Origin: Roseibacillus sp.
GTDB lineage: Bacteria; Verrucomicrobiota; Verrucomicrobiia; Verrucomicrobiales; Akkermansiaceae
Direction of reading: 5' to 3'
NCBI GenBank assembly: GCA_965242925.1
Contig: CBDEUM010000013.1
Coordinates: forward strand, 1 to 64,000
Length of the DNA stretch: 64,000 bases
The position numbers were made by a program, and so were the translations under genes. The notes beneath the pieces are model-generated. The model did no database searches. It saw only the letters and a list, made by a program, of their open reading frames with translations, and had not been told where the DNA came from. Numbering within the stretch: the stretch's first letter is position 1; every line of letters begins with the position of its first letter. This document shows positions 1 through 64,000 of the stretch, piece by piece.

Positions 1-24
1 CCGTGGTTGTTTAATGATGTTCCC

Positions 25-3000
25 ATGAAACTCTCTCTCCCCCTTTTTCTTTTCCCGCTGCTCTTCGCCTTTTTCACCCCAGCCGCCAACGCTGAAGGAA
101 CTTTGGCCGGGGCCTTCGGCAACCGCCGCGTGCTTCTCATCGGCATCGACGGCGTGCGCTCGGATGCCATGCAGGCGGCAGACACGCCAAACATGGATGC
201 GCTGAGCGCAGTCGGCGCAGTCAGCTATGACGCCTTCGCCGGAGGCATTCCCGGCACCGCCACCCAGCAGGTCACCTCCTCAGGCCCGGGCTGGTCAAGC
301 ATCCTGACAGGCACCTGGACAAACCGGCACGGTGTCACCAACAACAGTTTCAGCGGCGACAACTATGAGAATTACCCGCATTTTTTCAGGCGGATCAAGG
401 AGGTGAATTCCGCCGCCTGCACCGCCTCTATTGTGCAGTGGTCACCAATCGACACCTATATCGTCGGTGCGGTCGACGCCTACACTGACCACCGGGCCAC
501 CGCCGGGGGCGGACAATCGGTTGCCAATCAGGCCAGCGCATATCTTGCCGACAACAACCCCGACGTGATGATGCTCCACTTTGATGATGTCGATCATGCC
601 GGCCACAGCTCAGGCTTCAGAGCGACCAGCCCCGCCTACCTCGCAGCCATTGCCAAAGTCGATGACCAGATCGGCGAGGTGATAGACGCCATTGAAGCGC
701 GACCGAACTTTGCCGCCGAGGATTGGCTCGTCATCATCACCACCGACCACGGCGGCCTCGGCACAAGCCATGGTGGCCAGTCTGCCGATGAGCGCACGAT
801 TTTCTTCATCGCCAGTGGTGGTGCCATAGCGAATCGCATCATCTCCCCGGGTCCCGGCATGACTGCCCCGCCGCCGACCGCCTTCAGGCACCTCGGCGTT
901 GCCATTGATTCCGCCTGGGGCTGGGAGAGCGAACCCTTCGGCTTCCCCCCTTTCTGCCTTGACGGGCTGACCTGCACGACCGATCCCGATGATCAAACAG
1001 TCACCCTCGGCTGGAATGCGCCGGAAGAAATCGATGCAGCGGGAATCAGGATTGAGCGCAATGGAACACCAATCGCCACCCTGCCGCTGGACGCGACAAC
1101 CTACCTTGACTCACCACCGGCAGTCGGTGCCGGGCTCAACAGTTTCGAATACACCGTTCATACCTATGGCGGTGCCGAGGGTGATTCCTGCCCGGTTCGC
1201 TCCTGCACTGCCGAGTTCTTCGACGGTGATCTCACCACCGATCTCATCGTACATCTCCGGCTTGACGGAGATGCGACCGATTCCTCAGGCCAGGCCAACA
1301 ACGCAACCGCCAGCGGAGCCGTCACCTATCCCTCCGGCGGAGTCAACCAGTACGCGCAATTCAACGCCGCCAACGAACATGTCTCGCTGGATTCCCCGGC
1401 AGCTCTCGACTTCGGCAGCAGTAATGACTTCAGCGTTTCACTCCTGCTGCGCTCTTCAAACAGCTTCACCACGGACAATGCCGTTGCCTCCAACAAAAAC
1501 TGGGCCAGTGGCAACAACCCCGGATGGGTGATCGCGGTCAACACCAACGGCAGCTGGCAATGGAATATTGGTGATGGCAGCAACCGACTCGACTACGACA
1601 GTCCCGGGGGGCTGCTTTACGACGGCTCCTGGCACCACGTTACCGCCGTGCATGACCGGGATGGATCCGCACAACTCTACTTCGATGGAGTGCTTGTCAG
1701 TGAGCTCGGCATGGCGGCAATCGGCAACATCAATGGGCTCGCGACAGCCCTCGCGACCGACGGCACTCTTGCCTACCCGAGTTTTCCGGGCTGTCTTGAT
1801 GAATTCCGCATTTGGCGCAGGAAACTTCTTCCCACTGAGGTAGCTGAGCTTCATTCAGAATTTTCCATCAAGCGCTGCCCGGCAAATCTCACCTGTGTCA
1901 TCAACCTGCCCGGTGAAGTCACGCTCAGCTGGAACTCCGCAAACAACCTCGCCGCGACCGGTTTTGAAATCCTGCGTGATGGCACCAGCATCGCCACCCT
2001 GCCGATCACTGCCACAACCTTCACCGACTCCCAGGCGGGCGGCGACAACCACACCTACACGCTGCGTGTCCTCGGTGAGGACGCCGCTGATTGTCCCGAC
2101 CTGACCTGCGTCAGCAACACCGGGGTCTCCCCTGATGGCCTGATTGCCTATTATGACTTCAACTCGGACACCGTCGCTGACACCTCGGATGCGCTCGGCG
2201 GCAGCGCCTCGACCAACGATGGCTCGTGGACCGGAACCGCCGTCTACAAGGACGGCGCCTTCGGCCGCGCGGTAGAGGTCGGTGATGGGGCCGGATCCAA
2301 CTTTATCACCACAAGCGGGGCAGAATATGAATTCGGAACGGCTACCAGCTTCACCGTGGTCTACTGGCTCAACACCGAGAATGCCATCCCCGGCGACCCG
2401 GCACTCATTGCCGGCGGCGGCAAGAACTGGTCGGTAACCGGCGGCTCGCTCGGCTGGGTCTCGGCGATTGCCGGCGATGACCTCGACGCCAACATCGGCG
2501 ACGGCTCGAACCGCGGCGACGCGGCGACGATCGACATCGACCACGACACCTACTGGGCCAACCGGGGAGAGCCGGGGGATCACTGGAACTTCGTTGCCAT
2601 GGTCATCGACCGCGACGCGCAGACCCTCACCAACTACGCTGCTGACGAGTGGGTCACCGTGTCCGGCACCTCCTGGGCATCGGGAGTCACGGGCCAGGAC
2701 TTTGGACAGGATTCCTCCTCCCCGACCACTGATTCAGATATCTCCAATGTGGGTGATCTCACGGCAGGAAATCTCGACATCGTCATGGGACAGGACGGCG
2801 ACGGGGCCGGCTACAGCCTGCCCGCCTCCGGCCTTGATGACGTCTCGATCTGGAACCGTGCTCTCACCCGGTCCGAGCTGTGGGAAATTTACGCCGAGGG
2901 ACGCTCCAATGCCAGGTCGCTTGGGGACATCATCGCGGCCAGGACTCCCGAACTCGAACTTGAGATCACTGCCATCGCATTCACCGCACCCGACCAAATA

Positions 3001-3183
3001 ACACTGACTTTCAACGGCAAACCCGGAGGAACCCTTGCCCTGTTTGCCTCAAATGATCTCAAGGACTGGACGGAGATTGACGACAACGTAATCGCAACAG
3101 GCCTGGAATCCATCCATGAGTTTTCAGATCCAGAGGCCCCCTTACAGGATCTCCGCTTCTACCGATTGCAGGAAATCGATTAG
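25..3183 (+). CDS. Secreted alkaline-phosphatase-superfamily (type I phosphodiesterase/nucleotide pyrophosphatase) enzyme with two FN3-like + LamG modules and a C-terminal sorting-like domain
   Basis: Signal peptide from ATG at 25 (MKLSLPLFLF...ANA). Motifs LLIGIDGVRSD, TSSGPGWSSILTG, HFDDVDHAGH, IITTDHGG. Two LamG-like segments (WHHV...YFDG...LDEFRIW; LDDVSIWNRAL). Confidence 0.85.
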   Translation: MKLSLPLFLFPLLFAFFTPAANAEGTLAGAFGNRRVLLIGIDGVRSDAMQAADTPNMDALSAVGAVSYDAFAGGIPGTATQQVTSSGPGWSSILTGTWTNRHGVTNNSFSGDNYENYPHFFRRIKEVNSAACTASIVQWSPIDTYIVGAVDAYTDHRATAGGGQSVANQASAYLADNNPDVMMLHFDDVDHAGHSSGFRATSPAYLAAIAKVDDQIGEVIDAIEARPNFAAEDWLVIITTDHGGLGTSHGGQSADERTIFFIASGGAIANRIISPGPGMTAPPPTAFRHLGVAIDSAWGWESEPFGFPPFCLDGLTCTTDPDDQTVTLGWNAPEEIDAAGIRIERNGTPIATLPLDATTYLDSPPAVGAGLNSFEYTVHTYGGAEGDSCPVRSCTAEFFDGDLTTDLIVHLRLDGDATDSSGQANNATASGAVTYPSGGVNQYAQFNAANEHVSLDSPAALDFGSSNDFSVSLLLRSSNSFTTDNAVASNKNWASGNNPGWVIAVNTNGSWQWNIGDGSNRLDYDSPGGLLYDGSWHHVTAVHDRDGSAQLYFDGVLVSELGMAAIGNINGLATALATDGTLAYPSFPGCLDEFRIWRRKLLPTEVAELHSEFSIKRCPANLTCVINLPGEVTLSWNSANNLAATGFEILRDGTSIATLPITATTFTDSQAGGDNHTYTLRVLGEDAADCPDLTCVSNTGVSPDGLIAYYDFNSDTVADTSDALGGSASTNDGSWTGTAVYKDGAFGRAVEVGDGAGSNFITTSGAEYEFGTATSFTVVYWLNTENAIPGDPALIAGGGKNWSVTGGSLGWVSAIAGDDLDANIGDGSNRGDAATIDIDHDTYWANRGEPGDHWNFVAMVIDRDAQTLTNYAADEWVTVSGTSWASGVTGQDFGQDSSSPTTDSDISNVGDLTAGNLDIVMGQDGDGAGYSLPASGLDDVSIWNRALTRSELWEIYAEGRSNARSLGDIIAARTPELELEITAIAFTAPDQITLTFNGKPGGTLALFASNDLKDWTEIDDNVIATGLESIHEFSDPEAPLQDLRFYRLQEID

Positions 3184-3228
3184 AGTCGGCCGCTTAACGC
3201 TGGCCCGATTTTCCATCATAAAGGCACA

Positions 3229-3419
3229 ATGAATCCACGTGCATTCATCAGCGCGAAGCCAAGTTCACGCCCGTTGTTTCTCGCACTGGTTCTCCTCGCC
3301 CTGGCAGTTCCCCCAGCAAGCGCCTTTGAGACAATCACTTTTCCCTCATCCGACGGACTGGAAATCACGGCAGACCGGTATTTACTCGACGATGATCCCC
3401 AACGGCCGTGGATCGCAAT
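3229..3419 (+). pseudogene. 5' remnant of a secreted alpha/beta-hydrolase (dienelactone-hydrolase-like) gene
   Basis: Signal peptide followed by FETITFPSSDGLEITADRY, typical of an alpha/beta-hydrolase N-terminus. The resemblance stops where the convergent Fe-S oxidoreductase gene ends (3420); the rest of the ORF is antisense shadow. Confidence 0.6.
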
Positions 3420-5540
3420 TCATTCGGTGGGCGCGTCCTCAGGCTTAGAATTCTTGATCGCCTCGGCAAGCAATTCCGCGACGTCAATCGTTTTGATTTC
3501 CGGCGCGCTGGCGGCCAGGCCATCGCCGACCATCGTGAGGCAAAACGGACAGGAGACCGCGACCGTTTGCGCCCCGGTTTCGACCGCTTCACGGACCCGT
3601 CCGATCCCTATCCGTTCGTCCACCGCGTCGTCAAACCACATCCGGCCCCCACCGGCCCCGCAGCACGCGGTCCTGCAACGGTTGCGCTCCATTTCCACCA
3701 GCGATTCAGGCCCCGCTGCGACCTCGATCAACGTCCGCGGCTCCTCGCTGATCCCGTTGGCACGGGCGAGGTAACACGGATCGTGAAAGGTGATGCTCCC
3801 CTTCTTTCCCTCCCGCAGATTCGCCTTCGAATCCACCACCAGGCTGCCGTCGAGAACCAACTGGGAGAGCAGTTGGGTATGGTGCATCACTTCGTAATCG
3901 CCTCCAAACTGAGGGTAGTCCTTCTTGAAGCTGTTGAGACAATGCGGACAGTGCGTGACGATCTTGCGGACCTTGTACTTCACGAGAGTCTTCACGTTCT
4001 CCCCGGCGAGTTCCTGGAAGAGAAACTCGTCTCCCATGCGGCGGGCCGACTCGCCATTACAACGCTCTTCCGGACCGAGCGTCGCGTAATTGACCCCCGC
4101 GATCTCAAGCAACTTCACCACCGCCCGCGCCACCTTTTGCGCCCGGCGGTCGTAGGAAGCCGCACAACCAATCCAGTAGAGCACTTCGAACTCCGGGTTG
4201 GTAAGGACGGTAGCTACCTCCAGCCCTTCCGCCCAATCGAAGCGGTCCTGCTTTGGCAATCCCCACGGATTTCCAGAGCGCTGCACCTTCTGCAGCGCGG
4301 CCGCGGGCGGACCGCTGAGCGCTCCCTCCCCGATCAAAAAGCGACGCATATCGGTGATCAACCCGACCGGATCGACAGCCAAGGGACAGACGTCAGTACA
4401 CGCCTGGCAGGTCGTGCAGGACCAGAGGCTCTCGGGCTTGATTACCTCGCCGTGAAGACCCGGGCCCTCAGGTTCTCCATGGCTCATCCTCGGGCCGACC
4501 GCATTCAGGGACCGCCACAAATCCTGTACCACATCCCGCGGCGAAAGCGGCTTGCCGGCTTCGAACGCGGGACAGGCGTCCTCGCACCGGCCGCAGGAGA
4601 CGCAGGCATCAAGCGACAGAAGTTGCCGGCGCGTCAGGTCCTGCAACCGCTCCACGCCGACCTTCCCGGTTTCTTCAAGCTCTTCAAGGGTGACCGGCTC
4701 CAGGCGGCCCAGGTTTTTCTCGGCGGTGGCGAGGTTGAGCCCGCCTGCGATGACGTGCAGCAGGCGGGTATATGGGAAGGCGGCAATGATTCCGAACACC
4801 AGGATGGCGTGCACCCACCAGAGCACGAGATGGATCGGGTCGGCATTCGCCTCGCTCACTCCTGCCGCAATAAAGAGCTTCGACACTCCAAATCCGACGA
4901 AGGACAACTCGGGATGGGGTGTGGATTCCCGGATGATGCGGAGAGCCTCGACGAAGTAACCGGTCAGCCCGATCGCGAGGAACGAAACAATCACAACCCA
5001 GTCGAGCACGTTGTGGCCAATGCTGGTTTTGGCAGCACGGAGGCGGCGCCGGATGAACCACACACAACCAGCCAGGAAAAAGAGTCCAAAGAAATCGAGG
5101 GCGACCTCGTAGATCGCAAAGTAGAGCCCCTTGTGGAAGAGCGGGTCGCGTGCCCCGCGGCCGAGGATCAGCGAGGCATATTCCTCGATTCCAACCAGGA
5201 TGGTACCCACGAAGAGCACCGAGAACCCCCAGAACATCAGTGCGTGCATGGCTCCGGCTCGACGCTTGGTGCGGCGCACCGTGCGCTGCGTCATCACCTT
5301 GGCCCAGAACCCGCGCACTCCAGCTCTCCAGTCGACCTTGGACTTGGAAGGGCGGCCCATCCGCCAGAGCCTAATCCGGCGCCAGACTCCCCAGGCAAAG
5401 ATGCCCAGCGACAGGAACGCCAGGCCGTAAAAGATCAGTTTGGAAACGGAATTGACGTTTCCAAAAATCTCGCGCGTCAACTGCTCGTCGCTGGCGACCA
5501 GCCCGAGTACGGACGCAAGTTGCTCAAAGTTCGCCGCCAA
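3420..5540 (-). CDS. Membrane-bound Fe-S oxidoreductase, FadF/EtfD (HdrD-like) family
   Basis: Multi-TM N-terminus with His residues. Two ferredoxin motifs (CVSCGRCEDACP, CTTCQACTDVCP) and two CCG domains (YWIGC/ERCNG/HCPHC; HDPCYL/CCGAGG/SCPFC). Overlaps the etfA stop. Confidence 0.9.
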   Translation of the reverse strand: MAANFEQLASVLGLVASDEQLTREIFGNVNSVSKLIFYGLAFLSLGIFAWGVWRRIRLWRMGRPSKSKVDWRAGVRGFWAKVMTQRTVRRTKRRAGAMHALMFWGFSVLFVGTILVGIEEYASLILGRGARDPLFHKGLYFAIYEVALDFFGLFFLAGCVWFIRRRLRAAKTSIGHNVLDWVVIVSFLAIGLTGYFVEALRIIRESTPHPELSFVGFGVSKLFIAAGVSEANADPIHLVLWWVHAILVFGIIAAFPYTRLLHVIAGGLNLATAEKNLGRLEPVTLEELEETGKVGVERLQDLTRRQLLSLDACVSCGRCEDACPAFEAGKPLSPRDVVQDLWRSLNAVGPRMSHGEPEGPGLHGEVIKPESLWSCTTCQACTDVCPLAVDPVGLITDMRRFLIGEGALSGPPAAALQKVQRSGNPWGLPKQDRFDWAEGLEVATVLTNPEFEVLYWIGCAASYDRRAQKVARAVVKLLEIAGVNYATLGPEERCNGESARRMGDEFLFQELAGENVKTLVKYKVRKIVTHCPHCLNSFKKDYPQFGGDYEVMHHTQLLSQLVLDGSLVVDSKANLREGKKGSITFHDPCYLARANGISEEPRTLIEVAAGPESLVEMERNRCRTACCGAGGGRMWFDDAVDERIGIGRVREAVETGAQTVAVSCPFCLTMVGDGLAASAPEIKTIDVAELLAEAIKNSKPEDAPTE

Positions 5541-6492
5541 GGGTCTCGATCAGTTCCGGGACAACTTCATAGGCATCGCCAACCAATCCATAGTCGGCAA
5601 ATTCAAAGATCGGAGCCTCAGGATCACTGTTGATGGCCGCCACTACTTTCGAGTTCTTCATCCCGGCCAGGTGCTGCACCGCACCGGAAATCCCGATCGC
5701 GAGGTAGAGATCGGGCGCCACGATCTTTCCGGTCTGCCCAACTTGCAACTCGTTCGGCGTGATCCCGGCGTCGACCAGCGCACGGGAACTCCCGGTCCCG
5801 GCTCCCACCCGATCCGCGAGGCCTCCGATCAGGCGTTCGAAATCGGCACTGTCCCGGATGGCGCGGCCGCCCGAGATCACAATGGCGGCCTCGGTCACAT
5901 CCGGACGTGCCCCCGACTTGGTGCCCACCGATTCGAATCGAATCTGGTTCGGCAGGGAGGCTTCCTCGACTTGCAGCAGGGTGACCTTGCCAGGATCTCT
6001 CCCGGGTTCGGCGGGGTCAAAGGCGGACGGAAGGGCGGTTACAATCAGGGGATCACCTTCCAGCGCAATCCAGGCGCCCACCCCCCCGGCGAACATGGCG
6101 CGTCTCCACGCCAGGACTCCGTCCCTCATCTCGCAGTCCGAAACATCGGCAGCCATCGCACCTCCCAGCAATCCGGCCGCACGTCCCACGCAATCCTTCC
6201 CCCACGAGGTGGAAGCGCCAACCACCAGTCCGGCTCCGCTGTCGTGAGCCGCACGGACGATGACCGCCGCGGCACGGTCGGCGGTGCAGTGCTCCAATCC
6301 CAGCGAGTCTGCGCAATGCACCGGGGCGTAGGCGCACGCCTCCTGTGCGACGGAATCGATCTCGTGTCCCATCACGAGCAGTTCGATTTCCCCATCCGTG
6401 CATGCCGCCGCCTCACGTGCGAGCGTCAGGGCACTGCGGCTGGCAAGACGCAGGCCGCGTTCGTCATGTTCGAGAACTACGAGTATTCGCAT
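5524..6492 (-). CDS. etfA: Electron transfer flavoprotein alpha subunit
   Basis: [56 protein letters not shown]. Confidence 0.95.
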
Positions 6493-6501
6493 GGCTGCTT
6501 G

Positions 6502-7263
6502 TTAGAGGACGCCGGCTTCGTCGCGCAGCTTGGCCACCAGTTCCGCCGTGCTGGAAACCTGAACGCAATTTCGCTTCGAGACCAGGGGCTCCATTTCGAG
6601 AATCCGGACCCGCGGCTCGATCGCGACTCCGAGCTCCGCACAAGACACGCGGTCGACCGGTTTGCGCTTGGCCTTCATGATGGCCGGGAGCGACGCGTAG
6701 CGCGGCTCGTTCAGCCGCAGGTCGGCCGTGATGACAGCGGGCAGCTCCATGGAGACCGCCTCGATTCCCATGTCCGTCTCACGGGTCACGTGCACCCGGC
6801 CGGCGTCAAACCCGATTTTCGAAGCGAAGGTCGCCTGGGGCCAATCGAGGAGAGCCGCGAGAAACTGTCCGGCCTGGTTGCTGTCATCATCCACCGCCTG
6901 CTTGCCCATCAGGATCAATTCGCATTGCTCGCGCTCTACCACGGCCAGAAGAATCCGCGCCACGTTCCACGGATCGGGCGCGGTGTCGCATTCGACCAGG
7001 AGGGCCCGATCGGCGCCCATGGCCATCGCGGTGCGCAATTCCTTTTCGTAAGCCTCCCCACCGATTCCCACCGCCACGACCTCCACCTCGTCGGCCCCGG
7101 CGCGGTTCTCGTCGCGGATGCGCAGGGCCTCTTCGATCGCAATGGCGTCGAAGGGGTTGACCACGAAAGGCAGCTCATCTTCTGCGATGGCCTGCCCCGA
7201 CGCCGCGATTCGAATACGCTGGTCGGGGTCCGGGACTCGCTTGGTTGGAACAAGGATCTTCAT
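6502..7263 (-). CDS. etfB: Electron transfer flavoprotein beta subunit
   Basis: MKILVPTKRVPD, NPFDAIAIEEA, AMGADRA, GKQAVDDD, LNEPRYASL. Confidence 0.95.
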   Translation of the reverse strand: MKILVPTKRVPDPDQRIRIAASGQAIAEDELPFVVNPFDAIAIEEALRIRDENRAGADEVEVVAVGIGGEAYEKELRTAMAMGADRALLVECDTAPDPWNVARILLAVVEREQCELILMGKQAVDDDSNQAGQFLAALLDWPQATFASKIGFDAGRVHVTRETDMGIEAVSMELPAVITADLRLNEPRYASLPAIMKAKRKPVDRVSCAELGVAIEPRVRILEMEPLVSKRNCVQVSSTAELVAKLRDEAGVL

Positions 7264-7272
7264 CGGAAATTG

Positions 7273-9750
7273 TCAGGAGAGAATGCGCTCCCGCTTGGGA
7301 TCGTAGAGACACTGGTCGTGCCGGGTGACCTGGATTTCGCGTCCGAAGGCCTCAATGACATAGTCGGAGTGGACGGCCTCCGTGGGTGGCAAGTAGGCAA
7401 AGGCGATTGTCTTGCCGATGGTATGGCCGAATCCGCCGCTCGTGACAATCCCCAGCACCTCCCCTTCGCGGGAAATCGGCTCCGACCCGTAGAGTTCGAC
7501 TTCTTCTTCGAGAGTGAAGAAGCACATGCGCCAGGCGGGCCCCTCTTTCACAATCTTCGCCAGGGCACTACGCCCGATGAAGTCCTTCTTCTTCAGGTGG
7601 ACGTTGAACCCCAACCCGGCGTCGTAAGGCGTGTAGTCGGTGGTGAGGTCGCCGCTCCAATAGAAGTAACCCTTCTCGAGACGACAGGACTCGAGGGCGC
7701 GGTAGCCGGCGTCGGCAATCCCGAATTCCTCCCCGGCTTCCCAGAGCTTCTCGTAGACATAGGCGGTGTACTCGACCGGAATGTGCAGTTCCCATCCGAG
7801 TTCGCCATGATAACTGACCCGCAGCGCGAGGGCCGGTGCCGAACCGATGTAAATTTCCCGGCCGGTGCCGAACGCGAAGCCCTCGTTACTGACATCCTCC
7901 CTGGTGACCTTCTCCAACACCTGCCGTGCCCTGGGGCCGCAGAGATTCAGGACCCCGCGGGACGAGGTCACGTCGTAGGCAACAACCGCCTGGCCTGGTT
8001 CGATGTGGTTCACAATCCAGCTCAGGTCGTGGGCGGCAAAGGTCGTCCCGGTCACGAGATAGAACTCTTCCTCCCCGGTGCGCGAGATGGTCAGGTCACA
8101 CTCGATGCCACCTTTCCCATTGCACATCTGGGTGTAGGCGAGGCTACCGGGCGGGCGAGCGATGTTCCGTGTTGCAAGTCGTTGCAGGAGGGCGAGCGCA
8201 TCCGGCCCCCGCACCTCGATCTTGCCAAAGGAAGTCTGGTCGATGAGGGCGACCTTCTCGCGGATCGCCTTCACCTCCCGCCCGACGTGCTCGTGCCAGT
8301 TTGGACGGCCCCACGCCATGATTTCCTCGGGCTCGATTCCCTCCGGAGCGAACCACTGGGCCCGTTCCCAGCCGCTTTTCTCACCAAAGGCGGCCCGCTT
8401 TTGCTCAAGCACGTGGTAGAGCGGACTACGTCGCAGCGAACGCTCGTTCTGGTTGTGATAGTGCGGCCACGAAATCTTGTAGTGCTTCGAGTAGTGCTCC
8501 CGGCTTCGCTCTGCCACGAAATGGGAACTCCGATTGTGGCGGCTGCCAAAGCGCCGAATATCGAGGGCGTAGATATCGAGGCTTGGTTCACCGTCGAGGA
8601 CCCACTCCGCGATCATCCGGCCGCTCCCGCCCGCCCCCGCAATCCCGAAACAGTTCATGCCGGTCGCGACGAAAAAATTGGGAATCTCCACCGACGGCCC
8701 GAGCAGGAAATTCCCATCCGGGGTGTAGGCATCCGGTCCGTTGATAAGCTGCTTCACGCCCGCCGTTTCGAGGCATGGTGTGCGCTTCAATGCCGGGTTG
8801 AATAGAAACTCGAACTGGTCGAAGTCCGGTTCCAGCAGTTGCGTCACGAAGTCCCACGGGATGTCGTCCACCTTCCACAGGATCGGCTCGGTTTCGAATC
8901 CCCCCATGATCAATCCCCCGACTTCGCTCCGGTAGTAGACGAAATTATCCGGGTCGCGCGTGACGGGAAGATCGCGAGCCACCCCCTTGATTTCCTCGGT
9001 GACCATGTACTGGTGCTCGAAGGAAGCTACCGGCACGTTCGCTCCGGCCATCTTCCCCACCCGTCGGGCCCACATCCCGGTGCAGTTCACCACCGTCTCG
9101 CAGGCGATGTTCCCCTTTTCGGTCTGGACTTCCGTGACGCGTCCCTTGCTCACGGTAAATCCGGTCACCCGGGTGTTGCGGATGATTCGTCCTCCGTTCG
9201 TCCGGCCTCCCTTGGCCAGCGCCTGGGTGAGCATGGAGGGATCCGCGTAGCCGTCGGTCGGCAGGAAGACCCCGCCATGCACACCGGCAGGATCCATGAT
9301 GGGAAACAAATCCGCGCACTCCTTGGTGCTCAGGGTGTGAATATCCAATCCAAAGCCCAATCCCATGGTGGCCGATTTTCGGAGCTCCTCCATGCGCGCC
9401 TCCGAGGAAGCCAGGCGCAGGCCGCCCACTCCGCTCCAACCGGTCGATTGTCCCGTCTCCGCTTCCAGCCCCTGGTAGAGTTCGACGCTGTACTGGATCA
9501 TGCGGGTCAGGTTGCGCGACGGTCGCAGTTGCCCGACCAATCCCGCGGCATGCCAGGTCGCGCCGCTCGTCAGTTCGTTCTTGTCCAGCAGGATGACGTC
9601 CTTGCATCCCATTTTGGTCAGGTGGTAGAGGACGCTGCAGCCTACCACTCCCCCACCCACGATCACCACTTGGGCCGAGGACGGAAAGCTGTCCTTACTG
9701 CCGGAGGACTCGGAACTTGATGTGCGGTTCGCTGCGTCAGCCTCTGCCAT
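7273..9750 (-). CDS. GcvT-family FAD-dependent oxidoreductase (sarcosine/dimethylglycine dehydrogenase-like; DAO + folate-binding GcvT domains)
   Basis: GGGVVGCS Rossmann motif, TSGATWHAAG covalent-FAD His motif, YTPDG, GWERAQWF, GELGWELH, RLEKGY; 825 aa. Confidence 0.9.
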   Translation of the reverse strand: MAEADAANRTSSSESSGSKDSFPSSAQVVIVGGGVVGCSVLYHLTKMGCKDVILLDKNELTSGATWHAAGLVGQLRPSRNLTRMIQYSVELYQGLEAETGQSTGWSGVGGLRLASSEARMEELRKSATMGLGFGLDIHTLSTKECADLFPIMDPAGVHGGVFLPTDGYADPSMLTQALAKGGRTNGGRIIRNTRVTGFTVSKGRVTEVQTEKGNIACETVVNCTGMWARRVGKMAGANVPVASFEHQYMVTEEIKGVARDLPVTRDPDNFVYYRSEVGGLIMGGFETEPILWKVDDIPWDFVTQLLEPDFDQFEFLFNPALKRTPCLETAGVKQLINGPDAYTPDGNFLLGPSVEIPNFFVATGMNCFGIAGAGGSGRMIAEWVLDGEPSLDIYALDIRRFGSRHNRSSHFVAERSREHYSKHYKISWPHYHNQNERSLRRSPLYHVLEQKRAAFGEKSGWERAQWFAPEGIEPEEIMAWGRPNWHEHVGREVKAIREKVALIDQTSFGKIEVRGPDALALLQRLATRNIARPPGSLAYTQMCNGKGGIECDLTISRTGEEEFYLVTGTTFAAHDLSWIVNHIEPGQAVVAYDVTSSRGVLNLCGPRARQVLEKVTREDVSNEGFAFGTGREIYIGSAPALALRVSYHGELGWELHIPVEYTAYVYEKLWEAGEEFGIADAGYRALESCRLEKGYFYWSGDLTTDYTPYDAGLGFNVHLKKKDFIGRSALAKIVKEGPAWRMCFFTLEEEVELYGSEPISREGEVLGIVTSGGFGHTIGKTIAFAYLPPTEAVHSDYVIEAFGREIQVTRHDQCLYDPKRERILS

Positions 9751-9990
9751 TCATCTGATCCTAACGGGTTCGCCGCAGTCTTGCAGGTTGCCAATCACCC
9801 CGCCAAGGTATTTATGCAATGATGCCCTCGTTAGTTTCCACGCCATTGACACCCCCAACCTCAAGGCGGATGTCACCCCACCGGTGGCGTCTCGGGACAA
9901 CACCCGAACCGGTGGATCTCAAGTATTCTGACTTCTCTCCCCACCCTGCAATCCCTCGCCATAAGGGCACCCCCTGCCCCACCAGCTGTC

Positions 9991-10018
9991 TTGCCAAGTC
10001 TCTCTCATCGCGTAGAAT
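9991..10018 (+). promoter_or_regulatory. Sigma70-type promoter upstream of the tRNA remnant
   Basis: TTGCCA (9991-9996), 16-bp spacer, TAGAAT (10013-10018); 9 nt upstream of tRNA position 1. Confidence 0.6.
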
Positions 10019-10027
10019 CCCTCCTCC

Positions 10028-10071
10028 CCTCCCATAGCTCAGTTGGATAGAGCAACGAATTTCTAATCCGG
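10028..10071 (+). pseudogene. Truncated tRNA-Arg(UCU): 5' half only
   Basis: CCTCCCA-TA-GCTC-AGTTGGATA-GAGC-A-ACGAA-TTTCTAA-TCCGG gives the acceptor 5' strand, a perfect D-arm and a TCT anticodon loop on a mismatched stem. No GGTTCGA T-arm or acceptor 3' strand follows. Confidence 0.8.
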
Positions 10072-10097
10072 GAAACCTGCACACCCTGCCCAGAAGA

Positions 10098-11597
10098 GTG
10101 AAACGCCGCCGCTTTATTCAAACCACCACCGCCGCTTCGGGAGCAGGCCTGTCCACATCCTCGAATTCCCGCGCCGAGGCTGGCCGCAGACCCCGTAAAC
10201 CCAATCTTGTCATCATCCACTGTGATGAGCTGAACTTCCGCACCCTCGGATGTTACCGCGCCACCCTGCCCCCCGAGCAGGCCTTCATGTGGGGCAGAGC
10301 GAAGGGGGCAATCTGTGAAACGCCGCATATCGATCGCATTGCCGCAGAAGGGGTGCTCTGCACCAAATTCTACGCCGCCACCCCCGTCTGCTCACCTTCG
10401 CGTTCGTCCTTCATCAGCGGGCAGTATCCGCAGAACACACCGGTCACCAACAATAATCTTCACCTCAGCGACGAGGTGGTCTCCTTTGCAGAACTGCTCA
10501 AAGGAGCCGGATACGCTACTGGCTACGCTGGCAAGTGGCATCTCGATGGCCAGGCCAAACCGCAGTGGGCGCCCAGACGCAAGTTCGGCTTCGAAGACAA
10601 CCGCTACATGTTCAACCGCGGACACTGGAAGCAGTTTGAGGACACCCCGCAGGGGCCGCGGGTGAAAGCCCGCAAGAACGGGAAGCCGGACTATGCGGTG
10701 AAAGGCGCCGACGAAAATTCCTTTGCCACCGACTTCCTCTCCGCCAAGGCGATGAGATTCATCGACGAGCACAAGGACGAGCCGTTCTGCTACATGTTGA
10801 GCATCCCCGATCCCCACGGACCGGACACCGTCCGGGCCCCCTATGACACCATGTTCGACGACACCGTGGTAGAGAAGCCACGCACCTTCGAGAAGAATGG
10901 CAAGCAGGCTCCCAACTGGGCCAAGCCCACCCCCAAGTGCCACTACAAGATGGCGCAGTACCACGGGATGATGAAGTGCATTGATGACAATGTGGGCCGG
11001 ATCACCAGGCACCTCGAAAAACTCGGGCTGTTGGACGACACCATTCTCATCTTCACCGCTGACCACGGCGACATGCGTGGCGAGCACCACCGTCAGAACA
11101 AGGGCGTACCCCTGGAAGCCTCCGCCAAGGTGCCTTTCATGATCCGTTACCCCAAATCCATTCCTGCCGACCGCCGGATCGATCACGTCCTCAACACGGT
11201 CGACTTTCTTCCCACCCTGCTCGCCCTGATCGAAGTGGATACGGCCGGTCGCGAGGAAGGACGCGACTGCTCCAACATCCTGACCACCGGGCAACCTCCC
11301 AGAGGATGGAGCGATGTCACCTTCCTGCGCTCCACCGGACAACCCAAGGGCGACCGTGTGGGCTGGGTTGCGGCGGTCACTCCGCGCTACAAGCTCATTC
11401 TCTCCAGCGAGGAAGAACCGTGGCTCCTGGATCTGAAGGAGGATCCCGACGAACTGACCAACTTCATCCGTGGTCCGCACCACCGCAACGTGGCGAAATC
11501 TCTCGCCCAGGACCTTGTCGCCTACGGGAAAAAGTTCAAGGACCCCTACTGCTCCCACCCCACCGTAGAGGCCCAGCTCAAGGCCCTGGCAGCATAG
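10098..11597 (+). CDS. Sulfatase (Cys-type), Tat-exported
   Basis: KRRRFIQ twin-Arg signal; PNLVIIHCDE, CSPSRSS, GKWHL, FTADHG. Confidence 0.92.
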   Translation: MKRRRFIQTTTAASGAGLSTSSNSRAEAGRRPRKPNLVIIHCDELNFRTLGCYRATLPPEQAFMWGRAKGAICETPHIDRIAAEGVLCTKFYAATPVCSPSRSSFISGQYPQNTPVTNNNLHLSDEVVSFAELLKGAGYATGYAGKWHLDGQAKPQWAPRRKFGFEDNRYMFNRGHWKQFEDTPQGPRVKARKNGKPDYAVKGADENSFATDFLSAKAMRFIDEHKDEPFCYMLSIPDPHGPDTVRAPYDTMFDDTVVEKPRTFEKNGKQAPNWAKPTPKCHYKMAQYHGMMKCIDDNVGRITRHLEKLGLLDDTILIFTADHGDMRGEHHRQNKGVPLEASAKVPFMIRYPKSIPADRRIDHVLNTVDFLPTLLALIEVDTAGREEGRDCSNILTTGQPPRGWSDVTFLRSTGQPKGDRVGWVAAVTPRYKLILSSEEEPWLLDLKEDPDELTNFIRGPHHRNVAKSLAQDLVAYGKKFKDPYCSHPTVEAQLKALAA

Positions 11598-11774
11598 CCC
11601 CGTGGGCCCCGGTTCCCGGGAGAAGCCCCCTTGAAAATAATAAACAAACTCAGGCCCCGTGAGCGCTAGAGCCCATCTTATTCAAAAGACCTGATTTTTT
11701 TCACCTGCGGCCATCTTTTTCCTTCCTAAGGATCATTTAGACGCGTATCTAGCGTCGCCCATCTCACCTGCCCC

Positions 11775-13556
11775 ATGAGTTCAGTAGGCGCCTCTCCCCA
11801 GGCAACGCAAGACGACGCTCTGCGGAATGTTGTAATCCGCTTGGCTGGAAATTCCCAGGACGGGATCCAGAGCATTGGAGGAATGCTCGGTCGTCTGGCC
11901 GGGCGGACCGCTCGGGAGGTCATGACCCACATGACCATCCCCTCCACCATCTCGGGTGGCCCCTCCATCTACCAGGTCCACCTGGGTTCCGGAGAGGTTC
12001 TCCACGCAGGTGATGTTGCAGATGTGCTGGTCGCCTTCTACCAGCACAGCTACGACGATCATCTTGACTCCCTCAAGGAGGGTGGGATCTGCCTCTACGA
12101 CTCCGAAAAGGTGGAGGAGACCAGAGACGAGCGTGGAATTCACCACATTGGGGTGCCCTTCACCTCAGCCACCGTGGAAGCCATCGGCGGAACCGCCAAG
12201 GATCGCGGCAAGAACATTTTCGTGCTGGGACTCCTCTGCGCCATGTTCCATCTCGACAGGGAAAAGCTCGTCGGCATCATCGAGCGTCAATTTGGCCGCA
12301 AGGGTGAGGACATCCTGCGTAACTGCATGAATGCCTTCGATGCAGGCTACGCCTTCCAGACCACCGACCTCCGCCAGTTCCGCTTTGCGCCTGGGGAAGC
12401 GACCCACTCCAAGCGCATCTCTTCCGATGGCAACACCATGCTTGGACTGGGATTGATCGCCTCTGGCGTGCGCTACGGAGCAGGCTATCCCATCACTCCA
12501 TGGTCGAGTATCATGGAACTGCTGCGCCGCGAACTTCCAAAGTATGGCGGCATCTTCGTCCAGGCCGAAGATGAACTTGCCGCGGTCTCCATTGCCATCG
12601 GGGCTTCCTATGCCGGCCATCTTGCCGTGACCGGCAGTTCCGGACCCGGCCTTGCCCTCAAGGCGGAGGCTATTGGATACGCCTGCATGGCGGAACTGCC
12701 TCTTCTTGTCATCAACGTCCAACGAGGTGGCCCCTCCACCGGCCTGCCAACTTCAGTCGAACAAAGCGACCTCCTGCAGGCCATCTACGGCTCCCACGGC
12801 GACAGCCCGCGGATCGTGGTGGCACCCAAGGATGTGGAAGATTGCTTCTACATCGCGCTGGAAGCGGCTCAACTGGCCAGGCGTTACAGTTGCCCGGTCA
12901 TCATCCTCAGTGACCAGGCTCTTGCCACCCGCATCGAAGCCTTCAATGAGCCCAACCTCGACGAACACTGGATCGAACCCGAACTCGACCTGAGCGAAAG
13001 GGGCGAAGACTTCAAGCCATACCCCCTCGACGGGCTAACCCGGCATGCCCCTCCCGGATCCCCCATGCCGGAAGGAACCTACCCCAAGGTCACCGGCTTG
13101 GAGCACGACGAGAAGGGCCACCCTTCCGGTAATCCGGTTAATCACCAGAAAATGACCGAGAAGCGCCGCCGCAAGCTGGTCAGTCTGGCCGCCGACCTGC
13201 CGCTCCCGGAAGTCTACCGCGAAGAGGACGGGGAGATCCTTCTGATGGGATGGGGTTCCACCTATGGCCCGATCCGTGAAGCCTGTGACCGCCTGCGGGA
13301 CAAAGGCCTCTGTGCCAGCGCCACCCACATCCGCCATCTCCATCCCCTCCCCGCCGGCCTCGACGAACTGCTCGCCAGATTTGAGCACGTCTTTGTGATC
13401 GAAATGAACGATTCGGGCGTCTACGGCCACGGCCAGCTCGCCACCATCCTGCGGAGCGCCAGCTGCAACCCCGCCATCCACTCCATCTGCAAGACCGATG
13501 GCCTGGCTTACCGGGTCAGCGAAATTGTGGATGGGGTCGACAACTTCCTCGCCTGA
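11775..13556 (+). CDS. korA: 2-oxoacid:acceptor (ferredoxin) oxidoreductase alpha subunit
   Basis: Gamma-like N-terminal domain, then GYPITP, QAEDELAA, SSGPGLALK, VQRGGPSTGLPT. Substrate not determinable from sequence. Confidence 0.9.
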   Translation: MSSVGASPQATQDDALRNVVIRLAGNSQDGIQSIGGMLGRLAGRTAREVMTHMTIPSTISGGPSIYQVHLGSGEVLHAGDVADVLVAFYQHSYDDHLDSLKEGGICLYDSEKVEETRDERGIHHIGVPFTSATVEAIGGTAKDRGKNIFVLGLLCAMFHLDREKLVGIIERQFGRKGEDILRNCMNAFDAGYAFQTTDLRQFRFAPGEATHSKRISSDGNTMLGLGLIASGVRYGAGYPITPWSSIMELLRRELPKYGGIFVQAEDELAAVSIAIGASYAGHLAVTGSSGPGLALKAEAIGYACMAELPLLVINVQRGGPSTGLPTSVEQSDLLQAIYGSHGDSPRIVVAPKDVEDCFYIALEAAQLARRYSCPVIILSDQALATRIEAFNEPNLDEHWIEPELDLSERGEDFKPYPLDGLTRHAPPGSPMPEGTYPKVTGLEHDEKGHPSGNPVNHQKMTEKRRRKLVSLAADLPLPEVYREEDGEILLMGWGSTYGPIREACDRLRDKGLCASATHIRHLHPLPAGLDELLARFEHVFVIEMNDSGVYGHGQLATILRSASCNPAIHSICKTDGLAYRVSEIVDGVDNFLA

Positions 13557-13611
13557 CCAACCTGCACCTCCCCCGGCCTCCATTCCTCACCGTTCCCAAC
13601 CTCTAAAAGCG

Positions 13612-14511
13612 ATGTCTGACTCCCAGTCCGCCCACCCGGAAGAGAAGCTTACCAAGAAGCAGCTCAAGGCCGACCATCCCACCTGGTGTCCTGCCTGCGG
13701 TGACTTCGCCGTCCTCGCCTCTTTCTTCAACGTTATTCAGAAACTCAGACTGACCCAGACCGAATTCACCTGTGTGGCCGGGATTGGGTGCTCGAGCCGT
13801 ATCCCCTACTTCGTCAATTCACACGGTATCCACTTCATTCACGGGCGAGCCCTCCCCCTTGCAACGGGAATCTCCCTGAGCCGCCCGGACCAACACATAT
13901 TCGTCTTCGGAGGCGACGGTGATGGATTCTCCATCGGGGGCAACCACCTCAACCACGCCGCACGAAAGAACATCAACCTCACCTACGTCATCATGGACAA
14001 CTTTGTCTATGGATTGACCAAGAATCAGACGAGTCCAACCACACCCATCGGCCGCCGCTCCAAGACCGATCCCCAGGGCTCGGTGGACCGTCCCATCAAC
14101 CCCATGATGCAGCTTCTCGGCAGTGGAGCCACCTTCATCGCCCGCTCGCATGCCACTCACGTCAAGCACATGAATGAGATGTTCGAACGAGCGGTGAAGC
14201 ACAATGGATTCTCCGTGGTAGAAGTGCTTTCCGAATGCACGATGTTTTATCCAGGCGCCTTTGATTCCGCCATCCCGCGAAAGGGCGGCCAGTTTGACCT
14301 CATCGACGAAGAGGAGCACAACCTCACCAGTATCAACGAGGCTTTTGGACTGGCCCAACTCGAGTTCCCTGGGAAATTCGGGGTCTTCTACCAGAGCGAA
14401 CGGCCCAGCAAGAACGACCTTGAGCAAAAGTGGATCAACGAGATCCATGACAAGCAGGGCGATCTCGCTCCCCAGGATCTCATGCGGCAAAACTTCGCCG
14501 CCATGCAATAG
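13612..14511 (+). CDS. korB: 2-oxoacid:acceptor oxidoreductase beta subunit (TPP-binding)
   Basis: WCPACGD, GIGCSSR, HGRA, GGDGD...DNFVYGLTKNQ; start taken at ATG 13612. Confidence 0.9.
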   Translation: MSDSQSAHPEEKLTKKQLKADHPTWCPACGDFAVLASFFNVIQKLRLTQTEFTCVAGIGCSSRIPYFVNSHGIHFIHGRALPLATGISLSRPDQHIFVFGGDGDGFSIGGNHLNHAARKNINLTYVIMDNFVYGLTKNQTSPTTPIGRRSKTDPQGSVDRPINPMMQLLGSGATFIARSHATHVKHMNEMFERAVKHNGFSVVEVLSECTMFYPGAFDSAIPRKGGQFDLIDEEEHNLTSINEAFGLAQLEFPGKFGVFYQSERPSKNDLEQKWINEIHDKQGDLAPQDLMRQNFAAMQ

Positions 14512-14674
14512 GACGAAACCGAGCGCGGGTTTTGACCCAATATGTGCCCGCTCGGGGCCAATTCCAGTCCGGGACGGGCAGGAGCCGGTCCTGAGACCCA
14601 TCAGGATTTGGAATCTCTCCCTCTCCTGTCTCACACTCTTGCGACCGGGCGAAACAGCCCATAGCGTCGGCGCG

Positions 14675-17278
14675 ATGATTCGGACCACGGTCACTCTGCT
14701 CTCTCTCTGCGCCGGCCTCGCCCAGCCACTCGCGGCCCAGGACCGGGCGCACGCCCTTCTTCCCTCACCCTTTGGCTCTTACGGAGAGAACGGCCTGCCG
14801 TTCTTCGGTCAGACCCTGGATGCCCGCCATCTCGGTGACCCGTGGCCGACAGACAATCTCACTCCCCGCGGCATCATCCTGAATCTCGGACACGGGATCC
14901 ACGCCTGCTTTGATCCAGACCTGCTTCGCATCGCCCTGATCTGGCAGGAACACGCTCCCGGCGATTACCTGACCATGAGCGGCATGGCTCCGGGTTCCTA
15001 CCGTCAGCCCCACCGCAAAGCCGCCGCAGGACAGGCGGCCCTGCCGAGACCTGTTGGCACACCTCTCTTTGCCACCGGCATGCATCCGGGGATGCTCGCA
15101 GGATCCCCACCCGCCCTGGAAGATCCCCGCTCTCCGTCAATCGACGGGGAAGAGAAGGGACTTGGCCCCCTTCCCCCGCATATCGGTCTCTGGATCGGAC
15201 TCGGCATGGATCGACGAGGTCCGGTCCTCGCATATGAAATCCAGGGAGTCCCCATCGAAGAACAATGGGAAATCTCCCTCGACACCGACAAGACCCCGAT
15301 TCGATTTCAGCGAATCCTGAGAGTCGGACCCGGCAACCAACGACTCACCATTTACCTCCCTCCCGCTCCTCCGGTCAGCCTGATGCCCTCCGATATGGCC
15401 CGGAAGTGGATCATAACCTACAACCTTTCCAGGCGATCCGCTGATCCGACCCGGCAAAGCAGCAAGGAACCTCACGTTTTCGACCCCCACCCGCGCATCT
15501 GGGAAAAGACGGTCCCCACGAAACTGAATCCAGGGCAGAAGCCTGGCAACGAAGCCTTTGTCCGCGAGGAAATCCCACTCCCTCTTCCCAATCCGTGGAA
15601 ACGCAACGTCCGGCCCTCAGATTTCGATTTCTTTCCCGACGGCAGACTCGCGCTCCTTACCTTCGACGGGGACGTCTGGATTGCGGACGATGTGACCGGC
15701 AGGCGGAAGCACATCACCTGGCAACGCTTTGCGGGAGGTCTGCATGAACCGATGGGGATCCGCATCGTGGACGGTCAGGTCGTGGTCTTTGATCGTAATG
15801 GTCTCGTGACCCTGCGCGACCGTGACCGGAACGGTGAAGCCGACTTCTACGCGAATCTCTGCAGCCTGCCGGCTCAGACCGGGGAGACCCGTGAGTTCGC
15901 GATGGGTTTCGAACTCAAGCCCGAGGGCGGATTCTTTCTCTCCAAGGGAGGACAGGTTCACGGACCGCGTGGCAAACTCAACGGGACCATCCTGGAGGTC
16001 TCCGCCGATGGAAAAACCATGAAGGTGATTGCCACGGGCCTGCGTCAACCCTTCCTCGGCGTGGACCCGGTCAGCGGCACCCTGACGGCCAGCGACCAGC
16101 AGGGCCACTGGGTACCTTCTACCCCGCTTCATGTCATCAAGCCCGGTTCATACTACGGATTCCAACCCGTCCGACTCGGTCCCAAGGCCAACGAGGGCAG
16201 AACCATCAATGAACCTCCCCTCTGGATTCCACACTTCGTCAACCAGTCCGGCGCCCGTCAGGTCTGGCTCCGAAACGCCAGGATGGCCACCCTCAATGAC
16301 AGCCTCATACACGTCGGATACAATCAGCCCGCCCTTTTCAGGATCTACCTTGATGCCCACGGCCAACAGGGCGCGGTCGCACCGCTGCTCACCGATTTTC
16401 CGACCGGCCTGCTGAGCGGCCGTGTCAATCCCGTCGATGGACGACTCTACGTGGGAGGGTTCAATCTCTGGGGAACGACCGGCAAGGAAATCCAGGGACT
16501 TTACCGGGTCCGTCCCACGGGAAAACCCTCTTCCCTGCCCTCCACCGTCCGTGCCTTCAAGGAAGGTGTGGTCCTCAGGTTTGATCATCCCCTCGATCAC
16601 GATCACGCGACCAGCATGTCTCGCTACAGTGTTGATCGCTGGAACTATCAACGCACCCCTAACTACGGATCGGGCCATTTCCGACCCGACGGAAGTCCCG
16701 GACAGGAGCCTCTCGCCATCTCCTGCATCTACCTTTCCGAGGACCATCAGTCGGTGTTTCTCGGCATCCCGGGAATGAAACCCATCCACAGCCTGCGGGT
16801 CACCTGCCGGTTAGAGCCCCGCTCGGCACAGGCGGTCTACCTGAGCATCAAGGCTCTCACCCCGATCAACCTGACAGAACTGGGCTTTGAGGAGACGAAA
16901 GTCCATCTCGCCTCCCCGACGATTGCAGCCGGCGCACCCCGCGAAAACCCCACCGCGGAAAGAGGAAGCCTAATCGCCACCAGATACGGTTGCCTGGCCT
17001 GCCACAGCACCGACGGCACGAAAAAGGTGACCGAGGAACCCAGCCTGGTGGTTGGGCCCACCTGGAAGGGCCTTTTCCAATCGGAGCGCACCCTCGTCGA
17101 CGATTCCACCCTGCAGGCGGACGAGTCCTATCTCCGGGAATCCATCCTCCATCCGGCCAAGCGGGTGGCCAGGGGATTCGAGACACAGAAAACCGGGGTG
17201 GGCATGCCTTCCTACCTCGGCGTCCTCAACGAAAACCAGCTCACCTCCCTCATCCTCTATCTCAAATCGCTGCGCTAA
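14675..17278 (+). CDS. Secreted DUF6797-like / beta-propeller dehydrogenase-like protein with C-terminal cytochrome c
   Basis: Signal peptide MIRTTVTLLSL. ACFDPDLLR N-domain; propeller repeats (FAGGLHEPMG, ATGLRQP, DQQGHWVP); CLACH heme motif, YLRESILHP, MPSY. Confidence 0.75.
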   Translation: MIRTTVTLLSLCAGLAQPLAAQDRAHALLPSPFGSYGENGLPFFGQTLDARHLGDPWPTDNLTPRGIILNLGHGIHACFDPDLLRIALIWQEHAPGDYLTMSGMAPGSYRQPHRKAAAGQAALPRPVGTPLFATGMHPGMLAGSPPALEDPRSPSIDGEEKGLGPLPPHIGLWIGLGMDRRGPVLAYEIQGVPIEEQWEISLDTDKTPIRFQRILRVGPGNQRLTIYLPPAPPVSLMPSDMARKWIITYNLSRRSADPTRQSSKEPHVFDPHPRIWEKTVPTKLNPGQKPGNEAFVREEIPLPLPNPWKRNVRPSDFDFFPDGRLALLTFDGDVWIADDVTGRRKHITWQRFAGGLHEPMGIRIVDGQVVVFDRNGLVTLRDRDRNGEADFYANLCSLPAQTGETREFAMGFELKPEGGFFLSKGGQVHGPRGKLNGTILEVSADGKTMKVIATGLRQPFLGVDPVSGTLTASDQQGHWVPSTPLHVIKPGSYYGFQPVRLGPKANEGRTINEPPLWIPHFVNQSGARQVWLRNARMATLNDSLIHVGYNQPALFRIYLDAHGQQGAVAPLLTDFPTGLLSGRVNPVDGRLYVGGFNLWGTTGKEIQGLYRVRPTGKPSSLPSTVRAFKEGVVLRFDHPLDHDHATSMSRYSVDRWNYQRTPNYGSGHFRPDGSPGQEPLAISCIYLSEDHQSVFLGIPGMKPIHSLRVTCRLEPRSAQAVYLSIKALTPINLTELGFEETKVHLASPTIAAGAPRENPTAERGSLIATRYGCLACHSTDGTKKVTEEPSLVVGPTWKGLFQSERTLVDDSTLQADESYLRESILHPAKRVARGFETQKTGVGMPSYLGVLNENQLTSLILYLKSLR

Positions 17279-17353
17279 ACTGGCTCGACCCTGCCAGTGG
17301 CAGACGCTTACATCGCCCCTGCCCACTCCGCCGAGCCTCCCCGCGCCTCTCCC

Positions 17354-18883
17354 ATGTCGAAACCCCAGGTCTTCCAGCTCCACGCGGACGACAATGTCGT
17401 GGTAGCGGGCGGAATTCTGGAGGCCGACGAAGCAGTGGAGGGCTCCGCCATCCGCCCAGCTACCCGGCTCCCAAGCGGACACAAGATGGCTGTGAAGTCC
17501 ATCGCCGCCGGTCAGAGCGTTTTCAAGTTCGGGCAGATCATCGGACAGGCCACCTGTGACATTTCTCCGGGCGAGCACGTCCACGAACACAACCTCGCCA
17601 TGTCGGATCATGGTGGCGACTACGCCTACGCCAGGGACGCTCGCGAGACGGAACTGGTCGCGGAAGACCAACGCGCAACCTTTCAAGGATATCGCCGGGG
17701 TGACGGAAAGGTCGGCACCCGTAACTACGTGGGCATCCTCACCTCGGTCAACTGCTCCGCCACCGTGGCCTCCCTCATCGCACGGGAGGTGGAAAAGCGA
17801 GCAGTCCTGGACGACTTCCCCAACGTCGATGGCATTGTGGCCCTCACCCATGGCACGGGCTGTGCGGTGAGCACCATGAACGAGGGCTTTCGCATGCTGC
17901 AACGCACCATCTGGGGACATGTCCGCCACCCCAACTTCGGGGCGGTCATGATGGTCGGGCTTGGCTGCGAAGCCAACCAGATCCCCCTCATGGTCGAGCA
18001 CTTTGGCAAGCCCCCCGAGGGCAGCTTTCATCTGGAGACCATCCAGCATAACGGTGGCACGCGCAAGACGATCGAGTCCTGCCTCGACCGCCTGTATAGC
18101 GAGATTCTTCCCCGGGCCAACCAGGCCCGGCGTGAACCGGTCCCCGTGAGTGAGCTCCGCGTGGCCCTGCAGTGCGGTGGTTCCGATGGACTCTCCGGAA
18201 TCACCGCCAACCCGGCCCTCGGCCTGGCCGTCGACCGGCTCATCGCCCAGGGCGGATCCGCCATTCTGGCCGAGACCCCGGAGGTCTACGGAGCGGAGCA
18301 TCTCCTCACCCGGCGGGCCGCCACCCGGGAAGTCGGCGAGAAGCTCATCTCCCTCATCCGTTGGTGGGAAGACTACGTTGCCAAGCTCGACGGCGACATC
18401 AGCAACAACCCTGCTCCCGGGAACAAGCTCGGCGGCCTCACCACCATCCTGGAGAAATCACTGGGGGCCATCAGCAAGGGCGGCACTACCAGCCTGCAGT
18501 CAGTCCTCAGGTACGCCGAGCCGGTGCAGGGACCAGGGCTCCATTTCATGGACAGTCCCGGCTACGATCCCATGTCGATTACGGGGGAAGTGGCCTCCGG
18601 CGCCAATCTTATCTGCTTCACCACCGGACGCGGTTCGGTCTACGGCAACAAACCCTGCCCTTCCCTCAAGATCGCGAGCAACTCCGACATGTTCCAGCGC
18701 ATGGAGGAAGACATGGACCTCAATGCAGGGACCATTGCGGACGGCTCCGAAAGTCACGAGGAAGTCGCCAATCGCATCCTCGTGCGCATGATTGAAGTGG
18801 CCGGTGGCTCCCCCACCAAATCCGAGGCCCAGGGTTTCGGCGATCACGAGTTCGTGCCCTGGAGCATCTCGGCCATCACGTAA
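17354..18883 (+). CDS. UxaA/GarD-family sugar-acid dehydratase (altronate dehydratase-like, SAF + GD_AH domains)
   Basis: DNVVVA, GHKMA, HVHEHN, GTRNY, SVNCSA, GLGCE, QCGGSD, GNKLGGLTTILEKSLG, FTTGRGS. Confidence 0.9.
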   Translation: MSKPQVFQLHADDNVVVAGGILEADEAVEGSAIRPATRLPSGHKMAVKSIAAGQSVFKFGQIIGQATCDISPGEHVHEHNLAMSDHGGDYAYARDARETELVAEDQRATFQGYRRGDGKVGTRNYVGILTSVNCSATVASLIAREVEKRAVLDDFPNVDGIVALTHGTGCAVSTMNEGFRMLQRTIWGHVRHPNFGAVMMVGLGCEANQIPLMVEHFGKPPEGSFHLETIQHNGGTRKTIESCLDRLYSEILPRANQARREPVPVSELRVALQCGGSDGLSGITANPALGLAVDRLIAQGGSAILAETPEVYGAEHLLTRRAATREVGEKLISLIRWWEDYVAKLDGDISNNPAPGNKLGGLTTILEKSLGAISKGGTTSLQSVLRYAEPVQGPGLHFMDSPGYDPMSITGEVASGANLICFTTGRGSVYGNKPCPSLKIASNSDMFQRMEEDMDLNAGTIADGSESHEEVANRILVRMIEVAGGSPTKSEAQGFGDHEFVPWSISAIT

Positions 18884-18948
18884 CATTACCACACCTGGAC
18901 GGGACATTCAGGCTTCCAGACCCTGCCAGTTTTCCTACCCTCCTCTCC

Positions 18949-19707
18949 ATGTCGAACTACTCCCTCTCCGGCCATGTCGCCCTCGTCACCGGCAGCAGCA
19001 AGGGCCTCGGGGCCTCCATCGTGCGCAACCTCGCCTCCGCCGGAGCCTCCGTGGCGGTCAACGCCTTCAACAACGTCGAGCGGGCCCGGGAAGTGGCCGA
19101 TGAAATCAACGAAGGTGGGGGTAACGCCATCGCAGTCGGAGCGGATGTGACCAAATCGGACGAAATCACCGCCCTGGTGGAGGAAACGGCCAGCAAACTG
19201 GGGCCTATCGACATTGTCGTCCCCAACGCCACCGGATCGCAACCCCTCAAGCCGATCGAGGAATACGACGAAGCTCTTTACCAGGAAATGTACGAATTCT
19301 TCGTCAAGAGCCCCTTCCTCCTCGCCCAGGCCACCCTCCCCGGCATGAAGGAACAGAAGTGGGGACGAATCGTGAACATCATCAGCGAAGTCTTCTCCAG
19401 CTCCGTCCCCAATTTCTCCGCCTATGTGGCGGCCAAGGGCGGGCAGATCGGCTGGTCGCGCTCCATGGCGCGCGAACTCGCTTCCTTCGGCATCACCGTC
19501 AACATGGTGGGTCCCGGCTGGATCCCGGTGGAACGCCATGCCGACGATCCCCAGGAGGACAAGGATGCCTACCTGGCCCAGATTCCCATGGGCCGCTGGG
19601 GCGTGCCCGAGGACGTTGCCCACGCCGTCCGCTTCTTCGCTTCGGAAGAGGCCTCTTTCATCACGGGCCAGACTCTCTATGTGAACGGCGGAATGACGCC
19701 GTGGTAA
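18949..19707 (+). CDS. Short-chain dehydrogenase/reductase
   Basis: TGSSKGLG, YVAAK catalytic motif, ITVNMVGPG, ITGQTLYVNGG. Confidence 0.9.
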   Translation: MSNYSLSGHVALVTGSSKGLGASIVRNLASAGASVAVNAFNNVERAREVADEINEGGGNAIAVGADVTKSDEITALVEETASKLGPIDIVVPNATGSQPLKPIEEYDEALYQEMYEFFVKSPFLLAQATLPGMKEQKWGRIVNIISEVFSSSVPNFSAYVAAKGGQIGWSRSMARELASFGITVNMVGPGWIPVERHADDPQEDKDAYLAQIPMGRWGVPEDVAHAVRFFASEEASFITGQTLYVNGGMTPW

Positions 19708-19754
19708 GCCAGCATCCGCTTGAGATTGCTAATCGGGAAACGGACGACTCGCCG

Positions 19755-20807
19755 CTACGATTCATTGACGGCCGAATCCAAGGGATCCCCCCCGGAACCG
19801 GAACTTCCCCCTCCCGCCCCCCGGTTCTCGGTCCATCGTCGGAACAATTCGTCGGCCACCACTCCAACCAGGATAAAGATCCCGATCACGGTAAACTTGG
19901 ACTTCTCCTCCACCCCAAGGAAGAAAACCGCCTTCTCGGCCACTTGGACCAACGCTGCTCCGCAGATCACTCCGAAGATGGCTCCCTCCCCACCCCGCAG
20001 GCTGCACCCGCCCAGGACCGCCCCGGCAATGGCGTAGAGTTCATAAAAGTTCCCGAAGGAGGAAGGCGTGGCTCCATTGGTGTCGAGAACGAAGAGCATT
20101 CCGGCAAAGCCCCCGAGAAGCGAACAGATCATGTAGGCCGCGATCTTGACCCGATCGGTCTTGATCCCGCTGAACTTCGCCGCTTCCTCGTTGTGCCCGA
20201 TCGCAAGGAGATAACGTCCGAAGACGGTCTTGTTGAGCACGATGGCGGCAACAACACCGATGATGATCAGGACCACGAACGACATCGGGATGAAATCAAA
20301 GAGCTTGTATTTCACGAGGGCATCCTTGAGGCCGCTGAATTCGCCTCCGAATCCCTGGGTCTGATCGTTGCCGGCAGCCCGTGCCAGCCCGCGGTAAATG
20401 AACAGCCCACAGAGCGTCACCAGAAAAGGCTGGAGCCCGAGCTTGGTCACCATGAGGCCGTGGAAGAGACCTATTCCAAGGGAAATCAGAAGGACCAGTC
20501 CGAAGGCGAGGGGGACGGACACCGGCTCGGAGAAGAAGATTTTCCCCTTCAATAACATCGGAAGCATCACCCCGGAAAGTGCGATCAGGGAACCGATCGA
20601 GAGGTCAATCCCCCCGGTGATGATAACGAAGGCGACTCCGATCGAGATGATCCCAAAGAGCCCAATCCAGCGCATGGTGTTGGTCAGGGTCGCTGGATCC
20701 CGGAAGGATGGCTGCAGGAGACTGGTGGTAACGAAAAGCAATACGAGTAATCCGAAGATCACGAGGAGCTTGGGGTTTTCCCTTATGATTTTCTTCAATG
20801 ACTCCAT
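19755..20807 (-). CDS. Monosaccharide ABC transporter permease (RbsC-like)
   Basis: GGIDLSIGS, PFLVTL, GRYLLAIGHNEEAAKFSGI, YELYAIAGAVLGG. Confidence 0.92.
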   Translation of the reverse strand: MESLKKIIRENPKLLVIFGLLVLLFVTTSLLQPSFRDPATLTNTMRWIGLFGIISIGVAFVIITGGIDLSIGSLIALSGVMLPMLLKGKIFFSEPVSVPLAFGLVLLISLGIGLFHGLMVTKLGLQPFLVTLCGLFIYRGLARAAGNDQTQGFGGEFSGLKDALVKYKLFDFIPMSFVVLIIIGVVAAIVLNKTVFGRYLLAIGHNEEAAKFSGIKTDRVKIAAYMICSLLGGFAGMLFVLDTNGATPSSFGNFYELYAIAGAVLGGCSLRGGEGAIFGVICGAALVQVAEKAVFFLGVEEKSKFTVIGIFILVGVVADELFRRWTENRGAGGGSSGSGGDPLDSAVNES

Positions 20808-20808
20808 C

Positions 20809-22320
20809 CTATTCTCCTCCGGTGGCAAGTTGCATGATTCCCTCTTCTGAAAACTCCGGGTCATCCCGGGAAACCTCTCCGGCGACCCGGCCCTCGTGCA
20901 TCACGATCACCCGGTCCGAGATACGGAGAACTTCCTCCAGTTCACTCGAAATAGCGAGGACGGCCGCACCCTCGGACGTCATTTGATCGATCACCTCGTA
21001 AATTTCGCTCTTGGAACCCACGTCGATGCCCCGGGTCGGCTCGTCGAGGAGAAAAATACGCGGCCGGAGCGGCATCCACTTTGCCAGAACGACCTTCTGC
21101 TGGTTGCCTCCCGAAAGCATGGCAACCTGCTGCCTGATACTGGGGGTCTGGATGCGCAGGGACTCCCGGGCCTCCTCTGCCCGCTTGTCGATCTGGCGAT
21201 CCTTGACAAACCCGGCCTGCTGCCAGCGATTCATTCCTACCATCGCAACGTTATCCCGAATGGCAAGGTTGAGGATGACTCCCTGTGCCTTGCGATCCTC
21301 GGGCACGAGGGCCAGCCCCGCCCGGATGGCGTCCTGCGGATGCTTGATTGAAACCGGTTGCCCATTCACCCGGACCGCGCCGCCCAGCGAACGGTCGATT
21401 CCGAAAATGGCCCGTACTACCTCCGTACGACCCGCCCCTACCAGTCCGGCCATCCCTACCACCTCTCCGGACCGCAACTCGAAACTCACCGGCACATCCG
21501 GAAACCGTGCCACCCTCAGGTCTCGCGCTTCCAGCAGGACCTCCCCAGTCTCCCCGCCGGTCTTTTGGTGCACCACCAGTTTCCGTCCCACCATGAGAGA
21601 TACGATGCGATCGCGGCTGATCTCCTCCCGGCCCAGTTCTCCGCTGTTCCTGCCATCCCTGAGCACAATAACCCGGTCTGCAATCTCCTCCACCTCCGCC
21701 ATCCGGTGAGAGATGAACACGATGCACATCCCCTCATCGCGGAGCTTCTTCACAAGACGGAAGAGCACGCGGGTCTCGTGGAGAGACAACGAGCTGGTGG
21801 GTTCATCCATGATGAGAATGCGCGCCTTCTGGGAAAGCGCCTTCGCGATCTCAACCATCTGGCGATGCCCGATGGAGAGGTCCCGCACCAGCGTGTCCGG
21901 AGCGATGTCGAGCTCAAGGTCTCCCAGTAGTTTCCGGGTGTGAGCCCGGATTTCGCGTTGATTGAAGAATGGTCCCAGGATTCGCGGCTCACGCCCTAGG
22001 TAGACGTTGGCCCCGATATTGAGATTTTCCGCAAGGTTCAATTCCTGGTGGATGAAGGCAATTCCCAGGTTCTCTGCGGCCCGCACGTCGGGGATCTGGA
22101 TCACCTCCCCATCGACCGCGACTTCGCCCTCATTTGGTTGATGAACACCGGCAAGGCACTTCATGAGAGTGCTCTTGCCCGCCCCGTTCTCCCCCATGAC
22201 AGCCACGATTTCCCCTGCATGAAAAGAGGCACTCACCCCTTCAAGAGCACGCACTCCCCCGAAGCGCTTGCTGATCGCGCGGGCCTCTAGCAGTGGCTGA
22301 GAGTCCAGGTCCGCAGCCAC
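20809..22320 (-). CDS. Monosaccharide ABC transporter ATP-binding protein (RbsA-like, two NBDs)
   Basis: GENGAGKST, MDEPTSSL, PEDRKAQG, LSGGNQQK, LDEPTRGIDVG. Confidence 0.95.
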   Translation of the reverse strand: MAADLDSQPLLEARAISKRFGGVRALEGVSASFHAGEIVAVMGENGAGKSTLMKCLAGVHQPNEGEVAVDGEVIQIPDVRAAENLGIAFIHQELNLAENLNIGANVYLGREPRILGPFFNQREIRAHTRKLLGDLELDIAPDTLVRDLSIGHRQMVEIAKALSQKARILIMDEPTSSLSLHETRVLFRLVKKLRDEGMCIVFISHRMAEVEEIADRVIVLRDGRNSGELGREEISRDRIVSLMVGRKLVVHQKTGGETGEVLLEARDLRVARFPDVPVSFELRSGEVVGMAGLVGAGRTEVVRAIFGIDRSLGGAVRVNGQPVSIKHPQDAIRAGLALVPEDRKAQGVILNLAIRDNVAMVGMNRWQQAGFVKDRQIDKRAEEARESLRIQTPSIRQQVAMLSGGNQQKVVLAKWMPLRPRIFLLDEPTRGIDVGSKSEIYEVIDQMTSEGAAVLAISSELEEVLRISDRVIVMHEGRVAGEVSRDDPEFSEEGIMQLATGGE

Positions 22321-22323
22321 CTG

Positions 22324-23367
22324 TTACTTGGCGGGCTTGCCCGCGAGTTCATCGAGCAACCCGTCGCGGCGCTGGATCGAGTTGAGCTGGTCGATCTTGC
22401 CCACATAAAGCATGATCTTTCCTCCCTCGGGCATGGATTTCTTGATGAGCTTCCCAAGCTCGCGCCCGGCCTGGTAGTTCTCCGTCCCAAGGAAAAAGAG
22501 GCGCTTCGAATCCGGAGCGTCGCTGTCGTGCGTAATAAGTGGCAGCTGGTCAGCCGCGTTGTTAATCATCTCGGTCTGGTTGGCGGGATTCAGAACGCTG
22601 ATTGCAATCCCCTTGCACTCTCCCTTGTTGAGGATGTTCTCCACGATCTTCTTCTGCCCGGCGATATCGCCCGCGCTGTTCATCTGGAATTCCACGGCAA
22701 CTCCAAACTTCTTGGCGGCAACATAACATCCGGCCTCGGCATGACTCCAGAAGGGGTCCGCCACGTTTGTGATGAAAGCGAACTTGGGAGCATCCGCAGG
22801 GGCTTCGGCGCCCTTGGCTGCTTCGCCGGCTGCCAGCCGATCCACCACCCCCTTGCGGAATTCCTCCACGTTATCCTTCACGATCGTCCGGATCGGCACC
22901 GGAATATTCTTCCCTTCGTTGAGCTTGGGCATCTCGTCATCCACTACGATGCCCTTGAGGTATCTGATGGAGTCGTATCCAAATAGATAGGGATCCTGCA
23001 CGATCGTGCCCTCGCAGTGCCCCTCCTTGATAGCGTCCAGGGCCACCTCGTCCTCATCAAAGGAGAAGACCTTCACGGCACCCAGTTTGCCAGCATCCTT
23101 GAGAGCCTCGAGACACTGGGGCGCATTGTAGGCCCAGAGGCCGACCATGGCGTCGACTTCGGGATACTTGCCGAGGGTATTCTCCGCATTCTTCTTGGCC
23201 AGGGAACGGTCTCCGTTATCGGTCTGGACCTCGTCAAGGATGGTGAATTTGCCGAAGGTTTTCCCCTTGAGGGAATCCTCGGCATCCTCGCCCTTGCCCC
23301 CGCAACCGGTCAGCGCCACACATCCCACACTGACAATCCCGAGAACCAGTCCTTTTGCTGCTTTCAT
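22324..23367 (-). CDS. Sugar ABC transporter substrate-binding lipoprotein, circularly permuted
   Basis: Lipobox LTGC. Contains all recognisable type I periplasmic-binding-protein segments, but the usual C-terminal half precedes the usual N-terminal half (see findings). Confidence 0.85.
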   Translation of the reverse strand: MKAAKGLVLGIVSVGCVALTGCGGKGEDAEDSLKGKTFGKFTILDEVQTDNGDRSLAKKNAENTLGKYPEVDAMVGLWAYNAPQCLEALKDAGKLGAVKVFSFDEDEVALDAIKEGHCEGTIVQDPYLFGYDSIRYLKGIVVDDEMPKLNEGKNIPVPIRTIVKDNVEEFRKGVVDRLAAGEAAKGAEAPADAPKFAFITNVADPFWSHAEAGCYVAAKKFGVAVEFQMNSAGDIAGQKKIVENILNKGECKGIAISVLNPANQTEMINNAADQLPLITHDSDAPDSKRLFFLGTENYQAGRELGKLIKKSMPEGGKIMLYVGKIDQLNSIQRRDGLLDELAGKPAK

Positions 23368-23485
23368 GAGAGCCATGCAAGGAAAGCCCCGGGAAACTGT
23401 CCAGCAGAATTGCGCTTCCGGAAGGGTCTTTAAGCCTTCCCTCATCTTGGAATCATCAAAAACACCCGGAATCGAACAGCAGGCC

Positions 23486-23508
23486 TGACGCTCAACTCTT
23501 AAGCGTCA
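23486..23508. promoter_or_regulatory. Inverted repeat upstream of the sugar ABC operon (possible operator)
   Basis: TGACGCT-N9-AGCGTCA, perfect 7-bp arms about 120 bp upstream of the binding-protein start. Confidence 0.3.
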
Positions 23509-23612
23509 TGGATTCTCACAGGACCCGAAAGACCTCTTCGCCATGGCCGGCGGGGGATTTGCCGCCCACGCTTCTTTCTCTCCAGAAAAGGGAGGAGATC
23601 CCGCCGGCACCG

Positions 23613-24203
23613 CTACGCATGACGCTGTCCCAGCCACACCCCACCCAGCAATCCGGCTAGATGAGCCTCCCACGAAATGTGATCTCCCTCCGGGAAAATT
23701 CCCCCGATCATTCCTCCGTAAACCACCGCCACCACGATACCGACCACCGCCCAGACGAGTCGCCGTCCCCAGATCGCCCGGGCAAGAATGTAGCCGAAGT
23801 AGGCATAAATCAGTCCGCTGGCCCCGATGTGGACACCCTTGGCAGCATGGCCCAGGTCAGCAATAGCCCAGGTCCCGAATCCGCTGATCAGGACGAGAAT
23901 GAGGGTGGTGGTCGCAAACCGCCTCCCTTCCGCCAGGATCACGATCACCCCCAGCCCGAGCAGGGCGACGGTATTATTCAGCAGATGATCCCAGCCACTG
24001 TGCAGCCAAGGCATGAAAATGACCCCTGTCAGCCCGACAATGGTACGCGGTATTACTCCGTATAGGTCTAGATCCGGAGCAATGTTCTGGTCAATGAGTT
24101 CGACAATCCACGCAATGACGATCAGGCCAGCGAGGAGCCCTAGACCGGGATGTCCCCTCCTTCCCCGGCCACCCGTCCGGACCTCAATTGTTCGTGCGCG
24201 CAT
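23613..24203 (-). CDS. Rhomboid-family intramembrane serine protease
   Basis: HSGWDHLLNN, HIGASG (catalytic Ser), ISWEAHLAG (catalytic His); multi-TM. Confidence 0.9.
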   Translation of the reverse strand: MRARTIEVRTGGRGRRGHPGLGLLAGLIVIAWIVELIDQNIAPDLDLYGVIPRTIVGLTGVIFMPWLHSGWDHLLNNTVALLGLGVIVILAEGRRFATTTLILVLISGFGTWAIADLGHAAKGVHIGASGLIYAYFGYILARAIWGRRLVWAVVGIVVAVVYGGMIGGIFPEGDHISWEAHLAGLLGGVWLGQRHA

Positions 24204-24316
24204 CGGGGAATCTGAAGGTTCACGTGGCAGGTTGCACATGATCACACCTGTCACAACCATTATGCCCGGACAAAGCACAACTTGAAACCTCCAACTTGAA
24301 CCCCGAGACTTTTCCC

Positions 24317-25159
24317 ATGCTCACCCGCTTTGCACCCAGCCCCACCGGCCGGCTGCACCTTGGCCACGCCTATGCCGCCCTGGTAGCCCGTGAGCTGGCG
24401 GATCGCAAAGGCGGATCGTCCCTCCTGCGTTTTGAGGACATCGATCACTCCCGGATCCGGACGGAGTTCTATGCGCTTATCGAAGAGGACCTCCAGTGGC
24501 TGGGCCTCACATGGGAGGGAGCAGCACTCCGCCAGTCCGATCGGCTGGAGAACTACAACCGCGCCCTTGACCGCCTCCGCGACCATAAGGTGATTTATCC
24601 CTGCTTCTGCACCCGACGCACCATCGAAGACGAGATCACCCGCATGGCCACCGCGCCCCACGGACCGGAAGGATCACTCTATCCCGGAACCTGCCGCGTT
24701 CTCAGCACCGACGAGCGGGCCGGTCGTATCGCCCGCGGAGAACCCCACGCCTGGCGCCTCGATTCCGAACGGGCGGGGAAGTTGTGCGGGGATCTCACCT
24801 TCCACGATCTCCGCTCCGGACCCCGGCCGGTCCACCCCGGTGAACTCGGTGACGTCGTCCTCGCCCGCAAGGACATCGCCACTTCCTACCACCTCGCAGT
24901 GGTGGTGGACGACGCCGAGCAGGAGATTACCCTCGTCACCAGAGGCGAGGATCTTCTGCCCTCCACCCACGTCCACCGCCTTCTGCAGGTTCTCCTTGAA
25001 TACCCCGAACCACTCTATCTCCATCACGAACTCATCCGAGACGAAAACGGTAAGCGGCTAGCCACTCGCGATCATGCCCTCTCCCTCGCCCACCTGCGGG
25101 AGTCGGGAATGAGCCCGGAAGCTATCCTGGACCGCCTCCCTTCCGTGCCTGCCTGCTAG
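24317..25159 (+). CDS. gluQ: tRNA glutamyl-Q(34) synthetase GluQRS
   Basis: TRFAPSPTGRLHLGH, YPCFCTR, YPGTCR, YHLAVVVDD, RGEDL; short, with no anticodon-binding domain. Confidence 0.9.
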   Translation: MLTRFAPSPTGRLHLGHAYAALVARELADRKGGSSLLRFEDIDHSRIRTEFYALIEEDLQWLGLTWEGAALRQSDRLENYNRALDRLRDHKVIYPCFCTRRTIEDEITRMATAPHGPEGSLYPGTCRVLSTDERAGRIARGEPHAWRLDSERAGKLCGDLTFHDLRSGPRPVHPGELGDVVLARKDIATSYHLAVVVDDAEQEITLVTRGEDLLPSTHVHRLLQVLLEYPEPLYLHHELIRDENGKRLATRDHALSLAHLRESGMSPEAILDRLPSVPAC

Positions 25160-25214
25160 TAAAAAGCAGGCCGGTGAAACTTGAATCCTGGAACTGACAG
25201 CTTAAAAGAGACTC

Positions 25215-25745
25215 ATGGACGACATCAAGATCACGCTCAACACCTCCAAGGGTGCCCTCGACATCTCACTCTACGCGGGTGACACCCCGGTCACCTGTGC
25301 CAGCTTTCTCAACCTCGCCAAGGGAGGATTCTACGATGATCTGATCTTCCATCGTGTCATCTCCGGTTTCATGCTTCAGGGAGGGTGTCCTGAGGGGTCC
25401 GGGCGTGGAAACCCGGGTTATCAGTTCGAGAACGAGTGCCTGCCCCATCGCAGCCACGACAGCGCTGGCAAGCTCTCCATGGCCAACGCGGGACCCAACA
25501 CCAACGGGAGCCAGTTCTTCATCACCCACACGGCCACCCAGTTCCTCGACGGAAAGCATACCGTCTTTGGGGAGGTGACCGGCGGACAGGAGGTGGTCGA
25601 TGCCATCGCCGCCACCGCAACCGGTCCCGGCGACCGTCCGGTCGAGGACATCACCATCAACTCAGTCACCATCCACGACCCGACCGACGACCTCTTCGCC
25701 GCCCAGAAAACCCGGATCGACGACTGGAACGCGGCGCTGGGATAG
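25215..25745 (+). CDS. Cyclophilin-type peptidyl-prolyl cis-trans isomerase
   Basis: FHRVISGFMLQGG, LSMANAGPNTNGSQFFIT, LDGKHTVFG. Confidence 0.95.
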   Translation: MDDIKITLNTSKGALDISLYAGDTPVTCASFLNLAKGGFYDDLIFHRVISGFMLQGGCPEGSGRGNPGYQFENECLPHRSHDSAGKLSMANAGPNTNGSQFFITHTATQFLDGKHTVFGEVTGGQEVVDAIAATATGPGDRPVEDITINSVTIHDPTDDLFAAQKTRIDDWNAALG

Positions 25746-25771
25746 GGAATACGTCCCCGGGGGACACGGTC

Positions 25772-28177
25772 CTACTTCTGCAATTCCTCCAACTCCTTCT
25801 CGAGTTCACGGAGCTGCTCCTCCACCCGGCGGAGTTCCCGCAGGACGCGCGCACGCTCTTTTTCCCTGCCCTCTGGATCAGGAGCGGGAGCAGGCTTGTG
25901 CGGGACCGCGGATTCCTCCGGCTCTTCTCCCTCCGATCCCTCCACTCCGTCGAGAAGCTCAAGGAGATCCTCGGTGGGAATGGCCAGGGTCTTCACTCGT
26001 CCGGCACGCGAAACATTGATCCCCACGCAGCGTCCCTGCAGATCAAGAAGGGGCCCTCCACAGAGCTTCGGGTCCAGCGGAATGTCGTGCTGCAAGGCCA
26101 GCGGAAAGCCGGAAAGACGCGTGGAAAGTGGACCGCTCATCTCGTTCATGCGCCGGAACCGACCGGTGCTTTGCTCCTCCGGTCGCGCAGCCAGTTTCAC
26201 CCTGATTTTTTCCTCGTCCTCCCCCCGGCGATAGGTGAACTCCACCTCATCCCCCGCCCGATAGGTCCGGATCTTGTTTCCGAAAGCGAAAGGATCCATG
26301 AGGGCGAGACCATCCACATGCGTGATCACATCATCGGGACGGAGACCTGCCTCCTGCGCCGGGCTCCCCTCCACGGTGCGCACGATAACCACTCCTCCGT
26401 CTCCCTCCCCGGCCTGAATCCCAAGGAACCCAACCTCGCCCAGGGCGCGGGTCAGCACGCTGATCAGTCCGATTCCGAGGGGTTCGCCCTCAGGATCAGG
26501 CGAGGTGAGCAGCGTTCCGATGGGACTCTGCTTCTTCCCGGTCCACCGGACCGGCTCCAATCCATTGGACGGGCCCTGGTACAACGCAAGGTCACGCTTC
26601 GGAAAGCGCTTCACCAGCTTCAGGGGCACATCCCTGCCGTCTTCCGGACGGGAAATCTTCCCCTTGAGGGTCTCGGTGCTCTTGGTGAGAATGTGTCCCT
26701 TCTTTGAAACAACGGTGCCGAGTGCCCCGAGGGCCCCGTCCACCTGCACTGCCACAACCGACCTCGCGGCCTTGCCGGTGACCGGCTGAAGCGCCTTCAT
26801 GGTGGACTCAAAAAAGTCGTCTGGACCGCTTTGAATCTCGAGCTCCAGCATGTCTCGCAGTCCTTCCGGGCCAATCGACTCGGCAAGTTCCCGCAGCACC
26901 CGCTCAAGTTCAGCCATCCCCCCCAGTTTCTCCAACTGCTTTTCGTCCAGATCGAGGTTGCCCTTACGCAGCGATTCCCTGAGGAGTTCCTCCACTTCCC
27001 TGCGAGCCTGCCCGGACTTCTCCCCGTCCTCGCCGGGCTTCTCTTCCGCCTTCGGCTCTTCCTCCCCGGAATCGTCCTTCGGTTCCGCTTCTCCGCCTTC
27101 GCGAGGGCGCTCCCGGTTCCGCCGTCCCCGGCGTTCGCGACCCGGTCCCTCCGGAGGAGCCTCCAGAAGATCTCCAAGACGGACCAGCTTGATCTCGATC
27201 TCCTCCTCCCCGTCCCCGCGTTGATAGGAGATCGTTAATTTCTCCCCGGCCTTGAATTCACTGACCGACCGCACCAGCTCCTCCGGGGTGTTGACCACAT
27301 CACCATTGATCTCGGTAACCACATCACCCGCCTGCAAACCTGCTTTCTGCGCCGGAGAATTCTCCATTACCCCCTCCAGGGTCACGCCCCCGTTCTCAGC
27401 TGGCCCGGCCAGATTGATACCAAGCACGGGACGATCGGGATCGATGCGTTCCTCTCTGCCTGCAAAGCGGGCACCACTGCGCTTGCCCGCCACCATGTCG
27501 TCCCAGCTCTTCAGGAACACGCCGATGGGCACATGCCGGTTCTCGGTCAGGGTGGACCCGATGTTGGAGTGGATCCCGATCACTTCCCCCTTCATATCGA
27601 AGAGCGGCCCCCCCGAGTCTCCTCCCACCACCGCGCAGTCAGTCGTGACGAATTGGCCGTTTTTCAAGACCCGGCCCAGTCGCACCGGCGGTGTCCGCAT
27701 GGGATCAAATCCTCCTGGATGACCCAGAGCCACACACCATTCGTTACGTAACAGGTTCTCACTCTTACCCACCTTCACGAAGGGATAGTCTCCCTCGTCC
27801 GTTATCCTTATCATGGCCGCATCACGGTCGTAGTCGCCACCGAGTTTTTCTGCCTTGGCCCTTTTCCCATCCGGAAAAATTACGATGATCTCCTCCGAGA
27901 GGGATGCCACCACATGGGCCGCAGTCAGAATCAGGCCCTCCTGACTCACGATTACTCCGCTGCCCGCTCCCCCTGCACCGATGGAAACCAGGGAAACCGT
28001 GGCTGCCGCACTCGACTGGGAAAGGGAGACCAGCTTCTCGTTCAACTTCCGCAGGTCTCCCAGTCCATCCACCAACGGGGCTTCCTTTATTTCCCAGGCA
28101 GCGGACGGGGCTCCAAGACCGGCCAGAAGCAGGCCCGAAATCGAAATGGCTAGCAGGGGTTTCAAGTGATTCTTCAT
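25772..28177 (-). CDS. Secreted HtrA-like trypsin/PDZ protease with a second, degenerate protease-PDZ unit
   Basis: Signal peptide MKNHLKPLL. First domain LTAAH / DRD / GGDSGGP, then PDZ, charged linker, second trypsin-like unit with an inserted PDZ, and a C-terminal coiled coil. Confidence 0.85.
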   Translation of the reverse strand: MKNHLKPLLAISISGLLLAGLGAPSAAWEIKEAPLVDGLGDLRKLNEKLVSLSQSSAAATVSLVSIGAGGAGSGVIVSQEGLILTAAHVVASLSEEIIVIFPDGKRAKAEKLGGDYDRDAAMIRITDEGDYPFVKVGKSENLLRNEWCVALGHPGGFDPMRTPPVRLGRVLKNGQFVTTDCAVVGGDSGGPLFDMKGEVIGIHSNIGSTLTENRHVPIGVFLKSWDDMVAGKRSGARFAGREERIDPDRPVLGINLAGPAENGGVTLEGVMENSPAQKAGLQAGDVVTEINGDVVNTPEELVRSVSEFKAGEKLTISYQRGDGEEEIEIKLVRLGDLLEAPPEGPGRERRGRRNRERPREGGEAEPKDDSGEEEPKAEEKPGEDGEKSGQARREVEELLRESLRKGNLDLDEKQLEKLGGMAELERVLRELAESIGPEGLRDMLELEIQSGPDDFFESTMKALQPVTGKAARSVVAVQVDGALGALGTVVSKKGHILTKSTETLKGKISRPEDGRDVPLKLVKRFPKRDLALYQGPSNGLEPVRWTGKKQSPIGTLLTSPDPEGEPLGIGLISVLTRALGEVGFLGIQAGEGDGGVVIVRTVEGSPAQEAGLRPDDVITHVDGLALMDPFAFGNKIRTYRAGDEVEFTYRRGEDEEKIRVKLAARPEEQSTGRFRRMNEMSGPLSTRLSGFPLALQHDIPLDPKLCGGPLLDLQGRCVGINVSRAGRVKTLAIPTEDLLELLDGVEGSEGEEPEESAVPHKPAPAPDPEGREKERARVLRELRRVEEQLRELEKELEELQK

Positions 28178-28454
28178 AATTGGGGTAGTGATTCTTCCAG
28201 ACTGCCACGACAGGCCTCCGTTCTTTCTAAGCGCTCGGGGCGGCATGTGCTGTTGATAATAGATTTCCATTTCTGCCTGCCGTCAACCGGGGTTGGGACG
28301 AATTTACCGGGAAGTTACTGAATTTTGGAGAATTGACGAGCAGCGACTCAACCGGAGGGCGGACCCCCGTTCCCTGAATCAGTTGTCGATCTCCCTCACC
28401 CCGGCTTCACGCAAAATCCTTGCCCAGCGCCGACATTTCCGCAACCTCCGCGCC

Positions 28455-30428
<1,974 letters not shown>

Positions 30429-30433
30429 CGCCT

Positions 30434-31285
30434 CTACCTGATGGAGAAGCGGAAGGGCACGCGCACCTGTGAGCTGACCGGCCTGCCATCTTTTCGGGCG
30501 GGAGAGAACGACCAGCGCTTGACCGCGGAAATAGCGGTGGAATCAAGGACACCGCTTCCGGAAGAACTGAACACGCGGACCGAACCCACCCGGCCGTTGC
30601 TGTTGATCTGGACATCCAGCATCACCCGGCCTTCCACCTTGTCCCGGCGGGCAGTTTCGGGATAACCCGGCTCGTAGCGCCGCAGGACGCTCGCAGGGCG
30701 CGAAGGGCCCTTGGAGCCGGTCGCCTTGGGAGCTGATCTGGTTTTGTCGCTCGACCCGATTTTCTGCAGTGGAGGGGGCTTGGGGGTCGAGCGGGCCACC
30801 TTCTTCTCCGGTTCGGTCTCGGGAACCGGGAACGGCACTTCAGACTCCTCCAGCATCTCAGTCGGATCGTAGGGTTCGACAGTCGGGGCCACGGAAGGCG
30901 CCTGCACGATCTGTGCCTGCAGCGCAGGCACTGGCAGGAGGGCCATCGCCCGGGGAGCGACCGGAGGCGCCCTCTTGACGAGAAGGCGCGCGGTCGGTGT
31001 CGCCTCAGACTTGCTCCGCTCCAACTCCGCATGAGTGAGGCCAATAACAGGCGCATCAAACTCCGGAGCTGCCAAGATGGCCGGCAGGATCCAGATGCGC
31101 AGTCCGATTGCCACCAGCGAAAGGGTAATCACAGCTATGACCGATGAAACCCAGAAGGGAAAGGGACGCGCCTCACACGGGACGGTGGAAGATCCCTGCA
31201 CAAGGTTGAGACCGGCAGGCTTGCTCCTGTCCGGACCGAACCAGCCATCGGGATGTGAAAGCGGGTTACTCACGCTATGCACCAC
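30434..31285 (-). CDS. tonB: Energy transducer TonB
   Basis: N-terminal TM, Pro-rich spacer, YPETARRDKVEGRV...SSGSGVLD...WSFSPA...VPFRF. Confidence 0.85.
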   Translation of the reverse strand: MVHSVSNPLSHPDGWFGPDRSKPAGLNLVQGSSTVPCEARPFPFWVSSVIAVITLSLVAIGLRIWILPAILAAPEFDAPVIGLTHAELERSKSEATPTARLLVKRAPPVAPRAMALLPVPALQAQIVQAPSVAPTVEPYDPTEMLEESEVPFPVPETEPEKKVARSTPKPPPLQKIGSSDKTRSAPKATGSKGPSRPASVLRRYEPGYPETARRDKVEGRVMLDVQINSNGRVGSVRVFSSSGSGVLDSTAISAVKRWSFSPARKDGRPVSSQVRVPFRFSIR

Positions 31286-31359
31286 AAACGTGGCCTATCC
31301 AGTCCGTCTTAGTCAATTACGAAGCGGACGAGACGGACAGGTGGGCAGTTTCTGTCCTG

Positions 31360-33447
31360 TCAAATGGGCAACTCTGGATCACTCTCGCTCTCCGGTTCAT
31401 CTTCGACGGACCGGTTACAATGTGGCCGCAACCCCTTGGCATGGAGGTCGGCGCCCTCATGCTGCGATCCGCCGAGCTTCCGGCCACTCAGAGCATAAAG
31501 CCCCGGCAGGCGTCCATCCGACCCCGCTCGGGGCTGCTTCTCGACCGGTGCCGCGGGAGCGGGCCCGGCCTTGATTCGCACTTTCTTTTTGCCCTTTGCC
31601 GGAGGCTTCTTGCCCTTCTCACTTACCACTTTTCTGGCGGGGCGCTTCGGCTCATCACCATCCGATCTCTTGGCCCGGTGAATCGTGCTGTCCGCCATCA
31701 GCAGAACGTAGCCCTGGTTGAGCAACCAGTGCAGGTCGTGATACCAACCCGTCTTCTCCTCATCGCCGATCTCATTGGGGAGAAGATCGCCCCAGAGATG
31801 CTCCAGCTTCCTGCCGGAGTTCTCCGTGATCCAGCTCAGCAGCAACATCAGGCGATCTGCAATCGCGATCTCATCCGGCACCGGATGAGGCCGGGAGGGA
31901 CCAGCCTTCAACTGGCGGCGCCACTTGAAGACTGCCACATGACGCCCCGAAAGTTGTCGACACAGAATGGGAGTCAATTTGCCCGGATAGCGCCGTTCTT
32001 CCGCCACGGTGTAGCGCAGGAGAGTCAGCAATCCCGGGGACAGAAGATTACCACGGATATTGCCTCCTACCCAGGCCCGGTCGGTCTCCTGGAAGGCGTC
32101 CTCGAAATGATGCTCCCCGAAGTGGCGCTCCACTTCCGGCAAATCTACCAGTTCAGGACCGGCCTCCTCGGACCCAGTCGCCTCCTCGGACCCAGTCGCC
32201 TCCCCGGACCCAGTCGTCTCCCCGGACCCAGTCGTCTCCCCGGACCCAGTCGCCTCCTCGGACCCAGTCGCCTCCTCGGACCCAGTCGTCTCCCCGGACC
32301 CAGTCGCCTCCTCGGACCCAGTCGCCTCCCCGGACCCAGTCGTCTCCCCGGACCCAGTCGTCTCCCCGGACCCAGTCGTCTCCCCGGACCCAGTCGTCTC
32401 CCCGGACCCAGTCGTCTCCCCGGACCCAGTCCTCTCCTCGGATTCGCCGGCCTCCTCCCCCGCCGCCGTCGATTCTCCAGTCTCCTCCACACTCTCCTCG
32501 ACTACCGCACTCTCATCCTCGGTTTCCTCTTCCACTTCCGGAACCACCCCACCGGTAGGACGGTAGGTCACTCGCGTGGACATTTTCTTCAACCAGGCGC
32601 CCACGGCCTCCTCGCCTCGCTCCATCTTGATCTTCCTCTTGTAGGCATCGAGCGACATGTTCCCGAAGCGCTCACGATGAAGTTGCATCAGCGCCGGTTG
32701 ATAGCCGTGGTAGTTGGGAGGCCCCAGCCACTCGCCGCTGATGCCACACCGGGCCACGGTCTGGAAGTTTCCCCGCGGCGGATCTGTTTCTGAAACCACT
32801 TCCTCGTAGTAGTCGCCCCGCCAGTCCGCCCGCCAGAAATGCTGAAGTGCCTCCTCCCGGCTCAACCAGAGCGAACCATCTTTCTTGCAGCGGACGATTC
32901 CCCCGGACTCCTTGCCACTGCGGAAGGTCACGTTAAAACGTTCACGCGCACCAAGAACCAGCTTGGCGAGATCAAAAACCGAGTAGGTACGCCCACCCGC
33001 AAGGATCTCCTTGGCCAGACCGTCCAATCCTTCTTCTACCGGCATGACCGCTGCCGTAACCCCCTCCGGTGGCGCCACCTCTTCGCGCTCCCGCGAACCG
33101 TGGCGATCGTCGTCGCGGCGACCTTGTCCGCCTTTCTGAAACCTCTTCCCCCGGTCACCCCGACCTTCACGCCGGTCGTCATGGCGACCCCGCCCATCGT
33201 CCCTTCGGCCCCCGCGCCGGTCATCACGGCGACCCCGGTTCCGATCGCGATCTCGCCCGTCCTGCCGTTTCCCTTCACCCCGGCCGCCATCACGTTCCCG
33301 GTCGTCATCGCGACGACGCCTGCCCTTGGCTTCCCCACTCTTCTTCCCCTCCGTCTCGCCCCGGGCCCAAGCCGGGCCAAGATCGAGAGCGTTGAGACTA
33401 AGAAGGGGGGTCTTGGAAGACTCCGCTGTTGGGGCTTCGTCGCTCAT
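31360..33447 (-). CDS. Hypothetical protein with R/D/G-rich disordered N-terminus and acidic tandem-repeat insert
   Basis: 695-aa ORF with globular-looking blocks (YSVFDLAKL, CGISGEWLGPPNYH, DLHWLLNQGYV) separated by low-complexity regions. Confidence 0.8.
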   Translation of the reverse strand: MSDEAPTAESSKTPLLSLNALDLGPAWARGETEGKKSGEAKGRRRRDDDRERDGGRGEGKRQDGRDRDRNRGRRDDRRGGRRDDGRGRHDDRREGRGDRGKRFQKGGQGRRDDDRHGSREREEVAPPEGVTAAVMPVEEGLDGLAKEILAGGRTYSVFDLAKLVLGARERFNVTFRSGKESGGIVRCKKDGSLWLSREEALQHFWRADWRGDYYEEVVSETDPPRGNFQTVARCGISGEWLGPPNYHGYQPALMQLHRERFGNMSLDAYKRKIKMERGEEAVGAWLKKMSTRVTYRPTGGVVPEVEEETEDESAVVEESVEETGESTAAGEEAGESEERTGSGETTGSGETTGSGETTGSGETTGSGETTGSGEATGSEEATGSGETTGSEEATGSEEATGSGETTGSGETTGSGEATGSEEATGSEEAGPELVDLPEVERHFGEHHFEDAFQETDRAWVGGNIRGNLLSPGLLTLLRYTVAEERRYPGKLTPILCRQLSGRHVAVFKWRRQLKAGPSRPHPVPDEIAIADRLMLLLSWITENSGRKLEHLWGDLLPNEIGDEEKTGWYHDLHWLLNQGYVLLMADSTIHRAKRSDGDEPKRPARKVVSEKGKKPPAKGKKKVRIKAGPAPAAPVEKQPRAGSDGRLPGLYALSGRKLGGSQHEGADLHAKGLRPHCNRSVEDEPESESDPELPI
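32161..32430. repeat. Coding tandem repeat, 15 x 18 bp
   Basis: Unit (C/G)G(C/T)CTCC(C/T)CGGACCCAGT; encodes TGSGET/TGSGEA/TGSEEA on the minus strand. Confidence 0.97.
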
Positions 33448-33523
33448 CAGTCAGTGATGCTTACAGAAAAGACCTCCACCTTGGAACGCGCAAGAAGCAA
33501 AAGCAGACGTTCCCCTGTCACAC

Positions 33524-34543
33524 TCAACCCATCGGATAGCGAATCTCGCGGCTCACTTCGTCGATCCGCTCCAGAACCCCGGACTCAAGTTCAAGTCCGG
33601 CCGCATCGAAAATCACGTCGAGTTGATCTTCATGGGTGGCCCCCACGATGGTGGAGGCCACAAAATCGTGCTGCTTGCTCCAGGCGATCGCCATGGTGAC
33701 CGGATGCAGACCCGCCTCTGCCGCAATCCCCATGAAACGATCCGTCGATTCCAGGCAACGCCCGTTGGCGAAACGCTCCGCCATCGCACGCTGCCGCGGC
33801 TCGGTGGCATTCATGTAATGTGTGAAGCGAGCCCCCTCGGGTCGCTTCCCGTCATTGTACTTGCCACTGAGGACCCCCCCCGCGAGCGGGCTGTAGGGAA
33901 GCAGGCTCACCTGCTCACGCCGGCTGACCTCAGCCAGTTCATCCTCGAAACGACGATTATTCAGCGAAAAATTGTTCTGGATCGTGTCGTAGCGGGCCAG
34001 ACCATGCGCATCGCTGGTCCAGAGCGCCTTCATCATGCCGTAACTGTCCTCGTTGCTCACCCCGATCGCGCGCACTTTTCCCTCCTCTACAAGTTCGTCG
34101 AGAGCTCCCAAGGTGTCCTCCGGACGCATTCCATGGTCGGGCCAATGAACCTGGTACAGATCAATGTAATCCGTCCGAAGGCGCTGCAGACTGCCCTCCA
34201 CGGCCTTGCGGATGTGATTGCGATCCAGTGCCGCCTTGTCGTTGCGCACCGGCGGGTTGAACCAGCCATGAGCGGCGCCCGCCACCTTGGTTGCGATGAT
34301 GATCCCGTCGCGAGGCTTGGTCGCCAGCCACTCGCCCACCCAATCCTCGGTCCGGCCCACCAGTCCCGCAGTGGGCGGAACCGGATAAAGCTCCGCGCTG
34401 TCATAGAAGTCGATCCCTGCTTCAAAAGCCCGATCCATGATCCGGAAGGACATCTCCTTCTCCGCCTGCGTTCCGAAGGTCATGGTCCCCATGCAGATCT
34501 CGCTCACCACGATTCCGCTCGTCCCCAACCGCCGCTGCTGCAT
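33524..34543 (-). CDS. Aldo/keto reductase (Tas-like)
   Basis: [52 protein letters not shown]. Confidence 0.92.
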
Positions 34544-34777
34544 GAATGCAATCCTCTCAGGGATCGGGAGAGGAGCAAGACCGGACCCGGCAACCGCGGG
34601 CATTCCGATCAAGAGAGTTGCCGGAACCCGGGAAGGCCTGAATCTGCTCCGGCGAAAATTCTTTCATCAACGACAAACTTTTCCCTATGGCCGACACTGA
34701 TACTGATTCACCTTGCGTGCAGACTGCTCCCCGAACCGTTCTCTCCTGCAGCCTCGAATATCAACCCGCAACCGCAA

Positions 34778-36361
34778 ATGAAGCATAGCAAGTTCATCCT
34801 CTTCCTTTCTCTCCTCTCCCTGCATGCCTCGGCCCGGGAAACATCAGAGGCCCACGGATTCGTGTTCGATGACCGCAATCGGAACGGCAAACGCGATGAG
34901 GGCGAACCGGGCCTCCCCGGGGTCCTGGTCTCGAACCAACGGGAAGTCGTCTCCACTGCGCCGGACGGCTCATGGTCTCTTCCGGTTCGCGACGACTGCA
35001 TCTTCTTCGTGGTCAAGCCGCGCGGCTGGATGCCTCCCGTGAGCGACCAGCAACTCCCCCGCTTCTACTACGTGCACAAACCCAAGGGCTCTCCTCAGAG
35101 CCGCTTTCCCGGCGTGAAACCCACTGGCCCTCTGCCTGCTTCCATCGACTTCGCCCTCACGCGTCAGAAAGAACCCGACAAGTTCAAGGCACATTTCTTC
35201 GGCGACACTCAATCGCGCGACGAAAAGGAACTCGGCTACATGGCCCGGGACACCATCCAGGAACTGATCGGCACCGATGCCAGGTTCGGAGTGACCCTGG
35301 GTGACATCCTCTTCGATGACCTCTCCCTCTTTGAAACACACAACAGCATTGTGGCTCTGGTGGGCGTGCCGTGGTGGAACGTGATTGGCAATCACGACCT
35401 CAACTTCGATGCTCCTGACGACAGGACCTCTGATGAAACCTTCGAGCGCGTTTACGGTCCGGCCTACCACGCCTTCCAGTGGGGCCCCGTGAATTTCGTG
35501 GTCATGGACAATGTCATGTGGGGCGGTTCCAAGGAATCGGGTGGCACGGGCAGCTACACCGGGGAGCTGGGCGATGCGCAGCTGACCTTCCTTGAGAACC
35601 TCCTGCCCCATCTGCCCGAGGACGAACTGCTCATGCTGATGATGCATATTCCTCTCAAGACAACGGAGGATCCCCTCAAGCCCAGTCCCGAACGCGATCG
35701 CCTCTTCCGCCTGATAGAGAAGCGGCCCTACACCATGTCCATCTCGGGCCACACCCACTGGCACGCGCACATGTACCTCGATGAGAAAGACGGATGGAAG
35801 GGCAAGAAGCCCCATCACCATGTCGTGAATGTCACGGTCTGTGGAAGCTGGTGGCGGGGCGAGCCGGATGAACTCGGTATTCCACACTCCCTGGGAAGAG
35901 ACGGAGCCCCCCGCGGTTACTCCACCATTACCTTTGACGGGACCCAGGCGATAGTGGACTTCAAGGCCAGCCGGCGACCGGCTGATTATCAGCTTCGCAT
36001 CGCAGCCCCCTCCGTAGTGAAACCCGGGACAAAAGAGGTAACCGTCCACGCCAACGTCTTCAACGGATCCCGGCACTCCAAGGTCCGCATGCGAGTGGGA
36101 AAGGATGGCCAATGGTCTGGGAAGATCACCATGCTCAAGACCGTGGCACTCGACCCCGACTTCCTCGCCCTCAAGAAGCGTGAGGAAAGCCGCGGTGACA
36201 AGCTGGAGGGGCCCACTCTCCCGGGAGCGGTTCCCTCCCACCATCTCTGGAAGGCCACCCTGCCCGTCAAAGGCTTAACCGGTGTCCACCGTCTCTGGGT
36301 TCAGACCGAGGACATGTACGGCCGCACTTACGACGCCTCTCATGTCATCCGCATCGAGTGA
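34778..36361 (+). CDS. Secreted calcineurin-like metallophosphoesterase with N- and C-terminal accessory domains
   Basis: Signal peptide MKHSKFILF; VFDDRNRNG...GVLVSN; GDTQ, LGD, GNHD, HIP, GHTH motifs. Confidence 0.88.
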   Translation: MKHSKFILFLSLLSLHASARETSEAHGFVFDDRNRNGKRDEGEPGLPGVLVSNQREVVSTAPDGSWSLPVRDDCIFFVVKPRGWMPPVSDQQLPRFYYVHKPKGSPQSRFPGVKPTGPLPASIDFALTRQKEPDKFKAHFFGDTQSRDEKELGYMARDTIQELIGTDARFGVTLGDILFDDLSLFETHNSIVALVGVPWWNVIGNHDLNFDAPDDRTSDETFERVYGPAYHAFQWGPVNFVVMDNVMWGGSKESGGTGSYTGELGDAQLTFLENLLPHLPEDELLMLMMHIPLKTTEDPLKPSPERDRLFRLIEKRPYTMSISGHTHWHAHMYLDEKDGWKGKKPHHHVVNVTVCGSWWRGEPDELGIPHSLGRDGAPRGYSTITFDGTQAIVDFKASRRPADYQLRIAAPSVVKPGTKEVTVHANVFNGSRHSKVRMRVGKDGQWSGKITMLKTVALDPDFLALKKREESRGDKLEGPTLPGAVPSHHLWKATLPVKGLTGVHRLWVQTEDMYGRTYDASHVIRIE

Positions 36362-36417
36362 CCGTGCCGGGGTAGCCCCTCTCGTAGCAAGAACTATCAG
36401 AACCCAACATCGTTCCC

Positions 36418-37815
36418 ATGCCACATCTCACCCTGTCCGTCCTCCTTTCCGCCCTTCTGGTCCTCTCCGTGACGGCTGTTTCCGGACAGAAGGCAAAGCC
36501 CAACATCATCCTCCTCTACGCTGATGACCTGGGCTACACTGATCTCTCCTGCCAGGGATCCGATTACTACCGCACCCCCAACATCGACCGCCTTGCGAAA
36601 GAGGGAATGACCTTCACCAATGCTTATGCGGCGGCCGCCAATTGCGCTCCCTCGCGGGCCTCCCTCATGACGGGACTCTACACCCCGCGCCACGGCGTTT
36701 TCACGGTTGGGAATTCGGGTCGAGGGAAAGCCGTCCACCGCCGCCTCATCCCGATCTCCAACAAGACCGAACTCACCAGGAAACTGCCCACCATGGCCCA
36801 GGTTCTCAAGGGAGGCGGCTACCGCACGGCGGTGGCAGGCAAATGGCATCTCTCCGATGATCCCACCGCCTATGGATTTGATACCAATTTCGGCGGCCTG
36901 ACGTGGGGGGCTCCGAAATCCTACTTCTCTCCCTATAGAAATCCCAAGCTGGAGGATGGACCCAGGGGCGAGCACCTCCCTGCCCGCCTCGCCACCGACC
37001 TCTGCAACTGGATACGTTCGACCCAGAAGAAGAAGGATGGGCCCTTCTTCGTCTACTTCCCCTTCTATTCCGTCCACACGCCGATCCAGGCCCGCGCGGA
37101 TCTCACCGCCAAATACGCGGGCAAATCAGGCACCCATCACAGAAACGCGAAGTACGCCGCCATGATCGAGGCCATGGACCTCGCGGTGGGACGAATTCTC
37201 GACCTGCTGGATGAACTCGAACTGGCGAAGGACACCCTCGTGGTCTTCACTTCCGACAACGGCCCCCACGGAGCAGTCTCGAATGCCAAGCCCCTGCGTG
37301 GCTCGAAGGGAATGTTCTACGAAGGGGGCATCCGTGAGCCCTTCCTCGTGCGCTGGCCCGGCAGGATCAGGGCCGCCTCGCGACTGGATACAGCCATCCA
37401 CCAGATCGACCTGCTCCCCACCTTCGCCGCCGTAGCCGGGACCGAGGCCCCTGAACTGCAGGACGGCCTGGACCTCAGCCCTCTCTTCCGCGGGGACTCC
37501 CTGCCCGACCGCCCCCTCTTCTGGCACTTCCCTGCCTACCTCCAGGGCTACGGCAAGGACCTCGGCTCGCCCTTCCAGCATTTCCGGACTACACCCTGCG
37601 GAGTGGTCCGGCAGGGACCGTGGAAGTTGATCGAGTACTTCGAGGACGGCACCCTCGAGCTCTATAACCTCCAGCAAGACTCCTCCGAGAAGAACAATCT
37701 GGCCGAAAAGGAAACAAAGCGCCGGGAACAACTCCACGACCTCCTCAAGTCCTGGCGCAAAACCACCAAGGCACCGGTACCCACGGAAAAGAATCCAAAG
37801 TTCCAGAGCAACTGA
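36418..37815 (+). CDS. Sulfatase (Cys-type)
   Basis: PNIILLYADDLG, CAPSRASLMTG, GKWHL, SDNG, YEGGIREP. Confidence 0.93.
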   Translation: MPHLTLSVLLSALLVLSVTAVSGQKAKPNIILLYADDLGYTDLSCQGSDYYRTPNIDRLAKEGMTFTNAYAAAANCAPSRASLMTGLYTPRHGVFTVGNSGRGKAVHRRLIPISNKTELTRKLPTMAQVLKGGGYRTAVAGKWHLSDDPTAYGFDTNFGGLTWGAPKSYFSPYRNPKLEDGPRGEHLPARLATDLCNWIRSTQKKKDGPFFVYFPFYSVHTPIQARADLTAKYAGKSGTHHRNAKYAAMIEAMDLAVGRILDLLDELELAKDTLVVFTSDNGPHGAVSNAKPLRGSKGMFYEGGIREPFLVRWPGRIRAASRLDTAIHQIDLLPTFAAVAGTEAPELQDGLDLSPLFRGDSLPDRPLFWHFPAYLQGYGKDLGSPFQHFRTTPCGVVRQGPWKLIEYFEDGTLELYNLQQDSSEKNNLAEKETKRREQLHDLLKSWRKTTKAPVPTEKNPKFQSN

Positions 37816-37943
37816 TTCCCTGCATACCCTCTTTGGGCCTTCCCGGCCCTGCCCTTGATCACTTTCGGCAAACCTGACCCGGAAAACCTGGATGGTTTCC
37901 CGCTTGCCCGGGACTCCGGGCGGACTAAATTCAGAGACCCCCC

Positions 37944-40900
37944 GTGCTCTTCCCTCGACTGACCGCCAAAACTCTGCACCGGCTTGCCGAGGTCAGGATT
38001 CCGGAGTGCCTGCCGCACGGAGGAAAGGGGTCGACACTTTGCGCTACCCTGCTCTCTGCGCTGCTGTTCCCGACTATTCCTTCCCCGGGCGCCGAACAAT
38101 TCCTCGTCACGCCCACCGCGGTCACCTCCTCCTCCTCGGCAACCGACTTCTTTGCCGCTTCCAATCTCATCAACAACAGCGGGCTCGACCCGGTGCCCAC
38201 CCTGACGAACTACCAGAACGCGCAGCATGGCTCGGCCAGTCCCTCCCGGGCCTGGGCCACCGCCGCCCGGGGCCGTGACTACTTTGCCAGCGGCCAACCA
38301 AATCCCGCCCTCACCTTCACCCTCCCCGACCTCTATCAGATTACCCACCTCGTGGTCTGGGGGTTCTACTACACTTCGCCCAATAACTCTGAAGCCAGGA
38401 AATTCACCCTGGAGTTTTCGACCAACAGCGGGCGGACCTGGACGGGCCAGACCGACGTTACCCACAGGAAAACCGCCGATGAGGGCGAGGCCATCCCGCT
38501 GGATCGTAAATTCCAGGCCAACGCAGTGCGGCTCATCGTCACCGACAACTACTATGTTTTCCGGGGTGTCGGCGGGGAGCGCGTCGGACTGGGTGAAGTC
38601 AAATTCATCGGACAACCGCCCGCCGGCCCCGACCCATCTGTTTCGCTCCGTCCCCTCGTCGATTTCGGGAGCAATTCCCCCGGCGAACCGATCCTGTCCC
38701 GAACCCTCGCCATCGAAAACGTGGGAAGCCAGCCTCTGACCATCGCCCCCCTTGCACCGGTTCCTCCCTTCGTGATCAGCGGCGGACCGCTTGAAATTCC
38801 ACCCGGTGTGTCCCGTCCACTCACCATTGACCTGCCGCCGGTCCCGGGCTGTCACCTCGTCACCCTCGAACTGGCCACCAATGATCCAGCCCGCCCCATT
38901 GTGCCAGTCAATCTCATGGGCGCCTACGACTGCCTCCCGAATGCACCTTCCCAACCAGATATCCTTCCGGAAGAGGGCACCTTCGTGGATCCCTTCGAAG
39001 TCACCATCACGAGCGAAGACCAGGGGGTGATCATTTACACCACGGATGGATCAATCCCCTCCTCTGACAATGGGATTCCCTACACTGGTCCGGTCGTAAT
39101 CGACTCGTCCACCCAGTTGCGTGCTGCCGTGGCAAGAGCCGGAAGCGCTTCAAAACCCCAGACCAGAAGCTACCTCCGCCTCACTGGAGGACTCGAAACC
39201 TACACCTCTCCCATCCCCATCGCGATCATCGACAACTTCGGTGGCGGCACCATTCCCAACAAGGAATGGTCCTTCGCCACCCAGACTTCAGCAGGGCTCC
39301 AGCAACTTCCACGCCAACCCGCCAGCCTCCACCTCATTGACACCAACCCGGAGTCCGGCAGGGCCTCCATCACGGGCCTGCACGACCTCACCGAGCGCAT
39401 CGGAATCAGGGTGCGCGGTTCCTTTTCCTCCACCTGGAACCCCAAGCCCTACTCCCTGGAGACATGGGACGAGTACGATGCCGACAAGAGCACCTCTCCC
39501 CTGGGCCTTCCTGGAGAATCTGACTGGATCCTCTACTATCCTCACCCCCTCTACGACCGCCAACTCATTGCCAACACCTTCTCCTGGGAACTCTCCCGAC
39601 AGACCGGGCGCTACGGCACACGCTTCCGCCTCGTGGACACCTTCATCAATCAGGACGGCGGAGATCTCACTCCCGCCGACCGCGTCGGAGTCTACGCATT
39701 CGCCGAGAAGGTCACAAGAGACGACGATCGCATTGAGTTCGAACCGCTCTCCGAAGATGGCAGCACGGGGGGATGGCTCCTCAGCATCAATCGCATGGAT
39801 CCCATCCCCGTGGGTGGCTTTCCCACTGAAAATGGCGCCCTTGCTCCCCAGTTTTTCCACACTGCCGGCCCCGATCGCATGCTGCAGACCCCTCCCAACC
39901 AACTCAACCGCGAAGGCGACGACGATATCCCACGCCAGTACAATGGATTCTTTAATTTCGAGGATCCCAACGGCTACCGTATCAATGCCGCCCAACGCAA
40001 CGCGATCGAGAACTGGTTCGAGGAATTCGAAGACGTGCTCTATGACGACGCCCGCTGGCTCGATCCCGTGGATGGCTACCGGCGCTACGTCGACACCCGC
40101 GACTTCATCGATTACTTCCACCTTCACAATCTTGCCAAGCAGGGCGACAGCATGGCGCTGAGCCTCTTCCCCTGGTTTTCCTCCAGGGACCACAAGCTCC
40201 GTATCGGTCCGATTTGGGATTACAACCTGAGTGCCTACTGGACCGAACCCACCGAAGAGCTCTTCTACCGCAACGACCGGATCTGGTACCCGCGCTTCTT
40301 TGCGGATCCCCGCTTCATGCGGGAATATATAGATCGTTGGTACGAACTGCGCCGCGGACCGTTCGCCACTCCGAATCTGACCGGACTCGTCAACCAGCAG
40401 GCCAGACAGTTTACCTCAACCCTCGCCATTCGACAGGGCCTGAGCGTCAGAGAATGGTCCACCGAACTGGCGGACATGAAGACCTACCTCTCCATCCGGA
40501 CAAGCTGGATTGACTCGCAATTCTTCCGACCGCCCACCTTCAGTCACCCGGGTGGCACCGTCAGCGGGCAATTCACCCTCTCCATTCTCAACGACACCGG
40601 AAAGGTGGGCACCATTTTCCTTACCCTGGATGGCAGTGATCCCATCGATGGTGGAGGAACCGTCTACACCGATCCCATCTCCTTGAATGCGACCGCTCAT
40701 GTCAGGGCCCGGGTTCGCTCGACAAACGGTGAGTGGTCCGCCCTTAACGAGGCCTCCTACGTGACCGGAACGCCGCCGAAACCCGGGGACCTCGTCCTCT
40801 CCGAAATCATGTATCATCCTCTTGGTGACCCCGGGGCGGAGTTCATCGAAGTCCTCAACATCAATCCGGTGGAGGCACTCGACCTCGCCCTCATCCGGTT

Positions 40901-41618
40901 CGCCGCGGGGGTGGAATTCACCTTTCCGGTGGGGGCCACTCTCGCCCCGGGCGAACGAATTATCGTGGTTCGCAACCGGTCAGCCTTCGAAGCCGTCCAC
41001 GGCATGGCACACAACGTGGTGGGAGAGTTCCAACTCGACAGCGCCCTCGATAACAGCGGCGACCGGATCATCCTCCTCGACGCCAGTGGCAGTGTCCTCC
41101 TCGACTTCAGTTACGGGGACGATCCGCCCTGGGCCGAGTCCGCGGATGGGGACGGTGACTCTCTCATCCTGATCGATCCCCTCGCCAATCCCGATCACGG
41201 GGTTTTCTCGAGCTGGCGCAGCAGCACTACTACCGACGGAAACCCAGGCAACGACGACCGCGCGACCTTCTCCGGTGATCCCGTCCGCGATCGTGATAAC
41301 GATGGCATTCCCGCCCTCGTCGAATTTCTCCTTGGAACCCCGGAAATCCGGGAAGACCTCATCTCCGACTTCTTCACCTGGAACCACACTCCCGGTGGCG
41401 AGACGGAACTTCTCCTCGCCTTCAGCCTCGCCACCCGGGCCATTGATATGCCCGCCATCGAGTTCAGCAACGACCTCGAGACCTGGCAGGAGGTGACCGT
41501 GGAGCCCGCCTTCGATGAACATCTCACTGCCGGACGCGCCCGTTACCGCTGGCTCCTGCCCGCCCCCCAGCCCCCGCAGCGCTATTTCCGCATCCAGGTG
41601 GCGGAAACAGGGCGTTGA
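37944..41618 (+). CDS. Large secreted CotH-kinase-family protein with discoidin-like, Ig/Fn3-associated and lamin-tail domains
   Basis: IYTTDGS and FLTLDGSDP Fn3-associated motifs; RVRGSFS, ESDWIL, GPIWDYN CotH motifs; SEIMYHP...EFIE lamin-tail domain. Start codon uncertain. Confidence 0.82.
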   Translation: MLFPRLTAKTLHRLAEVRIPECLPHGGKGSTLCATLLSALLFPTIPSPGAEQFLVTPTAVTSSSSATDFFAASNLINNSGLDPVPTLTNYQNAQHGSASPSRAWATAARGRDYFASGQPNPALTFTLPDLYQITHLVVWGFYYTSPNNSEARKFTLEFSTNSGRTWTGQTDVTHRKTADEGEAIPLDRKFQANAVRLIVTDNYYVFRGVGGERVGLGEVKFIGQPPAGPDPSVSLRPLVDFGSNSPGEPILSRTLAIENVGSQPLTIAPLAPVPPFVISGGPLEIPPGVSRPLTIDLPPVPGCHLVTLELATNDPARPIVPVNLMGAYDCLPNAPSQPDILPEEGTFVDPFEVTITSEDQGVIIYTTDGSIPSSDNGIPYTGPVVIDSSTQLRAAVARAGSASKPQTRSYLRLTGGLETYTSPIPIAIIDNFGGGTIPNKEWSFATQTSAGLQQLPRQPASLHLIDTNPESGRASITGLHDLTERIGIRVRGSFSSTWNPKPYSLETWDEYDADKSTSPLGLPGESDWILYYPHPLYDRQLIANTFSWELSRQTGRYGTRFRLVDTFINQDGGDLTPADRVGVYAFAEKVTRDDDRIEFEPLSEDGSTGGWLLSINRMDPIPVGGFPTENGALAPQFFHTAGPDRMLQTPPNQLNREGDDDIPRQYNGFFNFEDPNGYRINAAQRNAIENWFEEFEDVLYDDARWLDPVDGYRRYVDTRDFIDYFHLHNLAKQGDSMALSLFPWFSSRDHKLRIGPIWDYNLSAYWTEPTEELFYRNDRIWYPRFFADPRFMREYIDRWYELRRGPFATPNLTGLVNQQARQFTSTLAIRQGLSVREWSTELADMKTYLSIRTSWIDSQFFRPPTFSHPGGTVSGQFTLSILNDTGKVGTIFLTLDGSDPIDGGGTVYTDPISLNATAHVRARVRSTNGEWSALNEASYVTGTPPKPGDLVLSEIMYHPLGDPGAEFIEVLNINPVEALDLALIRFAAGVEFTFPVGATLAPGERIIVVRNRSAFEAVHGMAHNVVGEFQLDSALDNSGDRIILLDASGSVLLDFSYGDDPPWAESADGDGDSLILIDPLANPDHGVFSSWRSSTTTDGNPGNDDRATFSGDPVRDRDNDGIPALVEFLLGTPEIREDLISDFFTWNHTPGGETELLLAFSLATRAIDMPAIEFSNDLETWQEVTVEPAFDEHLTAGRARYRWLLPAPQPPQRYFRIQVAETGR

Positions 41619-41632
41619 ACGTGACGCTTCAC

Positions 41633-41812
41633 TCAACAGGGATCCTCGGGCGTTCCCTGCCCCACTCCCGACGCCTCTTCTCCTTTCCCCGGGATCGTCC
41701 GCGAATCCGTGATCTCGTCTACCAGATCCTGTGCACTCGGAGTGCGTCCAACCGCAGACACCACCGGCAGCAACCCGGGCACCACTGCGAAAAGCAACCG
41801 GGCAAACGACAT
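41633..41812 (-). pseudogene. Possible small secreted protein or 5' gene remnant
   Basis: ATG at 41812 gives MSFARLLFAVVPGLLPVVSA (signal-peptide-like) followed by 39 aa, inside a 420-bp gap. Confidence 0.3.
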
Positions 41813-42038
41813 CACCAGACAAACGTGATCTGCCTCCGGTGGTTGGCGAGGCCACAGTTCCACCATAATCCACCCGAGGACGCGGCGCGGTACCGCGCGG
41901 CGCCACCTGTCTACCCTTCCAGCGGCATTGCATCCACGCAAACGGAGCTTGAGATTTTCTCCAGCCCGATTCACCCTCTCCCACCCCGCAGACTCGAAAC
42001 TGCTTTCCCCACAAGGTTCGCCCTGCCTCCTACCTTCC

Positions 42039-42659
42039 ATGAAAACGCTTCTGTGCCTCCTTTCTCTTCTGATCCCGACGCTCACCCTGGCCGAAAAGAA
42101 GGAAACTCCGGCGACACCCACCGGGGAGGCCGCCACCATCAAGAAGAAGAACTGCCCCCTCTGCAAACTCCCCGGCCGGGCCGCCCTCTTTGCGGGAGCG
42201 GTCAGACCCTGCCCGGCTGATTGCCCCAAACTCTGCTGCAAGGGCACGAAACTCGTGCTCCTGCTTGAGGGCCTTGCGGACCAGGATGGAACCGGGCAAG
42301 TGACTGCAGCCCTCAGCGGACTGAAGGACGTAAGAGTAAAGGGCGTTCGTACGGAATCGGGGCGCACGATTCTCAACTACAACGCGACGCAACTGACCGC
42401 CGCGCAGGTACGCGGCACCCTGGAGCGAGCGGGCTTCAAGATAGCTGGCGAACTCTGCACCTTCAAGATCGCCGGCCTCGGGAAAGCCGGGGCTGCTGAC
42501 GTTCTCGTTGAAGCCCTCGCCTCGACCGCCGGTGTCAGCGCGATAGATACCGTCTGCCAGGACACTGGCCAGGCGATCATTGAGTATGATCCTGCCGAGA
42601 CAACTCCCCAGCGCCTCGCCGCCGCCATCAATGCCACTCCCTGCAAGGTGATTCCCTGA
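42039..42659 (+). CDS. Exported protein with two HMA-fold domains lacking CxxC motifs
   Basis: Signal peptide; Cys cluster CPLC...CPADCPKLCC; two HMA-like repeats (LEGLADQDG...YNATQL...AGF; IAGLGKAGA...YDPAET). Confidence 0.7.
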   Translation: MKTLLCLLSLLIPTLTLAEKKETPATPTGEAATIKKKNCPLCKLPGRAALFAGAVRPCPADCPKLCCKGTKLVLLLEGLADQDGTGQVTAALSGLKDVRVKGVRTESGRTILNYNATQLTAAQVRGTLERAGFKIAGELCTFKIAGLGKAGAADVLVEALASTAGVSAIDTVCQDTGQAIIEYDPAETTPQRLAAAINATPCKVIP

Positions 42660-42813
42660 TCACCGTCTGTTCCAACGCCCCGCCCCTCCCGAAGACCTGC
42701 TGGGCACACATATAACGGTTGGATGACCTGCAGGACACGGGCACGTTTTTTCTAGCCACCGGCAGCCCTTCCCTGTTCGATGCAGGGGACCAGAAAACTC
42801 AACAAACACACGC

Positions 42814-43944
42814 ATGTCTCAGGTAAATATCGCTATTGTCGGTCTTGGCTTCGGCGCAGAGTTTATTCCCATCTATCAGCGCCATCCGCAGGCGAACATG
42901 TCCGCCATCTGCCAGCGCACGGAGGAAAGTCTCAACGAGATCGGCGACAAATACGGGGTGGAGAAACGATATCAGGACTACGATGACGTCCTCCGCGATC
43001 CGGACATCACCGCGGTGCACATCAATACGCCCATCCCCAATCACGGGGAGCAGTCCATCGCCGCCCTGGAGGCCGGCAAGCACGTGGCCTGTACGGTGCC
43101 CATGGCCACCAGCCTGAAGGAGTGCGAGGAGATCGTTCGCCTCTCCAGGGCCAACGGCCTGAAGTACATGATGATGGAAACCGTGGTCTATGCCCGCGAG
43201 TTTCTCTACATGAAAGAACTCTACGACAGTGGGGAGCTGGGCAAGGTGCAATATCTCAAGGCCTCCCACCAGCAGGACATGGACGGCTGGCCCGGCTACT
43301 GGCCCGGTCTGCCCCCCATGCACTATGCCACTCACTGCGTCGGTCCCGTCCTCGGTCTCACCCGGGGAGAAGCAGAGTATGTCTCCTGCTTTCCGTCCGG
43401 GACCATCCGCGAGGAAATGCACGAGTGCTATAACTCGCCCTTCGCGGTGGAAAGCTGCCACATCAAGTTCCACAACAGCGACCTCACCGGCTTCGTCTAT
43501 CGCTCCCTCTTCGACGTGGCCCGGCAATACCGGGAGTCATTTGAAGTCTATGGCGAAAAGAAATCGGTGGAATGGCCCCTCATCGAGGGCAAGCCGCTGG
43601 TGGTGCACACCGCCAAGAAACCCGAGCCCGAGATCCCCGAGGAAGTCGAGTGTCCCGACTTCGCCCATCTTCTTCCGGACGAAGTGGCTCCCTTCACCAC
43701 CGGTGGCGTCTATGGCGGCGATACCGGGGAGGATCATCTCTCCTTCACCCAGGGAGCCGGTCACGGCGGATCCCACCCGCACCTTACCCACCAGTTCATC
43801 AATATGCTCATCACCGGTGAAGATGCCTATCCCAATGCGGTGGAGTCCGCCAACATCACCTGCACCGGCATCCTGGCACACGAGTCTGCCCTGAAGGGCG
43901 GCGAGATCATGAAACTCCCGAGCTGGAGCCTGCGCCAGGAATAG
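42814..43944 (+). CDS. Gfo/Idh/MocA-family oxidoreductase
   Basis: IAIVGLGFG, VHINTP, AGKHVACTVPM, HYATH. Confidence 0.9.
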   Translation: MSQVNIAIVGLGFGAEFIPIYQRHPQANMSAICQRTEESLNEIGDKYGVEKRYQDYDDVLRDPDITAVHINTPIPNHGEQSIAALEAGKHVACTVPMATSLKECEEIVRLSRANGLKYMMMETVVYAREFLYMKELYDSGELGKVQYLKASHQQDMDGWPGYWPGLPPMHYATHCVGPVLGLTRGEAEYVSCFPSGTIREEMHECYNSPFAVESCHIKFHNSDLTGFVYRSLFDVARQYRESFEVYGEKKSVEWPLIEGKPLVVHTAKKPEPEIPEEVECPDFAHLLPDEVAPFTTGGVYGGDTGEDHLSFTQGAGHGGSHPHLTHQFINMLITGEDAYPNAVESANITCTGILAHESALKGGEIMKLPSWSLRQE

Positions 43945-44168
43945 GCCCTGAGACCAGCAGCCGTTACCGCCAGCACGCTCACCATCGGTAGCATCGTCCT
44001 TTCAACGATTCCTTCGAACTCGGCATACCAGTATTCCGTGCCCCCCGGGAATTCACTGCTGGAATTCACCCTGTATCCCCCAAGCCCTCCGACAAATTGA
44101 GCTCCCTGCGACATTCCCTCTGGAAATACTAGTTGTTCTGCGCAAATTCCGACCTTTCTTTCAGGATC

Positions 44169-44930
44169 ATGTCCAACCCCTCCAAACTCCTCCGCAACCC
44201 TCTCGTCCTGATCGCCTCTGGCATCGTCCTCCTGGGCCTGGTGGTATCCATCGCAATTACCAGGTCAATGGGCCCGGACGAAAAAGAACGCGTGGAGTCC
44301 GGAGAAAAAAGGGTAATCCAGCCTTCGAAATCCTCCGTGCCTCCCTCCAGATCCTCCGAGGGCAGCTCTCGCGGCGGCCCGCGCAAATCGCAGGGCAAGG
44401 AGATCCAGGGGGATGGACACATCGTGGCCGTGCCCGAGAAGTCCAGGCGGCAGGAGTTCATGACTGCGATCTCGGTCCGGGCCCGCAACGAATTGAAGGG
44501 ACTGCGCGAGCAATACAAGACCGAGTTCGACTCCGCTGAGTCACGAAAAGAATTCAGTGATACGTTACGGAACGTCACCGACCCTGAGGAGCGTCAACGC
44601 CTGCTCCTGGAACGTACCACCGCATTACGCGTGGCTCGCAACAAGATGGATGCTCAAAAGGGATTTCCCGGGCGTGCCCGGGAGAAACGCCTCATCGACC
44701 TCATGCAGGTCCAGAATCTCTGGCGCATGAACACCTTTGTCGCCCGAAACGCCTCCCTGACCGGGGAAGCCGGAAAATTCGACGACCGCCTTGCTGAGTG
44801 GGCGGTAAACTCGGAAGACATGAGCGACGAGGAATTTCACACGACCTTCAACGAGCTGCGCCATGACCTGAACGTCCTCCGGGGCCGCAACCAGAGCGGC
44901 GCCCGCCCCCAGCCTTCGATACCAAAATAG
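44169..44930 (+). CDS. Hypothetical membrane-anchored helical protein
   Basis: Single N-terminal TM (PLVLIASGIVLLGLVVSIAI), Ser/Pro linker, charged helical body. Confidence 0.7.
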   Translation: MSNPSKLLRNPLVLIASGIVLLGLVVSIAITRSMGPDEKERVESGEKRVIQPSKSSVPPSRSSEGSSRGGPRKSQGKEIQGDGHIVAVPEKSRRQEFMTAISVRARNELKGLREQYKTEFDSAESRKEFSDTLRNVTDPEERQRLLLERTTALRVARNKMDAQKGFPGRAREKRLIDLMQVQNLWRMNTFVARNASLTGEAGKFDDRLAEWAVNSEDMSDEEFHTTFNELRHDLNVLRGRNQSGARPQPSIPK

Positions 44931-44933
44931 GCC

Positions 44934-45146
44934 TTAAAACAACAACGCAGCTTCCCCCGGCTTGGGAAACCCGCCGGTCCGGGCCTTGGTATAAAGCAGC
45001 TCTCCGTCCCGGCGCACCTCAAAGATGCCCCCGCCACCCGCCACGAGAGACACCTCTTCCCCGGTCTTCTCCCTGATCTCAGCCGAGACACGCTCGGCTT
45101 CTGGAAGATAGTTTCACTGTGCGCAGTATTCGATCTCGATCGCCAT
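44934..45146 (-). CDS. Selenoprotein, Rdx (SelT/SelW/SelH) family, Sec at codon 11
   Basis: MAIEIEYCAQ-U(TGA 45114-45116)-NYLPEAERVSAEIREKTGEEVSLVAGGGGIFEVRRDGELLYTKARTGGFPKPGEAALLF*. Shows IEYCxxU, GGIFEV and K..GGFP Rdx motifs, with a SECIS-type hairpin downstream of the UGA. Confidence 0.9.
45076..45109 (-). promoter_or_regulatory. Bacterial SECIS element
   Basis: mRNA: AUCUU-ccaga-AGCCGAG-CGUGU-CUCGGCU-GAGAU. Perfect 7-bp upper stem; apical loop starts 21 nt after the UGA and has GU at loop positions 2-3. Confidence 0.8.
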
Positions 45147-45204
45147 GCCCAAGTCTGAACCAGCAGGAGGAATGGATCAATCCCAGGATCTTTTGATCTA
45201 CGCG

Positions 45205-45287
45205 TCCTTGATTTCTTGCATTCAGGGACGGCAATGGATGAGCTTGGCTAGACCGTAGTCGTCACCCCATGCCCCCACGCCCTCCTG
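45205..45287 (+). repeat. Diverged direct repeat copy 1 (upstream region + start codon module)
   Basis: TCCTTGATTTCTTGCATTCAG (21 bp identical) ... GACCGTAGTCGTCACCCCATGCC; matches 46705-46788. Confidence 0.85.
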
Positions 45288-45311
45288 ACAAACCTTCCTG
45301 AATCCACCCCG

Positions 45312-46580
45312 ATGCAAGACCCGCCACTTTCCCGCGACCTTTCACGACAGCACCTGGAAGTAACCCGGCGTTATTTCATGCATCTGGGAACAGCCGGCTT
45401 CGCGGCCATGGGCTGTCCCTCCCTGCTGCGGGCTCAGGATGCGGACAGGAACATCCATGAAGAAACAATTGCGGCCCTAGAGTATCTGACCCATCAGAAG
45501 GAATTCGAGCTCGTTGAGCGAGGCAATCCTCTGCCATATAAATTGCCCCTGGAAAAACGTCTGGCAATCGGCATGGAGAGGGAAAGCTGGAAACTAGACG
45601 TGATCGCCGACAGCGCAACAAACGCCCAGGTGGACAATCCGCTTTCAAGGGAAAAAGGCACCGCGCTCGATTTCAAGGGTCTCTTGAAACTCGCCGGCAA
45701 ACGCCCAACTCGCTTCCTCAAGGTGATGACCTGCAACAACATGGGAACTCCCCTTGGAATGGGCCTGTGGGAAGGAGTGCCCCTGCGCGAGGCGATCTGG
45801 GCGGCCAAACCCTCCGCCAACATCCGCCGGGTCTTCTATTACGGACATCACAATGAGGATCCGAAGCAGATGTTCCGCAGTTCCCTTCCCATCGGTCGAG
45901 TGCTGGAAGATCCACCCGGAGACCACCCGGTCATCCTCTGCTACAAACTGAACGGCGAATGGCTGAGCGGTGAAAGCGGTGGGCCGGTAAGAATAATCGT
46001 ACCTGAAGCCTACGGGTTCAAGTCAGTCAAGTGGCTGAAGACCGTGGTTCTCACAAACGCACCCGCTGCCAATGACACCTACGCCGGTGGCAACAACGAC
46101 ATCGACAGCTGGATGAAAACCATGTGCCGGTTCATCCACATCCCGGCACAGGCAAAGGCCGGCTCCCCGATCCCGCTGACCGGACTGGCGCAAGTCGGCG
46201 TCGGCGGACTGGGAAAAGTGCAGGTCTGGATCAAACCCCGGCAGGATGGCGAATGGCCCAAGGATGATCCCTACTTCACCAAGGCCCCGTGGCAGGATGC
46301 CGCGATTCTGCCACCACCCGAAAAGTGGGGCGGCGGGCTACCCGGGGGCAAATTGCCACCGGATGTGCGCTTTTTCACCCCGGAAGGCAAACCGGCCCAG
46401 TGGCCGATGCGCTACACCATCGCCCACTGGGCGACCCTTCTAAAGGGCATGGCTCCTGGGAAATACGACATCTACTGCCGCACGATCGACCAGCAAGGTC
46501 ATGCCCAGCCGATGCCGCGCCCGTTCCGCAAATCCGGACGCAACAAGATTGAGGGATCACCCATCACCATCGAGGGCTGA
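45312..46580 (+). CDS. Tat-exported molybdopterin-dependent oxidoreductase, sulfite-oxidase family
   Basis: TRRYFM twin-Arg signal; MTCNN (candidate Mo-ligating Cys), WEGVPL, YKLNGEWL, GGPVRIIVPEAYGFKSVKWL; C-terminal dimerisation-like domain (CRTID..G..QP). Confidence 0.88.
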   Translation: MQDPPLSRDLSRQHLEVTRRYFMHLGTAGFAAMGCPSLLRAQDADRNIHEETIAALEYLTHQKEFELVERGNPLPYKLPLEKRLAIGMERESWKLDVIADSATNAQVDNPLSREKGTALDFKGLLKLAGKRPTRFLKVMTCNNMGTPLGMGLWEGVPLREAIWAAKPSANIRRVFYYGHHNEDPKQMFRSSLPIGRVLEDPPGDHPVILCYKLNGEWLSGESGGPVRIIVPEAYGFKSVKWLKTVVLTNAPAANDTYAGGNNDIDSWMKTMCRFIHIPAQAKAGSPIPLTGLAQVGVGGLGKVQVWIKPRQDGEWPKDDPYFTKAPWQDAAILPPPEKWGGGLPGGKLPPDVRFFTPEGKPAQWPMRYTIAHWATLLKGMAPGKYDIYCRTIDQQGHAQPMPRPFRKSGRNKIEGSPITIEG

Positions 46581-46704
46581 GGCAGCCAGCATGCCTCAGA
46601 GACAGTTGATTATCACCGGAATCTGACCGGGGATCCGTTTCATCATGTCCGCAGGGGCGTGCCATTTCCGACTGGCGGGAACGACAGGCTCATCGACCTT
46701 ATCC

Positions 46705-46788
46705 TCCTTGATTTCTTGCATTCAGAAACGGTGAATGAATGATCCTGACCCGACCGTAATTGTCACGCCATGCCTGCCCGCCTCCCTG
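46705..46788 (+). repeat. Diverged direct repeat copy 2
   Basis: TCCTTGATTTCTTGCATTCAG ... GACCGTAATTGTCACGCCATGCC; the ATG is the sulfatase start. Confidence 0.85.
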
Positions 46789-48161
46789 TCCTTTTCCTTG
46801 CCACCCTGATTACCGCATTCCTTGCAACCCTCTCGGCGGCAAAGCAGCAACCCAATATCATCTACATCCTCCTTGATGACGCTGGCTATGGAGACCTCTC
46901 CTGCTACGGACAAAAAAAGTTTCAGACACCCAATATCGATCGCCTCGCCAGGGAGGGGATGAAATTCACCAACCACTACTCCGGTTCGACGGTCTGCGCC
47001 CCCACCCGCAGCGTGATCATGTCCGGTCTCCACACCGGACACACCCCGAGTCGCGGGAACAGGGAGATCCAGCCGGTGGGACAGTTCCCCATTCCCGCCG
47101 CAACCTTTACCATCGCGGAAGCTCTCAAGAAGGCCGGTTACGCCACCGGGGCCTTCGGAAAGTGGGGCCTGGGTAATCCGGGCTCGGAAGGAGATCCCGT
47201 CAATCAGGGCTTCGACCGCTTCTTCGGCTATAATTGCCAGCGCAATGCCCATACCTACTACCCAACCTGGCTCTTCGACAATCTCCAGAAGATCAAACTC
47301 AACGGCGAAACCTACGCTCACGATCTCATCATGGACCGGGCCGTGGAGTGGATCGACAATCACCACAAGGCTCCATTCTTCTGCTTCCTTCCGGTTACGA
47401 TCCCGCACGCCGCCATGCACGTGCCGGAAAAGTATGCCGCCCCCTTCCGCAGGAAGTTTCCGGAATTCGAGAACAAGGTGGGACGCTACGGGAACAACAG
47501 GCCTTTCGCCAGGAACCCCGCCGCTCAATTCGCTGGAATGATGACTGCCCTGGACCATGGGATCGGCCGCGTGCTCAAGTCTCTCGAGAAATACGGCATC
47601 GAAGAGAATACCATCGTCCTCCTCAGCTCAGACAATGGCCCTCACAGGGAGGGCGGCCACATGCCCGACTACTTCAATTCCAACGGAGGCCTGAGGGGTC
47701 ACAAACGCGACCTCTACGAGGGAGGCATCCGCTGTCCCCTTCTCGTCCGCTGGCCCGGCAAGGTGAAGGCAGGATCGACCAGTGACCATATTTCCGCCCA
47801 TTGGGATCTCTTCCCTACCTTCTGCGAGCTGGCGGGCACGGAAACGCCCCGGAATCTTGACGGAATCAGCTTCCTGCCCACCCTCCTCGGCAAGAAACAA
47901 GAACAACACGAATACCTCTACTGGGAATTCTTTGAAGGCGGCGGAAAGCGAGCGGTCCGCATCGGCAAGTGGAAGGCCGTACAGAACCAGCTCACCCGGA
48001 AGGGACAAAATGCATCCGTCGAGATCTACGACCTGACAACGGATCGCGCCGAGAAGAACAACCTCGCGACCCGGAAACCCGAACTCATCGCTCGCGCCCG
48101 GGACATCTTCAAGCAAGCCCACACACCTTCGAAGATCTGGAAGTTCAAGTGGGAACAATAG
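46770..48161 (+). CDS. Arylsulfatase-family sulfatase (Cys-type)
   Basis: PNIIYILLDDAG, CAPTRS, GKWGLG, SDNG, YEGGIRCP. Confidence 0.93.
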   Translation: MPARLPVLFLATLITAFLATLSAAKQQPNIIYILLDDAGYGDLSCYGQKKFQTPNIDRLAREGMKFTNHYSGSTVCAPTRSVIMSGLHTGHTPSRGNREIQPVGQFPIPAATFTIAEALKKAGYATGAFGKWGLGNPGSEGDPVNQGFDRFFGYNCQRNAHTYYPTWLFDNLQKIKLNGETYAHDLIMDRAVEWIDNHHKAPFFCFLPVTIPHAAMHVPEKYAAPFRRKFPEFENKVGRYGNNRPFARNPAAQFAGMMTALDHGIGRVLKSLEKYGIEENTIVLLSSDNGPHREGGHMPDYFNSNGGLRGHKRDLYEGGIRCPLLVRWPGKVKAGSTSDHISAHWDLFPTFCELAGTETPRNLDGISFLPTLLGKKQEQHEYLYWEFFEGGGKRAVRIGKWKAVQNQLTRKGQNASVEIYDLTTDRAEKNNLATRKPELIARARDIFKQAHTPSKIWKFKWEQ

Positions 48162-48178
48162 CCATTCGTCACCTTGCC

Positions 48179-49018
48179 ATGAAGATCCTGACTCCTCTTT
48201 TCCTGCTCCTCGTTCTCTCCGCACCCCTACCGGTCCAAGCGGTGGGAGCGAATGCGCGGTTCGTCTCTGAAGTGGAATCCATCCAGCCCGGAGTTCCCTT
48301 TACGGTCGCCCTCCTCATCCTTCCGGACAAACATTACCATACCTACTGGAAGTACCCAGGCATCGTAGGGCTGCCCACCTCCATCAAATGGCAGCTGCCC
48401 AAGGGATTCCGCGCCGGTGAAATCGCCTGGCCCGCTCCCGAGGTAGTCGACATGGCGGGCCACCCCGCCCACGGATTCCACCGCGACCTTCTTCTGCTGA
48501 CGGTCATCACTCCGCCGAAAAAACTCCCGGTGAACTCTGTCACTCTCACCGGTGAACTGGCCTGGATGGCCTGTCACAAGGAATGCCACCCGGGCTTCGT
48601 CACCCGCAGGCTCACACTCCCCGTCAACCGTGACAGGGAGATCAGGCCTCATCCGGAATGGGCCGCTGCCATCGCCACGGAACGCGAGGCCCTTCCCCGG
48701 GAAACTGATCTGTGGAAAGTTTCCATTGAGTCGAGACCGGACGTCACTCCCGTCCTGATCCGTGTCCGCCCCAGAGCAGGCGCAGCGGCAGATCCCGGTG
48801 AGATCTACTTCTTCAGCGAAGACGGCCAGATCACCTCCGAACCTGCCCAGAAGGTCAAGCGCCAGCCGGATGGCAGCTACCTCATCAGCGGAACCCGCTC
48901 CGAATTCAGCCCGAAGAAAAAGACAACCCTCCCCGGCACCCTGGTGGCTTCAGGGGGATGGGCCAGGGGAAAACCGCTGTCGGCCTTCCGTGCCGAGCCA
49001 GCCTACCCCGGAAAATAA
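48179..49018 (+). CDS. Periplasmic DsbD N-terminal-like (disulfide corrector) domain protein
   Basis: Signal peptide; HTYWKYPG, W.LPKGF..GEIAWPAP, WMACHKEC. Confidence 0.8.
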   Translation: MKILTPLFLLLVLSAPLPVQAVGANARFVSEVESIQPGVPFTVALLILPDKHYHTYWKYPGIVGLPTSIKWQLPKGFRAGEIAWPAPEVVDMAGHPAHGFHRDLLLLTVITPPKKLPVNSVTLTGELAWMACHKECHPGFVTRRLTLPVNRDREIRPHPEWAAAIATEREALPRETDLWKVSIESRPDVTPVLIRVRPRAGAAADPGEIYFFSEDGQITSEPAQKVKRQPDGSYLISGTRSEFSPKKKTTLPGTLVASGGWARGKPLSAFRAEPAYPGK

Positions 49019-49119
49019 ACCCCGGCGGAACGCTGCCCGGGATTCACTGCGATCCACCGAATCCGGATCACGCGGGTGCGTCAGGAACACGTTCGGCAAC
49101 GACATGCTCCCCGGCGGCG

Positions 49120-51678
49120 TCACTTTCCTATCCGCGCCCGGTCCCGGTCCTGTTTTTTCTTCGGTTCCGGCGTGAACGTACCCGTACCCGGCGAAAAATC
49201 CCACGGCTGGATGTCCTCTCCCAACCGATCAAGGAAAGCCCCCGCGGAAAACGCCAGGTAGAAAGGCCCATCACCTTTCTTGTTCCGGTTCCGGATGTAA
49301 AGATCCTTCATGGAGGGCAGGGCCGCCCTGGCCTCCTTGCCCAGTAACTCGATCGCCCGGCAGGCCCGCAGAGCCACCCACCAGTCGTCGTGGTCGAGTT
49401 CCTTCACCAGCCCGGCGAGGGCCATCTCCCGGTGCTTGCCCTCCTGAGCCAGCCAATCCGCAGTTTCCAGTCTGACCGCTGCAGAAATGTCGTCCAGGTA
49501 GCCCACCACGCGATCCCTGTCCTGGTAGTCTGCCACCCGCAGGGCGAGGACAGCCCAGTAACGCTCACTCGGATCAGCGGACTTCAGCAGCTTGAGCGCG
49601 GTCGGCACCTCCGCCCGACCGACCAGGTCCGCGGCACTCCACGCCTCCTCCAGGTTCGGTTGGTGGTCGCTCTTCCCAAGAAGGATATCGCGTAGAGCCT
49701 TGTCCTCATTCCTGACCCATTTCCACATCTCGCTTTCCGGTATCGCTCCGGGATCCCGCAGGAGCCTACGCTTGATCCGGTAAATCCGGCGGTGCTCCAC
49801 GAGGGCCGCTTGCTGCTTGCCGGTCATCTCCGTCTCCAGCAGGTTGACCAGGTTGTGAGGATCAACCTCACAGTCGTAGAAGGCCTCCACCGGCTTGCCT
49901 GGTCCCGCGTAATCCAGCTGCGCCTTGTCGAGCAATTGTGGCTTGTCCCTCGCGAGGCGGGTGATCTCCTGCCGGGTCCGCCCCAGATCGGAAAAGACGC
50001 TGGGCTGGTTGTGGCTCAGATGCGGATGGTAGTTCCGGATGTAGAGGTATTTCTCACTGCGGAGCGAACGTGCACATTCGAAAACCTCGTCGACCCGGTC
50101 GCGACAGCCATAGACGTATTTGCGCTTCGGATCCCGCTCCCGTCCCAGAAAACTGTGTCCCTGCATGTAGTCCGGTTTCGCCAGTCCGGCCAGGTTCAGA
50201 ACCGTGCAGGGAAAGTCGACGAAACTCACCAGTTCATCATTGACCGTCCCCGGCAGGGAGGGCGCGAGATGCTGGTAGCGCCTCGGGAAGCGCGTCATGA
50301 GAGCTACGCGCATCCCCGAATCGTGCAGCATCCTTTTGCCCCTCGGCATTCCCGTGCCATGATCGGTATAAAAGAAAACGATGGTGTTGTCCGCCAGCCC
50401 GTCCTCCTCCAGCTCCCGCAGGAGGCGTCCGGTATTCCGGTCCATCACGGTCACGCAATCGTACATGCGCGCCCACTCCTTCCGGATCACGGGTGTATCC
50501 GGATAGTAGGGGGGCAGCGGAACCCTGGCCGGGTCGTGGATCTCCTCTCTGGTGAGCTTGGACTGCACTTCACGCACAAACACCTCGTGCGGCCACACCG
50601 TGGTACGGGATTGGTGGGTGCTCATGTCGTTGAACACTGCAAAGAACGGCTGGCCTTCCCTGCGCTGGTCGCTGCGCCAATGTGCCTGGCCGCTCGACTC
50701 GTGCCACGCTTCCGCAATCAGACGCTGCGCCGCTCCATTGTTGTAGTCGGTCTTCACGTTGTTGGTGGTGAAGTAACCGGCCTTCCGCAGATAGCCGGGA
50801 AAGGCCTTCACCCGGTCCGGAATCGGAAAGGCCGACCGCATCTGGTGCGCCCCCAGGCTGACCGTAGTCATGCCTGTAATGAGACAGGCCCGTGAGGGAG
50901 AGCAGACCGGCGCCGCCGCAAAGGCCCGGGTGTAGCGTACGCTCTCGGTTGCAAACTTGTCCAGGTTTGGAGTAGTGGCGAACTCATCACCGTAACATCC
51001 GAAATAGGGGCTCATGTCCTCGGCGGTAATCCAGAGGATATTGGGATGAAGCCGGCGCGCCCGGATGTTACGAAAACGGACCGTTCCCCCTTTGCCGTGA
51101 TGCTGGATGCCGAAGTAGCCCGCAAGCTGCCGTTTCTCGTGCAAGTCCGCGACCAGCGTCCCATTGAGGTAGGTCCGCACCAGCGACCCCTGCGCCACGA
51201 TCCGGAAATGGTTCCAGTCCTTTACCTTGAGCAGTCCCTCCACCCGCTTCTGGTAATCCTTGTTCTGCGCCCTGCCCGGATAGAGCCATCCCCCCAGTCC
51301 GATTCCGTAGATCGCGGCCGGTTTCTGCAGGTCAATCTCACACTGGTAGCCCCTGGGCTTGCCCTGTTCTCCCGTGCAGCGATAGGCAAATCCGGAATTG
51401 AAGTTCACCTTGCTCGCATCCTCAGGCAGCAGCACCTCCAGCTCCGCCTCGAAATCCCCCATCGAAATCTCAGTGGTCACCCAGCAATTCGTCCTGGAAT
51501 GAAGTTCGAGCACGCCATCCCTTGCTTCGAAGCGCACAACCTGGCTGCGAGGCGTCCACCCCTTCGTGCTCTTTCCGTCAAAGAGATCCACCCACTCCGT
51601 CGCTCCAGCCGGCATGATCACAAGCAACAGCAACCTTGAGACAAACAACTGCGAAAACAGGCGAAGGATGATCTGCAT
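49120..51678 (-). CDS. DUF1080 (3-keto-disaccharide hydrolase-like) - sulfatase - HEAT-repeat fusion
   Basis: LFDGK...NSG...GYQCEI...WNHFRI...GIQHH...FRNIR, then PNILWITAED, CSPSRA, TDHG, and a helical HEAT-like tail. Confidence 0.88.
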   Translation of the reverse strand: MQIILRLFSQLFVSRLLLLVIMPAGATEWVDLFDGKSTKGWTPRSQVVRFEARDGVLELHSRTNCWVTTEISMGDFEAELEVLLPEDASKVNFNSGFAYRCTGEQGKPRGYQCEIDLQKPAAIYGIGLGGWLYPGRAQNKDYQKRVEGLLKVKDWNHFRIVAQGSLVRTYLNGTLVADLHEKRQLAGYFGIQHHGKGGTVRFRNIRARRLHPNILWITAEDMSPYFGCYGDEFATTPNLDKFATESVRYTRAFAAAPVCSPSRACLITGMTTVSLGAHQMRSAFPIPDRVKAFPGYLRKAGYFTTNNVKTDYNNGAAQRLIAEAWHESSGQAHWRSDQRREGQPFFAVFNDMSTHQSRTTVWPHEVFVREVQSKLTREEIHDPARVPLPPYYPDTPVIRKEWARMYDCVTVMDRNTGRLLRELEEDGLADNTIVFFYTDHGTGMPRGKRMLHDSGMRVALMTRFPRRYQHLAPSLPGTVNDELVSFVDFPCTVLNLAGLAKPDYMQGHSFLGRERDPKRKYVYGCRDRVDEVFECARSLRSEKYLYIRNYHPHLSHNQPSVFSDLGRTRQEITRLARDKPQLLDKAQLDYAGPGKPVEAFYDCEVDPHNLVNLLETEMTGKQQAALVEHRRIYRIKRRLLRDPGAIPESEMWKWVRNEDKALRDILLGKSDHQPNLEEAWSAADLVGRAEVPTALKLLKSADPSERYWAVLALRVADYQDRDRVVGYLDDISAAVRLETADWLAQEGKHREMALAGLVKELDHDDWWVALRACRAIELLGKEARAALPSMKDLYIRNRNKKGDGPFYLAFSAGAFLDRLGEDIQPWDFSPGTGTFTPEPKKKQDRDRARIGK

Positions 51679-51785
51679 GAGTCCGGTCTAGAACTTCCCG
51701 TGCGGAGAGAAAAGGTAATCTCTGCAAAATCGCCTCGCCAGCAGGCGTAGAGCTTTGGCAGCTTCCGACTGCGATCCCGTCTGCC

Positions 51786-54700
51786 ATGAAATTCATCCTC
51801 TTCCTTGCTCTCCTTGCCTTCTGCCTGCAGCCTCTCGCAGCTCAAAAACGCAAAAAACAAGCTTCCAGGGGAGGGCCGGAGAAGTCCCCTGAGCTGGCCC
51901 GGCACTACATCAATCTCAAGACCTCACCCCGCGCTCCACAGGCAGAACCGGTCACCACCTCCCTGCCCCTGGAACTTCAACCGAAGGACCAGATCGCCTT
52001 CATCGGCAGCGGCCTCCTCGATAATGCCCGTCACTACGGTTATTTCGAAACGCTCCTTCACCAACGCTTTCCCGATCACCAGCTCGGCATCCGGAACTTT
52101 TCCTGGCCTGCTGACGAGGTCGACCTCCAGCCTCGCCCTGCCAATTTCGGCGACCTTGACCAGCATCTCACCTACTACCATACCGATGTAATCATTGCAG
52201 CCTTCGGCTACAACGAATCCTTTGCGGGTCAGGCCGGCCTTCCCGCTTTCCGTGCGCGCTTCGACGCTTTCCTCTCCCAGCTCAAATCTCGGTCCTACAA
52301 CGGCAAGAGCGCTCCGCGGATCGTGGTAATCTCTCCCGTTGCCAACGAGAACATCGAGGGTGTTCCAGCTGCCGATCGCAACAATGAAAACCTGAAGCTC
52401 TATGGCCAGGCCATCGAGAAGGGCGCCACCAGCCACAAGGTTGCCTTTGCCAATGTCTACGCCGCCACCGCCACCGCCATGGCGGAGAAAGGACACGATC
52501 TCACCGACAACGGCACGCAACTGAACGGAGCGGGACAGCAGGTCTTCGCCAGCACGCTCTATCGCCAGCTCTTCGGTGAGACCGCCCCGCCCGTAAACGA
52601 AAAAGCACGCGCCCTTGTGGTGGACAAGTCCTTCCAGTTCTTCCACCGCTACCGCCCTCTCAACACCTTCTATTACACCGGAGGCCGCAACAAGAACTAC
52701 GGCTATCTCGACTTCCTCCCTGCCATGAGAAATTTCGATCTCATGGTGGTCAACCGGAACAAGGCCATCTGGGCCACCGCACAGGGGCGGGAGGGCACCG
52801 CAGACGATTCCAACCTGCCTCCACTCGAGGAAACCGCACAGGGACGTGGCGCCAACAAGTGGCTCTCACCAGAGGAGGAACTCGCGGCCTTCCAGGTCGA
52901 TGAACGCTTCGAGGTCAACTGCTTTGCATCCGAGGAGGACTTCCCCGACATGGCCTGTCCCATCCAGATGCGCTGGGATGCCCGCGGTCGACTCTGGGTC
53001 TCCTGCTCGACCACCTACCCACACCTCTATCCCGGACGCGAACCCAGCGACAAGATCATCATCCTGGAAGATACCAACTGGGACGGAAAGGCCGACAAAT
53101 CGACCGTTTTTGCAGACAACCTGGAAGTGCCTCTCTCCTTTGTCCTCGGCAAGGGAGGAGTCTACCTCTCGGAGGAACCGCACCTCATCTTCCTCGCGGA
53201 CACCGACGGAGACGACAAGGCCGATCATCGCGAGATCGTCCTGACTGGCTTCGGGTGTGAGGATTCGCACCACGCCTTGCACGATTTCGTGTGGACACCC
53301 GATGGCGATCTCCTTTTCCGCGAGTCCATTTTCCACAATTCCCAGGTTGAAACCCCCTACGGTCCGGTCCGCGCCAAGAACAGCTCGTGGTTCCGCTTTC
53401 ATCCCGGTTCGCAGCGGCTCACAGCATTCGGCGGCTATCCCAACACCAACCCGTGGGGCGTGACCTTCGACGACTGGGGGCAGCACGTGGCCAGCCATCC
53501 CGTCTTTGCCAGCGCCTTCCACGCCACCAATGCTCCCTACCCGACCCAGCACCCGAGAGCCAACGGGATTCCGGCCTACTCCGGCGTATGCGGTCACGAA
53601 TTTGTTGACTTCGCTTCGTGGCCGGACGACCTGCAGGGGGGCTTTGTAAAAGTCCGTTACAAGCCCACCAACCGGGTCGAGTTCCACAAGTGGGTTGAAC
53701 ACGACGACCACTTTCGCGAGGAGTTTCAGTTCAATCTCATCTTCTCCACCAACCTCTCCTTCATCCCGGTCGATCTCCGCTACGGGCCACGTGGCGCGAT
53801 GTATGTCTGCGACTGGTACAATCCGGTGAAAGGGCATGCTCAGTACTCGCTTCGCGATCCGCGCCGCGACCGCAAGTCCGGGCGCATCTGGCGCATCGTC
53901 CCCAAGGGTGCCCGGTTGCAGGATCCTCCCGGGATCACCGGTGCCTCAATCTCCGCTCTCCTCGACCTGCTCAAAAGTAGGGAGTACCGCTACCGCTACT
54001 GGGCCAAGCGAGAACTGCGCGACCGAAACCCCACCGAGGTGCGTAACGCCCTCGACGCCTGGGTTCCCATCCTCGATTCCAAGGACCAACGCTTCCGGCA
54101 CCATCAGCTTGAAGCCCTCTGGACCTATCGAGGGGTCGGTGCCTCCAATCCGGACCTGCTGAAAGAACTGCTCTCCTGTGGGACACATCACGCACGCGCC
54201 GCCGCCACCCGCCAGCTACGCTACGCTGACTGTGGTCTGAGCAAAAGGGACCGTGGAACGCTCCTTCTCCAGAGTGCCAACGACAAAAGCGCTCTCGTTC
54301 GTCTGGAGGCCGTCACCGCCTCCACCTACCTGGCCACCCCGGCAGCCTTCCAGGCCCTCCTCTCCACCTTGGACCATCCGCGTGAGGCGCATCTCAGCTA
54401 CGCCATCCGGACCGCCTTTGGTGCGAAGTCCATTCTCCCGTTCTGGACGGAAAAGATCCCTCCCGCCGTGGCGAAGTTCATGGCGACTTTCGACCGAAGC
54501 TCCAAAACAAAAGCGGGCACAACTCCCGGCAACGCCCGGGAGGCAGCCTTCGATTCACAGAACAACCTGGCAGAAGTGAAAATTGGCTGCATTCCCGAAC
54601 GGCTCCTCTTCACCCGGGACAGGTTCGAAGTAAAGGCAGGGCAACCCGTCAAACTGATCTTCACCAATCCCGATGCCACCCAGCACAATCTCCTCATCCT

Positions 54701-54944
54701 TAAACACAACACATCCATCGAGACGATTGGCATCGCCGCCAATGAAATGGCCAAGAGCCCGGAAGGCGTGAAGAAGCACTTCATTCCCGACGACAAGCGC
54801 ATCCTGCACGCCACCAGGCTCCTCAAACCCCACTCCTCGGAAACATTGCGCTTTCTTGCCCCCGAAAAACCGGGCATCTATCCCTTCCTCTGCACCTTCC
54901 CCGGGCACTGGGTCCTGATGAAGGGTGAAATGATCGTCAAATAA
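51786..54944 (+). CDS. PVC-type SGNH-like / beta-propeller dehydrogenase-like / HEAT / cupredoxin (azurin-like) multidomain protein
   Basis: FGYNES SGNH-like block; FASE...WDARGRLWV...LEDTNWDGKADK propeller; HEAT repeats; type-1 Cu ligands HN...CTFPGHWVLM. Confidence 0.82.
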   Translation: MKFILFLALLAFCLQPLAAQKRKKQASRGGPEKSPELARHYINLKTSPRAPQAEPVTTSLPLELQPKDQIAFIGSGLLDNARHYGYFETLLHQRFPDHQLGIRNFSWPADEVDLQPRPANFGDLDQHLTYYHTDVIIAAFGYNESFAGQAGLPAFRARFDAFLSQLKSRSYNGKSAPRIVVISPVANENIEGVPAADRNNENLKLYGQAIEKGATSHKVAFANVYAATATAMAEKGHDLTDNGTQLNGAGQQVFASTLYRQLFGETAPPVNEKARALVVDKSFQFFHRYRPLNTFYYTGGRNKNYGYLDFLPAMRNFDLMVVNRNKAIWATAQGREGTADDSNLPPLEETAQGRGANKWLSPEEELAAFQVDERFEVNCFASEEDFPDMACPIQMRWDARGRLWVSCSTTYPHLYPGREPSDKIIILEDTNWDGKADKSTVFADNLEVPLSFVLGKGGVYLSEEPHLIFLADTDGDDKADHREIVLTGFGCEDSHHALHDFVWTPDGDLLFRESIFHNSQVETPYGPVRAKNSSWFRFHPGSQRLTAFGGYPNTNPWGVTFDDWGQHVASHPVFASAFHATNAPYPTQHPRANGIPAYSGVCGHEFVDFASWPDDLQGGFVKVRYKPTNRVEFHKWVEHDDHFREEFQFNLIFSTNLSFIPVDLRYGPRGAMYVCDWYNPVKGHAQYSLRDPRRDRKSGRIWRIVPKGARLQDPPGITGASISALLDLLKSREYRYRYWAKRELRDRNPTEVRNALDAWVPILDSKDQRFRHHQLEALWTYRGVGASNPDLLKELLSCGTHHARAAATRQLRYADCGLSKRDRGTLLLQSANDKSALVRLEAVTASTYLATPAAFQALLSTLDHPREAHLSYAIRTAFGAKSILPFWTEKIPPAVAKFMATFDRSSKTKAGTTPGNAREAAFDSQNNLAEVKIGCIPERLLFTRDRFEVKAGQPVKLIFTNPDATQHNLLILKHNTSIETIGIAANEMAKSPEGVKKHFIPDDKRILHATRLLKPHSSETLRFLAPEKPGIYPFLCTFPGHWVLMKGEMIVK

Positions 54945-54962
54945 ACCCGCCCCTTCATCCTC

Positions 54963-56513
54963 ATGAAAACCCTGGTTTTCCTCATCGTTGCCTGCTTCCC
55001 GTTCCTTGCTCCTGCCCTGACGGACAAACCCAACTTCGTCTTCATCCTGGCCGACGACATGGGCTATGGCGATATCTCCCACGCAGGTGGCAAAATTCCC
55101 ACGCCCAATCTGGACCGGCTGCGGGCGGAAGGAATGCGCTTCACCGACGCCCACACGACGTCCTCGGTCTGCACCCCCACCCGCTACGGCATTCTCACCG
55201 GCCGCTACAACTGGCGCTCTCCGCTCAAGAAAAGTGTCCTCTTCCCGCCCAAGCCCTCGATCATGGATCCCGAACGTCCCACTGTGGCCAGCTTTCTCAA
55301 GGAACGTGGCTATCGCACCTGTGTGGTAGGTAAATGGCACCTTGGGCTGAACTGGCACATGCTGGACCAGCCCGCCAAGGCCGCCAATGGCCCAACCAGG
55401 GGCACCTGCTGGAACATCGACTTCTCCAGGCCCCCACAGCAGGGACCGCTCAAGTTGGGCTTCACCGACGACTTTCTCTTTCCCGCTTCCCTCGACATGG
55501 CCCCCTATCTCTACCTCCGGAACGACCGGGCGGTGGGAATTCCCACCGTGAGCAAGGGCTGGAAGCGACAGGGACCTGCCACCGCTGACTTTGAAGCGAA
55601 AAACTGCCTCACCGACTTCGCTCGCGAATCACGAACCTTCATCAAGTCCGCGCTACAGGGCAAGTCCCCGTTCCTCCTCTATCTTCCCCTCACCAGCCCA
55701 CACACCCCCATCGTTCCCTCCAGTCAGTGGCAGGGGAAATCTCCCCTCGGCAAGTATGGCGACTTTGTGATGGAGACCGACTGGGTGGTGGGCGAGGTCA
55801 TGAAGGAACTGGCTGACCAACAGGTCGCCAGGAACACCATTTTCCTCTTCACCACCGACAACGGCTGTTCGCCCGCTGCTGACATCCCGAAACTTGTCTC
55901 TCATGGGCATAAGCCCAACGCCGACTGGCGGGGGCACAAGGCCGACATCTACGAAGGGGGCCACCGGGTTCCCTTCCTTGTCCGCTGGCCCGAGCGGGTG
56001 AAGCCCAACAGCTCCTGCAATCTCACAGTCTGCACCACGGACTTCTTCGCCACGGTGGCCGACATCCTCGGTGTGCGCGGACGCCAATTTCCTCAGAATG
56101 CCGCCGAGGATTCCTTCTCCTTCCTCTCCGCGCTCGATCAGCCGGACCGCAGCACTCCCCTCCGCCCCTACACCATCCACCACTCCATCAACGGATCCTT
56201 CGCTATTCGCAAGGGACCCTGGAAGCTCTGCCTCTGTCCCGGTTCCGGAGGCTGGTCCTCACCCCGGCCCAACATTGCCCTCAAAGACAAGTCGCTCCCG
56301 CCCATCCAACTCTTCAATCTCGATACCGACCCTGCTGAAAAAACAAACCTGCAGGCCGGACAGCCTGACATTGTCCGCGACCTCGTCGACGATCTTTACC
56401 ACGCCATCCGGCACGGGCGGTCCAACTCCGGCCTGGTTGCCGGAAATGAGGGATGGCCCGGCACCTTCCCATCCCCCGTACTCAAACTCTTCCCTCAGTT
56501 CGCTGGCAAGTGA
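54963..56513 (+). CDS. Arylsulfatase-family sulfatase (Cys-type)
   Basis: PNFVFILADDMG, CTPTRYGILTG, GKWHLG, TDNG, YEGGHRVP. Confidence 0.93.
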   Translation: MKTLVFLIVACFPFLAPALTDKPNFVFILADDMGYGDISHAGGKIPTPNLDRLRAEGMRFTDAHTTSSVCTPTRYGILTGRYNWRSPLKKSVLFPPKPSIMDPERPTVASFLKERGYRTCVVGKWHLGLNWHMLDQPAKAANGPTRGTCWNIDFSRPPQQGPLKLGFTDDFLFPASLDMAPYLYLRNDRAVGIPTVSKGWKRQGPATADFEAKNCLTDFARESRTFIKSALQGKSPFLLYLPLTSPHTPIVPSSQWQGKSPLGKYGDFVMETDWVVGEVMKELADQQVARNTIFLFTTDNGCSPAADIPKLVSHGHKPNADWRGHKADIYEGGHRVPFLVRWPERVKPNSSCNLTVCTTDFFATVADILGVRGRQFPQNAAEDSFSFLSALDQPDRSTPLRPYTIHHSINGSFAIRKGPWKLCLCPGSGGWSSPRPNIALKDKSLPPIQLFNLDTDPAEKTNLQAGQPDIVRDLVDDLYHAIRHGRSNSGLVAGNEGWPGTFPSPVLKLFPQFAGK

Positions 56514-56522
56514 TCCGACTCG

Positions 56523-57122
56523 CTAGGCAATGCGCTTTTCCACGAAGCGAAAGCGCTCGTCGTAGTCCCCCCGATTGTGCTTGAGACAGCAGGCGTAGCA
56601 GGCCGATGCCTTGTGCATCCGTCTCACCCGTTCGACCACCGCCCAGCACCCGGGACAGAAGTAGCGCCACTTGCGGCGCATTGCCCGCGCCGGAAGGGGC
56701 AGGCTGTGTCCAACCCGCTCCCCGGGAATTCCAAGGTCACAACAAGCCCGGCGCCATTCCGGCCCGTGTGGTTGGATTCGACGGTTCCCCGCCCGCTCAT
56801 AAGCCACCAGATGGGCGAGCTCATGCAGGAAAGTTCGCTCGGTTTCAATTTCGGAAATCTCCTGCAGGGCGGGATTCACCTCTACCACCGCGTCCGGCCA
56901 GGTGGCCCGGCCCGCCGTCGATCGCATTCGCGAATTCCACTGCACCGTCACCTTCTCCGCCAGGGTTGACAATCCCAACTGCCCACAGAGAACCCTCGCC
57001 CGCATCGTCATCTCCGTGTCGCCCCCGCTGCGCAGGCGCGGCTTCTTCACCTTGCGCCTCTCTCCCTCACTAAACGAAAACCGCAATTGCAGGACCGCTT
57101 GTTCCACTACCAGAGTATCCAC
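56523..57122 (-). CDS. SprT-like zinc metalloprotease
   Basis: WNSRMRSTAGRA, HELAH, HGPEW, C-terminal CxxC...CxxC zinc ribbon. Confidence 0.88.
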   Translation of the reverse strand: MDTLVVEQAVLQLRFSFSEGERRKVKKPRLRSGGDTEMTMRARVLCGQLGLSTLAEKVTVQWNSRMRSTAGRATWPDAVVEVNPALQEISEIETERTFLHELAHLVAYERAGNRRIQPHGPEWRRACCDLGIPGERVGHSLPLPARAMRRKWRYFCPGCWAVVERVRRMHKASACYACCLKHNRGDYDERFRFVEKRIA

Positions 57123-57235
57123 AAAAGAAGGCTGAAACTCAAGAACGGAGGCCCTCCGAAGGAAGTTTACCCATCAAGCAGGTAAGACAAGGGGTCCCAT
57201 TCGCCGAAGGGGGCCACGATCTCACCAGCCTTCAG

Positions 57236-57266
57236 ACAAAACAAGCCGGGGAATCCCCTGCTTGTT
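57236..57266 (-). terminator. Rho-independent terminator of the 57280-59893 operon
   Basis: Minus strand AACAAGC-A-GGGG-ATT-CCCC-G-GCTTGTT followed by TTGT, 13 nt after the stop codon. Confidence 0.65.
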
Positions 57267-57279
57267 CCTCAAACGATCA

Positions 57280-57927
57280 TCAACGCCGGGAGGGCGATTT
57301 CCAGTCCGCCGCCTTAACCGGCTTGAACACCTTGGGAGGTTTCTCCCCCTCCACCGGAAGGCGCACCGAGATGGGGCCACCCTGGCAGATCGCCACCACC
57401 AGCAGGCCGGCGCGCTTCAGCGACTCCAGGTACTCTTCCGACAATGGATTCTGCCCAGTGGCCTGTTCAAGCGTGACCGGAAGGAGCCGGATCCATGAAG
57501 CATTCTTCGCGTAGAAATCGCGCCAGCTCACCAACTTCCCCTTACGTTGGCCATTCACGCGGGTTTTGAACCGGCTCGGTGTATTCAATACCGAGCCTCG
57601 CGGAACGATTGTCCAGCTCGATGCTCCTGAAACAATCGTGGAACGCTTCACGAGACTCTCCCGGCTCTTCGCCGCCTTGGTGGACGCCTCGGAATCCTCT
57701 CGCAGGTTTCGCTGCTGCAAGTCGGAGAGCCTGACGGTTTGCCCCTTCAATTTAGGGTCCCGGGGCCGCTGAAGGCTGGCAAGCTGCTCATGGGTCATTC
57801 GGGGACGAACGTTCAGTGCCTTCCCCTTGCCTTTCCCGGGTTTCCCTCCGGGCGCAATCAGTTCTACCGCGCCTGGAGAACTCACTCCGATGGCGGTGAT
57901 CCAGATGAATAATCCGATTCTGTTCAT
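57280..57927 (-). CDS. Hypothetical secreted basic protein
   Basis: Signal-peptide-like N-terminus; WTIVPRGSVL..P and W..F...N..WI blocks; 18 bp downstream of the previous gene. Confidence 0.75.
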   Translation of the reverse strand: MNRIGLFIWITAIGVSSPGAVELIAPGGKPGKGKGKALNVRPRMTHEQLASLQRPRDPKLKGQTVRLSDLQQRNLREDSEASTKAAKSRESLVKRSTIVSGASSWTIVPRGSVLNTPSRFKTRVNGQRKGKLVSWRDFYAKNASWIRLLPVTLEQATGQNPLSEEYLESLKRAGLLVVAICQGGPISVRLPVEGEKPPKVFKPVKAADWKSPSRR

Positions 57928-57945
57928 ATTGAAAATGGGGAACGT

Positions 57946-58977
57946 CTACTCCTGATCGATCACGCCTCCATTGATTTCGATCGTCCGGTCCACGTTGATC
58001 TCTACTACATCCAGCAAATCAGTTCCGAATGGTGTCCGGTGGAGCAATTCAACAGTGTAAATGCCTTCCTCCGTGAAATAGCGGTCCATGCTCCTGACGG
58101 TCAGATCCCGGCTCTGGGGGATCGAGTCCTCCATGATCACAAAACTCGAGTTGATGGTCTTGGTTCCGTCCGGTCTCTCTTTCCGGGGACCAGGGTATAT
58201 CCGCATATAGGTGGTGCTGTCCGGATACAAGTTGACCAGGCTCACCGAAACCGGAGGCACCTGCTCGTAGTATCTGGAGGAATCCACCCCGCTGATTGTC
58301 CCAGTGGCGATAGGCCAGATCTGGACTTTCTCCGAATCGAGAATGGTTGCCGATACCCCAAAGTCCGCCTGGGCGGTGATTGTGAAGACTTCTTCTCCCT
58401 TCACCTGGGTCAGGTCGGGTCCGGTCAGGTTGGTCGCGGAGAAGGTGATCGTCGTATTTGCCGTTTCCTCCATGTAACCCTCCGTCACCACCGTCCCGAC
58501 CGGATTTTTCACCTCCTCGAAGCTGTATGCCCCATCGGGATATGCGAAGGTGTAATTGGTGTAATCCACCCACTTGGCAGCGTCTGGCGCAGTGGCATAG
58601 CTGGGATGGTTCTCGTCAAGTAACCCCGCTACCGAGATCTGCACCTGAAATGGTTGGTCCACCCGTGTCCTGGGGATCGCGAGATAAGGATCGCCGGTTA
58701 CAATGGTGATGGTCGCGTTGGGCGTATAAGCGGTCACATACTGCTCATCGAGCCGATATTCTGACACACTGCGATTGTGAATCGCCCAGAGTTCGAAGAA
58801 GGAGCCAGCCCCGCTCACCCCCGTTGGTGAAATCTTCATTCCGTTCGGAGCAACGCTCATGTCCCATTCGACACCGCTGTCCTGCTGGATCTGCCGGACA
58901 AAGTTGACATAATCGGCCGGATCCGCCGACACCACGCACGGCGCCGCTGCGGCCAGCAATAGTAATTGTTTCTTCAT
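57946..58977 (-). CDS. Hypothetical secreted beta-rich protein
   Basis: MKKQLLLLAAAAPCVVSA signal peptide; Thr/Val/Tyr-rich body suggestive of beta-sandwich folds. Confidence 0.8.
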   Translation of the reverse strand: MKKQLLLLAAAAPCVVSADPADYVNFVRQIQQDSGVEWDMSVAPNGMKISPTGVSGAGSFFELWAIHNRSVSEYRLDEQYVTAYTPNATITIVTGDPYLAIPRTRVDQPFQVQISVAGLLDENHPSYATAPDAAKWVDYTNYTFAYPDGAYSFEEVKNPVGTVVTEGYMEETANTTITFSATNLTGPDLTQVKGEEVFTITAQADFGVSATILDSEKVQIWPIATGTISGVDSSRYYEQVPPVSVSLVNLYPDSTTYMRIYPGPRKERPDGTKTINSSFVIMEDSIPQSRDLTVRSMDRYFTEEGIYTVELLHRTPFGTDLLDVVEINVDRTIEINGGVIDQE

Positions 58978-59035
58978 GATGAAATGTATGGATGCCGATT
59001 TCAGGAGGGTCATCAGGATTATGCCCAGGCGACTG

Positions 59036-59893
59036 CTACCGCTCTTTCCGTCCCCGTATGATTTTTCCGTTGTCGTCCACAGTCGCGGAGGACGAACTTG
59101 TTTGAGTGCTCAAATCCATGCTGGACAGGAGAGCGCCATCCCCATTGTTACGTTGAGTCTGATTGAGAGTTGTGGTGCAGACGATGTCCTGCATGTCAAA
59201 CCACCAGTCTCCCGGGTTGCTGGACCCCAGCTCAAAGGTATGAATGATATCGTGGGGTCCCAGGACCACGTGGTTATCTTCATCGAGAAACTGGGTCATG
59301 AAGCTCTCAATCCTGCCCTGTTCGTAGGCCGGGGCGTAGTCCGGCACGCTATCCCCGTCGATCATTCCGATAACAGACAAGTCCGAGCCTGCCGTCGAGT
59401 GGGTGTCGAACCAACTTCCGCTCCCGGATTGACCCCGGGCAGAGAAATCGATTTGTGTACCGGGCTGGACGTTCTTCTTCTCATAGACAATCACATCAGG
59501 ATTCACATCATTCTCCCGGCCGTAAAAAGCCAGTTCCCAGGGAGCGGAGGCTCCCACCCGAACCCATAGAGCGGCAGGAAGCAACGTGTGACCGGACTGG
59601 AGAGCGACCCCCATCACCCGGATCTTCAGGTCAATTTCCTGCGTCGGAGTAATCGTTCCATTCGGATCAACCTCGCTCAGATCCACAACAGCCACTGGAT
59701 AATCGATATTCCACACCATCCTGGGCCGGACCCCCGGTTGAACCACGGTGGGGGTCACCGAAATAGCACCAACCGGGATGTAGGGATCCTTATGGCCGGA
59801 ACCACGCGGGATGGATTCGCTGGTTTGGCCGGGAAGAGAGCTTCCCAAGGCCAACAGCCCGAGAAGGGCCAGTTGAGAGGCGTTTATTTTCAT
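59036..59893 (-). CDS. Hypothetical secreted protein
   Basis: MKINASQLALLGLLALGSSLPG signal peptide; acidic beta-rich body ending FELG...FDMQDIV. Confidence 0.8.
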   Translation of the reverse strand: MKINASQLALLGLLALGSSLPGQTSESIPRGSGHKDPYIPVGAISVTPTVVQPGVRPRMVWNIDYPVAVVDLSEVDPNGTITPTQEIDLKIRVMGVALQSGHTLLPAALWVRVGASAPWELAFYGRENDVNPDVIVYEKKNVQPGTQIDFSARGQSGSGSWFDTHSTAGSDLSVIGMIDGDSVPDYAPAYEQGRIESFMTQFLDEDNHVVLGPHDIIHTFELGSSNPGDWWFDMQDIVCTTTLNQTQRNNGDGALLSSMDLSTQTSSSSATVDDNGKIIRGRKER

Positions 59894-60312
59894 GAGATCA
59901 GAGAGGGGAGGAGTTGTGCAATTCTTTCGAATTTCCAATAAAATTACAGAGCCTGACCTCTTGATCAATAGAAATATTAAAATATCTTGATATTATTGTA
60001 TTTTTGTTGAGAGGCGACGGGGCTCCATCCCTAGAAAGGTGGCAAAACCCCACCTTGGGCTCGGCTTAGCAAAATCCGGGGAAATCCGCATTACAGCCTT
60101 CAATCTCTCCAAATCCCCCTATTTCCGGGCAAAAGAGCTGGCAGATTAAATGGCCCGGGACAGCCATGATAAATAGAGTTCGCCTAGAAAAAAGCCGGCC
60201 AGGTAACCCGTCGAGGGCCGGAGTGCGGATGAGTCGGAGGGACGACCGCCGTGACAGCCAGCTGTTCATTCTTACGCCGTAACCAGTTTTTTCTGCTAAG
60301 CACTCCATATGA

Positions 60313-60350
60313 TTGACTTTATTAAAAAACTTTCTAATACTAATTATTAG
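60313..60350 (+). promoter_or_regulatory. Putative promoter with overlapping AT-rich palindrome
   Basis: TTGACT (60313) about 17 bp before AATACT; CTAATA-N5-TATTAG inverted repeat at 60334-60350, in an AT-rich divergent intergenic region. Confidence 0.35.
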
Positions 60351-60364
60351 TTTTCCCTTACAAG

Positions 60365-61228
60365 ATGCGCCTCGCTGGAATCCATTGTGATGTGATTTCC
60401 GGCTCCCGCTGTGGAGCCGTGATTCTCGGAGCGGTCCTGGCCGTAACGGACCTGTCGGTCGCGGCCGCCGTGCTCACCACCACCGAGCGCACCGCGCTTG
60501 CACACGAGAAGTTTCTTGAGCACCGCCGCGCCAGTATCACCAACCGGGTGAATCCCTATCTCGGACCGGGAGTAGCACAAGTTGTCGAAGAGCTCCCCCG
60601 GCCCTGGAAGGTCAGACGCAATCCCTGGCACCACCAGATTGGGGCCACCGTCTTCTGGGTAGGGGAGCACCCCTCCGCCCGGAACCCTGTTTCAAACATC
60701 TCAAGTTCCTGGGACGCCAATTGGGAAAACCGCTTTGGCGGCTACGACCATCCCTTCAAACGACAAGGCTACTTTCCCCTCGGCTTCGAGCCGAAGCTGA
60801 ACCCCTTCTACGTCGCGCTTCCCTACAACGACCTCCTGCACGGCAGAGAGCATCGCCCCGAAGCCTCCGAGGTCATCCCCTGGTTCTGGCGGGCTTACCG
60901 CGGACCGGGGGTCTCCGTCTGCCACAATAGATGGGTAGCCATCCACCACCAGGGACGTATCGTCTACGCCCAATGGAAAGATGTCGGGCCCTTCACAACC
61001 GACGATTGGCCCTATGTGTTTCAGGGCAGGCGCCCCCGTTCAAACGCCAACCAGAATGCCGGAATCGATATCAGTCCCGCCGTCCGTGACTTCCTCGGAA
61101 TGCGTGGAAACGCGGACGTCGACTGGCGGTTTGTTGAAGAATCCGAAGTCCCCGGGGGCCCCTGGTCAAAGTGGCTTCCACCACAACTGGGACTCCCCGC
61201 CGGATCCTCGGACCAACCGCTTCCGTAA
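60365..61228 (+). CDS. Exported protein with a probable double-psi beta-barrel (RlpA/GH75-like) glycan-active domain
   Basis: NPFYVALPYND, RWVAI...YAQWKDVGP, AGIDISPAV...LG; the DxGP / IDxS pattern is typical of DPBB folds. Confidence 0.6.
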   Translation: MRLAGIHCDVISGSRCGAVILGAVLAVTDLSVAAAVLTTTERTALAHEKFLEHRRASITNRVNPYLGPGVAQVVEELPRPWKVRRNPWHHQIGATVFWVGEHPSARNPVSNISSSWDANWENRFGGYDHPFKRQGYFPLGFEPKLNPFYVALPYNDLLHGREHRPEASEVIPWFWRAYRGPGVSVCHNRWVAIHHQGRIVYAQWKDVGPFTTDDWPYVFQGRRPRSNANQNAGIDISPAVRDFLGMRGNADVDWRFVEESEVPGGPWSKWLPPQLGLPAGSSDQPLP

Positions 61229-61301
61229 CTACCATCAGCCTCTCTCCATGAGCTCACCCACAACAACTCAGACCCTTTCCAGACGGGTCGACCACTGAAC
61301 G

Positions 61302-61922
61302 CTACGGCTTGCCCGAAGGGACGTCCACCCCATCTCTCCGGATAATCACTCGAGGACCCTCTTGCTGCAAGACCCCACCATTATGATAGACCACCGAGAA
61401 TCTGGCCGATTTGTCACCACGCTTGGCGTCGGTCACCTCGGTCATGACCAGCATGAGGTTGCTGCCCGGTGCAGGTTCGATCTGGTAGGCTGTCGACCGG
61501 CTAATCACTCCATCCAGGAGTTCCTCACGCGTCTTCGCTCCCATCTGAAGCGGGCCGTGCCGGTGCGAGAGAATCTTCCTCAACTCCGCGAACTGGGCGC
61601 GGACGAACGCGCTGTTTCTTCCGGGATAAGTGTAGTGAAGAGCAACCTCGAAGAGTTTCCCGTCCATAAACCGTGCCTCCAGCGTGGTGGCATCATGACC
61701 GGGAAGAGTCCCTCTGGCCGGGGATACCAGCAACACCTTCAACCGGGGCTGATCAGCCGGAGCCTTCACGGTCTGGTCCAGTTTCGTCCTCATGGCCCAG
61801 TCAACCAGACGAGTGGGCGAATCCCCCCAACTCAACCCAAAGGGCGGCTGCAAAGGCTCTGCCGCCCACAGAACTGACACGCCGTGAAACACCAGAAATC
61901 CGCAGATCAGGAAAGCTCTCAC
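61302..61922 (-). CDS. Hypothetical secreted protein
   Basis: GTG start, signal peptide MRAFLICGFLVFHGVSVLWA, then PPFGLSWG. Confidence 0.7.
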   Translation of the reverse strand: MRAFLICGFLVFHGVSVLWAAEPLQPPFGLSWGDSPTRLVDWAMRTKLDQTVKAPADQPRLKVLLVSPARGTLPGHDATTLEARFMDGKLFEVALHYTYPGRNSAFVRAQFAELRKILSHRHGPLQMGAKTREELLDGVISRSTAYQIEPAPGSNLMLVMTEVTDAKRGDKSARFSVVYHNGGVLQQEGPRVIIRRDGVDVPSGKP

Positions 61923-62447
61923 CCTTGCGTTGATTCTATCTCAAATCGCAGTCAATTCAAGACCCGTTCCGAACGACACGGCCTCCACCAGACACAACGA
62001 GGCAGTGTTCTCATCGAGGCAATCGTAGCCCTCACCCTTCTCTCGGTGGTCAGTCTGGTAGTCCTAAAAGGGACAATGGACATCCTCACGCCTCGTCAAT
62101 GGACCATGGTTCAAAATGTATCCGACGCCTACCTCACCTACGAAAAGGCCTTTGCACAGCGCATCCCCTTTGATGCCCTTACCGACGCGTCGTCTCCGTG
62201 GCCCGTCTATCCTGCCAGATCACATGCCCCGGTAACGATCGGCACCCTTCCCGGGGGAAGGACCCTCAACGGCAATGTGATCCGGACCAGGATCCCGGAC
62301 CAAGACAATTTCCCGGCTCATGGTGGGAACGGAACGATCTCCACAAACCCCGCCGAAATGCAGACCTGGAAACTGCAGAGCCACATCACCTACACCATCA
62401 GTGGCCGCGAATACGTCAAATCTCGAACCATCGTACGGACCCAATGA
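61884..62447 (+). CDS. Type IV pilin-like protein (PilV/GspI-like position); start uncertain
   Basis: Class III signal QRG|SVLIEAIVALTLL with Glu at +5; stop overlaps the next start (ATGA). Confidence 0.75.
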   Translation: MKHQKSADQESSHPCVDSISNRSQFKTRSERHGLHQTQRGSVLIEAIVALTLLSVVSLVVLKGTMDILTPRQWTMVQNVSDAYLTYEKAFAQRIPFDALTDASSPWPVYPARSHAPVTIGTLPGGRTLNGNVIRTRIPDQDNFPAHGGNGTISTNPAEMQTWKLQSHITYTISGREYVKSRTIVRTQ

Positions 62448-63001
62448 TCACTTCCACAGAAAACAGCAGGCAATCCCCGACACGCCGTCGTGGATTTACC
62501 CTCCCGGAGCTTGCCACCGCAATAGGCCTCGCCCTCGCAATCGCGGCCATAATGATGACCCTGCTCCAACAGCAGGTCACCTTCCACCGGATCCTCAAAA
62601 CCCAGGGATTCCTGGTGGATGAAGCTCCCCAGATCAACAACACAGTCACTCAGATTCTCTCCCGCGCGGATGCCTATCGCATTCATTCGAATCTCAGTGA
62701 TGCAGTCGCCGGAACCAACGCCGTAACAGCCGACGGGAAAGTGCTCGTCCTCGGTTTCCTCAATCCGGATGGATCGGAGGACTTTGGGATCATCTCCTTT
62801 GAATCCGACAACGGAGAGGACGCACTCGCCTACTATACCATGGATCCGGCCACTCCATTCACCAAGACCGGAAACCCTGATTGGCTCATTTCCCGTCAGG
62901 TGGATAACGCGGAATTTTTCATCCAAAACGGCGTCTTCCGCATGCAACTCACCGGCCCCGCCGGCGAGATGATCACCTACTCCGGAACACCAAGGCTCTA
63001 A
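62444..63001 (+). CDS. Type IV pilin-like protein (PilW/GspJ-like position)
   Basis: RRRG|FTLPELATAIGLALAIAAIMM N-methylation motif. Confidence 0.85.
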   Translation: MITSTENSRQSPTRRRGFTLPELATAIGLALAIAAIMMTLLQQQVTFHRILKTQGFLVDEAPQINNTVTQILSRADAYRIHSNLSDAVAGTNAVTADGKVLVLGFLNPDGSEDFGIISFESDNGEDALAYYTMDPATPFTKTGNPDWLISRQVDNAEFFIQNGVFRMQLTGPAGEMITYSGTPRL

Positions 63002-63024
63002 CCTTCGCTCAACACCCCCATCTC

Positions 63025-64000
63025 ATGAAAAAGAACCTCAGATCCGGCTATGTCTCAATTTTGGCCGTCGTCACCCTTTCCTCGATCATGCTGTTGATGC
63101 TCACCGCATCATTCCGTTACACCCTCCAGAATCAGGAGACCCAGAAGAAGACCCAGATCCGGATCGACTACACAAACCGCGAACAAGCACTGCTTCGCGC
63201 AGTTCTTACCGAGACTCCCAACAGCGCCATCAAGAACATGATGGCCAATTCGCGCTCCACAAGTGAGGAGTTACAGTCCCGCTGGCACTGGATCTTCAAA
63301 CGCGCCCGTGACAAGTCGAACGGTGAAACTGCACTCGAAAATAATATTGCGGAAGTCCTCGGAATCAACAGCCAATCCATTTCCGGCAACACGGGTGACG
63401 GCCCTCAGGACGACATCAGCGACTGCATAAACAGTATCGCGAACCAGCAAGCCATGCACCGGTTTTACATAAATGCCGGCACGAACAACACCGGCAACCT
63501 CCTTGGATCCGAGTATCCGGAAACCCTGGAACTCGTTAACGGCAGCCTGGAGATGCTGGACCGGGACCGTCCTGTCATCACGATGGACAAGACGTATGCC
63601 GGCGGCAAGCAGTTCAAGGTGATCCCCTACCCCGACGTGCACTTCGGCTATGTCTCTCAAAATGAGAATTTCGTGGCCAAACGAAACTGGTGGGCATTCT
63701 CCCTGACCTATGGAGCTGCTTCCAAATCCTCGACCGGCGTGGCCACCACGAAGAAAAACTTCGTTCTCTCAATCTACGAGGTGCCCTCGCAACTTGCACT
63801 TGGCAGCACCACCACCACCGCGCTCGGCAAACATGCGGACGGCACCGAATGGGGCAATGTAAGCATCACAGGTAGCGTCTTCGCAACCCGGGCCTCCACT
63901 GAAGGCAATCTCAGACTTGACCGCCTTGCCGCCCGCCGGGGCATCTCCCTTACCGACAATTCCTCGGTCGGGGGCGTCGCGCTCGACAACTTCACAGGCG
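63025..64000 (+). CDS. Large PilX/GspK-like pilin-family protein, truncated by the window end (absent from ORF track)
   Basis: ATG at 63025: MKKNLRSG|YVSILAVVTLSSIMLLML, with a hydrophobic residue in place of Glu at +5. Frame appears open to position 64000. Confidence 0.75.
   Translation, partial: MKKNLRSGYVSILAVVTLSSIMLLMLTASFRYTLQNQETQKKTQIRIDYTNREQALLRAVLTETPNSAIKNMMANSRSTSEELQSRWHWIFKRARDKSNGETALENNIAEVLGINSQSISGNTGDGPQDDISDCINSIANQQAMHRFYINAGTNNTGNLLGSEYPETLELVNGSLEMLDRDRPVITMDKTYAGGKQFKVIPYPDVHFGYVSQNENFVAKRNWWAFSLTYGAASKSSTGVATTKKNFVLSIYEVPSQLALGSTTTTALGKHADGTEWGNVSITGSVFATRASTEGNLRLDRLAARRGISLTDNSSVGGVALDNFTG

Follow-up and report, generated by a model that had tools for sequence, protein, structure and literature searches.

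A previously unannotated SelW-like (Rdx) selenoprotein gene with an in-frame UGA and a SECIS hairpin in a marine Roseibacillus genome

The minus strand of a Roseibacillus contig very probably carries, at 45146-44934, a functional gene that encodes a SelW-like (Rdx) selenoprotein of 70 residues, in which selenocysteine (Sec) is inserted at a UGA codon by means of a SECIS hairpin. Evidence from the protein family, the UGA, the hairpin and the Sec machinery of the genome supports this reading, which had been put forward from the DNA letters in an original prediction of an Rdx/SelW CxxU selenoprotein with a SECIS. The gene is a previously unannotated member of a well-known selenoprotein family. 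The window (the whole stretch of DNA that was analysed, 64,000 nucleotides) belongs to contig C13 of an assembly of 4.58 Mb in 42 contigs that is 89.87% complete.

The gene and its read-through product

The gap between the flanking open reading frames (ORFs) of annotated size extends over 44931-45311 (about 380 bp), and the next plus-strand gene starts at 45312. The ORF list holds only fragments at this locus. As the original prediction had it, a hidden CxxU gene lies in the gap on the minus strand; its 70 codons run from an ATG to a TAA stop and include one in-frame TGA as codon 11 (Table 1). The gene is missed by gene finders because of this in-frame UGA. When the TGA is translated as U, the 70-residue product reads MAIEIEYCAQ-U-NYLPEAERVSAEIREKTGEEVSLVAGGGGIFEVRRDGELLYTKARTGGFPKPGEAALLF. 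Its N-terminal part is MAIEIEYCAQ-U-NYLPEAERV, with the redox motif C8-A-Q-U11, and its last residues are LLF. The stop codon, which reaches 44934, is separated by 3 bp from that of the convergent plus-strand ORF, which ends at 44930, and this arrangement also matches the first description.

A terminator-like hairpin in the last codons is the sole such site in 44800-45400, where shuffled sequences give a mean of 0.5. The neighbouring genes encode a 265-aa protein without a Pfam family, an Oxidored_molyb protein, a GFO/IDH/MocA oxidoreductase and a sulfatase. In the synteny comparison these neighbours were common to close relatives only, and no conserved neighbour hinted at a substrate.

Table 1. 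Positions of the features at the Rdx locus (window coordinates, contig C13) and of the further selenoprotein candidates (contigs C14 and C22)
Feature	Position	Strand	Basis
SelW-like/Rdx selenoprotein CDS, 70 residues; ATG 45146-45144, TAA 44936-44934 (stop included)	44934..45146	-	translation, profiles, orthologues, model
UGA Sec codon, codon 11, second position of C8-x-x-U11 (45116-45114)	45114..45116	-	orthologues, homologues
SECIS hairpin, 6-bp stem GCCGAG (45098-45093)/CUCGGC (45087-45082), 5-nt loop CGUGU (45092-45088)	45082..45098	-	comparative pairing
Terminator-like hairpin in the last codons, T-rich run after it, overlapping the stop	44949..44971	-	weak pattern match
Promoter-like pair TTGATC (45180-45175), 17-nt spacer, CAGACT (45157-45152), then 5 nt and the ATG; candidate promoter	45152..45180	-	7/12 consensus positions
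RNA-library contig, X15 rec 3	45001-45151		RNA-library cover
RNA-library contig, X16 rec 10	45037-45307		RNA-library cover
RNA-library contig, X17 rec 18	44790-45181		RNA-library cover
Candidate, thioredoxin-like (Thioredoxin_8), W-U-x-x-C	C14:613191-613757		family match across TGA
Candidate, thioredoxin-like (Thioredoxin_8), W-U-x-x-C, adjoining the previous gene	C14:613819-614535		family match across TGA
Candidate, thioredoxin-like (Thioredoxin_8), W-U-x-x-C	C22:23092-23832		family match across TGA
Candidate, AhpD-like 'peroxidase-related enzyme', CxxU	C14:245521-246210		TIGR01926, 135.9 vs 81.8
Candidate, NuoG-fused formate dehydrogenase alpha (Fdh-alpha), U381	C22:62428-65202		TIGR01591, 726.2 vs 666.25

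Selenocysteine machinery of the genome

The genome was predicted to decode UGA as Sec, and the genes recovered from the assembly bear this out: selB, selC (tRNA-Sec) and selD were found, and selA was not. SelB (287.5 bits, cut-off 242.25) is encoded by a 653-aa ORF with GTP_EFTU, SelB beta-barrel, wing_2 and wing_3 domains. The tRNA-Sec scores 59 bits (cut-off 47) and is called as tRNA-SeC with anticodon TCA by ARAGORN. The selD gene (366.6 bits) has an in-frame TGA of its own in the motif SCAG-U-ASK, making it Sec-type; the U of this motif is presumably the catalytic Cys/Sec of SelD.

Searches with TIGR00474, PF03841 and tblastn using a congener SelA did not find SelA in the 89.87%-complete assembly, and its absence is not established because the assembly is only complete to this degree. 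SelA is above cut-off in 18 of 19 congeners (the other miss is a 70%-complete genome) and is present in 9 of the 10 Rdx-Sec-bearing relatives searched for it. At the nucleotide level nothing in this assembly matches the 17.5 kb that surround selA in the closest congener, and the selA flanks of six other congeners likewise lack a counterpart. As a control, the Rdx locus of the closest congener maps to this genome with 92.4% identity over 3.2 kb. What is missing is thus a whole block, the pattern of an unbinned contig rather than of a clean deletion of the gene. Judged from these comparisons, the SelA miss is best explained by a gap in the assembly.

If SelA were truly absent, the UGA might be read by near-cognate Cys or Trp decoding, Sec might be made by an unknown route, or the selenoproteome might be freshly dead. 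The lack of any kind of SelA match and of any counterpart to the selA surroundings of congeners speaks for this alternative, but it is very unlikely given the incomplete, 42-contig assembly, the presence of SelA in nearly all congeners and a missing block of the pattern left by an unbinned contig. Moreover, selB, the tRNA-Sec gene, the Sec-type selD and at least six further TGA genes with hairpins are intact, which would be unexpected after loss of Sec synthesis.

Protein family and predicted fold

The read-through product matches the Pfam family Rdx (PF10262) over residues 3-65, across the UGA, with 64.3 bits (cut-off 22.6, E 1.2e-17), and the NCBIfam family TIGR02174 (CXXU_selWTH) with 52.3 bits (cut-off 34.2). 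The profiles thus substantiate the claim that the resemblance to Rdx continues on either side of the UGA, as do the solved structures and the structural model described below. With the NCBIfam equivalog NF041051 (SelTWH_Campy) the product scores 78.1 bits, below the cut-off of 88, and is not filed there. The closest solved proteins by sequence are 2fa8 (Atu0228, E 8.5e-11), followed by 3dex (SAV_2001), 2ojl, 2p0g, 2oka, 2obk and human MIEN1; the CxxC Rdx structures among them span E values of 8.5e-11 to 1.5e-4. In the bacterial structures described as 'selenoprotein W-related', including 2fa8 and 3dex, the CxxC motif aligns to the CxxU of the read-through product, which places the UGA at the second Cys position as predicted.

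An AlphaFold2 model of the product, built with 18 orthologues as input, has a pLDDT of 91.3 and the order b1-a1-b2-b3-b4 (strand 3-8, helix 14-28, strands 32-37, 42-46 and 49-53). In this predicted model, the redox motif C8-x-x-U11 lies between the end of b1 and the start of a1. A Foldseek search of the model against the PDB gave Rdx/SelW structures as the best matches (TM 0.86-0.90, rmsd 1.2-1.5 A), among them 2fa8 with a TM of 0.89 and an rmsd of 1.2 A, and thioredoxins followed far behind. Mouse SelW (2npb) was matched with a TM of 0.67 and MIEN1 (2ljk) with a TM of 0.71. The read-through product is therefore predicted by the model to have the thioredoxin-like Rdx fold.

Conservation of the UGA codon

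A six-frame search of 61 genomes (that of the window and 60 relatives) matched the Rdx protein in 19 genomes from 11 genera, with 20 matches in all. Exactly one in-frame TGA is present in 19 of these matches, and the twentieth is a weak CxxC paralogue (E 3e-4). The TGA occupies the same C-x-x-U column in all 19 orthologues, whose identity ranges from 42 to 99%, and none has TGC or TGT there. Conservation at the protein level is seen on both sides of the TGA, and the N-terminal strand M-x-I-E-I-E-Y-C is kept before it in every orthologue.

More distant homologues were collected by scanning one genome per species for a Cys-coded pattern, a scan that serves as a negative control and says nothing on the spread of the Sec form. 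It yielded 54 loci (Nitrospirota, Chloroflexota, Methylococcales and others), which contain 55 motif rows; the codon at the Sec column is TGC in 48 of these, TGT in 6 and TGA in 1. Aligned to the homologues with TGC or TGT, U11 takes the place of the second Cys, and at the level of codons the alternation of TGA with TGC/TGT at this column is the classic signature of a Sec/Cys pair. A reassigned genetic code is excluded because TGA serves as a stop more often than any other codon in the genome (it closes 1858 of the 3461 open frames that have 300 codons or more) and because the Rdx gene itself terminates in TGA in four relatives.

Translation that halted at the UGA would yield a 10-residue peptide, and the Rdx-like remainder would come from an internal start or not be made. 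Public automatic predictions do begin after the TGA; the nine matches among public database relatives are N-truncated fragments of 39-56 aa, with one exception of 116 aa. However, the conserved strand upstream of the TGA contains the first redox Cys, falls within the Rdx profile match and forms b1 in the model, and a product without this strand would lose half of the active site. Termination at this codon is thus exceedingly improbable.

The SECIS hairpin

The hairpin AGCCGAG-CGUGU-CUCGGCU has the letters given in the original prediction, and its loop lies 21 nt past the UGA as described there. The stem begins 15 nt after the UGA, and an extra A-U pair (45099/45081) is formed in this genome only. 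Folded as a single sequence, the hairpin is unexceptional (z = -0.95; 36 of 200 shuffles fold equally well), so that its significance comes from comparison and not from the single sequence. In the gap-free alignment of the 19 Sec forms, the helix (columns 31-36/42-47) is paired in 112 of 114 cells (98.2%), compared with 78.6 +/- 2.8% in a shuffle control in which none of 500 shuffles reached the observed value. Sliding the partners by one to three columns leaves 16.7-54.4% paired. Compensatory double changes are found in three of the six pairs (CG/GC/UA; AU/CG/UG; CG/GU/UA/UG), the covariation score is 0.457 vs 0.109, and the only helix that RNAalifold predicts is this one, without a conserved lower helix or bulge. 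The hairpin is thus conserved, and it covaries.

The loop has the form N-G-U-N-U in the 19 sequences, with an invariant G followed by a nearly invariant U. SelB of Escherichia coli contacts a G-U in the SECIS loop. The hairpin resembles the E. coli fdhF-type SECIS in this loop and its invariant G but differs in its short stem of 6 bp, which is without the conserved lower helix or bulge. PMC1088965 places bacterial SECIS elements within the coding sequence just after the UGA and gives them a small G-containing apical loop, whereas those of eukaryotes are found in the 3' UTR and are built differently; the hairpin fits the bacterial description in its position and its loop. An Rfam scan of 44700-45400 with E values up to 10 returned three chance-level matches and no SECIS, and Rfam may have no model for bacterial SECIS elements.

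The stem overlies the codons of the conserved helix a1 (A-E/D-R-V-S-A), and coding alone was therefore tested as its cause with the Cys-form genes. At the same register, the 54 Cys-form genes pair in 176 of 324 cells (54%), as might be expected if a conserved helix rich in GCN codons favoured pairing by itself. The full set of six pairs is nevertheless present in only 1 of the 54 Cys forms compared with 17 of the 19 Sec forms, and the lone TGA-form gene among the loci of the Cys scan (L047) forms 6 of 6. The hairpin thus accompanies the UGA and not the protein sequence. In addition, the stem is kept while the residues that it encodes vary (AERVSA, ADRVSA, AVRVAA, AASLAA, AAGLAA), its pairs show the exchanges GC/CG/UA, AU/CG/UG and CG/GU/UA, and the G of the loop does not change. 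That the hairpin is a by-product of coding rather than a SECIS is accordingly a very slight possibility.

The accuracy of the sequence can be judged from other data. The Rdx stretch is present in seawater or marine metagenome runs of 13 studies, and RNA-library contigs of three runs, which are unstranded and may include DNA, agree with the assembly at every letter of the TGA and hairpin. An assembly error in the TGA is ruled out because the same TGA occurs in independent DNA and RNA-library runs. The rival reading, in which a CxxC Rdx gene has become a pseudogene through a nonsense mutation or only seems interrupted because of a sequencing or assembly error, could appeal to the SelA miss and to gene callers that shorten the gene, as in the database fragments, but it is effectively refuted by the conservation of the TGA in 19 of 19 orthologues and the covarying hairpin after it, besides the independent runs and the conserved protein on both sides, and has next to no probability left.

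Upstream sequence and a possible leaderless mRNA

The promoter-like pair TTGATC-N17-CAGACT has the letters and the position, 5 nt before the ATG, that were first described. A sigma-70 scan of the Rdx upstream sequence returned 0 sites, the pair being below the threshold of the scan. There is no GGAGG before the ATG and no Shine-Dalgarno sequence. The upstream sequences of relatives were compared at 17 loci with a clear start codon, excluding two (L036 and L037) whose starts are uncertain. A positional profile was made from 14 loci after the near-identical L020-L022 were dropped too; the upstream regions are largely unalignable. Most relatives have a pair resembling TTGnnn-16/17 nt-CAnAnT whose distance to the ATG is fixed at 5-7 nt. 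When that distance is 6 nt, the mean score is 6.29 of 12, and scores of at least 7 are reached in 9 of the 14 non-redundant but kinship-linked relatives, the pair of this genome scoring 7 of 12 at 5 nt. Other upstream offsets have means of 2.7-4.9 (maximum 4.86) with zero to three loci at 7 or above, and one offset inside the conserved coding region has 4 of 14 loci at this level.

With this spacing of the pair, the transcript would begin with the A of the ATG or with a nucleotide beside it. The chances are about even that the Rdx mRNA of this lineage is leaderless, with a promoter held 5-7 nt before the AUG across genera, and they are put no higher because the relatives are not independent. 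The suggestion of a leaderless mRNA made in the original prediction thus gains from the conserved spacing in relatives; the negative sigma-70 scan speaks against it. RNA-library contigs also cover sequence before the ATG; their source may be the divergent gene or DNA, and this cover proves nothing either way on a leaderless start. In the portions of the literature that the search reached, no bacterial precedent for a leaderless selenoprotein mRNA with a SECIS was found.

Further selenoprotein candidates

The original prediction also held that the genome probably has further unannotated selenoproteins. A genome-wide scan with crude filters considered 31,596 read-through frames with a single TGA by coding score, redox motif and hairpin. 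It gave 28 hairpin-positive frames with a Cys motif, including Rdx and selD. Eight of these were set aside (four with fewer than 10 upstream codons, two with fewer than 30 downstream codons, Rdx and selD) and the other 20, all with a Cys motif, were put to a family search; a further 17 hairpin-positive frames have no Cys motif. In 5 of the 20 (Table 1) the match to a curated family extends across the TGA, and these five have small hairpins with the loop G-U 19-25 nt after the UGA. Twelve of the 20 were rejected as two genes in one frame or as having no family across the TGA. Candidate L100, with the motif T-U-GSC, is among three without a clear family call; in L115 a Flavin_Reduct match spans the TGA and is N-truncated, and L116 is HMA-like but below cut-off. 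The prediction is thus supported, at the level of sequence, by at least five further unannotated selenoprotein genes as candidates.

Proposed mechanism and relation to known selenoproteins

Comparative and genomic evidence underlies the recoding of the UGA and the machinery in the mechanism proposed here, to which we add, by inference, the transcription start and the redox role. Transcription would begin at the AUG or no more than a few nucleotides from it, so that the mRNA would be leaderless. A ribosome arriving at the UGA of codon 11 would insert Sec instead of terminating when the SECIS downstream recruits SelB-GTP-Sec-tRNA(Sec). The genome would provide the tRNA-Sec, a SelB with winged-helix domains for SECIS binding and the Sec-type SelD, and SelA is presumed to lie in the unassembled part (about 10%) of the genome. 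The motif and fold suggest that the product is a thiol/selenol oxidoreductase that would cycle through a selenenylsulfide.

The prokaryotic SelW-like selenoproteins correspond to Pfam PF10262 (earlier PF05169) and NCBIfam TIGR02174. The product shares with them an N-terminal CxxU, a small thioredoxin-like fold, a UGA with a downstream SECIS and a marine host, and shows no essential difference. With 70 residues it is rather short, the solved bacterial Cys forms having 103-108 aa as deposited, and compared with these selenoproteins the gene is apparently leaderless, monocistronic and without a conserved neighbour. The CxxC Rdx proteins have the same fold but carry Cys in place of Sec, need no SECIS and have a longer C-terminus; their genes are without the SECIS hairpin at the corresponding register. 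Mouse SelW and MIEN1 belong to the same family and fold, and SelW has its CxxU at the same place, but their identity to the product is only 21-32%. One source already names the public relatives 'predicted Rdx family selenoprotein'.

According to PMC1088965 and PMC2398784, SelW-like proteins ranked first in abundance among prokaryotic selenoprotein families in the Sargasso Sea data, with 48 genes, and again in the GOS data, with 427 Sec genes vs 56 Cys homologues. The find is therefore sound yet ordinary, as no selenoprotein family is commoner in marine bacteria. With it, another lineage joins the selenoprotein family that is most widespread among marine prokaryotes, and no new question arises besides the possible leaderless architecture. 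The only mildly new point is the promoter-like pair at a fixed spacing before the ATG, which suggests a leaderless mRNA. If this is true, a 70S-initiated ribosome would translate only 10 codons from the very start of the transcript before meeting the Sec-UGA, the SECIS would occupy nucleotides 49-65, and the gene would be an unusually compact, UTR-free recoding unit. Such a gene would offer a natural minimal cassette for studying SelB/SECIS recoding under leaderless initiation. For the organism, standard gene callers split, shorten or overlook the Rdx gene and at least six other UGA genes (selD, FdhA, an AhpD-like gene and three thioredoxin-like genes), and correct annotation of these genes alters the redox and formate metabolism inferred for this marine lineage.

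Flanks of the Rdx gene

The Rdx gene of the window and the gene convergent with it are only 3 bp apart, and for this reason any terminator must overlap coding sequence. The T-run of a terminator-like hairpin does overlap the Rdx stop (see table). The product of the divergent gene, a molybdopterin-binding oxidoreductase, carries T-R-R-Y-F-M at its N-terminus, which, from its sequence, looks like a twin-arginine signal. Only the three closest relatives have this gene next to Rdx.

Sec and Cys forms of Rdx in one genome

A Myxococcales MAG contig (locus L047) contains two Rdx genes inside one 3.2-kb locus. The TGA form reads IKYCRE-U-NY and is followed by the full 6-bp hairpin, and the TGT form reads IEYCKP-C-NY and has 4 of the 6 pairs; the two are adjacent Sec/Cys paralogues. 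The related genome G030 possesses both a Sec-form Rdx (L035) and, elsewhere in the genome, a distant CxxC paralogue (L038, with ITIQYCTGC...).

Other selenoprotein candidates

The genome-wide scan for frames read through a single TGA also yielded candidates in other families. In the NuoG-fused formate dehydrogenase alpha subunit (L105), codon 381 is TGA in the context SRA-U-HAPT, and the TIGR01591 match spans it (726.2 bits vs 666.25). The TIGR01926 match to the AhpD-like protein (L103) likewise spans the TGA (135.9 vs 81.8); its motif, D-C-Y-Y-U, is a CxxU, and downstream of the TGA lies a strong 8-bp hairpin whose loop is AGUU. Three Thioredoxin_8 candidates (L101, L102, and L104), which look like secreted proteins, have F/Y-SASW-U-x-x-C in place of WCxxC, and each has a hairpin with an A-G-U-U-N loop downstream of the TGA. 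L102 and L101 form a tandem pair. Three further candidates are tentative: L115 lacks the N-terminal half, L116 has no family match above any cut-off, and L100 matched no family.

Features of the window and of its assembly (G000; C, contig; U, Sec)
Feature	Location	Strand	Family or remark
Terminator-like hairpin	window 44949-44971	-	inside last codons of Rdx gene
Molybdopterin-binding oxidoreductase, 422 aa, divergent from Rdx	window 45312-46580	+	Oxidored_molyb, 78.5 bits
selD (selenophosphate synthetase), L009	G000:C14:573853-574776	+	366.6 bits
NuoG-fused formate dehydrogenase alpha subunit, 925 aa, L105	G000:C22:62428-65202	+	TIGR01591
AhpD-like 'peroxidase-related enzyme', L103	G000:C14:245521-246210	-	TIGR01926
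Thioredoxin_8, L102	G000:C14:613191-613757	+	thioredoxin-like, TGA in motif
Thioredoxin_8, L101	G000:C14:613819-614535	+	thioredoxin-like, TGA in motif
Thioredoxin_8, L104	G000:C22:23092-23832	+	thioredoxin-like, TGA in motif
Flavin_Reduct fragment, C-H-E-U, L115	G000:C35:693-1013		Flavin_Reduct
HMA-like, G-V-T-U-A-G-C, L116	G000:C39:27373-27738		below all cut-offs
T-U-G-S-C protein, L100	G000:C12:63994-64842		no family

selA and selD

The selA gene is present in 18 of 19 congeners, including the closest, G008. The selA block of G008 (L045; G008:C142:43000-60500), which consists of selA together with 17.5 kb or more of surrounding sequence, has no counterpart in the G000 assembly. The selD gene of G000 has a single in-frame TGA, located within the N-terminal SCAG-U-ASK loop, and its product is a Sec-type SelD. 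Standard gene calling is expected to truncate this gene.
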